A stretch of DNA of 62,868 bases, the filler included, from Collodictyon triciliatum (taxonomy: Eukaryota): assembly GCA_043381765.1 (NCBI GenBank). It is 51 parts of 51 records of this genome, joined end to end, with 100 filler letters (N's around TTAATTAATTAA, not from the genome) between each part and the next. Parts side by side here need not be neighbours in the genome. Positions count along the whole stretch, not along the records: positions 1 to 1,139 come from JBHJMP010012140.1; 50 more parts are not named here. The stretch is one strand, 5' to 3'. The first letter of the stretch is position 1. Each line of letters starts with the position of its first letter. Shown piece after piece: positions 1 to 62,868 of the stretch. The position numbers were made by a program, and so were the translations under genes. The notes beneath the pieces are model-generated. The model was not told the origin of the DNA. It worked only from the letters and a program-made list of their open reading frames with translations, and did no database searches.

Positions 1-1062
1 CACTTGGCATAACTTTACCATTGACTGTAAGACGGGCTTGTGAAAGTCCCTCAATTGCATGCATTCTATCCGTGCCTAAAAATCTTAAAGATCCTTGTTC
101 GGTGTTTCGTGTAAAAATACAATAAATTGCATTAATATTTGAATACTGAACCGAAATATTCTGATTAACCCAACCATTTTGTCCTCTGTTAATTGGAAAT
201 TGGGTAATAAAATATGTATCTATGGGAATCTGCAAATTGTTATTTATCAAATGTTGTGAAAAGCATGGTTATATGACGGTTCCGTTTGAATATAATTAAT
301 ATTCATGTGAATGTTTGAAAGTGTATAACTTAATGTAGTTGCAGTAGAAGCTTCAAAATTTGTGTGGTTGTATGACTTTGTAGTAGTATTTGTTAACAAA
401 CCGTGAGTAAAATATTCACTAGCTGGTGACATCCAAATACGAATTTCCAACGAATTGGGACCCAGTAGATAAGCTGGAAGCAATGTTTTAATATTCATCA
501 AACCCAGGTATCGAAGTGTAAATCCAATTTTAACAATATTACTATTAGTTCCAGACGCTCCAACTAAAAATAATCGTGATTTTTATAGGATAGATTGCCC
601 TATACCCATTCCACCACTCATAAGATTCACCCAATTCTGATTATTACACCAATTGTGCTTAAAAGTCTCAAGATATGAATAGTTGTCTATTCGTTCGAGC
701 TCACTTCCATTGAGATAAACAGTGATGCGATACACAAAAGACTCGTAACTTTCACAAGGAGCTAGAATTGGCAAAGCGACTACCCCGTTTGTATTAATAC
801 TTGTAAGTTTCAAATTGTTATAATTCGCTGCATTAGCATCAAGGATTTTTACCTGTAAATCAGCCACAATATGGGCGCTATCCATATGTATACTCCATTC
901 ATTATCTATTGGAACTCTAAAAACAATTTGAGGACCAGATGAAAATTTTGCTGTCTGCTCCGTTCCATTTGAGGGCAGTACTTGTCTCATTTGTTTTTCC
1001 AAAATGGTTTTCTTTTTTGACGATACATATCTAAACTGTAGCTCCTCCGGTAGTGAATCCAT
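1..1062 (-). pseudogene. Polinton-like virus double-jelly-roll major capsid protein, N-terminal part (3' partial), disrupted
   Basis: Starts MDSLPEELQF..VLPSNG..IVFRVP and contains ESFVYRITVYLNGSELERIDNYSYL. After an in-frame TAA (583-585) the same frame continues KSRLFLVG..KTLLPAYLLGPNSLEIRIWM..YTLSNIHMNINYIQ. After a 1-nt frameshift near 255-265 it continues QHLINNNLQIPIDTYF..NISVQYSNINAIYCIFTRNTEQGSLRFLGTDRMH..ARLTVNGKVMP to the contig end. No introns. Confidence 0.82.
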
Positions 1063-1139
1063 ATTCTAAAAAAGAAAATAATTTTCTAACTAGTAACCAA
1101 TTTTATTTCTGATATTGTCGTCGTATGATTTTTAACTTT

Positions 1140-1239
1140 NNNNNNNNNNNNNNNNNNNNNNNNNNNNNNNNNNNNNNNNNNNNTTAATTAATTAANNNNN
1201 NNNNNNNNNNNNNNNNNNNNNNNNNNNNNNNNNNNNNNN
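1140..1239. other. Artificial contig-joining spacer (first of 50): N44-TTAATTAATTAA-N44
   Basis: The same 100-bp spacer recurs about every 1.23-1.24 kb up to 61641-61740. TTAATTAATTAA puts stops in all six frames. Confidence 0.99.
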
Positions 1240-1677
1240 GCTGCTCTGGGGTGTTCCTGATGCAGTCCCTGTCTCTTGGGACGTAGGTGAGAGATAGAGC
1301 GAGTCGTTGCTGGAGTTTGCTTCTTTAGGGCTATTCGATTTTTGCACGTGCTTTGCTGGAGTCACATCAGGGCTCCTATGGAGCATGAAGCTGGCTATGT
1401 TTGGTTGTCTTGACGAGTTGGATTGAGGCGCTGGTGAAGGTCTTTCTACTCTCGGTGGTTTAGATTGGTGTTTGGAGCTCAGGTTTACTGTTGGTGTCTT
1501 CCTCTCAGGGGTTCTTCCAGGCGAAGAAGCTGTGTCTTGCTCTGTTTGTTCGGTTGGTTTCAGGATGACGCGCATTTCCAAATTCTCACCTACTTTCTTT
1601 GGGAGTTCCTTGCGAGAGGAGCTTCTTGGTTGGGTGGTGGTAATGGACTGAGGTGGCTCATCGTCTTCTTCTTCCAT
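1240..1677 (-). CDS. Ser/Pro/Thr-rich disordered ORF fragment, possibly a degenerate retroelement ORF1 (3' partial)
   Basis: Open frame to the contig end. Upstream frames contain stops and a Cys-rich stretch (CNSCGDC..HCKGEC). No diagnostic motif. Confidence 0.25.
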
Positions 1678-2478
1678 GGCTTCGGGTGATGGTGTCCGGG
1701 AGGGTTGGGCCCGCCTTTCACCCCTCGACTACGCGGGTTACAAGATACCCCCAAGGAAATCAAAGTCACATTCTCCTTTGCAGTGGTTCACTCTTCTTCT
1801 GATGAACAGACAGCTTTAGACTCTGGCCGCTTTCTCTCTCTTTAACTCTTTTCCCCTCTCTTTTCTGGCGCAATCACCGCACGAATTACAAAGTCGGCTC
1901 GCATCCACTTCGTAGGCCGACAAGCTTCAAGCGCTGGCCACGGACGTTTTACATGGTTTTGTCTCTGAGAACTTTCTATGTGGTGTGTTGTTGGATGCTC
2001 AGTGTTTTCTTGTCATCTTGTGCAATCTTTGCATATCACCTCCAAGGTGTAGGTTGACCGAGACAATACCCATGAAGCTACATTCTTCCCTCACTTTTTG
2101 TTATGTATAGCGCGATGCATTAACTTGTGCTCACCAGGATTTGCTTTTGGTACATTATCTCAAGGAAGCCACCAACAGAACTGAATCTATGACCCGGTTG
2201 TTGTCGCCGTCATTGTGATTCTTTCATTACCCAAGTATTTATGTTGTTGGTCTTTGCTTTCAACCATTCATTCTCCTTCCCCTTTGGTTTTGCACAAAAA
2301 CCACACGAATGGCAACCAAGCCGAGCTCAGGTGCGGTGAGCGCAAGCGAAACGCACAAGAGCGAGGTGCCTCAACTTGNNNNNNNNNNNNNNNNNNNNNN
2401 NNNNNNNNNNNNNNNNNNNNNNTTAATTAATTAANNNNNNNNNNNNNNNNNNNNNNNNNNNNNNNNNNNNNNNNNNNN

Positions 2479-2581
2479 AATCAAGAGAATCAAGAGAATC
2501 AAGAGAATCAAGAGAATCAAGAGAATCAAGAGAATCAAGAGAATCAAGAGAATCAAGAGAATCAAGAGAATCAAGAGAATC
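2479..2581 (+). repeat. (AATCAAGAG)n 9-bp tandem repeat
   Basis: About 11 consecutive copies at the contig start. Confidence 0.95.
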
Positions 2582-5500
2582 AGGAAAATACAGAGGAGAA
2601 TCAAGAAAACTCAGATGAGAAATCCTTCGATGTATCGATCGGAGAAGCAGAAGGCATTCCAGCTGAGAATGTTTCGGGGGAACACCCGAAAGTTGCTGAA
2701 GCCCCATCTGATTAGACTTGGCTGATGCACAAGAAACGCCTTTCAACAGATTTAGTTCTCCCATATTCTCTTCAGCACGATTCACAAAGAAAAAGTGAGA
2801 AAGAACCCATTTGCCCGCCTGATTCATTTGTATCCGCCCTTACAAGACATCCGCTTTTTATTGTTTCACCCTTCTTTTTTCTTCTTCCTAACAGCCCAAC
2901 TCCAGTGGATTCTATACTAACCCTCTTTTGCGAAAGATGTCATTCATATGAAATAATATGCGCAAAAAAAGCGCTCGTCTTCTTGCTTTCAGCAAGCGGG
3001 AGCCTCCCACCGAATAAAACAGAAGCATGAGAGCATAGTAACATTTTCACATACAACCAGACAGAAAACAACAGTTTCTCAGCCAAATATCATCCCAACA
3101 AAGACATCTTTTCATCATTCTCTCACAGAGCTCGACTGAGTATTTGATACAACGCTGATGACATCATGCACCTTCCACCAAAGCCTACACCATACATTAC
3201 CGCACTTATAAACCAGAGTTGGATTTGGTATGTGATGTCTTTTTCTTTGTTTCTATCTTTTTCTGGCTCCAGAGCCGTGCCTTTATTATTGCAGTTTGCT
3301 TGTTTCTGTGGCAATGTCCACGTCGTCGTCCTCATCGATGGAAAACTTGACCGGGGGCCTGCAAAAGACAAAAGGAAACTGGAAGGTTAAAATGCTGTCA
3401 AGAGCAATACCGGGCATACATAAATGAATCCTTGTGCAAGAGAAATATGAATGACTCTCGGCCGCATGGCAGAATGAGCGCTTGGTTAGGAAAAGGCGAG
3501 TGGATAGAGTCCCTTGTGAGAAAGAAAAAAAGAAAGAAAAAAAGAAAGAAAAAAAGAAAGAAAAAAAGAAAGAAAAAAAGAAAGAAAAAAAGAAAGAAAA
3601 AAAGAAAGAAAAAAAGANNNNNNNNNNNNNNNNNNNNNNNNNNNNNNNNNNNNNNNNNNNNTTAATTAATTAANNNNNNNNNNNNNNNNNNNNNNNNNNN
3701 NNNNNNNNNNNNNNNNNTAAGTAATAGGAAACTTATATTGAATTATTTTTTCCACTTTTGTTTTTTTAATAAAAAAATGAAGAAAAATTCAGTACCTTTC
3801 AACACCAGCTGCTTTGCCTTACATGCAAATTTTTTTGAGAAAAGCAAATATTATTGTTAAGGTTTATTCTTTATTTATTTCTATGCTTCGGAACCACACT
3901 TGGCATCCCTAACACACCACTCATTATATCTTGTATAATGCCAGAAAAAAGATTTGGAGCCATTTTTTTTCTTCACATGCGGGTTCCCATGGGTTAAATA
4001 GAGTTTGCATCCCATGAAATCATACTATAGCCGAGCAACTGGTTAAATTTAATGTAATTTTTTTGGATTAATATATGCGCTCCATAAACCAGAGATTCTA
4101 TTATTTAAATTATATGAAGATAGCAAAGGTATGAATAGGACTCTGAAATAATAATTATATTTGCGCATATTATATCCTCTTTGTAGCCTAATTTTTCTTT
4201 GGTGATAAAATACTCGAGAATTAAGCATGCATTTTGTTAGATTTATTGTTCGACTGTATAATGCTGTTTTGGTTCTAAAGACATACATATACCAAGTTCA
4301 TGTAATCTTCCAATTAAATGTGTTCCTTTTTCACTAATGTTTTTGCATCTCACACCTTCCAATCATCATATTTCAAGTAGCTTTTCATCATATATTGAAC
4401 ATCATATACCGTTTCTATTTTCCATTTATTTTTGAAGTTAGAGTGTTTCAGTTCTTATAGATTGAAAGATTGGTTATCGTGTGTAATACCAGTCCTTAGA
4501 TCGAGTATGAATTGTTTAATAAGAAAAGAAATCTATATTTTTCATACGTTGCCGTATGCGATTGCTTTGTATTTATTTTTGTCTGAATCCTCTGAATATG
4601 TTTTGCATATATGTCTGGAGCTATCTTATTTAATACTAATTATTCTCATATATTTAATACACTTGGCAAACAAATAGTTTGGCGACACAATTTCGTTTAA
4701 TACAGACAAATTATCATGTAATGGACTATATTGAGAAACCACTCATCTTTTACATAAAATATGCATCATTGATTGAGTTTTTCCTCATATATGTCTTTTT
4801 TTTTTTAAAAGGATGCTAATTTATACGTCAGGCTTGATGGATTATTCTCCCCTTTTNNNNNNNNNNNNNNNNNNNNNNNNNNNNNNNNNNNNNNNNNNNN
4901 TTAATTAATTAANNNNNNNNNNNNNNNNNNNNNNNNNNNNNNNNNNNNNNNNNNNNGGAGGGAATATCAAGGGTGTTCCAAGTATAGGATTGTTGTACTC
5001 AAATCGTCTATGCATGAAAACTTTTGGATGAGACACACCATCTAATATTAAAGATGATAAAATATTAATATAAATATATATTTGTTACTGGGACGGTGGT
5101 TGATGTTTTTGCTGGATTTGTTCATTGTTTCTCTTCACATTGATTTCTCTGTAAGAATTCACACCATATTGTCTCGCATACTTTTCTAATTTTGACATTT
5201 AGTTATTGCCACACAAGGTCAACCCACCAAAAAAAAAAAAGCTACTGCCAAGCGGTTCATCACCAAACAAGCGACCACCAACAAACAAAATGCCAACACT
5301 CGCTTCTCAGGCTTCCACACAAAAGCAGCCGACTTCAGCGCTAAAGTCTGGCCAACCGTGCAGGAATCGTCTGCGCAAAACAAGTCCAGAGCCCACAAAC
5401 AAGGCAAAAGGCAAGGCGTTCCATCTTCTAATATCAGAGGGAGACATCGTGACAAGAAATCCGTGGATGAAGTGCTCGATGTCTTAATCAAGAAAAAGGT

Positions 5501-6195
5501 TCAGGGAGCGGCCCTAAAATCAAGAAATTGATATGGAAAAGATGGATTAATCACCAGGCGATTTGCCCGAAAGTGCGTCGTCAAGTTCGCCAATGAACAT
5601 AGTGGAGGAAGTAATATCAGTATTGAAATCACTTTTTTCGGAGAAGGAGGAAACATCGCATGCCTCCAAGATTTCCAACCACCCCAAAGCCGATGATATC
5701 TTGCTAAATTCACATTCAAATTATGAAGTGGTTGCCGAGGAAGGGAAACTCAAGCCAACTCGGTAACAAAATCGGGAAACAGCATAATGGCACCCAGAAA
5801 ACCACACCCGCCTGCCACCTTAGAGGTCATGGCTCCTGGAACCACCCAAGAGACTCTTTCTCCAGCAAGTACTGCGCAATCCATCAGAAGCGACGTCCCA
5901 GACTCGGGATTGGAAGAACAACAGTCCATCCAACCTGTCGTCATCATAGAAGGTTCTGCTGAAGAAGAAAGTGAACACCTTGAAGCTTCGAGAACGACAA
6001 ATTACTCCTCAAGTACTGTTTATGGGACCAGACCTGCTGTCGAAACTCTTGCGACTCCCCAGCGAGAAACGGCTTCCTATCCAAGAAAAAGAAACNNNNN
6101 NNNNNNNNNNNNNNNNNNNNNNNNNNNNNNNNNNNNNNNTTAATTAATTAANNNNNNNNNNNNNNNNNNNNNNNNNNNNNNNNNNNNNNNNNNNN

Positions 6196-7104
6196 ATCTT
6201 CCAAGTCCACGGACAGATACGATAGCTTGATAATCAATATTATTGCAAGTGACCCGAGAATACTAAAAATGCATATTAATATCAAGTAAGTGGCTCTTTT
6301 GAATATAAATGAATCAATCAGTAGCAAATATAAGCAGCTAGAAAAGTAGTGCACACATCCCATGAAGACTGCAATGTCTCCTTCCCAGATGTATATAATG
6401 TAGATGTTGGATACGACCATATGGAACAGTAAATACCAGAAGTTGAATGACACGACAGCGTATTTGAGAATATGGATATTAACAAATGCAAAATGACACG
6501 AAAGAAAGTATACCGTATATACCATTTGCAATGGGATGTAAACGCTGATAGGTAAAAGGTTGATTTTACAAAATGTCAGAAATGTTACAATAGCTATTGT
6601 AATCCAAACGATGTGGTTTATGATAATAGTAATTTTATTATTCCAGACCCATTTGTACATAAATTGCATGACACTAGGATTCAGGAATCTTGAGTAGATT
6701 GTATTTCTCTTTTTGATGAGTTGATAGTTGAGACCCAGCACAAGCTTTATATTTTCCCTACGTCTGGCTGAAATGGTTCCTGCAGGCATCTCATCACTGA
6801 TTTCCTGCTGTTCTTGTACTTGTGCTGTTGAAGAGTGACCAGTTTTTGGTCTTCTGTATTCAGCATTTTCATGGGGTATATCCTGTCGATTCTCACTCTC
6901 TTTTGCAGTGGAAACGCGGTGTTCGTCATAATTCTCTACTTCTTTTGCAACATCTGGTTTTTCTTTCAGTGTGTTCGTTACTCTATTTCTGTCTCTGTCT
7001 TGAAGGATATCCATATCTTCGATCTGAAGCTGGAACAGGCTCGTATTTGCCACTCCATTCATCTGCGACTTTAAAAAGAAAACGTATTTGCTTTGAGTAT
7101 GCAA
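6196..7104 (-). CDS. Multi-pass membrane protein, long exon (partial)
   Basis: About 300 open codons: a charged N-terminal region, then 5-6 hydrophobic segments (IIINHIVWITIAIVTFLTF, VYIPLQMVYTVYFLSCHFAFV, ILICIFSILGSLAIILII). Confidence 0.65.
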
Positions 7105-7433
7105 GAATATTGGAGAGGGTTATGGTCTTTATTTTCTCAGATTTTTATTAACTATCATTGTCAGTTCCTGAATCTCTGTTTAATTGCGCTGCTTTTTATG
7201 CTGTTTTCCTTTATTTCTCTCTCTTTTTTCTCTCTCTTTTTTCTCTCTCTTTTTTCTCTCTCTTTTTTCTCTCTCTTTTTTCTCTCTCTTTTTTCTCTCT
7301 CTTTTTTCTCTCTCTTTTTTCTCTCTCTTTTTTNNNNNNNNNNNNNNNNNNNNNNNNNNNNNNNNNNNNNNNNNNNNTTAATTAATTAANNNNNNNNNNN
7401 NNNNNNNNNNNNNNNNNNNNNNNNNNNNNNNNN

Positions 7434-8403
7434 CGTGTCATAATGCCGTGTCATAAACCTGTTACATAATCCCGTGTCATAATCTCGTGCATAATCCCGT
7501 ATCAAAATCCCATTGCATAATCCCGTATCATAATCCCGTAGCATAATCCCGTATCATAATCCCGTATCATAATTCCGTGCCATAATGCCGTGTCATAATG
7601 CCGTGTCATAAACCTGTTACATAATCCCGTGTCATAATCTCGTGCATAATCCCGTATCAAAATCCCATTGCATAATCCCGTATCATAGTCCCATGCATAA
7701 TCCCGTATTATAATCCCGTGGCATAATCCCGTGTCATAATCCCGTAGTATCATAATCCCGTAGTATCATAATCCCGTGTCATAATCCCATGTATAATCCC
7801 GTGGCATAATCCCGTGGAATAATCCAGTATCATAATCCCGTGACATAATCCCGTAGCATAATCCATGTCAAAATACCGTGGCATAATCCTGTATCTTAAT
7901 CCTGTGCATAATCCCGTGACATAATCCCGTGTCATAATCCCGTAGTGTCATAATCCAGTATCTTAATCCCGTGGCATAATCCCGTGGTATCATAATCCCG
8001 TGGCATAATCCCGTGGCATAATCCCGTGTCATAAACCCAGTATCATAATCCCGTATCATAATCCCGTGACAAAATCCCGTATCATAATCCCGTGTCAAAA
8101 TCCCGTGGCATAATCCAATATCATAATCCCGTGTCAAAATCCCGTGGCATAATCCAGTATCATAATCCCGTGCATAATCCCGTGCATAATCCCGTGCATA
8201 ATCCCGTCTCATAATCCCGTGTCATAATTCCGTAGTATAATCCTGTGTCATAATCCCGTGCATAATCCCGTGGCATAATCCCGTGACATAATCCCGTAGC
8301 ATAATCCCGTGTCATAAACCCAGTATCATAATCCCGTATCATAATCCCATGCATAATCCCGTGTCATAATCCCGTGTCATAATCCCGTGTTATAATCCCG
8401 TAG
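7434..8403 (+). repeat. Degenerate ~13-bp minisatellite, consensus CATAATCCCGT(G/A)(T/G)
   Basis: About 970 bp of tandem variants of CATAATCCCGTNN, with a duplicated block (7434 to about 7530 repeated from 7589). Confidence 0.95.
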
Positions 8404-8671
8404 CAAGTCTCATCAGGAGCTGCTACATGGACATATTTATAAAAAAAAAAGTTCAGTACATCTTAAACTCCATTTTTTTTTTGATTTTTTCACCTTCCAC
8501 TTTTCTATTTCGTTATTTTCTATTTTCTCTTTTTGATTTCCCTTCCTTCACGCAACTCATTTTGCCCCTTGNNNNNNNNNNNNNNNNNNNNNNNNNNNNN
8601 NNNNNNNNNNNNNNNTTAATTAATTAANNNNNNNNNNNNNNNNNNNNNNNNNNNNNNNNNNNNNNNNNNNN

Positions 8672-9218
8672 CCGGCAGAGATACAATTTCATTGTTGCTG
8701 GTGTTCAAAAAGGTCAGCTTCAGGAGTCCAGAGACTTCTTCTGGTAACATTGATATCCTATTATTCGATATGTCCAACATACTGAGTGTTTTTAGGGCTG
8801 ATAGTCCATTTGGCAAAGTCGAGAGCTGGTTGTAGCGCGCATTGAGACTGCACAACTGCAAAAACCTGGATATCCCATCGGGTAGACTTTGAAGCTTATT
8901 GTAAGTAACATCAAGAATCGTAAGTGTTATTAGCAATGAGATTTCATCCGGTAGCTGTAACAACTGATTGTACGAAATATTCAACACTTGAATCCGACTT
9001 AGCCTAGAAACTTCACCGTGCAGTGATGGGAATTGGTTATTGGATATATTGAGTTCTATCAGTCGATTCAACTCAAAAATCCCCACAGGCACAGACGTCA
9101 GTTTTTTGTTCTCGAGAACTAGCCGAGTGCATTTTTCAAAAAAGTCGAAAAAGCCCTTTGGTTCGTAAAGCGGGCTTATTCTCTTGAGCTCTTTCAGTCG
9201 CGCTCTTCGATCTGTCAT
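8672..9218 (-). CDS. Leucine-rich repeat protein, N-terminal LRRs (3' partial)
   Basis: About 7 tandem 23-aa repeats LxxLxxLnISxNqLxxLPxxI. No introns. Confidence 0.9.
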
Positions 9219-9712
9219 TGCTCGGAGTCTGCTTAAGTGAAAAGAGAGAAAGGGTTGACAGGTGGGAACTGGCCGAATCTTTGGACCTGTGCTGGGCGAG
9301 AAAAGGGCTATGAGTATGGGGTTTCAATCCGTTCGGCCAAGGTTTGGTGAGAATTGTTTGCTCTTTGGCGTATTTGCAATTGTGAAAAGAGAACGGCATC
9401 CAAACCCAGCGCAAAGCTGCTTTTGTGGGATTGCCGGATGCAAACGTTTTTTTCTCTGACAAAAAACAAAAAACAAAAAACCGTTTATATTCTGTAATCC
9501 AATTATCCAAAAATTCAAAAATTCAAAAATTCAAAAATCCAAAAATCTGTATTATTGACGCAGTACATCTTCCTCTCCGTTCTTCGTGTGGGTATTACGA
9601 GAGACTCATCGCGTACAGATTGCGTGACTGTAATAATCCCTCAGCTATCTGAAAGACAATAAAGTCTTCGAATTATAAACACAACAATAATAATCATAAT
9701 CACAATAACAAT

Positions 9713-9809
9713 GATAATGATAATGATAATGATAATGATAATGATAATGATAATGATAATGATAATGATAATGATAATGATAATGATAATGATAATGATA
9801 ATGATAATG
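9713..9809 (+). repeat. (GATAAT)n microsatellite
   Basis: Perfect hexamer run to the contig end. Confidence 0.95.
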
Positions 9810-9910
9810 NNNNNNNNNNNNNNNNNNNNNNNNNNNNNNNNNNNNNNNNNNNNTTAATTAATTAANNNNNNNNNNNNNNNNNNNNNNNNNNNNNNNNNNN
9901 NNNNNNNNNA

Positions 9911-11047
9911 ACTAATTTTAATATTGGTTTAAATACTTCTAATAATACAAATATGAAAACAGTTAATGTAAATGGTCCTAGTAATTTTAATGCTTATACT
10001 CCCAATTATTCATTAATATTAACGCCTACTTTATCGTGCACATTTGATCCTACGGGCACAGCTTCTATATTATTCGGTATTGCGTGTAATACTAATAATG
10101 GAGTTTATGTTATAGCTAGTAATACTTCAACAGCAGGACATCAGCGATTATTTGTTTCAGAACCTAATAATTTAACTACATGGACGGCTATAACTAATAC
10201 TACTATAGCTTTAGATAATATACGAAATATTGTTTTTGGTAATAATATTTGGGCGTGTCTTTCACAGTCAACAGCAACGCGTACATTATATTATACTACT
10301 GATATTACAGCAAAGACTGGATGGACGCAAGTTGTAAATTCAGCGCCTTGGACAACATCGCGATCATTACAGCGTTTAAAATTTATCAATGGACAATTTA
10401 TAACTATTGATACGGGTTCAAGATATCGAGTTTCAACAGATTGTGTGGTTTGGTCTTTCGAAATTTCGATGACGACGACCGCTTATTCAATGGCCGATAT
10501 AACATATTCTCCCGAATTAAGAAGATATGTTGCGGTGACTAATAATGCTATTTTATATTATGATGGTACAACTTTACCAACAACAGGAAGTAATCTATTT
10601 ACTCAAGTTATAACAACTTCAAATTTAGCAGCGGTTGAGTGGTCTTCAAAATTGGGCATATTTACTACTAATCCATTAACAGCGAATGGATCATTTTTAA
10701 TATCAAAAGATGGTATAAATTGGACAAGTCCGGGAACTTTACCATGGATAAATAGAACTATAACATGGGTTAATGATTTTGGCGGGTTTTTTATGGCTTC
10801 ACCTCAACAAGCCACGAATAATCTTGCAATTAGCAGAGATGGTATAAATTGGCAAACTATAGCATTATCATTCACAGCTTTTGGAGCTTCAAATTATTAT
10901 AATTCTGTTACTAAAATGTTTGTATTTTCAGGTACTGATATAGCACATTATCGAGATGTCAACACTTTATTTTCTTCTTATGTTGATACTGATTTAATTT
11001 ATAATACTTTTAATTCTAATGTTAGATTTGACGATATTATTGAATAC
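9911..11047 (+). CDS. Viral-type fibre / beta-propeller protein with Asp-box-like repeats (partial at both ends)
   Basis: Frame open across the whole contig (TNFNIGLNTSNNTN precedes the ATG at 9953). No introns, A/T-ending codons, Thr/Asn/Ser-rich. Repeats VSTDCVVWS, ISKDGINWT, ISRDGINWQ and blade motifs ITYSPELRRYVAV, VEWSSKLGIF, ITWVNDFGGFF. Confidence 0.7.
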
Positions 11048-11371
11048 NNNNNNNNNNNNNNNNNNNNNNNNNNNNNNNNNNNNNNNNNNNNTTAATTAAT
11101 TAANNNNNNNNNNNNNNNNNNNNNNNNNNNNNNNNNNNNNNNNNNNNCACACTCACACTCACACTCACACTCACACTCACACTCACACTCACACTCACAC
11201 TCACACTCACACTCACACTCACACCCACACTCACACTCACACACAAACGAAAACAAAAAAAAAAGCTGACAAATAAACAAAATGGGAGAAAAAAGCGGTG
11301 CGCATGCGAGTGAGTCGATACTCGGTGCAGAAAAGTCAAAGAATGAAGGGCGTAATCGAAGAGCCTCACGA

Positions 11372-12070
11372 ACCTTCCCATTTCCCTGTATGCATTTGCG
11401 ATGGTCGAGTGCATGTGGCAGACGTCTTCGTTGTCTTGTCCGTGCACTGTTTTGAGGGACATGAGCACGCGGGTGTAGTAGTCCAAGGCAACCTTGTAGC
11501 TGATTGAAGGAAACACCATCAGCAAGCGATTCTTTCCCATGTGGCGGCTTCAGCCCTGGGTGGCTTTGCCCTCATGCATCGACAGAGACAGCAGATGGAA
11601 AGCATACAGAAACGGAGGCGATGACAAGAAGAAAACAGAAAACTAAGAACGTGGACATCATCGAGGTCATTACTTTCCAAGGTCTTTGTACAAATTTGCC
11701 AGGTTGATTTGGGTTGTGACAATGTTTTCGTTGTGAGGCTCGCAGAGATCTTCAAAAATGACGAGGCTCCGCGATGTATACTCTAGTGCTGACTTGAGTC
11801 TGCGTCATTTTCGTGCACACAGATACAAAGGAGAGAAATATGGACATGAGTGGGTTACTCCGTTTTATAATGTTGGTTTTGTAAAGCGTGTTCAATGAAT
11901 CAATCTCTTTCTGATCATCTGAATGCATATGAAGGATGAAATAAGCAGAAGATGATATCAATTGAAAAAAAATTCATGGCGCTTACTCTCCAATACAAAA
12001 GTATGTCCTTCCAACTTCTGAATAAAGCGAAGCCACCTCGATGTTATGCTTTCCCAATACTTTTTCAGTA
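11372..12070 (-). CDS. Kinesin-light-chain-type TPR protein, several internal exons (boundaries approximate)
   Basis: Exon translations VLGKHNIEVASLYSEVGRTY, RLKSALEYTSRSLVIFEDLCEPHNENIVTTQINLANLYKDLGK and YKVALDYYTRVLMSLKTVHGQDNEDVCHMHSTIANAYREMG match the KLC-type TPR pattern. Confidence 0.75.
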
Positions 12071-12195
12071 ACATCGACCAATTGCAGTAAACTTTGGAGG
12101 GTTCGATCATATCCCCTATTGGGAGGTTTTTATTAACTTTTTTATAAATTTTTTTTAAAAGTGCACTAATCGTCTTTCTCATACGAAAGGCTTCA

Positions 12196-12276
<81 letters not shown>

Positions 12277-12417
12277 AAGATATTTNNNNNNNNNNNNNNN
12301 NNNNNNNNNNNNNNNNNNNNNNNNNNNNNTTAATTAATTAANNNNNNNNNNNNNNNNNNNNNNNNNNNNNNNNNNNNNNNNNNNNAGAAAAAAGAAGAAA
12401 AAAGAAAAGAAACATAC

Positions 12418-13523
<1,106 letters not shown>

Positions 13524-13804
13524 NNNNNNNNNNNNNNNNNNNNNNNNNNNNNNNNNNNNNNNNNNNNTTAATTAATTAANNNNNNNNNNNNNNNNNNNNN
13601 NNNNNNNNNNNNNNNNNNNNNNNAATAACATAAGTCTGCCCTTTCACCTTGACTTCTTTTTTAAATTCACTCATACCATTTGCGTAGAAAATATTCTAGT
13701 ATATTCTAGAACATTGCACACAGATGTTGCCAAATCTGGACATTATCCTTATATAGATGGATTCAGGGGTATATAAAGGCGCAGGAAATTAAAAGACGGA
13801 ATAA

Positions 13805-13850
13805 ACTGATACTTTTATATTCTAGGTATATAGAATATAAAAGTATCAGT
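13805..13850. repeat. Perfect 20-bp inverted repeat with 6-nt loop (hairpin)
   Basis: ACTGATACTTTTATATTCTA (13805-13824), loop GGTATA, TAGAATATAAAAGTATCAGT (13831-13850). Confidence 0.95.
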
Positions 13851-14861
13851 AGCGTCCATGCAAACAATGGCTAGCGAACCAAAGAATAAACCTCACCATC
13901 TTGCATAAAATTGAAAGGAAGAATAAAAAAATTTTGGACGTGTGATAGCTAGAAGTATTTAGGCTTTGAGGCACACACTCTCTCCATCTTGAAAAGGCTG
14001 GAGCACACAATCGCATAGAACACATAACACACGACTTGCGCGAACAACGTGCTTATCCCCTTTGCGTGAGGATATCTGCTTTCTGAGAATCGTGCAATCA
14101 TGCCACATGTAGATATTACACATATGGAAGGAGATATCTATCTTCCAACTTTGGGCACGACCCATGATACATATAGTTGCTACTATTGTATGATATATAT
14201 ACTGCATTTCATCTCCACATTTGTATCTCCTTCAGTATTACCATCAACGTAAGGTAGGTTGGATCCACCTGTTGAATGTAAATAGGGTAAATATTGGGGA
14301 GTAAAATCTTATTATTTTGCCTTTGTTCAGGATTTCTTGCTCGCAATTACTTCGTTTATCTTTTTCCCTCTTCACTCTCTTATATTGTTTTTTCTTTCCT
14401 ATAATCAGCTGCCTATTCTATCGACATATGATATAGTTGCGCACTCTTCTCGTGCGAATATTGCTACCCCGAGCTGTCTAGCAAATAGACACGATAACGC
14501 TCGTCCCAACAGCTTTGTCGCTGCACAGTTTATTTGGTGCAGTGTATTTGTATTTGTTTTTCACAAAGAATCAAAAGCCAAATAGTTTTCAAAAATATAC
14601 GTATACTCTTCTTCAATGACACTACCGTGTTGAAGTCCTTGAAACAAGTTTAATTTCCCTTTTCTTTTCTTTTCTTTTCTTTTCTTTTCTTTTCTTTTCT
14701 TTTCTTTTCTTTTCTTTTCTTTTCTTTTCTTTTCTTTTCTTTTCTTTTATTTTCTTTTTTTNNNNNNNNNNNNNNNNNNNNNNNNNNNNNNNNNNNNNNN
14801 NNNNNTTAATTAATTAANNNNNNNNNNNNNNNNNNNNNNNNNNNNNNNNNNNNNNNNNNNN

Positions 14862-14956
14862 ATGTATGTATGTATGTATGTATGTATGTATGTATGTATG
14901 TATGTATGTATGTATGTATGTATGTATGTATGTATGTATGTATGTATGTATGTATG
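14862..14956 (+). repeat. (ATGT)n microsatellite
   Basis: Perfect tetramer run at the contig start. The same motif occurs as (ATAC)n at 25992-26110. Confidence 0.95.
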
Positions 14957-16098
14957 TGTGGTATCTTTTTGTTGATGAGACTTTATGCTATCAATAACTG
15001 CTTACGCTCCAAGAGAATTCGAGATGGCGAAGAAGCGAATTTTCGTTGGTGGCTACTCGTAGTGTTGTCCTTACTGCCGCCTGGTCTTTATGCCACGATT
15101 GAAATGAGATTTATGAATATGGAAATGATAGCTTTTATGAGCGTGATTGGAATTCAAGAAGCTACGAAGGTGAAATGTTCTTCGAATATATCCCAAAAAG
15201 AGAGAATGAGAGAATGAGAGAATGAGAGAATGAGAGAATGAGAGAATGAGAGAAATAAATAAATGAAAGATATAAAAGAAAAGAAAAGAAAAGAACCTCA
15301 TCGAGGGAGGAGATATTGGTTGTGTAACAGAGATAACAGGGTCTGTGTTACACTTTACTGGCTTCTCATGGATTGTTGGGAACAAGTCAGACAGTGGAAT
15401 CTTGACCCATTATTAAATGCACTTTTGTTAGAGGAACAAATATATTATTCGTTGATTTTTATTTGAAAAAATTAACAGAAGTTAAAAATAAACGGAAAAG
15501 AAAGAAAGGGAGGACGAAGAGGATGAAAAAGAAAAATGACATACTGGAATTACGGGTATTGCAGGGGAATCAACCATATCTTTTCTTTCAAATAAAGCGT
15601 CGATATTGACACTCTTTAGTTGTTGAATTAATTTAGGATAATAGTTTCCTTCAAAATAAGTAATCAATTGATGCATTATTTATTAATTTATTTATTTATT
15701 TATTTATAGAAAAAGGCTTTCCATAGTAGGAATAAATAAAATCTATGTGTGTTTAGAGACCCAACAACCATTTTTATCAAACAATCACCAGTGAGTGAGT
15801 AATTGTGTGAGGGAAAAAATGAAGCAATTATCACGTACTGTAGAGCTCTGTACATCAGGGATTTTGTGGCACACCTAGCAACACAAAACAAAAACAAAAA
15901 CAAAAACAAAAACAAAAACAAAGACAAAGACAAAGACAAAGACAAAGACAAAGACAAAGACAAAGACAAAGACAAAGACAAAGACAAAGACAAAGACANN
16001 NNNNNNNNNNNNNNNNNNNNNNNNNNNNNNNNNNNNNNNNNNTTAATTAATTAANNNNNNNNNNNNNNNNNNNNNNNNNNNNNNNNNNNNNNNNNNNN

Positions 16099-16189
<91 letters not shown>

Positions 16190-16734
16190 TAATAGTAATA
16201 GTAATAGTAATAATGATAATAATAATCAGATGAAAGCATGTCGAATATCTCTTGAAAGAGTCTGAAAAGAAAAAAAGGAAGTCAATAATATATCTGCGGT
16301 GTCTGCTGTGTCGGCTGGTAAGTAGTGACGTAATTCGCAATACCTTCTTCCTAAAAGCACCGCGGATCGATCTGAAAGCCGCTTCGAGCTGATCCTGCGG
16401 ATCTCCAATATTCACCTCCTGCATCGATCCAGCGCGAAGGCCTGAATACAACTCATATTCTTCCATCGGTAGCCTCTTTTCTTCTCCTTCCAGATATTTT
16501 TTTTTTAAAAAAAGCATACAGACAAAATAACACAATAACAGACAAAATAACAACAAAATAACAACAAAAAAACAACAAAAAAAAAAACCAATGAAGAAAA
16601 ATCTCAAACAAAGACCAACAAAAAACAAAATGGGTATTAAACGAGGCAGCGAGAAATCCAGAGCCATGATATGTAGAACTAAATCGTTTATTTTCCACGC
16701 CCAAATCTATTTTGCATCTGATCCTGGCCAAGTA

Positions 16735-16900
16735 TCAGGCTCGGCCGCTTCTTGTCACACCAGCCTCTTGATGCTTCATTGGCAGCGAGCCGCTAAAAAA
16801 GTCGTGGTGGAGTAAATATGCGGCCATTGGTCGCTTCTCCAACTCATATATTAGCATTTTTCCAAGGAGGTCGAGAAATGGCCCTCGTATTTCTGGGCTG
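16735..16900 (-). CDS. Ser/Thr protein kinase C-terminal fragment (subdomain XI, CMGC-like); last exon or pseudogene
   Basis: PFLDLLGKMLIYELEKRPMAAYLLHHDFF matches the DLL.KML.YDP.KR..A...L.H.FF pattern. Confidence 0.65.
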
Positions 16901-17159
16901 ATTTCCTGGCACAGCGGAAGTTGTGTCAACATATGATAGAGAAAAGAAACATAGCAAAGTCAATATTTATGGCCCATGGTGATTTATTATGATATGTCAT
17001 TTTGCATGCTTTTTTTTTTGTTTGTGTTTATAATTGTTTGGTTTTGCATCTCTCACTGGCAAAGGCCCAATACGTGCGACGTCTTGGATGGACTTTTCAC
17101 TGCGGGCTATTCGGGGCCAATCAAGCCGATGGTTTTCAAAGTATCTGGCCGACTTGTGG

Positions 17160-17235
<76 letters not shown>

Positions 17236-19434
17236 NNNNNNNNNNNNNNNNNNNNNNNNNNNNNNNNNNNNNNNNNNNNTTAATTAATTAANNNNNNNNN
17301 NNNNNNNNNNNNNNNNNNNNNNNNNNNNNNNNNNNTCTTTTTCTTTCTTTTTCTTTCTTTTTCTTTCTTTTTCTTTCTTTTTCTTTCTTTTTCTTTCTTT
17401 TTCTTTCTTTTTCTTTCTTTTTCTTTCTTTTTCTCGATCTTTACTGGCATCAGACGGGAGAAAAATCCCTCCATTCCTCTCGCGCAAGGAACGAGATGTC
17501 TTTGTATCATTTTCAAATGGTTTGCCCATGAGGAGACGAACAGAAGAAATATGTCTTCGAAATGGGCAGCGGGAAGGAGGTAACAGCTTGATTTGTTGCA
17601 TGCCGTGGCGATGTCCATGTTTTTTTCTACTTTTGTTCTTGTTCTTGTGTTTGTTCTTGTGTTTGTTCTTGGGTTTGTTCTTGGGTTTGTTCTTGTCCTT
17701 TTTGCTGGAACGGTAGACTTCGGTTCTTCCATTTCGCCACTCTTTTTACTTATTTTTTTATCCTATCTATATGCTCCCTTTTTTTTAACTTTGTTGTTTT
17801 ATTTTTATTTATTTTCTGCGGTTTTTTTTTTCTTTACACCCGGGGCGATACATCTTCCGCTGTGGCTTTGCAATGAGTGGCAAACATTATTCTGTTCCAA
17901 CTTCCCGTTTGTTGCAACTTGTAGCTCGAAATCCGCCTGACACTTCCGCAGGACAAACCGCGCGCTGAAGCGAATGCCTCTGATGCTCTGATACGGTAAG
18001 TGGCGGGTTCTAAACCTGGACATGTGCAACGGCAACGGTTCTAGTCCATCTCGTTTTCCTGATTTGGAGGACGTTTGAATCTATTTCCGCAAATGTACAT
18101 AGGTTCTATCAAAAGTGGTGCGCGGTATCTGAAAATATGGAGCAATCAGGAGAAAAGAAGCTGTATGTCATAATGTTAAAAGTAATACTAAAATTGATCA
18201 ATTATTCATACAAGAAATATAGTTGATATTAATTATTAAAAAAATTAATGCTCTTAATGAGAAATTATTTTAAATTCCATATATGTAATATTAAATTGGG
18301 AATCTTCTGCTGTCTTCTTTCCTCCAGATTTGTATAAATATTACTTTGCCAGAAAAGTCAAATATTCATGAGTCACCTTCATTCGCACGGCTTGAATACA
18401 AAAAACAAAAAAACAAAAAAACAAAAAAACAAAAAAACAAAAAAACAAAAAAATAAAAAAACAAAAAACAAANNNNNNNNNNNNNNNNNNNNNNNNNNNN
18501 NNNNNNNNNNNNNNNNTTAATTAATTAANNNNNNNNNNNNNNNNNNNNNNNNNNNNNNNNNNNNNNNNNNNNTCGTGCTAGCTCAGTAGCATGACCACGA
18601 TTCCTGGCCTCTGTTGCCTGCTTTGAAGTTTCCCTCACGACACTGTTTCGGTGTGTGTGGACGTTTCCCAAACCTCCGGCGTCGAAGCGAAAGAAATGAA
18701 ACTGAATCAAAAAGCAATTATTGGTCGTAATTTCCACATATATTTTTCGTAAATGGCGTTAGATTTGGAGACAAATATCTTCTATGAAAGATGAAGTTCT
18801 ATTGATAAAAAATGGAAAAACGATATTTTCATTGATTGTTTTTGTCTCCCAGACTTTTTTTTTTTCTCGATTAATCTGCTTTTGATCACATCACAATGGT
18901 TGATCTTCTGCACTTTACTCCCAGGGCCACTCCAACACAAAATTATTTCAACCCGCAAAGCAGAGACCAGCCTAGTAGAAAGTTTTTTTTTTTTTGTCAA
19001 TTGCTCGGGTGAAATATCAGAGGGGTTGTTTTTTGGTTCAGTCTGCAACTCTTCCAAGCGCTTTACGGGCTTGTTCGCAAATGGTCCACGCCTTTTGTGC
19101 AACCTGCAAATATAGTGCTGCTCCTTCCTCAGTTGGCGGTCTACTTCAGTCTTGTGTTTTTGATCACACCGCAAAGTCACTACAATATTTTTCCTCTTCC
19201 TCAATTGTCAGAAAGCCTTCAGCCATACACGCCATTTTTTTTCTCTTCCTTGTATATACTCTAGATGACAAAATCCATCCGAAAATAACACCCTTTTTTT
19301 TCTTCTACTTCCGATCGTGTGGGCGGGTGAAAGTCGGAATATGTTCCGCAATACATTTCAGTCTGGATTTCTGTCGATTCTGTACAGTATTGGGTTTGTC
19401 TTTATTATTCTTTCTATAAGCCCTCCTTTCGAAC

Positions 19435-19524
<90 letters not shown>

Positions 19525-20037
19525 GATGCTTTAAGTTAAGTTAAACCTTATCAATGGCTATGCTATGCCGAATAAATATATACCTTCGTCGAATTTGTCT
19601 GCAATATGCTTGTTTTTTTTTTTGTCTAGATTAGATTTCTCACTTGTTTGAATTTTTGTTCGAAGGCTTAACTTGCACACTTTTCTCATTTCTTTCTCAC
19701 TCAACTTATNNNNNNNNNNNNNNNNNNNNNNNNNNNNNNNNNNNNNNNNNNNNTTAATTAATTAANNNNNNNNNNNNNNNNNNNNNNNNNNNNNNNNNNN
19801 NNNNNNNNNTTTTTACTTTTTTACTTTTTTACTTTTTTACTTTTTTACTTTTTTACTTTTTTACTTTTTTACTTTTTTACTTTTTTACTTTTTTACTTTT
19901 TTACTTTTTTCTAGAATGGTTTGAAAAGGATTGAAGCGGTGGAAGGCAAGCGCGCAGAAGCAAAACAGGTGGCAATAGGCCCACTTCTGCCTCGTATTGA
20001 CCGTCGATGATAATACAACAGCAGACCCAGTTGTCCT

Positions 20038-20115
20038 GTCTAAAAACCACTTGAGGATGCAGGATGTGTTGAGGCCGCCCGAGTAGGCCAGCTCAACCTT
20101 CTCCTTGGCGGATAT
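20038..20115 (-). pseudogene. Argininosuccinate synthase 5' fragment, decayed
   Basis: ISAKEKVELAYSGGLNTSCILKWFLD versus the family motif KVVLAYSGGLDTS.IL.WL. The apparent start codon reads ATA and the motif Asp reads Asn. Similarity stops after 26 codons. Confidence 0.75.
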
Positions 20116-21598
20116 TTTGGCAGTGATTCTGATGCTGATGCTGATGGGTTGAACATAGCCTTCGTTCCTATGTGCCAACAAAAAGGTGTGCCTTGCTCAG
20201 CCGCTGAGAGACAATTCTCAAAGAGGCACACTTTCCAGGGAAGCACTTGTTGGGCTCAGTGTGGAAGGAAAGAACGTCTGCCAATGCGAGGCCTTATGCG
20301 TTCGGTTTGCTATTGAGGTAGCACCCGTTTCTCGTCTCTTCGTGTTTCTTAATTCCTGTTGATACGCCCACCATCACCCCACCAACGTCGCTAAGGAATG
20401 TGATGTGATTTTTCCTTTATTCGATTCAAAGTGTAGCGAGGTTATGCCATACAAAGGGGCGGGATGGGAGCGCATGGGAGAGAGCAAACGCGGAGGAATG
20501 TGATGTGATAGTGTGTCTGCAGGGATTGAGGATTTGTTCAGCAACCACAGCTTCAAAACTTTATCACTGTAGATGCTCGTGCGTCTTTGGTTGGCTGAAC
20601 TCTGCAACGATGTAGGGAGAGAATATGTGGCGTCGGGTGCATGGTTGGTTTGTGGCATGTGCGTTTTGCTTGGGTGACTGGCATGTGACTTGCTGTGGTA
20701 ATTCTTTCTGGCGTGGACACTCAACCACATTAAGCAAAAAAAAACTATGCAAACAGAAGATGGCCAACTTTTTTTCATCATCGAAGATGCATGTGTCATT
20801 CTTCTGCTTACATACATGATTTTGCTTATTGTTTTTTTTATTGTCTTTATTGTTTTTTATTGTTTTTTATTGTTTTTTATTGTTGTTTTATTGTTGTTTT
20901 ATTGTTGTTTTATTGTTGTTTTATTGTTGTTTTATTGTTGTTTTATTGTTTNNNNNNNNNNNNNNNNNNNNNNNNNNNNNNNNNNNNNNNNNNNNTTAAT
21001 TAATTAANNNNNNNNNNNNNNNNNNNNNNNNNNNNNNNNNNNNNNNNNNNNAGAAAAGAAAAGAAAAGAAAAGAAAAGAAAAGAAAAGAAAAGAAAAGAA
21101 AAGAAAAGAAAAGAAAAGAAAAGAAAAGAAAAGAAAAGAAAAGAAAAAACGGAAAAAGAAAAAGAAAAGGAAAAGAAAAGGAAAAGGAAAGAAAAGGAAA
21201 AGGAAAAGGAAAAGGAAAAGGAAAAGGAAAAGGAAAGGAAAGGAAAGGAAAAGAAAGGAAAGGTAACAAAAGAAAAGAAAAGAAAAGAAAAGAAAAGAAA
21301 AGAAAAGAAATCCCGAATTCGCTATTGCCCTCTGTTCATCATGCGCCTCTTTCTCGCGCTCCGGCTTCGGCCTTGCGCTGGGCGATCAGAGATGCCTGTC
21401 GAGCCGATCATTTTTGTGAGAGCTGCAAATAAATTTCAAAGAAAACATACGATAGTGTAAACTTTTTGTGGAATATATTTTACATCTCGATTTTCATCCC
21501 ACATATTCCAGTTGTGGAGCCTTTGTGGTACATTTCAGCCTTTGTAAACGCAGGTGTGTGCGCACATTGACATAGAATTACAGATGTTGTCTCAAGCT

Positions 21599-21959
21599 TT
21601 ATGACAGCAGTGTAGGCTTTTGGATTTGCTTGATGCTGTCAAGAAGAGGCTCGAAAGCAATCCCAGCATAGCATTGGTCAGCCAGCCCATAGGTCTCTTC
21701 CACACCATCGGAGCGGTAATTGCCCTGAGGGTGTAATGAAAATAGAGCGATAATTATTCTACGGGTAGCAGAACCAAATTGCATGTGTAGGTAATATTGA
21801 TTACATAGTCCTTAACATATGTATAATTGATTACCACAATTGTGCTGGATTCTTTCTCTTTCTCTTTTAATAGGCTATAATAATAATGTAAAAGGTACCT
21901 TGCATGTTGAGCCATTCCAAGCCCAGTACGCAAAATCAACATCCTTTTCTTTAAGATAT
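21599..21959 (-). CDS. Glycoside hydrolase family 5, last exons (21899-21959, 21599-21724)
   Basis: Spliced YLKEKDVDFAYWAWNGSTCK|GNYRSDGVEETYGLADQCY..stop matches the GH5 C-terminal YL...D.D(W/F)AYWA.NG....ETYGL pattern. GT-AG intron. Confidence 0.7.
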
Positions 21960-22287
21960 CTGTTTATATCATCCAAGAGAAAATTAAGAATGTTACCGAT
22001 GTGGTGGTTCGTGCCACACAAAGTCTCACTAATTTCTCATTTTTATGAGTGTTTTCTTTTTCAGTTCTTTTATTTTTTTCTTAGGAACCCTACAAAAACA
22101 AAAACAAAAACAAAAACAAAAACAAAAACAAAAACAAAAACAAAAACAAAAACAAAAACAAAAACAAAAACAAAAACAAAAACAAAANNNNNNNNNNNNN
22201 NNNNNNNNNNNNNNNNNNNNNNNNNNNNNNNTTAATTAATTAANNNNNNNNNNNNNNNNNNNNNNNNNNNNNNNNNNNNNNNNNNNN

Positions 22288-23371
22288 TTTTATTTCCAAT
22301 TTCTTTTTTAATCTCGTCTGCCATTTTTTGCAATGTTTCCTCCCCTTCGGGGCTTTCTATTGCCTTGTCAAATTGTGCAAAATACGCATTTAGCTGATCC
22401 ATTGTTGTATCCAATTTTCCCTTTACTCGTTCTACTTCTTCTGTTTCTACTTCTTCTGTTTCTGCTTCTTCTCTTTCTACTGTTTCTGCGTCTTCTATAA
22501 CTTCTATTCCTTCATCTTCATCTTCATTACCAACATATTGTTGTAAAGATGCCTTTGAACCCCCAGCTTTACCTAGAGCTTCGGCTGGCTGATCTAAAGG
22601 GTCGTCCTCGGCATCTGTTGATTCTATTACTTTTTGTCTTCTATTGTATTGTCTTTTTGGAATTTCTTTAATAAACTGCGTTATGTCTACGTCTTTAGCT
22701 ATCGTGATTTCATTTAATTTTAATGCCATAAATGCATTTAAAGTATTATCCCTAAGAAATTTCATGTTACCTGGTGCATTAGGTCTTTCTTCCATTCTTT
22801 CAAAATTTAATTGATCAAAATTTAAACTAGGCGAGTTAGTTTGCTTTTTGATATTTATGATGTCTAAAAAAACAGTCCTGAGCTTAGGAAAATCAAGCTC
22901 TCTAATATATTCAAAAAACTCATTTTTGGTTTTTTTTTTTGCAATTGTTTCAACATCAGGTGCTGGTGGAGTATTCACAGGTGTATAAAACGGCATTAAA
23001 TATTTGTAACCATAGAGCTCTTTTGTTAAATCATCCAAAGTATTTTCTTCTATTGGCATTTTTTCACCAAAGCCCTGTTCATATAATTTCTCTAATTTTA
23101 TAAAATCGTCATATTCATAGTTTGACCCTCTGTCTCTTCTTTGTTGATAATACAACTCTACAAAATCTTTCGCAGCTTTCTGTAAATCTTCAGCACTAAC
23201 TTTCGCTGGTAGAGTATGGGACAATATATAATTGAACTTTGCACCAGGTAAACTATTTGTATCATCTTCAAAATTTATTTTTAGGTTTTCTCTCTTAGGC
23301 CATTCTTTAAACCAATTGATAGTTTTTCTTTGTTTTGATAAAGTATCAAGAGTTCTGTATTCTCTGCTCAT
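22288..23371 (-). CDS. Intronless orphan ORF with acidic C-terminal region, likely viral (3' partial)
   Basis: More than 360 open codons with A/T-biased third positions and no microsatellites or introns. The ATG follows an AT-only leader similar to those of the capsid-region genes. Confidence 0.6.
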
Positions 23372-23543
23372 AATATAACTTATATAAAATTTCTTGGCTA
23401 ATGTATGATTGTTGATGTTAGANNNNNNNNNNNNNNNNNNNNNNNNNNNNNNNNNNNNNNNNNNNNTTAATTAATTAANNNNNNNNNNNNNNNNNNNNNN
23501 NNNNNNNNNNNNNNNNNNNNNNCCCACATTTCTTTTTCATTAC

Positions 23544-23690
23544 CTACACAATTAAATTTTTTTGACTTTGAAACTCGACGGTGCCTCCGCAGCACGAACT
23601 CTTTTTTAAATGATCAACTGTGTACTTGAACAATCTTTCAATAACTAACACGCAAGTCATAAGTAATGAAATTATTGTAACCGGTTCCAT
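23544..23690 (-). CDS. Small (48 aa) membrane protein with basic-dicysteine motif; below the ORF-track cutoff
   Basis: MEPVTIISLLMTCVLVIERLFKYTVDHLKKSSCCGGTVEFQSQKNLIV*. ATG 15 nt after the capsid stop. The next ATG (23540, MKKKC..) is 3 nt after its TAG. Confidence 0.75.
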   Translation of the reverse strand: MEPVTIISLLMTCVLVIERLFKYTVDHLKKSSCCGGTVEFQSQKNLIV

Positions 23691-23705
23691 TACTTAGTAA
23701 ATATT

Positions 23706-24656
23706 TTATTCTACACGGAAAGTCTGCTGGTTGCTTTGAATCTCCAGCACAGCGTCGTACAGAGATGCAACTATAACATTATAATTTACGCCTGTGGGAA
23801 TAACGCTATTAAACTCTAAACGCAAACTCATCAATCCGCTGCCAGAACTCTGAATGTCTGACCCTACTATCTCTCCCTCGACTGCATCGAGTACCTTGCG
23901 TAGATTGAACCCAAGCATAAACTCACAATTGGGTCCACATGCAGTTTCGCGCATGTATCGAATACCATCATTACCAACTGTACCTAAATGTGCCCCAGCT
24001 CCGGCGGTAATTGCAGGATTTAATAAAGCATTTGCATTACTAGCGTTAACAGACACTACTCTGCTAAAATCTGATAAAAACACAGCACCTTTTGCGGAGT
24101 TATTAGCGTTATTAGCATATGGAACAAAAGTATAATTACCAAGTTGTCTTTCTTGATTCCATCCAACAGCAGCATCTCCTGCTGCATTAAGATCAGCTAC
24201 TGGAGTTATTCCGCCAGTTTGTAGACCTAATTGGGTTGCAGCTTGATCTGCGCCTGGTGCACTAATAGAACCTTCAAGTCTTTGATTTAGTGGAACTGCA
24301 GGATTTGACCCAGGCCAGAATTGTCGGCCGTCATATGCAAATGGTCCTGTATATTCTGAGCGAACAAAGGTAAGACCCAGAGCCTTCTGTAATTCTAGGA
24401 AAACCTGAGGAGCTGATTCCTCGCAATCCATCGGCTGCAGGGGGTAGTACATCGAACCAAGTTGTAGCTGTGCCGTTTTCAAATTCAGGGGAAGATGCTT
24501 TCTGTCCTTGCCAGCAACATTTAGCTTCCCTTGTTCTTCCGTGCGGAAAAATGCAACAAATACCGCGTTCAAACTTTTGACTGTGTCATTTATATTGTAC
24601 ACAATGCTGGGAGTATTTTGGGGTAATGAATACAAACTTGTTCTCCAAGTCTTATA
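23706..24656 (-). CDS. Polinton-like virus double-jelly-roll major capsid protein, C-terminal jelly roll (5' partial, intact)
   Basis: Open from the contig end: YKTWRTSLYSLP..NINDTVKSLNAVFVAFFR..AQLQLGSMYYPLQPM..QVFLELQKALG..FMLGFNLRK..GSDI..LRLEF..YDAVLEI. This is the motif order I recall for PLV capsid proteins (SL..IF; QFQIG..YP..P; ELQKA.G; F.IG..L; YD..L.I). Confidence 0.85.
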   Translation of the reverse strand, partial: YKTWRTSLYSLPQNTPSIVYNINDTVKSLNAVFVAFFRTEEQGKLNVAGKDRKHLPLNLKTAQLQLGSMYYPLQPMDCEESAPQVFLELQKALGLTFVRSEYTGPFAYDGRQFWPGSNPAVPLNQRLEGSISAPGADQAATQLGLQTGGITPVADLNAAGDAAVGWNQERQLGNYTFVPYANNANNSAKGAVFLSDFSRVVSVNASNANALLNPAITAGAGAHLGTVGNDGIRYMRETACGPNCEFMLGFNLRKVLDAVEGEIVGSDIQSSGSGLMSLRLEFNSVIPTGVNYNVIVASLYDAVLEIQSNQQTFRVE

Positions 24657-27600
24657 GNNNNNNNNNNNNNNNNNNNNNNNNNNNNNNNNNNNNNNNNNNN
24701 NTTAATTAATTAANNNNNNNNNNNNNNNNNNNNNNNNNNNNNNNNNNNNNNNNNNNNTTTTTATCTTTTTTTATCTTTTTTTATCTTTTTTTATCTTTTT
24801 TTATCTTTTTTTATCTTTTTTATCTTTTTTATCTTTTTTATCTTTTTTATCTTTTTTATCTTTTTTATCTTTTTTATCTTTAGTTTGTTTTTACTAACTT
24901 CACCCATGTGATTAATCGAATCAAAAGGTCCCAGATGATTCCCATACCCTCCCACCAAAAAAGACGTGCCTTCAATATCGTTTCCATCTGCTTAAGGTTA
25001 TTTGACAAGCTTTCATTCACACTTCAGTTTGTGAATTGAGAATCCCAAAAAAAAAAAAAAAACAGATAATGGTTGTGATATATCATAAAAATAGGCTAAG
25101 CGAAAATTTATGCAGTCGTCTTTTTATTTTTATAAAATATATATGGTTACTTAGGCCATCCCCCAGTCACAATTTGAACGTGCAGAAGACTATGAAGTAA
25201 GCTGTCTCCCTAAGCTTCGAGAATATACATGACATGAGATGGCATATATTGGGTTAAAATAATTATATTTGCTTGACATTAGTAATGATTCCTCATTTAT
25301 TACCAAGGACTGGCTCGAAAGACAGACGAGAATATTTGAGATTGGATTAATCTCTCATATAATGGAAACAGACGTGGATATATGGGTTATGGATTCAGAG
25401 CAGGTCAATTGAACTTCGAGTGTATATGTGAATTGTGTTGAAAAAGGCCGTATTATTTATTACCGCTTGGTCTACATCTTGTTAAGAATAATAACAATCA
25501 ATAACGCAGAGCACGAAACAAGACGTTGTAGAAATGGTCAAATATGCCGCCCAAGCCATCGTTGAATGTGGCCCTCTATATTTTCATACCTTGGTTTTCG
25601 TTCCCAAATATACATTATTACTGTATTTGCCTAGATGGCTATTTAAGCTCTTAGAAGTGTCGAAGCACCCTCACTGACCACATTAAAAAAAACCTAGCAA
25701 AAAAACTCCCGGTTAAACAAATCGAAGAGCGCATAACGGCCTTGGATTCGATTCTAAAGAATATTGTACAGGTAATTCTCCAACATTACCATCTATCTCT
25801 CTATCTCTCTATCTCTCTATCTCTCTATCTCTCTATCTCTCTATCTCTCTATCTCTCTATCTCTCTATCTCTCTATCTCTCTATCTCTCTANNNNNNNNN
25901 NNNNNNNNNNNNNNNNNNNNNNNNNNNNNNNNNNNTTAATTAATTAANNNNNNNNNNNNNNNNNNNNNNNNNNNNNNNNNNNNNNNNNNNNATACATACA
26001 TACATACATACATACATACATACATACATACATACATACATACATACATACATACATACATACATACATACATACATACATACATACATACATACATACA
26101 TACATACATAATGGATATCATAATGGATACTTTTTGCATTTAGTATTAATGCTACAATCATGTCTCTAGTTAAATAGTGGGCAATCGTCATCAAGGAATC
26201 AGAGCTGGAAGCCGGTAGCTCGTGGTCAGGATGGAATATCCCTGGTAAATACATATTTCATAAATGCACACAAACAGCCCTGAAGTAGGCATACAGTTTC
26301 CCCCCGCCGGTTGGAATGCACAAAACCCATGTAGACTAATTCCATTGATGAAAATAAACAACAGGATGGAACACCATCTGTTTCCCCTCCTGGATTTTCA
26401 AATGCAAACAAGCTCTCTACTTATAATAAATTCCACAAACCAGCCAAAAAAGATGGTCATTATTCTGATTATAATTGTCACTTTTTCTATTCCTATTCTT
26501 CTGATAATTTCGATTTATTGTGTAATTCAAAGTTGATTTAATGACCAGCATTTCTTAGGTCTTGCTGCTTCAGATTTCGGTAGCGTTACAGGTGGATTAC
26601 TTTTCTTCTAATAAAAGATATAAAAATGTGTCAATAATGTTAGACACGTTTGTGTCTTTTAGTACTTGTTTATGTTAAAATACATAATTTCTTTTATATT
26701 CTTTAACCACATCATTCCTTCGATTCAGGAAGCGGCTTCTCACACATGCACGACCACCTGAACAGTCGCCACGCCGCCATTTCTCCCTCTGGCTATGGTA
26801 TAACTAATGTTTTGCACCATTCTCTACCACACAAGTATTTGGATGTGTATCCAATCTTACAAGAATGCCTGATCGAACAAATCCCTATCATTTCAATATC
26901 CTGGCTTTGAATAATGTTTACATACATTGTGAATTAGACCCTTTTTTTTTTTCTGCCCTTAAAAACCAAAAATGAAAACCTACTCGCAGACCATCCTATC
27001 GAATCGCCAGTTGGTTCTCCATCTGTCGCGATGAAATGTGCGATATCGACAAAATTTTGTTTCCAATTTACTATTGTCCTTTATTATAGTTTTGATTCTT
27101 TGAATCGAATAAAGGGGGGGGGGGGNNNNNNNNNNNNNNNNNNNNNNNNNNNNNNNNNNNNNNNNNNNNTTAATTAATTAANNNNNNNNNNNNNNNNNNN
27201 NNNNNNNNNNNNNNNNNNNNNNNNNAAAATTAAGATGTGAAAAAATATAAAATAAAAAAAAAAAAAAAAGACAGCGTTGCCTATTATTTTAATTATTACC
27301 TCAGAAATGACTATTACAAATATGAAAAGAACCTACCCACACGTTGAACAACCGACATGAACGAGATATTTTTTTAGATATTGGCAAGACAAACTGAGGG
27401 CCACTTATCTTGGTTTCCTCCAGTATTGAACAAGACCTATGTAATTTGCATACTTGCTCGTGGTTGCATTTTTATTTTGGTACGCATGTCAATCATGTTG
27501 CTCATAGTCAAGGGAGATGGCCAATAGGGCCCAGGATGTAAAATACACATTTAATATTAACCTATTATCTTTATTCTGAGCTGACAGTTGTGAATGTTTC

Positions 27601-28604
27601 TATATTCTGATGAAAACTACGGTAGCGATAAATTGAAGTTTTCATTATGAGAAGAATTAGTAATGAGCAAAAAGATATTTTGACAGAAAGGATAAAACTA
27701 GGAGTACATAATTCGAAAGGCACGAGGGATCTAATTCTTTGTTTCGGAAATAAGGCGAGAAAAAGCATATCGATTTCAGCCTTCACAATGCGTTGAGACT
27801 CGGAGACGATGAATAAAATTAGCCAATTTAAACATCTTTCTCATATGAACTATGGCAAGGACACCCAGAAAATTCTATGACTGAAAAGCACTCATTCGAT
27901 TTTTTGAAAATTAAATAAATCGAACATCAAAGAAACCCATAATTGCAACATGCATCTTTGTGGTTGTATACCTCTTATCTCGATGCCATCTTCAACGTGT
28001 TTCATAGTGAAGGAGTGCACCGCCTTCATCTGCATTTCTGGAGTCCCACGTCTGCGCAGCCGAGCGATTTGCATAATACCTGAAATCATCGCAAAGCCAA
28101 TTGATAAAAGACTGGCTCAAAGTATCGCACTTAAACTTTACTTTCCTATGTATACACTAAGCGTGTAAAGATCAATTATATATTTGGGCTGCTTGTATAG
28201 ATTTAGGACAAAAAAAATACTAATTTTTAAATTCCAAAAATCGACCATTTTCGTCATTTTGAGACGCAATTATATTATTCCAGAATAGAGCAGCTCTTCT
28301 GGAAAATGTCTTTATTAAGGCAATCGACGACATTCCCAATCCGACATCGGCCGATTTGTNNNNNNNNNNNNNNNNNNNNNNNNNNNNNNNNNNNNNNNNN
28401 NNNTTAATTAATTAANNNNNNNNNNNNNNNNNNNNNNNNNNNNNNNNNNNNNNNNNNNNCAAACAAACAAACAAACAAACAAACAAACAAACAAACAAAC
28501 AAACAAACAAACAAACAAACAAACAAACAAACAAACAAACAAACAAACAAACAAACAAACAAACAAACAAACAAAAAAACGGACAAAAAATCATCGAAAC
28601 TAAC

Positions 28605-29354
28605 CGAGTGTGTACGCAACGATGCCGCGGACTTTGTAGTTCCAGTCGATGAAGCCACCGCTGTGAGGATAGAGTCCCGAACCTTGGATATTGTCGTAGG
28701 TAACTCTGTGGACAGAGTAGATTCCGCTCTGCGCGAAATATGTAAATTAATCATCACTGCCTACTTACTTCAGCCATCCATCTCATCACTCTCACAAAAT
28801 AAAAATCAATCATAAAATTAGAAAGTTGTCCTCATATTCATTAAATGCAAGAAAGTAACTTTGAGAAAAAAAAAAGCTCAACATATGGCAGTATTGTATG
28901 ACCATATCCACTTTTACTTTGTGACGATGTTGATTTTAGCATATTGTACTATATAAACTTGAACTACATAAAGCCCGCAAAAATATAAGAATGATTAGAT
29001 AAAAACTCAGAAATAATACGGAAAAATGCGAGAGCGAGATAAAATAAAAGAAGATAACTTAAATAAAAAAGAGAAGGAAAGCGAACAACCAAAGAATCAT
29101 AATTACAGAATACCCACCTGAATAGCAGCGCCGATAGACTTGAGTTTGGCTTCATCTGGAGAAGCAGTGTATGTCCACTGCCACGGGCGCAGAATCAAGT
29201 ACCCGTAAGTGTGGAAATCAACTGCGCCTTTGATGCGAGGATTGGCAGCAATGTATTTACTCGCCGTGGATGTTTCTGGCTCACTGAAGGGAGCTGTTCC
29301 GCAATATGTGTCGCTCGATGGAATTGTGCTTGAGCCAACACCACAATGCTCGAC
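28605..29354 (-). CDS. Zinc carboxypeptidase (M14A), exons 29118-29354 and 28605-28728
   Basis: GSSTIPSSDTYCGTAPFSEPET..AVDFHTYGYLILRPW..PD..L and LYPHSGGFIDWNY..GIVAYTL. GT-AG boundaries, in frame. Confidence 0.9.
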
Positions 29355-29471
29355 CTATTGCAAAATATTAATAAAAGAAATTTGAATTATTATAGGTTTC
29401 GAAACCAACGTATGAGGCGATAAAGAAATGAAAATGGAAATGCCGTAAATATATTAAAAAACAAACAAACA

Positions 29472-29563
<92 letters not shown>

Positions 29564-29972
29564 AAATAAGAAAGAAAATAAGAAAGAAANNNNNNNNNNN
29601 NNNNNNNNNNNNNNNNNNNNNNNNNNNNNNNNNTTAATTAATTAANNNNNNNNNNNNNNNNNNNNNNNNNNNNNNNNNNNNNNNNNNNNACAAGAACAAG
29701 AACAAGAACAAGAACAAGAACAAGAACAAGAACAAGAACAAGAACAAGAACAAGAACAAGAACAAGAACAAGAACAAGAACAAGAACAAGAACAAGAACA
29801 AGAACAAGAACAGAAAAATTATAGAAAAGAATAAAAGCAAATCAAAAAAATGAATGCGTGATTACTGATGGCTTTCCACTTCAAGTGCAAATAATTTCTC
29901 GACAAGATTTAGAGAAGGAAAATATTAATATGTGGTAAGACAAAGTTGAATAAAAACTATGATGAAGCTTAC

Positions 29973-30585
29973 CTTGAAAGTATTCAGAGCGTTCAAGTAT
30001 TGGTTCCTCTCAGCCAGGTCGCCACGAGTCAACAAGACCTGCGCAATGGGGATGTGGTACATGCCAAACAAATCGTCATATATTCTCATCAAACGGCCCT
30101 GACCGACAGCGGCGACTGCCTGCTTTTTTGCAAGAACCTACCATGTATATGCCCCTTCATCAAAAAAATCTTTAAAAAATAAGGCAAAATAAATAAATAA
30201 ATAATATGTATAAACCATAAATACCATAGCCAATACAATGATGAGCATGATATATGGCGATCCATAGTAGATAAATCATTCTAACCTTTGGCCTTTCTGT
30301 CAACTGCAGTCGGATGCAACCGACGGCAACAGCGCCAGAGCTAACAATAACAACCTTGAAACCATTCTTTCTCAACTCAATCACAGCCTCCACAAGGTTG
30401 GCCAGATTGGACAATGAGACATCGCGGGATTTTGTCCTCACAATAGACGAGGACCCGATTTTGATCACCACGATCTTTTGCGCTTTCTCAACTGGTAAAG
30501 TTGAGGCTCCGGCCAAGTGAGGATCTTCGGGCCTCGGCTCCTGGGTCTGAACGAAAGCATTATGGTCCTTGAAATGTGTGCACAA
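29973..30585 (-). CDS. proB: Glutamate 5-kinase, exons about 30286-30585 and 29973-30137
   Basis: [71 protein letters not shown]. Confidence 0.93.
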
Positions 30586-30731
30586 GGAGTGTTTGTTCGG
30601 CGGACGAAGGGAGAATAGAAGACTTACAGATATGATTGACCAAATAAAAATAGGGAAAATAGGAAAAATAGGGAAATAAAAAAAGACAAAAGATGAAAGC
30701 TGAACTAGGATTTGATAGAAGACGAAAGGAA

Positions 30732-30823
<92 letters not shown>

Positions 30824-31779
30824 NNNNNNNNNNNNNNNNNNNNNNNNNNNNNNNNNNNNNNNNNNNNTTAATTAATTAANNNNNNNNNNNNNNNNNNNNN
30901 NNNNNNNNNNNNNNNNNNNNNNNAAAGAGAAAAAGAGAAAAAGAGAAAAAGAGAAAAAGAGAAAAAGAGAAAAAGAGAAAAAGAGAAAAAGAGAAAAAGA
31001 GAACAAGAGAACAAGAGAACAAGAGAACAAGAGAACAAGAGAACAAGAGAACAAGAGAACAAGAGAACAAGAGAACAAGAGAACAAGAGAACAAGAGAAC
31101 AAGAGAACAAGAGAACACGAGAAAAAGTTTCCCTTCAAAACTATACTAATTGCAACAATATCACTATGGATGAATTAAATAATACCGACATCGATGTCCA
31201 AGTTCTTTTTTGATACACTTGCATATGGAAGTGAAACAATGGCAACATTTTCTTCTATTAAAATTTTTCAGGTTTTTTTTTTTAGATTTACGCCGACGAT
31301 CAAGTTTCGTTGATTCGAAAAATTTTTGACTTTCCAATGCCAATCGTTTGATGTCGAAGAGTGTTATTCGTAATTACCTATGCTATTAGCGTTTCTGAGG
31401 GCAAATGAAAAAGAAAGTGTGAGTGAAGAGAAGATTAAATCAATAAAGTGCATTAACAAACTAAATTGAAATAAGATAATTGTAGTAATCGTTAGTATTC
31501 AACACAAATTGAATTTATATGATATGTAAAACCCCGTTTAATACAATGATTGCTAAATGGATATGGCTTCACCTTTTCCAGTACAGACGCAGACCCCCGA
31601 GAGGCATCCGAGAAAAACTGTGAACGGGCCATAGTGGTAGGCAGAGGTTGAATTTATCCCCTTTTCGAATCTCTGGAGACAAATACAAGAGATAGAAAAT
31701 TTTTGGGGTTCAGAGCAGATATATAAATGCTGGTAGCGGCCTGGTCGCATAGCCAATAATGATAATGATAATGATAATG

Positions 31780-31814
<35 letters not shown>

Positions 31815-31815
31815 G

Positions 31816-31912
<97 letters not shown>

Positions 31913-32157
31913 TTCGTTTCATTTTTCAAACAGAAGCATAAGTCGGACCATTGAATGGGAGTTGCTCGTTAAGTTGAGCAAGCCCGACGCTACCATGTCT
32001 ATTATCCATCTGAATGCAGTCCTTTGGTACCTGTTCCAAAATTATTGTTCCAAATAANNNNNNNNNNNNNNNNNNNNNNNNNNNNNNNNNNNNNNNNNNN
32101 NTTAATTAATTAANNNNNNNNNNNNNNNNNNNNNNNNNNNNNNNNNNNNNNNNNNNN

Positions 32158-33310
32158 CTGTCATTCAGCTTTACAAAACAGCTGCTGTTAGATATGGAGA
32201 GAAGTCATCCTATGAAAACTGGGACTGCTGGGTGGCTTGTGAGAATGCACACCAATACTGCAAAGAGAACAAACTACATGAAAGTGGCGTGGCATTCTGG
32301 GCTGAGATGAGAGGCAGGTTCAGTGATAAACTCGGATGGATTCATGAAAGAACAAGACTGGCAAATGTTTTCCTATTTGATTACAGTAAATATGTTGAGG
32401 ATTTCAATATCGATATGAAGGGCTTTGACCTTTCGGACTCTGATAACGCTAGCTTTCTGGAATATGTTGGAAAATCTAACTATGATTTAAACAGGTAATT
32501 TCTTTGATATAAAAACTAATTATACTCAAGTATGTTAAGAATAAAATGTTAAAAAATATTTGCTTATAGGCTGGACCAAGTTGTTGAGTATTTCCAAAAG
32601 GCAGCTGCTATCAGAGAGGAGACAAAGACTGTAATGCTGCTTAATGACACTCATCAGATTGACAGCATTATCCGGTTGATGAAGGAAAAGAAGGAGCATG
32701 AAGCTGTCATTCAGCTTTACAAAACAGCTGCTGTTAGATATGGAGAGAAGTCATCCTATGAAAACTGGGACTGCTGGGTGACTTGTGAGACTGTGCACCA
32801 ATACTGCAAAGAGAACAAGCTACACGAAGGTGGCGTGGCATTCTGGGCTGAGATGAGAGACAGATTCATTGATAAGCTCGGATGGATTCATGAGAGAACA
32901 AGACTGGCAAACGTTTTCCTATTTGATTACAGTAAATATGTTGAGGATTTCAATATCGATATGAAGGGATTTAAAGCTTTGGATGTCAATAATGCAGATA
33001 CTCTTGAGAATATTGGCATAACAAACTTTGAGCTTAAAAGGTAAAATATTATGGTCAACCTATTAAATTGAATATTTTCATAAAAACTTGTAAAATAAAA
33101 AATACATCAATCATAACTAATATGCGTGCATTTAGATTGGACCAAGTCATTGAATATTTCCAAAAGGCAGCTGCTATCAGAGAGGAGACAAATACAATTA
33201 TGCTGCTTAATGACACTCATCAGATTGACAACATTATCCGCCTCATGAAGGAAAAGAAGGAGCATGAAGCTGTCATTCAGCTTTACAAAACAGCTGCTGT
33301 TAGATATGGA
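32158..33310 (+). CDS. Alpha-helical (TPR-like) tandem-repeat protein with one 157-codon repeat per exon (exons ..32494, 32570-33040, 33136..)
   Basis: Three near-identical copies of AVIQLYKTAAVRYG at 32158, 32704 and 33270. Phase-2 GT-AG introns 32495-32569 and 33041-33135. Confidence 0.8.
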
Positions 33311-33410
33311 NNNNNNNNNNNNNNNNNNNNNNNNNNNNNNNNNNNNNNNNNNNNTTAATTAATTAANNNNNNNNNNNNNNNNNNNNNNNNNNNNNNNNNN
33401 NNNNNNNNNN

Positions 33411-33510
33411 AACTATGAACTATGAACTATGAACTATGAACTATGAACTATGAACTATGAACTATGAACTATGAACTATGAACTATGAACTATGAACTAT
33501 GAACTATGAA
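33411..33510 (+). repeat. (AACTATG)n 7-bp tandem repeat
   Basis: About 14 perfect copies at the contig start. Confidence 0.95.
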
Positions 33511-33593
33511 GTGTGAGGGAAAAAAAAACCCACAAATAAAAAATAATAAAATAAAACGAGATGAAACAAATAATGAAGGAGGCGGAATAAAAC

Positions 33594-34310
33594 CTTCTCC
33601 AGACTGTGCATCTGCCCAGTGAGGACCTGCTTCGTGGAGGCAAGTTCTTTATCAAATTCACTTTTTGCTTCACTCAAGGCTACGTTGTGTTCGCCTTCTA
33701 GTTTCTTGGCAAGTTCTTGAGTGGCTTCATGATGCCTGGAGAGTATGTCAATTAATTAAATACTAGGATATGATATAATCATCCTATGCTTACAGATGTT
33801 TGTATTATATATTTCATCTCGGAGGAGGGGGTGGTGTCATTATTCTAGTCCCTCCAAATTATTCCCAAATATCCGGACATAATTACTTTAGTCGAAGAGC
33901 CTCTATTTCCTTTGAGTACTGGTCTTCGAGCTCTTTAAGTTTAATGGCTGTCGCATCGTTGGCAGCAGCAAGTTGTTCTCGATAGTTCTATACATATGTA
34001 CAATACAGGAGGAATGAGTGCAAAGGCCTATATGAGACACATATTGGATGAAGAAGAGTGAAGACTCGAATTCTAAAAAATATCATGAACATAAAAGAAA
34101 ACAAGTATAAAGTAAAGAAATAAAAACATGTGGGGACTGACCCTTTTGGCTTGTTCGAGCTCCGCCTCGAGGGCAAGAATGCGATTAGATTGTGATTCAG
34201 ACTCCGTGGATAGCCTTTGTCGAAGGGATTCAATTTCCAGCTTCATCGCCCTTTCGAGCTCCATTTTTTCTTGGCTGAGCTGGTTCCGTTGTGTAAAGAG
34301 CATCGACTGA
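33594..34310 (-). CDS. Coiled-coil protein, internal exons (boundaries approximate)
   Basis: Heptad-rich exon translations EKMELERAMKLEIESLRQRL..ILALEAELEQAKR, EQLAAANDATAIKLKELEDQYSKEIEALRLK and HHEATQELAKKLEGEH.. Confidence 0.6.
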
Positions 34311-37300
34311 TACGAGTTTTCAGATTGATTAAAATGAATCAAAATTTTATACAACTTAAAAATTTAACCGGGACTTTTAAAAAGGTGGTATTAAATGGCT
34401 GGCACAACACACGGCAAGATATTTTAGAATGCAAAACAGGCAAGAAAAATAAATTTAAAAAGAGAAGGGAGCCCTACATCACGCTCCTTATCTTTTGCCT
34501 CGATAGTTTTTCTTTGCATGTCGATAATCTCCTCGTGGAGTTTTNNNNNNNNNNNNNNNNNNNNNNNNNNNNNNNNNNNNNNNNNNNNTTAATTAATTAA
34601 NNNNNNNNNNNNNNNNNNNNNNNNNNNNNNNNNNNNNNNNNNNNAAAAACAAAAAACAAAAAACAAAAAACAAAAAACAAAAAACAAAAAACAAAAAACA
34701 AAAAACAAAAAACAAAAAACAAAAAAACAAAAAAACAAAAAAAAACAAAAAAACAAAAAAACAAAAAAACAAAAAAACAAACAAAAAACAAACAAAAAAC
34801 AAAAAAAACAAAAAAAAACAAAAAAAAACTATAAAACGTCGATTTTAACTCTATTTTTTTTTCGTCAATTGTAGATAAATGCTAACGAACCACTGCAAAC
34901 GTTTTGCTTTGCACGCGGCCCCGCGTGCTGGTTTGAGAGTATTGCTTTTCTCATATTCATTAATGCACGTCTCGCCGCATCAGCTTTCTTAACCCAGCGA
35001 ATTGAAACACTTTGTCCCAAACGATTCCTCTCATCCTTTTTTTTTCTTTCTCATCGCTATTCCATATGCAAAACTCTCAGACCTTCTCTCTTGGGGTCGA
35101 CTCAACTCCAGAGGATGTTGCAAACGCCATGCGCGCTGAAAAGTAAATGAGCAGGAACATATGTGTTCATTAATATCATTAGTTATTCATCCTTTGCATT
35201 TTCATGATTCATCGGTCACAATCCTATACGCAGAGAAATCCTGACCTCCTTTCTCACACGACAGAGTCAACCGCGGTCTTATCTACACAGACCCGAAGAG
35301 TGGGCAAATCAAGTCTTCCCACAAACTGTTTCAGCCCTTTGCCGACATGCTGCAGCAAGACAAGCGCGATTACTTGGGCCATGAAGTTAGTCTACAAAAT
35401 ACCTTCTTTTATATATATATATATATATACAATTTGTTCCAGTGTCACAAGGAAGAACTAGTTATATTGATATACATGGTGTGAAATATATGCTTGGGCT
35501 TCTGTCCCAGTACAAATATTTTCTCCAATACTTATGCTTTTGAGTATCATTTCTTTCACATGATGCTTCTAATATTTGTATATCTCAGTATTTGCCTCCA
35601 GAATATTGAGTGAGTGCTTATCAAACACGTGCTGAAGGTGAATTAATCACTTTTTTTTTTATTACTACCCAGGCAGTTTTCCTTCAGCGTTGCCCGCAAA
35701 CTAACATCTTGATGGGAGCTTTTGTTCACAAGACAGGTTTCCTTCCCCCCCCTTCTTTTTTTTTTTTTTTTTTTTTTTNNNNNNNNNNNNNNNNNNNNNN
35801 NNNNNNNNNNNNNNNNNNNNNNTTAATTAATTAANNNNNNNNNNNNNNNNNNNNNNNNNNNNNNNNNNNNNNNNNNNNGTTTGTATGTTTGTTTGTATGT
35901 TTGTTTGTATGTTTGTTTGTATGTTTGTTTGTATGTTTGTTTGTATGTTTGTTTGTATGTTTGTTTGTATGTTTGTTTCATTGTACGAGATTGAGAAAGC
36001 GTTTATTTTTATCAAAAATACTCATGAGAAAAAGTGATTGATGATATACTGAAAATTAAGACTACACCTTTCGACAGCAAAAAGTCATCACCCCAACTAA
36101 TTTTTCGTTGTGGATTAAAGGAAATGAGGCACAGCAGTTAACTCTCGTGCTCTGGATGCGATGATTTTAATTTTAAAATGATTATTATACAAGGATATAA
36201 AGTTTACTGCATGACGTTATGTATTTACTTGGATGGTGTCGACCTCCATATCAAACGTATCAGATTGCTCTACAAAAGGAACAAATATGGGCTCTAGTGA
36301 TGAAGCAACTTTCCCAGATACTCCCTTTTTATTTTGATCATTTATTTAATATAAAAATTAGTGAAAACATCCCGCAAATATCAGTACCAACTACACTGTC
36401 AAGGAGGAGTTGACAAGAGAAATCAAATATTGTATGGTGCTTGATAATGGCATACTCGGGTCATCCTGAATCTTTTGGGTGTTGCTAATGTAATCCGTCA
36501 TTAATATTCATTAATTTCGTGGGTGTGAAAATGAAGAAGATTTTAATTCAGAAGACAAGTACAAAATAAGAGTGAAATTACGTTTTTCTTTATAGAAATA
36601 CAACAATTCCTTTGATCTAAGATCAGCCAGAAATGTATTGCACACAACCGCCCCAAATAACTTCCCCATTTTCCCAGAAAAATCTTCCAAAAAGTCTGTA
36701 AACGTTGTGTGCCTGAGGAATAGCTCGGAGATCTCTGTGAAGTGTTGCAACTAAAATGCAACAACAAAATATTTATAGTACATAACACATACTGCCAAAA
36801 AAAAAAAAAAAAAAAAATTTAAAAAAAAAAAAATTTTATACCAAAAAAAAAAAAAAAAAAAAAAAAAAAACACTTTCAATTAGCAGCTTTGCATCTTTTT
36901 ATTCCTTTATATTTGTTCTATTGATTTAGAACCTCATTAATTAAAAAAAAATAGAGGATGGTGCCAACTGTATGATACATATTCATAATGTTTGCGAAAA
37001 AAAAAAAAAAAANNNNNNNNNNNNNNNNNNNNNNNNNNNNNNNNNNNNNNNNNNNNTTAATTAATTAANNNNNNNNNNNNNNNNNNNNNNNNNNNNNNNN
37101 NNNNNNNNNNNNTGGGCGAGCTACATCAGAAAGTTGAGGCTGCACAAAGAGAAATCGACTCTAGATTGTCAAAACTTATCCATGAGTTCGTGAAAGTACA
37201 AGATACGTTCGCACAGGTTTCTTTCATTTTTAATTCCCTACAATAAAATCATTCTTTTCTTCTTTTCTTTCTTTTTTGTCATATATTTCCCTTATTTCCA

Positions 37301-39587
37301 TGTTCTTTTTGAAAAAAAACACATTCGATTAATAATACAAACCGAATAGAAATTGGGCCGTGTGGAGGCAGACTTTGGTAATAAATGGTACAGCTCCCAA
37401 GAAACCGACCACGAGCGACGTTTCGGTGGCGTCATTAGAGATTTGGAATCAAAATTAAACGCGACAGACGTATCCGATGGACTAATCAGCGAACTAGATT
37501 ATGCCATCGACCTCATCCCCCAAAAGAAGGAGATTCCGTTGAGCGAAGATAACATCAAGGATATAGAAAAGGTAGCCCTTACCTGTATGAATGTCCTAAA
37601 TCATTTATGTTGTCTTTTTCTATATCTCCAAAGTTGCACATGAGAACGACTTGTCTCACCGTTCCTCGACATTCGCACGCCAACAACAACTCACCTTTTT
37701 TTTTCTCACCTTAAGTTTGGTAACGGATTGATTCTTAAAATATAACCATAGTTTTTGGACGAGGAAGAAGAGAAACTCTTTAAGATTGAAGAAATATTGG
37801 AAAAGAGCGTGGTCCTCAAGAAAGAGATCTTTAAGCAATAAAGCTCACATCGCCCTTCTCATCACTTCTCTTTCGAAACACCTTTTTTGGAAATCCAAAT
37901 CTCCGACACAATCCACCCAGCTAGTCGGAAGGTACACAATCATCGCCCTTATTTTCCAGAATATATTTTTGTAAAAGGCATGAATAGATGAAATCTCCTT
38001 TCTGGATTTCTACAGTTGTTTCCTTTTGTCGCTTTTTTGATGGTCACCCATTCTTTTTCGTCTTTTGTCTTTTGTCTTTTGTCTTTTGTCTTTTCTTTTT
38101 TCTTTTTTCTTTTGTCTTTTGTCTTTTGTCTTTTGTCTTTTGTCCTTTTCTTTTGTTTTTTGTCTTTTGTCTTTTGTCTTTTGTCTTTTGTCTTTTGTCT
38201 TTTGTCTTTTGTCTTTTGTCTTTTTTTCTTTTTGTTTTTGTTTTTCTTTTNNNNNNNNNNNNNNNNNNNNNNNNNNNNNNNNNNNNNNNNNNNNTTAATT
38301 AATTAANNNNNNNNNNNNNNNNNNNNNNNNNNNNNNNNNNNNNNNNNNNNCTTTTTTTCTCTCTTTTTTTCTCTCTTTTTTTCTCTCTTTTTTTCTCTCT
38401 TTTTTTCTCTCTTTTTTTCTCTCTTTTTTTCTCTCTTTTTTCTCTCTTTTTCTTTGTGCATAAGTGGATCGACTCTGCTCGTTTGTGAGACCCTCGCCTT
38501 TGCAACGGTTGTTTCGTGCTTCGCGGAGTGCGCGTTGATCAAAGGGACACAGGCGCAGATGAAAGCAGGGAGCGCAATGCGCAGTCGAAATGAGGCTCGG
38601 GTTTGCAACGAGAGTGATTGCTCATGTCCGGTATCCGTGAGCTGCAGACCTTTGCGATCGAGTGGAGCCCCGTGGTCGCTGAGGCTCCTCTAAACCCTGA
38701 CTCGGCGAGAGACATTGGTTTTGGCTTTCTCTGTCACGCGTGGATCAGATCACACGCATCAGAGATGCATCACCCAAAAACTGTACAAATGTGGAGCTGA
38801 TCAGCGCAAGTATGTTTGATTTGCAGATAATTCAGAGAATAGTTACAAATATGTAAAAAAATCGATTATAGGTTTCGATGTTAAATACACATATCTTATA
38901 CAGATTCTAACTAGTCACAACTGCACATGTACACCCGGTTATCACAAAAGGGCTGTCTGTATTATTGGCAACTCTGGAATTTTCCGTAGTATATCTTTAT
39001 GAAATCGTTTCAAAAGTTAAATTGTGGTAGCAAATGGTACAAAAATACTTTGATGATTACACAAATGATGCGGTTTATAATTTCCACAAGTAAATCAGGT
39101 TCAAATGTTCGAATTTTCAAAGCTTATCGGTTCTGTAGTTCTGCTTCTTGTGTCGCTTGCCTGGGTGCGATTTGCTTTTGCTTGCCAGAGCAATTACACA
39201 CCGCTGGCCTTGTGAGAAGCTCTTGCGCTTTTAAAGACATAGGAATACCTCATACTTCCCCATCAGTCACAAAGACCCATCACAAGAAAAACCAAAAAAA
39301 CAAGAAAAACCAAAAAAACAAGAAAAACCAAAAAAAACCAAAAAAACCAAAAAAACCAAAAAAACCAAAAAAACCAAAAAAACCAAAAAAACCAAAAAAA
39401 CCAAAAAAACCAAAAAAACCAAAAAAACCAAAAAAACCAAAAAAACCAAAAAAACCAAAAAAAACAAACCAAAAAAACCAAAAAAAANNNNNNNNNNNNN
39501 NNNNNNNNNNNNNNNNNNNNNNNNNNNNNNNTTAATTAATTAANNNNNNNNNNNNNNNNNNNNNNNNNNNNNNNNNNNNNNNNNNNN

Positions 39588-40718
39588 TTCTTGTAATTCG
39601 TGTGTTATTTCTTGGGCTGCTTTATGCACTATTTCTTTTGTTGATGCACCTGCTTTCTCATCTGTGGTTTCTTTCGTAAGTCCCTCGTCTATTTCTACTT
39701 GCTCAGAATCCTTACCAAGGGCTCTCTTTCCAAAAGGATAGGAATCAGGTTGGGTAAGAAGGTTGTCATTTTCTGAATTTTTTCTAGAGCCTTCGTCCTT
39801 TTTACAGTTCTCACAAACAATAGGGCTCGTTGCTTCAAAATGACTGCTTGGCTTACCATGAAGCTCATAATTTTCTCCTTCCATCTCATCTTGACTCATT
39901 GTTTGTGTGTGTTGCTCTGATGTAGTAATCATCGGCTCAACTTCCTGACCATCATCATCGACACCGTTTTCATCTCCGATTTCAATATCGTTCTGGCTAT
40001 TTGGATTCCTTTCTCCCTTCATACATCCGATGACTGAGTCATATTGTTTTGAATGCTCAAACTTATCACCCATTCCTTCACCATCAGTATTTTGTATCTC
40101 GTGGCCCTCGTTTTCCTCATCGGTTTCATACGAATCACTGGCGTCACGGGAGTCATCATTCGTGATTTCCTCACTATCCTCCTGATCAAAGGTATTTTCA
40201 TCGGAATCGTCTCCGTCATGTAACCTATTTTCTGCTTCATCACTGGATACTTTGTTGTCATTACTTCCTGCTCTCTCTGCGCGTTTTATAGTACTGTTTG
40301 CAATTAAATCGATGTTATGACTATCTCTTTCTTCGAATTCATCGCATCCATGTGAACCTGTGTTTTGGTTTTCCATACTTTGATGACGCATGTTTACTTT
40401 CGACATTTCATTCCCATTCTCTTGTTGTTCATTTGTGTCTACTCCATTGACGCTCTCCGTCTTTCTGGCCTCAGCTTTCTTGGGTAATTCAACAAGCTTG
40501 CGAGATTGCGGTGCTGTGTTGAGGCCAGCAGGCTTGGGCCCATCAGGCTTTGAAGGTTTCATACCCAACCTCGGATTCTTCGGCTCTTGGATGGTGAATT
40601 GTGATACGTTCTGACTCTGACTCTCGCTTTTATTCCCTCTGCGTATTCTTGATATCCTCGGAGATGCCCCGACTGATGCCGCCTTTTCATATGTAACATG
40701 CGGGCGGTCATATCTTGC
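39588..40718 (-). CDS. Acidic, low-complexity disordered protein segment (partial at both ends)
   Basis: Frame open across the whole contig (about 377 codons), rich in E/D/N/S. Confidence 0.7.
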
Positions 40719-41693
40719 AGNNNNNNNNNNNNNNNNNNNNNNNNNNNNNNNNNNNNNNNNNNNNTTAATTAATTAANNNNNNNNNNNNNNNNNNNNNNNN
40801 NNNNNNNNNNNNNNNNNNNNTTTTCTTTTTCTTTTTCTTTTTCTTTTTCTTTTTCTTTTTCTTTTTCTTTTTCTTTTTCTTTTTCTTTTTCTTTTTCTTT
40901 TTCTTTTTCTTTTTCCTTTCTTTTTCCTTTCTTTTTCCTTTCTTTTTCCTTTCTTTTTCCTTTCTTTTTCCTTTCTTTTTCTTCAGTCTCATTCAGCCTG
41001 TAAACGAATAAACTTTATTACAAAGGTTGTGGCGAACTTAGTTTTATCCCTTTCAAGACACAAAACACTTTTTATACAACGAAAGTGTACCAATATATAG
41101 CAGTTTATTGCACAGACAACCATCGAATTAAATCTGGATTGACAAAGGCAGGAGCTATGATGAATTCAAGAAAGCACCTGAATAATATAACAGTATGATT
41201 AGTATATATATATAATAAGGTTAAAAATACTTGACAATCTCATTCTATTCCTATAATCAATCTATATTATATTTTCCATTTGATTCGCATTAAAATTCAA
41301 GATTACAAACAAGCTGTTACCTTGGCCCAGACAGAACCCACACCATAAACTTGCCACCAAACATGCATTTCAAAAAAGCATACTATCGACACTTGCGGCG
41401 GTAATCATGTTGTTTGTGACCGATGTGTTGACTTTCAGTCACAATTGCTATGCAGCCGTCCTTTCGAACTCGCCGAATGGGCTCTCAGCGTTTTGTCTCA
41501 AATCACTTGTAAAAAAAAAAAACTTTGTGTGTTTGTTTGCCACAATGCGCACAATTTTGAGAGTCTCGATAGATGCTTAATTTTACATAAATTGATTTTA
41601 TGCAGTTATATATATTGACTGATTGACTGATATGTTATTAAAATTGAAAACTCGGTAGTTTTCTAAAGGAAAAGGTAAAGCAAAGACTTTCAG

Positions 41694-41956
41694 ATGAAGA
41701 AAAGAAAACGCCTCGAGTCTGAGAATCTAAAGTCTGTAAAACCAGATTGTCGAAATGTGAAAACATCTCTCAAGTCGATTGTAAAGAATCCGTATGACCA
41801 TGACAAAATCAACGATACGGTTTTATTGTGTCATAATTTGGTTACCGACACTTTTCTGTTTGCAAGATGTTACATATTGAAATCACAACAACTCCCAACA
41901 ACCGATGAAATGTTTTTTTTTTTTTTTGTATGCTTTAAAGATAGTCGGAGTAGTTT
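41694..41956 (+). CDS. Probable Fanzor1 (eukaryotic TnpB-family RNA-guided endonuclease), N-terminus only (3' partial)
   Basis: MKKRKRLESENLKSVKPDCRNVKTSLKSIVKNPYDHDKINDTVLLCHNLVTDTFLFARCYILKSQQLPTTDEMFF, then LYALKIVGVV after a 1-nt shift in the T15 run (41913-41927). Matches my recollection of Fanzor1 N-termini: basic NLS, K(T)SLKSI(I/V)K, IND.V..C(N/H)..V...Y.F.R.YIL, LP..DE.F.LY..K..G. Confidence 0.65.
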
Positions 41957-43289
41957 NNNNNNNNNNNNNNNNNNNNNNNNNNNNNNNNNNNNNNNNNNNN
42001 TTAATTAATTAANNNNNNNNNNNNNNNNNNNNNNNNNNNNNNNNNNNNNNNNNNNNTTTGAATATAATTGTCAACACACCATCCGTTCCTTAATAATTCA
42101 GCTACATTAGATTTTACTTGCGGATGTCTGTATCTTTTATTTGTTTTGAAATTATATGGTCTAGAATATTTCCCATCATTTCAGCCATCTCAATCAATAT
42201 ATCTCAAGCATCTTTGGAGCCCTTTTGTGCAAGCTACTTAATTTTTTTTCGAACCCATATGCCTTATATCGAGTATTTCTTAATAAATTAATGATATTTC
42301 ATCTATTTTCCGGTTACCTCTACTTTCGTGATCTTCACTAAATACAGCTCTATATTTCTTCTCACAATCCTTAGCCATAGTCCCAACATTATGATAACTT
42401 GTTTTTTGGCTACCCATTTCTTGCAAAATATGGCGCTTCTATCAATTCCTTTATGTATTTGCCTTAATTTCCCCTCGTCTCTTGTTTTTCCAAACCATTC
42501 GATGGCATTTTGAACGTTCTCACTTATGCCTCAATCATTGTTTGTTATTCAGGGGCACCCAATATAGTATGAATCATGGCAGCTGTGCAATTTGCCTTAT
42601 GGGGCTATTTATTTTTTTTGTGATGGTGGGCAAGCGGGAAAGAAGGGTGCTGTGTGTATAGGTAGTTGGGGTGCTATTATAGGACAAACAGTCACTACCG
42701 AAAATGGAAGCAGATGGTGTGGCGTGGGAGGGACACAAGGGACGCAAAACCGTACATAGGCGGCAGAGAGGATGACTAGCGAAGAAGCGCAGCATATCGA
42801 AGAAGGTAATGAAGCAAAAGTAAGGAAGCAAAGGCGGTGAAGCAAGAGACACGGGTGCATGGTGTGGAAAGCAGATGGGAACAATGAGATAAAGTGCGAA
42901 TATATGGCAATTGGTGTGCTGATTGATGTGGATAGAGTAGAAATGATGAGAAACTCTCAGAATTATGCAAATAAATGCGAATTGATATGAGTTGGTAGGG
43001 AATGACACGCATTGATATGAGTAATGCTGTGCAAGAAAATATACAGTATATGCATAAAAAATTGAAATCGCAGATAATAAATTAATGGTATGACACATCA
43101 TCTATGATTGATACTGACTTTTTTAATTTTCATGTTACTTTTGTTGCATCAAGAATGTTTATTTATGTTCATAGCGTATAAGGTTGATTNNNNNNNNNNN
43201 NNNNNNNNNNNNNNNNNNNNNNNNNNNNNNNNNTTAATTAATTAANNNNNNNNNNNNNNNNNNNNNNNNNNNNNNNNNNNNNNNNNNNN

Positions 43290-43387
<98 letters not shown>

Positions 43388-44387
43388 GCAGAAGCTGCTG
43401 CTTAAGCTCAAGCTCGGTTCACGCAAGTTGTTCAACGGCTCAACAGACACAGGATTCAGAGAGAAGGACATAGGCGGGAGGCATAAGCCCCGAGCGCTCC
43501 TGTGGAACGGCTGCGAGTGTGTGTGACGCCAGTCTTTGTTTCTCTCCAGCAGCGCGCCTCTCCGCTTTGCCACACGGCTGGGTTCACGGCTTTGCTTCTC
43601 GTCCGCCGCTGGCATTGATGCGGGTGACCACATCATCGTTGTGGGCATTTGGAATGTGTCGGATAGCTCGACGCAAGGCTATAAACAAAGATCTCGCAAA
43701 GCAGACCACAGCTTATTTCCAGATTTGTAGGATTTGGTCACAGGGCAGAAAATCCCTTTTCGTCCGTGTGGTCTTCTTTATATCTGGAATATACATTATA
43801 CTGTCTCTATTATGCTCTGTATCGCGTTATAATCATTATGTATACTAAAATTATACTGTATATATATAATGTATTGTATTTAACGTTTAGCGGCAATCAA
43901 AGCACTCAACGTTCAAACGTAAACAATACACTGTTTTTCTACTTCGGTGGCTCTAGTTGTAATTGTAAAGAAATTACCATATTATATTGGTGCCATTTAG
44001 CTAAGATATTCGGCAGCTGCACCCTCTCTTCCCTTGGATTGAATAAAAGAAAAAAGAAAAGGAAAAATTGAGAGCATCGGTGAATGACACACTCAAGCCC
44101 TGAAATGAATAATTAGGTTTTATTACAGGGCGGTATGATTGAAACAGCGATGTGTGCTAGTGATATTGGAAGTTAACATCACACTGACCACCCTAATTCG
44201 CCAGGAGAAAAGGAGACATAAAGAAAAACATGGTGGGATGAAGTCCCAAGAAAAGAATGCACTAGACAAAAGGGGTGATAAATGGATGACAGAGTAGGAT
44301 TCCAACTGATGAAACTCCCTTTAAATAATAGTAATAGTAATAGTAATAGTAATAGTAATAGTAATAGTAATAGTAATAGTAATAGTA

Positions 44388-44421
<34 letters not shown>

Positions 44422-45753
44422 NNNNNNNNNNNNNNNNNNNNNNNNNNNNNNNNNNNNNNNNNNNNTTAATTAATTAANNNNNNNNNNNNNNNNNNNNNNN
44501 NNNNNNNNNNNNNNNNNNNNNCCAGGGGACGGTCAAGTGCTACTTCCGATAATTCCAGACAAACAACGATGTATCACTTTTTGTCAGAGTCGCCCAGCAA
44601 GAAACGCAAGGAAAGTGACCCGTTGTCCCCTCAAAAGACTCATCCTGTGGAATGAAATAGGATGTAAATCTTGTCTGAGATAGATGGTTGAAAGGTCTCG
44701 TTGGAATCGATTTGAGAAGTAACTGTCATGTGCGTACTTTCGTCGACCCGACAACTTTATCCGCTCTTCTGTCAGTCTCGAATGCAACCAGAAATCGCGT
44801 TGGAGCTGATTCACCTCGGGGTAGAATAGTCTGCGTGTGAAGAACACTTCTCTCATTCCTATCTTGTTTTTCTTCCACCCAAAACACAAAAACTCCAACC
44901 ACACAATCCTGGGTTTTCCACTGTCTTGTCCACAGCTCATTTCTTGTCCTAGAGGCGAAGGCGGTCTCCTCGGCTTTGTTGTCTTTCAATAAACTGTTGA
45001 ATAGAAATAGGATATTGAAGTAAAGGAGAGAAAATATTTTCAACAGTTTTTGGCGTTGTCTTTCCACTTCAGTGGTAACGCGCGAAAAAAATAATCTTTG
45101 GTTTCCCTATCATTCCATGTATTACAGCCTTCCCATACTATTATCACATCCAAACGACTTCCTATGCGGGATGATTGGCAGCAGCGCTATTTTGCAGCTG
45201 AAAAGAATCAAATATTTATTTTCCGGAAATAGATATATCACCGGCCACATCACAACCCCATCGTGTTGGGCTGTGATCGTCCTTGGATCGGAAATGATGA
45301 GTGCGCTTCGAGCAACCCGCTCGCCTTCACGGAAGCTGTCCTTCAGCGCGCAGATGTACCAGTCTCCAGAGCAACAGTCCAATATACTCCCCCTTTTTTT
45401 TATTTTCTCTTGGTCACGCCACCGTTTTCGTGTTTTTTTTTAATTCAATCATATATTTTTTTCCGTGAGTAGAAACCAAGGAATACACAAAAGAAAAAGA
45501 AAAAGAAAAAAGAAAAAGGAAAAGGAAAAAAGAAAAAAAAAGAAAAAAGAAAAAGGAAAAAAGGAAAAAAGGAAAAAAGGAAAAAAGGAAAAAAGGAAAA
45601 AAGGAAAAAAGGAAAAAAGGAAAAAAGGAAAAAAGGAAAAAAGGAAAAANNNNNNNNNNNNNNNNNNNNNNNNNNNNNNNNNNNNNNNNNNNNTTAATTA
45701 ATTAANNNNNNNNNNNNNNNNNNNNNNNNNNNNNNNNNNNNNNNNNNNNTTAG

Positions 45754-46881
45754 GAAATATTCCAGACTTTATAAATATACCAAACTTAGTTGAGATGCAT
45801 TTGTACGGAAATCAACTTAATGGTTGTTTGATTCAATTTCTCTAATTTGTCTCGAAATATTGAAAATTTTATTTTATTTCTTGTTGCGTTGTAACAAGTC
45901 TAATATGATTTTACAGGAACTATCCCTGATTTTCTAATCTGAAGAATCTGTTCGGGCTATTTATTCCAAAGAATCAGATAGAAGGTGATGCTCATATCAA
46001 GAATTATGCGCCCCTGTATTTTACATTATAATAGTGATTGATTTGTGGTTTTGAAATATAGCTCTAATTCAAAATATAGGCACTATCCCAAACTTTACAA
46101 GTCTCTTAAGGCTCGAATATTTTTATGCATTCGATAATAATCTGAAGGAAAGTATCCCTAGTTTTGAGAACTGTCCGTCCATGCATGAGATCGCGATAAA
46201 TAGAAACATCTTGGACGGCTCGTTACCTTCACTGGATTTATATTCGCTAGTGTCCATTGACGTAAGCAAAAACGAAATAGCAGGCTCTATTCCATTCAAT
46301 TGGAACATACCAAATATTGAGTACATTTATTTGTCATTCAATTTATTGGAAGGGGACGTACCCACTAATATCGGAAATTTCGAGTACTTGAAACATCTTG
46401 ACCTATCACATAACCAAATCTCTGGAAGTATGCCAACAAGATTATGGAATCTCCCAAAGCTTGTAACGATTGATTTGAGAAACAATTCATTTTATGGAGA
46501 AGTTAGTTCATTTGTCATCGATTTCAACAGAAATCAAGAGTATTACTTTGAAAATCTTATTCTCGATGACAATAATTTCTTTGGAGAGGTAAATTGGAAG
46601 TTTTTTGAGTATTTTGAAAACCTCAAGACCTTCAGTTTGAGAAACAACCGAATCGAAAGACTTGGGGAGCCAGGGGTTCCAATATTTTGGACTAAATTCG
46701 ATGTCAGTGGAAATCCTGTGGCTGGAAGCATTCCCGAATCATATAGCCGTTTTTTAGTCCTCGAATACTTTGGACTGCAAAATACATACATGAATCACGG
46801 GACTTCAAATTTTATTCCTTCATTCATGAATCAAACAAGCACATACACTCTAGAGAAGGTATCCGATGCTTTTACATGTCC
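45754..46881 (+). CDS. Extracellular plant-type LRR protein (receptor-like), exons 45754-45822, 45917-45984, 46080-46881
   Basis: Repeats LxxLxLxxNxLxGxIP (e.g. LKHLDLSHNQISGSMP). Exon 2 is 68 nt, one short of the 69-nt unit. Confidence 0.85.
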
Positions 46882-46981
46882 NNNNNNNNNNNNNNNNNNN
46901 NNNNNNNNNNNNNNNNNNNNNNNNNTTAATTAATTAANNNNNNNNNNNNNNNNNNNNNNNNNNNNNNNNNNNNNNNNNNNN

Positions 46982-47630
46982 GGAGCTATGGATAGGCACA
47001 CGCGCGGCAAAAGCTGGCAAAGTCTCCCAACAATGCACACTTTGCAGCAACGGTGATGAATCCATTGAGCACACATTTGTGCAATGTCCCTTCGCTCAAA
47101 ACCTGCGCGAAACAGCCGGTGAGATTCTTCGGCTGACACTCAAGACGGCTGCAGCTGTTGGCCCAATCCAGGCGATATTTGGGCCTCTGCAACAGCTGCG
47201 TCCAGATGCAAAAACATTTCTGGGCAGTGACGCGAGGCCATTTGCTATGGACTATGTCGATAGCGCGCATATACTCACGCAAAGCAAGATTCAACAGCCA
47301 GACACCCATTCCTGATAACAGGCTGAATGACATCATACAAATCTCTTTCCTCAACAGCTTTCATCGCCACCTGCATGTCCTCTACTACCCCGACCCCGTG
47401 AGAAGAGACATGTGGAAAGAAGCTGATAAATATATTAAACCTCGTCTTGTATCTCCTCATGGAAGCACAAGACCCAGGTTACAGGCCAAACCGCAGGATG
47501 CAATTCCTACTTACCGACTACTTCTCCGCCAACCGGCCACCAAATAGCGTCCATGCCAAAGAAGGCTGGCACCTTGGAGACAGGAACTTCATCTCCGCAC
47601 GCAAAGAAAAACAAACAAAATAAAAATAGC
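46982..47630 (+). mobile_element. L1/Tx1-like non-LTR retrotransposon, 3' end (C-terminal CCHC zinc-binding region, frameshifted, A-rich tail)
   Basis: ELWIGTRA..QCTLCSNGDESIEHTFVQCPFAQ, then after a frameshift FWAVTRGHLLWTMSIAR..SFLNSF..RRDMW. A-rich tract near 47600-47630. Confidence 0.8.
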
Positions 47631-48213
47631 AAAGAATGGCCCAGTAAGATGGGTTTATTAGCAAAGTACATTGGCTTTGACTTGGACTTTGTGGATCAAA
47701 TAAATATACGAACGCGATGGATTCTTTGAACGATGCATTTAAACAGAGCTTGGCAGCAAATCATGTAATTAAGTTACTCAGGAAATGGGTTGTAGCGAGT
47801 CAGCATAGTTCAGATACATATATTTATCACAGGCTAAAGGCATACAATCAAATAACGATACAAGAAAATCAAATACAGCACTATATCCAAATTGAATATT
47901 CTTTTTTTTTTTTAAATTAAATTGGCGACTTTTTCATGTTGCGTCTACTGGTTGCGCATTAATTGTCTGATTTAAATCAGTCGAGACACTTGGACTTTGC
48001 CGGAAGCTAGGCCTCGGATTGAATCCAACTCAGGCCTTTGGTAGTTACAGCTTTTAAGGATTGTATGAAGCTCGACCCACAATAGATATATATTTAGATG
48101 AGTCATGAATTTTNNNNNNNNNNNNNNNNNNNNNNNNNNNNNNNNNNNNNNNNNNNNTTAATTAATTAANNNNNNNNNNNNNNNNNNNNNNNNNNNNNNN
48201 NNNNNNNNNNNNN

Positions 48214-48330
48214 ACAGAGTTTCCGTTCAACACACGCTTCAATTCCTCAACAATAACACGAACTGGCTTGCTCGATGTTGTGGAAATGCTGAAAACGCCG
48301 CGCACCTCTTTTAACTCACTCATGCAAGCC
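48214..48330 (-). CDS. MARK/Kin1-family kinase, start of the KA1 domain (exon fragment)
   Basis: ELKEVRGVFSISTTSSKPVRVIVEELKRVL matches the (K/R)G.FS(V/I)STTSSKP...I...I.RVL KA1 pattern. Confidence 0.75.
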
Positions 48331-49444
48331 AGCTGAGTCAAATTAGAGTAGAGTCGTATTAGACACATTTGTATACGGCCAGAACAATTCTATGTATTAC
48401 ACCGCAAATAAATGCTACTCTGCCATTCGACCCTGGTTGATTCGCTGTGAATGGGACAGTCTCTTGGCTGAGTCGCTTGTTTAGTAATGAGTTTGGGGCC
48501 TCAACCGACCCGGGGGAGGCAGTGAGTTCGGCTGGGTATATGCGGTTTTTTTTTTAATTAAATATAAGTGAAGATGAAGAGGGGTGAAAATGTCTTAGTT
48601 CACGAGATTGGTGATTTTTTTTTTCCATCCACTTCCCTCAGGCTGCACAAAGAGGGAATAAAATGATTATGGTAATGGAGAAGAAAGACCTGAGACTTGC
48701 GCATAAATAGGATTTGGGATGCTTATTGGCAGCGAACTGAGCTTTGTTTCGGGTGAGTTTGGGCTGATATTCGCATTTGGTACCAATGATTTTGAGCTGG
48801 AATCCTCTGTCTATTGAACAAAAGTATTTTAAGTTATCTTGAAGAAATATTTAAGTTTAAGGTTTGATTGTTGCTTCTCTTTTCCACTTTAAAATAACCA
48901 CGATATCGTGATAATGAGAAATGTATCAAACGGCTATGTTGACATGATTCGATCTTTACATCAAGAAAGGGCAATGCGGCGGAGTGCCTGCGCCTTCTGA
49001 ATGAGTTTGAGCGTTCTCTGGTCGGTTCTTGTATTCCAGCCCCCTTCGCCTGATATGATGATAGGAGGAAAAAACTTTTTTGATCGAAATATATAAGATG
49101 TGACTCGTTGATGTCATTGATAGAAGAAATAGGAGTGGGAAGTAAAAGCAGAACGTGGGTGATTTACATGATACTTGTGATTATGGTGATGGTGATGGTG
49201 ATATATACCTGAAGAGCTGCTCGTATGTGAAGCGGAGCTCCTTGGGGTGGGCTGCTTTCATCTGGCAATGCAGAGAAAGAATTCTTCATTATAGACCCTC
49301 GCTTCTCTCGAATCAAAGGGAGTCTCTCTATTGGTTTGGAAGGCNNNNNNNNNNNNNNNNNNNNNNNNNNNNNNNNNNNNNNNNNNNNTTAATTAATTAA
49401 NNNNNNNNNNNNNNNNNNNNNNNNNNNNNNNNNNNNNNNNNNNN

Positions 49445-50070
49445 GATTGGGATTGGGATTGGGATTGGGATTGGGATTGGGATTGGGATTGGGATTGGGA
49501 TTGGGATTGGGATTGGGATTGGGATTGGGATTGGGATTCAGATTGAGAATATGAATGTGATAAAAAAACAGAAGGCTTGGGACTCTTTAGGCTCGTGATA
49601 GGGCTAATAATTTTGTCAGTAGAAGAGATGAATAATTTTGACACTGAAATGCTTTCGCTTGGTTGTTTTCGTTGTGAGAAAATTTGCAAGTATCCTCCTT
49701 TTTTACATTTGCACGTGGCACTCAAGGTTATCGCATTAAAGCTACCGACACATTCATCTGTTTTTATGTCATATAGGTAGCCATCTTCCAATAAGGCGCA
49801 TAAAACAGGGTCTAATTTTGGGTGAGAAGTTAAGGAGGACCAGTTGATTTAACATGTATGAAACTGAATGAGAATGTTGATATTCTATTATATAATTAAG
49901 TTATAATGAACAAAAAAATTTCATGAAGTAAAAGTTTACTATCTTCAAGGTCGTATTGGGTGGGTACTGTTACACTGAATGAAATCTCCGTTAAAGGATT
50001 AGTGGAGTATTCATTGTCATCTTTCTCCAGGAAATTTAATGCTATTGTTGACGACAACAGCCTATGATAT
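49445..50070 (-). CDS. Surface-protein exons with a Cys-containing GPS/GAIN-like segment followed by a Ser-rich (SQ)n stalk
   Basis: LLSSTIALNF..PLTEISFSVTVP, then EDGYLYDIKTDECVGSFNAITLSATCKCKKGGYLQIFS running in frame into SHSYSQSESQSQSQ. Confidence 0.35.
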
Positions 50071-52866
50071 TCTCTAATTTAGTTCATAATTGAGAAAAAA
50101 TTGCATTAGATTATTATCAAGTGATTTTAATGCCAAACCTTTCAATCATATAATTTTCTTGTTGGATTTTATCAAAAATATTCATGTCAATAGTTTCAAT
50201 TATCCAAAAATATCCGCATGACTTTGAAATATTGGCAGAGTCTATGAGCACTTGGGTTTTATTGGTCGATAGTAGCATAGGAAGATTTTCCGGCAATACT
50301 ATCATGAAAATACACATGAGTTTCAATGAATGTCAATATCTTTATTTAATAATTGATAAGAAAATACTTGATAAATTTAAAGTTATTAAATTGAGAAAGG
50401 AAATTTTTTACTTGAATGTGCTTCCACTCGATACATTCTTCCTTCGAATTCTGATATATCTTGTCCGCATACAAATTTTGACGTCTCTGCTATGCTGACA
50501 TTGTGAATGTAAGATATTAATTCATGGGTAAGGTCAGTACGGACACGTGAATGTGGAACACTTCTCTTGATACTNNNNNNNNNNNNNNNNNNNNNNNNNN
50601 NNNNNNNNNNNNNNNNNNTTAATTAATTAANNNNNNNNNNNNNNNNNNNNNNNNNNNNNNNNNNNNNNNNNNNNAAAAGAAAAAGAAAAAGAAAAAGAAA
50701 AAGAAAAAGAAAAAGAAAAAGAAAAAGAAAAAGAAAAAGAAAAAGAAAAAGAAAAAGAAAAGAAAAAGAAAAGGAAAAGGAAAAGGAAAAGGAAAAGGAA
50801 AAGGAAAAGGAAAAAGGAAAAAGGAAAAAGATTACATATTCTTTTCTTTTGTCACGAGGAGGATTACAACTTTCAATGGCTTGTACATCGACAGATTATT
50901 TCCATATCCAAACTCCTACTGAATCTATTTCCGACAATCATTTTCCCCCATCTTCCGCGGGGAATCAGACAATACACACGAGCAGACCGGGATGCGCGCA
51001 AAGCCAGGAGACAAGCAGAGCTAAGACAAGAGGTTCGTGCCTCTGTTGGACTTCCGCCAGACCCAAGCGATACGGCCGGTAAATCCTTTTCTTTGAATTG
51101 ATAGTTGCGAGTGATTGAATCAACGAAGTGCCAACTCTTGTTTGCGGTTTTGCTTCCGCGAATGTGATTGAGTAATCGGCTCCGAAATCAGTGGCGAGAA
51201 GCTGGGTATATTGGCAGCCTGTATTTACCGATAATATTCATTCTGATATTCTCTTTATTCCTCTCTTCTCTCTGCCTTTGGCATAAAATCCTTCAAAGCT
51301 CAAACATCGTTCAACACTACGAAACAACGCCACGCGACCAAGACAGGGGCACACAAATGAATGGGCAGATGGTTGAGTGACAAATAATAAATGAACCATC
51401 TAGAAAGTCAATTGTTGTTATTTTTGTTGAGTACTTGGACAGGGTGAAAAACAGGGGCTGCCACAAGAAATGATTGCTGATGTAGAAACTTCCATTAATT
51501 TTATTTATTTATTTATTGCACAATCAACACAGCAAAGTAGAGAGAAAACGGGATAGGTTTTAAGGTTATATTTATGGAATCAAAAATAATATGACGTCGG
51601 GATATATACTAAGTTGTCCGTATATGCGAAAATGCAAGAGGGAAACCAATTTCTGCTATGAGAGGATGCGGACTGTGTAGAATCAGATGGAAGAGATGAA
51701 GAGAAAAGGCCAAAGAAAAGAAAAGAAAAGAAAAGAAAAGAAAAGAAAAGAAAAGAAAAGAAAAGAAAAGAAAAGAAAAGAAAAGAAAAGAAAAGAAAAG
51801 AAAANNNNNNNNNNNNNNNNNNNNNNNNNNNNNNNNNNNNNNNNNNNNTTAATTAATTAANNNNNNNNNNNNNNNNNNNNNNNNNNNNNNNNNNNNNNNN
51901 NNNNAAAAATACAGATTGCGAGCCAAATTAACTTTTATTCTTCTGAATAATTAGTTTATGATATACAACACCAACAACAATGAATTATGCTATACTAGAG
52001 TCTATTCAATGAAAATTATAGTTTGCAAAGCAACAATGTGTGGTCGATATGAATTAATGGCTGGTGCTGGCTAAAATCTAATACGTATTCATAAGCCTGC
52101 ATAATTGTACGACTTTCACAAAGGACAGTCTTACATAAAATAGCGAGCTACACGGACACAGCCACTGATGTGGCATCCCACCCACTTCACCCTCAACTGG
52201 CGACTTCGTGCTTGGATGGGAAAGTAAGAGTGTTTAATTAAAAAGAAAATGGGAGCTCTTCATGATTATTGTCTACTTTAATCCAGTATCATAACGCAAC
52301 TAGTAAAAATAAAGGTGGGATGTAATGGGGTAATTCTGGTGTATTTGATTTAATTTCCCCCTGATTCTATGGTTTATCTCTTCCCGTATCAATATAAAAG
52401 CTGTACCACTATGTTATCATGTTTGCTAGAATTTATTGAGAATACTTATGTCGCTTTACTCCTTTAATTGTTTGTTTGTTTGATTTGTTTTTTTGCGTCA
52501 AAAGAAAATATATTTAGTTTATGTGGCAATAACACAAGCAAACTATGTATGTAATCAAACAAAATATGTGGAGAAAACCGTCAGGGTAGGTGCCTACAGA
52601 TAGAAAAAAGACAAGCAAACGAATAAAACCGTATTTTCTAGAAGGCAGGCTATCATATCCAATCAGGCATAATGGTTTGTAGTAGCGGTGAAGGGGTTTT
52701 CATTTTTGTGTATATCAGACCCTGCTAAGGGATTTCATTTTAGATTGTGAGAGACCATCACACTGATGAAGCATGGTGCGAAAGATGTATTTATCATGGG
52801 AATTGTCCATAGGGTTCAAAAGAAATGGGCGCCAGCGTAGAATGCAGGGTTGTGGTGGGATGTTGC

Positions 52867-62868: not shown

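Follow-up and report, generated by a model that had tools for sequence, protein, structure and literature searches.

A short contig in a draft eukaryote assembly raises the question of whether a viral capsid gene that is broken twice is the decaying relic of a virus integrated into the sequenced organism's nuclear genome, or the DNA of a virus that was sequenced alongside it. A reading made from the sequence alone had seen in this contig the capsid gene of a Polinton-like virus (PLV), and had taken its two disabling lesions as a sign of an integrated, decaying endogenous virus. The two halves of that proposal fare differently once the gene is set beside its relatives.

The window, by which is meant the whole stretch of DNA that was analysed (62,868 bases), is made up of 51 contigs of 1128-1153 bp in a near-perfect sort by falling length, separated from one another by 50 copies of an artificial linker of 100 nt (44 N, TTAATTAATTAA, 44 N). 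The capsid contig opens the series as a whole unplaced contig at 1..1139, to which no strand is assigned and which has a GC content of 0.337. The next linker starts at 1140, the four contigs that follow are equally long (1139 nt), and the capsid contig is physically unlinked to anything on its right. Viral sequence occupies bases 2 to 1134, with artificial linker beyond and no host flank.

The remaining contigs look like those of a complex eukaryote. They include long microsatellites, LRR fragments and a reverse-transcriptase zinc-binding domain (zf-RVT), as well as exon-sized pieces of importin-11, a P-type ATPase and argininosuccinate synthase. A structural Atlas lead at 9911-11047 was weak (score 0.85), and Rfam and tRNA scans of the whole 62,868-base window returned no matches. 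Similarity to the capsid contig, or to the loci of its relatives, was found within the window on only one other contig (23523-24657). The unplaced contigs also include a second, different PLV-type capsid fragment, on another short contig of the same size class, which runs through 316 codons without a lesion.

The interrupted capsid gene

The gene lies on the minus strand and is preserved as three segments. Segment A (586..1062, minus strand) comprises codons 1-159, starting with an ATG at 1060-1062, and is 82% identical to L002, one of the loci recovered from metagenome contigs, and 67% identical to P0003, the best match among database proteins. It is closed by an in-frame TAA at 583..585 (minus strand), in a column that holds a sense codon in all 13 of the aligned intact relatives. 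This first lesion is a base substitution, far from the contig ends, and not an error in the length of a homopolymer. Segment B (250..582, minus strand) continues in the frame of A as far as a stop at 247-249, with 56% identity to P0002 and 70% to L002, and its homology to the relatives stops at about 262-264. The second lesion is a one-base frame change, which the comparison of frames places in the overlap of two open frames at 250..268 (minus strand). In this zone the contig is one base shorter than each of five relatives aligned at the DNA level and than a 6884-nt river metagenome contig described below, and the lesion sits in a short run of one base. Segment C (2..268, minus strand; 89 codons) follows in the shifted frame, which opens past a stop at 269-271, begins with QHLINNNLQIPIDTYF and ends with VNGKVMPS, where it is cut by the contig end; it matches P0002 with an E-value of 1e-49 (68 of 88 residues identical) and L005 and L006 with 81% identity.

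Together the pieces make up 354 codons in 1062 nt, signs of introns are lacking, and in a protein alignment the three are collinear with 13 intact relatives and show no gaps at the joints. What is present corresponds to the first 60% of a capsid gene, about 250 C-terminal codons lying beyond the contig end. With one TAA, one frame change and the last 40% missing, the gene as written cannot encode a full capsid protein. Much of this anatomy had been anticipated by the sequence-only reading: frame translation agrees that 583-1062 and 247-501 are one frame split by the TAA at 583-585, the one-base shift that it put near 255-265 falls within the overlap at 250-268, and the third segment that it followed to VNGKVMP does join the others into some 350 amino acids without introns. 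Its statement that this segment runs to base 1 holds in so far as the frame is open to base 2, but base 1 is the end of the contig and not of the gene.

Relatives of the gene

A phmmer search of 1.84 billion representative proteins, in which segments A and B formed the query with an X at the stop, returned 16 relatives at E<=0.001. The best of these is P0003 (605 aa, E 1.7e-95, 67% identity); the remainder are for the most part proteins of 540-580 aa with 35-43% identity. A scan of metagenome contigs with P0003 as the query added nine relative loci, in six of which the capsid gene is whole or almost so, with 578-605 codons and a product 60-93% identical to P0003. Measured over 343-347 columns, identity of the contig's pieces is 77.7% with L002, about 74% with L003-L006 and 67% with both L001 and P0003. 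The motif order that the sequence-only reading had given for capsids of this kind matches the family consensus in a 14-sequence alignment.

Conservation of the contig's pieces is high by either of two counts. Of the 41 columns in which none of the 13 relatives varies they keep 39, with one miss out of two at the frame overlap, and they keep 185 of the 204 columns that are invariant in seven near relatives, where five of the 19 misses are overlap columns counted twice. True departures from the near-relative-invariant columns thus number about 14 in the contig, as against nine in L002, the only unpaired relative. Two departures fall at very conserved positions, one being a change of L to F and the other affecting the P of FPLRYLG.

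Profile collections have little to say about this family. Searches with the contig's pieces found no Pfam family, a single PHROGs match of 0.058, and only chance-level similarity among PDB sequences (E 0.094 and 1.6), and a profile of the capsid family had no matches among PDB sequences. When Pfam was run on 14 family members, one gave a weak match to Capsid_N (E 0.0088). No match to P0003 was found by tblastn in a phage collection, and none to P0003 or P0019 among the IMG/VR viral contigs. This is, then, a capsid family without a Pfam model and with few relatives in databases, the 16 at E<=0.001 being drawn from 1.84 billion proteins.

Fold of the capsid protein

The fold was approached through the intact relative P0003, 67% identical to the contig's pieces, which was modelled with AlphaFold2 from a 14-sequence alignment. 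The model has a pTM of 0.76 and a mean pLDDT of 68.6, and its low-confidence parts are in loops. [quoted passage not shown] Structural alignments over residues 14-605 gave VIA Z values from 19.3 to 11.9. The best of these is with PBCV-1 capsid chain 8h2i_bz (Z 19.3, rmsd 3.3, 361 aligned), followed by faustovirus (18.3), SGIV (17.5), Sputnik (3j26, 15.8) and mavirus (6g45, 14.7), with PRD1 P3 and the adenovirus hexon at about 12, and the set also includes ASFV p72, vaccinia D13, STIV and PM2 P2.

The two jelly rolls that define the PRD1-adenovirus lineage are accordingly found in the model of P0003, the intact relative, and the three segments of the contig are homologous to, and collinear with, full-length double jelly-roll capsid proteins. 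The same fold is shared with Sputnik and mavirus, and with a TvV-S1 protein in BFVD (E 7e-10), although sequence identity between P0003 and these three viruses is only 8-12% in the structural alignments. The fold recovered from this relative by AlphaFold and Foldseek and the phmmer match to the family (E 1.7e-95) agree with the earlier capsid assignment, and the gene is almost certainly a double jelly-roll major capsid gene of the PLV kind. Capsid proteins of this kind, built of two jelly-roll barrels, assemble as trimers in an intact virus, and these cover the icosahedral shell along with a penton protein.

Gene neighbourhood of the relatives

The loci of the relatives share a common gene order, in which a helicase-domain gene is followed by an ATPase, a small protein, the capsid protein, a lysine/glutamate-rich protein, a protein of 291 aa and a fibre-like protein; the helicase-domain gene is divergent, and the lysine/glutamate-rich protein is encoded on the opposite strand. 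In L006 the first of these is a protein of >736 aa with a DUF5906/VapE-like helicase domain (Pfam, E 6e-16), and the ATPase is a 240-aa protein of the Pox_A32 packaging type (E 3e-13, above the Pfam cut-off). ATPases of the A32 type pack viral DNA. The 291-aa neighbour is present in L003, L004 and L005, and with six relatives gathered it was modelled at a pLDDT of 70.0 and a pTM of 0.56. That model has 48 BFVD matches at E<=0.001, among them the mavirus minor capsid protein (E 3.5e-10), and it also matches TvV-S1 proteins, adomavirus LO5 and, from giant viruses and virophages, putative minor capsid or penton proteins, so that the protein models as a penton-like jelly roll.

The PLV core genes, as set out in parts of Bellas and Sommaruga 2021 (PMC7805220), are the capsid, the minor capsid and the packaging ATPase. 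This trio is present in the relatives' loci; the contig itself is too short to hold the ATPase and penton genes. Passages of PMC11161782 describe PLVs as being without pPolB and the RVE integrase and as having an AEP-S3H or PolA-S3H fusion as replication protein instead, and the helicase-domain protein of L006, judged by its domain match, would fit an S3H-type replication protein. Among the ORFs of the nine loci, which are short (2.6-5.2 kb) and incomplete, there is no Ulp1 protease, pPolB or integrase, genes that could lie elsewhere in these genomes; TvV-S1, mavirus and Sputnik may differ from the relatives in this respect.

One may ask whether the gene belonged instead to a virophage or to a small relative of the giant viruses. 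The closest named fold matches are giant-virus capsids, the major capsid proteins of the Nucleocytoviricota (PBCV-1 Vp54 type) being the best structural matches of P0003, virophage capsids also score high, and the one weak Capsid_N match points the same way. Yet there is no match to Pfam Capsid_NCLDV above threshold and none at the sequence level to the virophage capsid families of Pfam, and the relatives' genes stand in a small-virus arrangement, a compact module of ATPase, small protein, capsid, penton-like protein and S3H-type helicase on contigs of no more than 5.2 kb. Virophages (Maveriviricetes) are marked by a Ulp1-type cysteine protease within their morphogenetic module and by replication that depends on a giant virus. 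The lack of a protease in these loci speaks in the same direction, though they are too short to exclude one elsewhere in the genome. On balance we regard a virophage or giant-virus affiliation as improbable.

The upstream spacer and the neighbouring gene

Upstream of the capsid ATG is a spacer of 27 nt (1063..1089, minus strand), which carries the 12-mer AAATTATTTTCT at 1073-1084. An exact copy is present in the contig, and eight of the nine relative loci hold a single copy each, always just upstream of the capsid ATG. With one mismatch allowed the motif is not rare in the window (four found, 3.5 expected), so that weight is given solely to the exact copy in the homologous position. Its position suggests a putative promoter element.

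Beyond the spacer lies the 3' end of the upstream gene (1090..1134, minus strand), represented by 13 codons at 1093-1131 that end in ...NKIGY and a stop at 1090-1092; in the relatives this gene encodes a small product of 136-144 aa. Another stop in its frame occurs at 1132-1134, within the last 8 bases of the contig, and is given little weight.

Counterparts in environmental sequences

Parts of the contig, in every case less than half of its sequence words, were found in 20 sequencing runs, all labelled as metagenomes and mostly from freshwater, river or lake sources. The listing included no RNA run and no run of the source assembly. Contigs from the four best runs (X1 to X4) were aligned to 1-1139, the uncovered parts being uninformative in X1, X3 and X4. 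In X2, a river metagenome, a contig of 6884 nt with a depth of 34.6 covers 1-1085 at 89% identity (118 differences). The single gap in this alignment is one extra base within 250-268, and the frame of the X2 contig is unbroken at the shift site. Much closer counterparts exist as small pieces: a 236-nt contig of X1 is 100% identical to 302-537, and a 151-nt contig of X2 has 101 nt identical to 1031-1131. These identical pieces total 337 nt and cover neither lesion site.

Among the 40 differences listed against the long X2 contig, 24 are at third codon positions (binomial p 5e-4), and downstream of the frame shift the share is 13 of the 19 listed. Such a third-position bias indicates that, through most of the 11% divergence, all three segments were evolving as coding DNA.

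Origin of the contig

With viral sequence at both of its ends and linker beyond, the contig has no host junction that could show integration. From this, and from the comparisons above, we infer both how the contig arose and how far its breaks can be taken as real. The best explanation, to which we assign a probability of roughly 0.6, makes the contig a passenger of low coverage and not an old, decaying insert in the chromosomes of the sequenced organism. Its source would be a freshwater PLV in circulation, whether as free virions or inside an accompanying protist, and the two breaks would be very young, or else errors of sequencing or assembly; that both breaks are real and that they are artefacts have roughly even odds. 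Speaking for such an origin are the absence of host flank, the identical pieces from fresh water, the relative contig in X2, the metagenome labels of the runs and the second PLV-type capsid fragment. Against a long period of decay speak the retention of 39 of 41 invariant and 185 of 204 near-relative-invariant columns, the exact upstream motif and the third-position bias.

There are also observations on the other side of the balance. Two single-base lesions in 1062 nt, with a stop in the neighbouring gene's frame 6-8 nt from the contig end besides, make a heavy load for a consensus sequence, one that fits a truly defective copy. The additional departures from conserved columns relative to L002 could reflect relaxed constraint, and the identical metagenome pieces could derive from the host organism itself, if it lives in those waters.

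Whether the lesions mark a PLV that is integrated in the nuclear genome of the sequenced organism and decaying there as a pseudogene, as the sequence-only reading had held, depends on how these signs of damage are set against those of preservation. The stop at 583-585, the frame change in 250-268, the additional stop in the upstream gene's frame at 1132-1134 and the two substitutions at highly conserved columns speak for a decaying copy. Repeats fragment assemblies into short contigs, and repeated integrated elements do so as well. Endogenous PLVs are, moreover, common in protist genomes according to portions of PMC10120064 and PMC7805220. Against this stand the missing host junction, both ends being viral and followed by artificial linker, and a gene in which conservation, third-position bias and upstream motif are all intact. 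Three lesions would by our estimate imply neutral divergence at the percent level, with which the zero differences over the 337 nt shared with pieces from two metagenome runs agree poorly, and the other contigs resemble a complex eukaryote, while the cultured PLVs treated in sections of PMC11161782 infect marine algae. The conclusion that the lesions point to an integrated and decaying virus is for these reasons not upheld, and integration followed by decay appears unlikely, if still to be reckoned with. A narrower version, in which a PLV whose lineage goes on circulating nearly unaltered in fresh water inserted into the germline of the sequenced eukaryote, or into an obligate symbiont of it, and decay has just begun, is a long shot. 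Were it correct, this would be a very young PLV endogenisation outside the protists in which such inserts are known, and AAATTATTTTCT, as a candidate virus promoter, could still respond to a helper giant virus.

Another reading is that the virus, free or integrated, has an unbroken gene in nature and that stop and frame change alike are errors of sequencing or assembly in a low-coverage contig, and to this we give somewhat less than an even chance. The contig is among the smallest unplaced contigs, its frame change falls in a short single-base run, a further anomaly occupies its last 8 bases, where read quality is poorest, everything besides is conserved, and the closest environmental relative is unbroken at the shift site. 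The stop, on the other hand, is a substitution away from the contig end, and the second viral contig, of equal size, reads through 316 codons without a lesion, from which it follows that errors are not evidently rife in this assembly. A comparison of lesion density between contigs was set aside as circular, the open frames that span contigs having been chosen for their openness. It is also conceivable that a variant nuclear code assigns an amino acid to the TAA, which would leave the frame change as the sole lesion. Variant codes exist in some freshwater protists, and there is but a single in-frame TAA, at a place where the relatives have a sense codon. However, the gene is AT-rich and yet has no more than one TAA in its 354 codons, the standard code leaves the frames of all relatives open, and TAA is an ordinary stop in their loci, where it ends 16 of the 17 genes; recoding was rejected on this last count and deserves next to no credence.

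Comparison with known viruses and implications

PLVs are abundant viruses of fresh water, as related in parts of PMC7805220, and are known as inserts in protist genomes from parts of PMC10120064, so that PLV capsid fragments are to be expected in draft assemblies of eukaryotes. The freshwater-metagenome PLVs covered in the former source offer the closest parallel: the relatives' loci likewise have the core trio and likewise come from water metagenomes, and a capsid without a Pfam match fits the 'highly diverged' capsid genes described there for each group. The present contig differs in holding only 60% of the capsid gene, and that in a broken state. The endogenous PLVs and virophages of protist genomes, as portrayed in passages of PMC10120064, are viruses of the same kind, and broken copies are expected among integrated elements, but no host junction, terminal repeat or integrase is visible in the 1139-bp contig.

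For those who use this assembly, the presence of PLV DNA is worth knowing. Its unplaced contigs hold DNA of at least two different PLVs, which may represent contamination or viral inserts. The find opens no new question; a family of capsids that lacks Pfam cover gains a member, and across this lineage the capsid gene is marked by the conserved upstream motif.

A conserved element upstream of the capsid gene

The broken capsid gene of the Polinton-like virus (PLV) type on the first contig shares with its metagenomic relatives not only coding sequence but also an exact 12-mer, AAATTATTTTCT. Both in the window and in every one of the eight relative-bearing metagenome loci that include the capsid start, this element is located about 10-25 nt 5' of the capsid ATG. 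The window copy lies on the minus strand at 1073-1084, and each of the eight loci carries the element once: at 183-194 in L001, 559-570 in L002, 420-431 in L003, 383-394 in L004, 108-119 in L005, 3653-3664 in L006, 885-896 in L008 and 837-848 in L009. The 12-mer is a candidate promoter of the capsid gene. One of these loci, L008, is a variant with regard to the neighbouring gene, as the slot that precedes the capsid gene, held in other loci by a small protein, is occupied by a SAM-dependent methyltransferase of 266 aa (L008 80-877; Methyltransf_23, E 1.7e-15). Because the C-terminus of the methyltransferase, ...NKIGY, is identical to the ending of the small protein, the sequences suggest that the methyltransferase was either fused with the small upstream protein or replaced it.

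A second capsid lineage and other possible viral passengers

A fragment of a second PLV-type capsid gene, belonging to a different lineage, is present on the minus strand at 23706-24656 of the window, on a contig (23523-24657) separate from the first. Its 316 codons are open throughout, with the stop codon at 23706-23708 and the other side running off the contig end, and the product shows 76% identity with an intact protein of 593 aa and 70% with another of 597 aa. The relationship of this lineage to the first family, that is, the capsid proteins related to the gene on the first contig, is evident in profile comparison (hhalign probability 100, E 1.4e-39) at an identity of 22%. The GC content of the contig is 0.416, versus 0.337 for the first contig.

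Two AT-rich contigs may represent additional viral passengers. Both are uninterrupted open frames from end to end, one of 379 codons at 9911-11047 (plus strand, GC 0.317) and one of 378 codons at 22289-23422 (minus strand, GC 0.322); neither frame has a Pfam match, and no similarity was found between these contigs and the PLV loci. The product of the former contains repeated ...DGINW... motifs, and its closest clusters in the ESM Atlas consist of viral propeller-like proteins, although the score, 0.85, is weak. A further contig-spanning frame (377 codons; 39588-40718, minus strand), also lacking a Pfam match, encodes an acidic low-complexity protein and probably represents either an exon of the host or a protein that is disordered.

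Host elements and composition of the window

At 46983-47312 on the plus strand, a match to zf-RVT, the domain by which reverse transcriptase binds zinc, scores above the Pfam cut-off (E 4.8e-7) and marks a fragment of a host retroelement. The window itself was put together artificially from 51 contigs, each 1128-1153 bp long, which are ordered by length and joined by linkers of the form N44-TTAATTAATTAA-N44 (for example at 1140-1239 and 2379-2478); features that seem to cross a linker are artefacts. The contig at 53135-54264 (1130 bp) consists over its full length of imperfect short tandem repeats, with several frames open. That a single contig contains so long a repeat suggests a read length of at least about 1 kb, which, if so, would be relevant to the kinds of error that the assembly is likely to contain.
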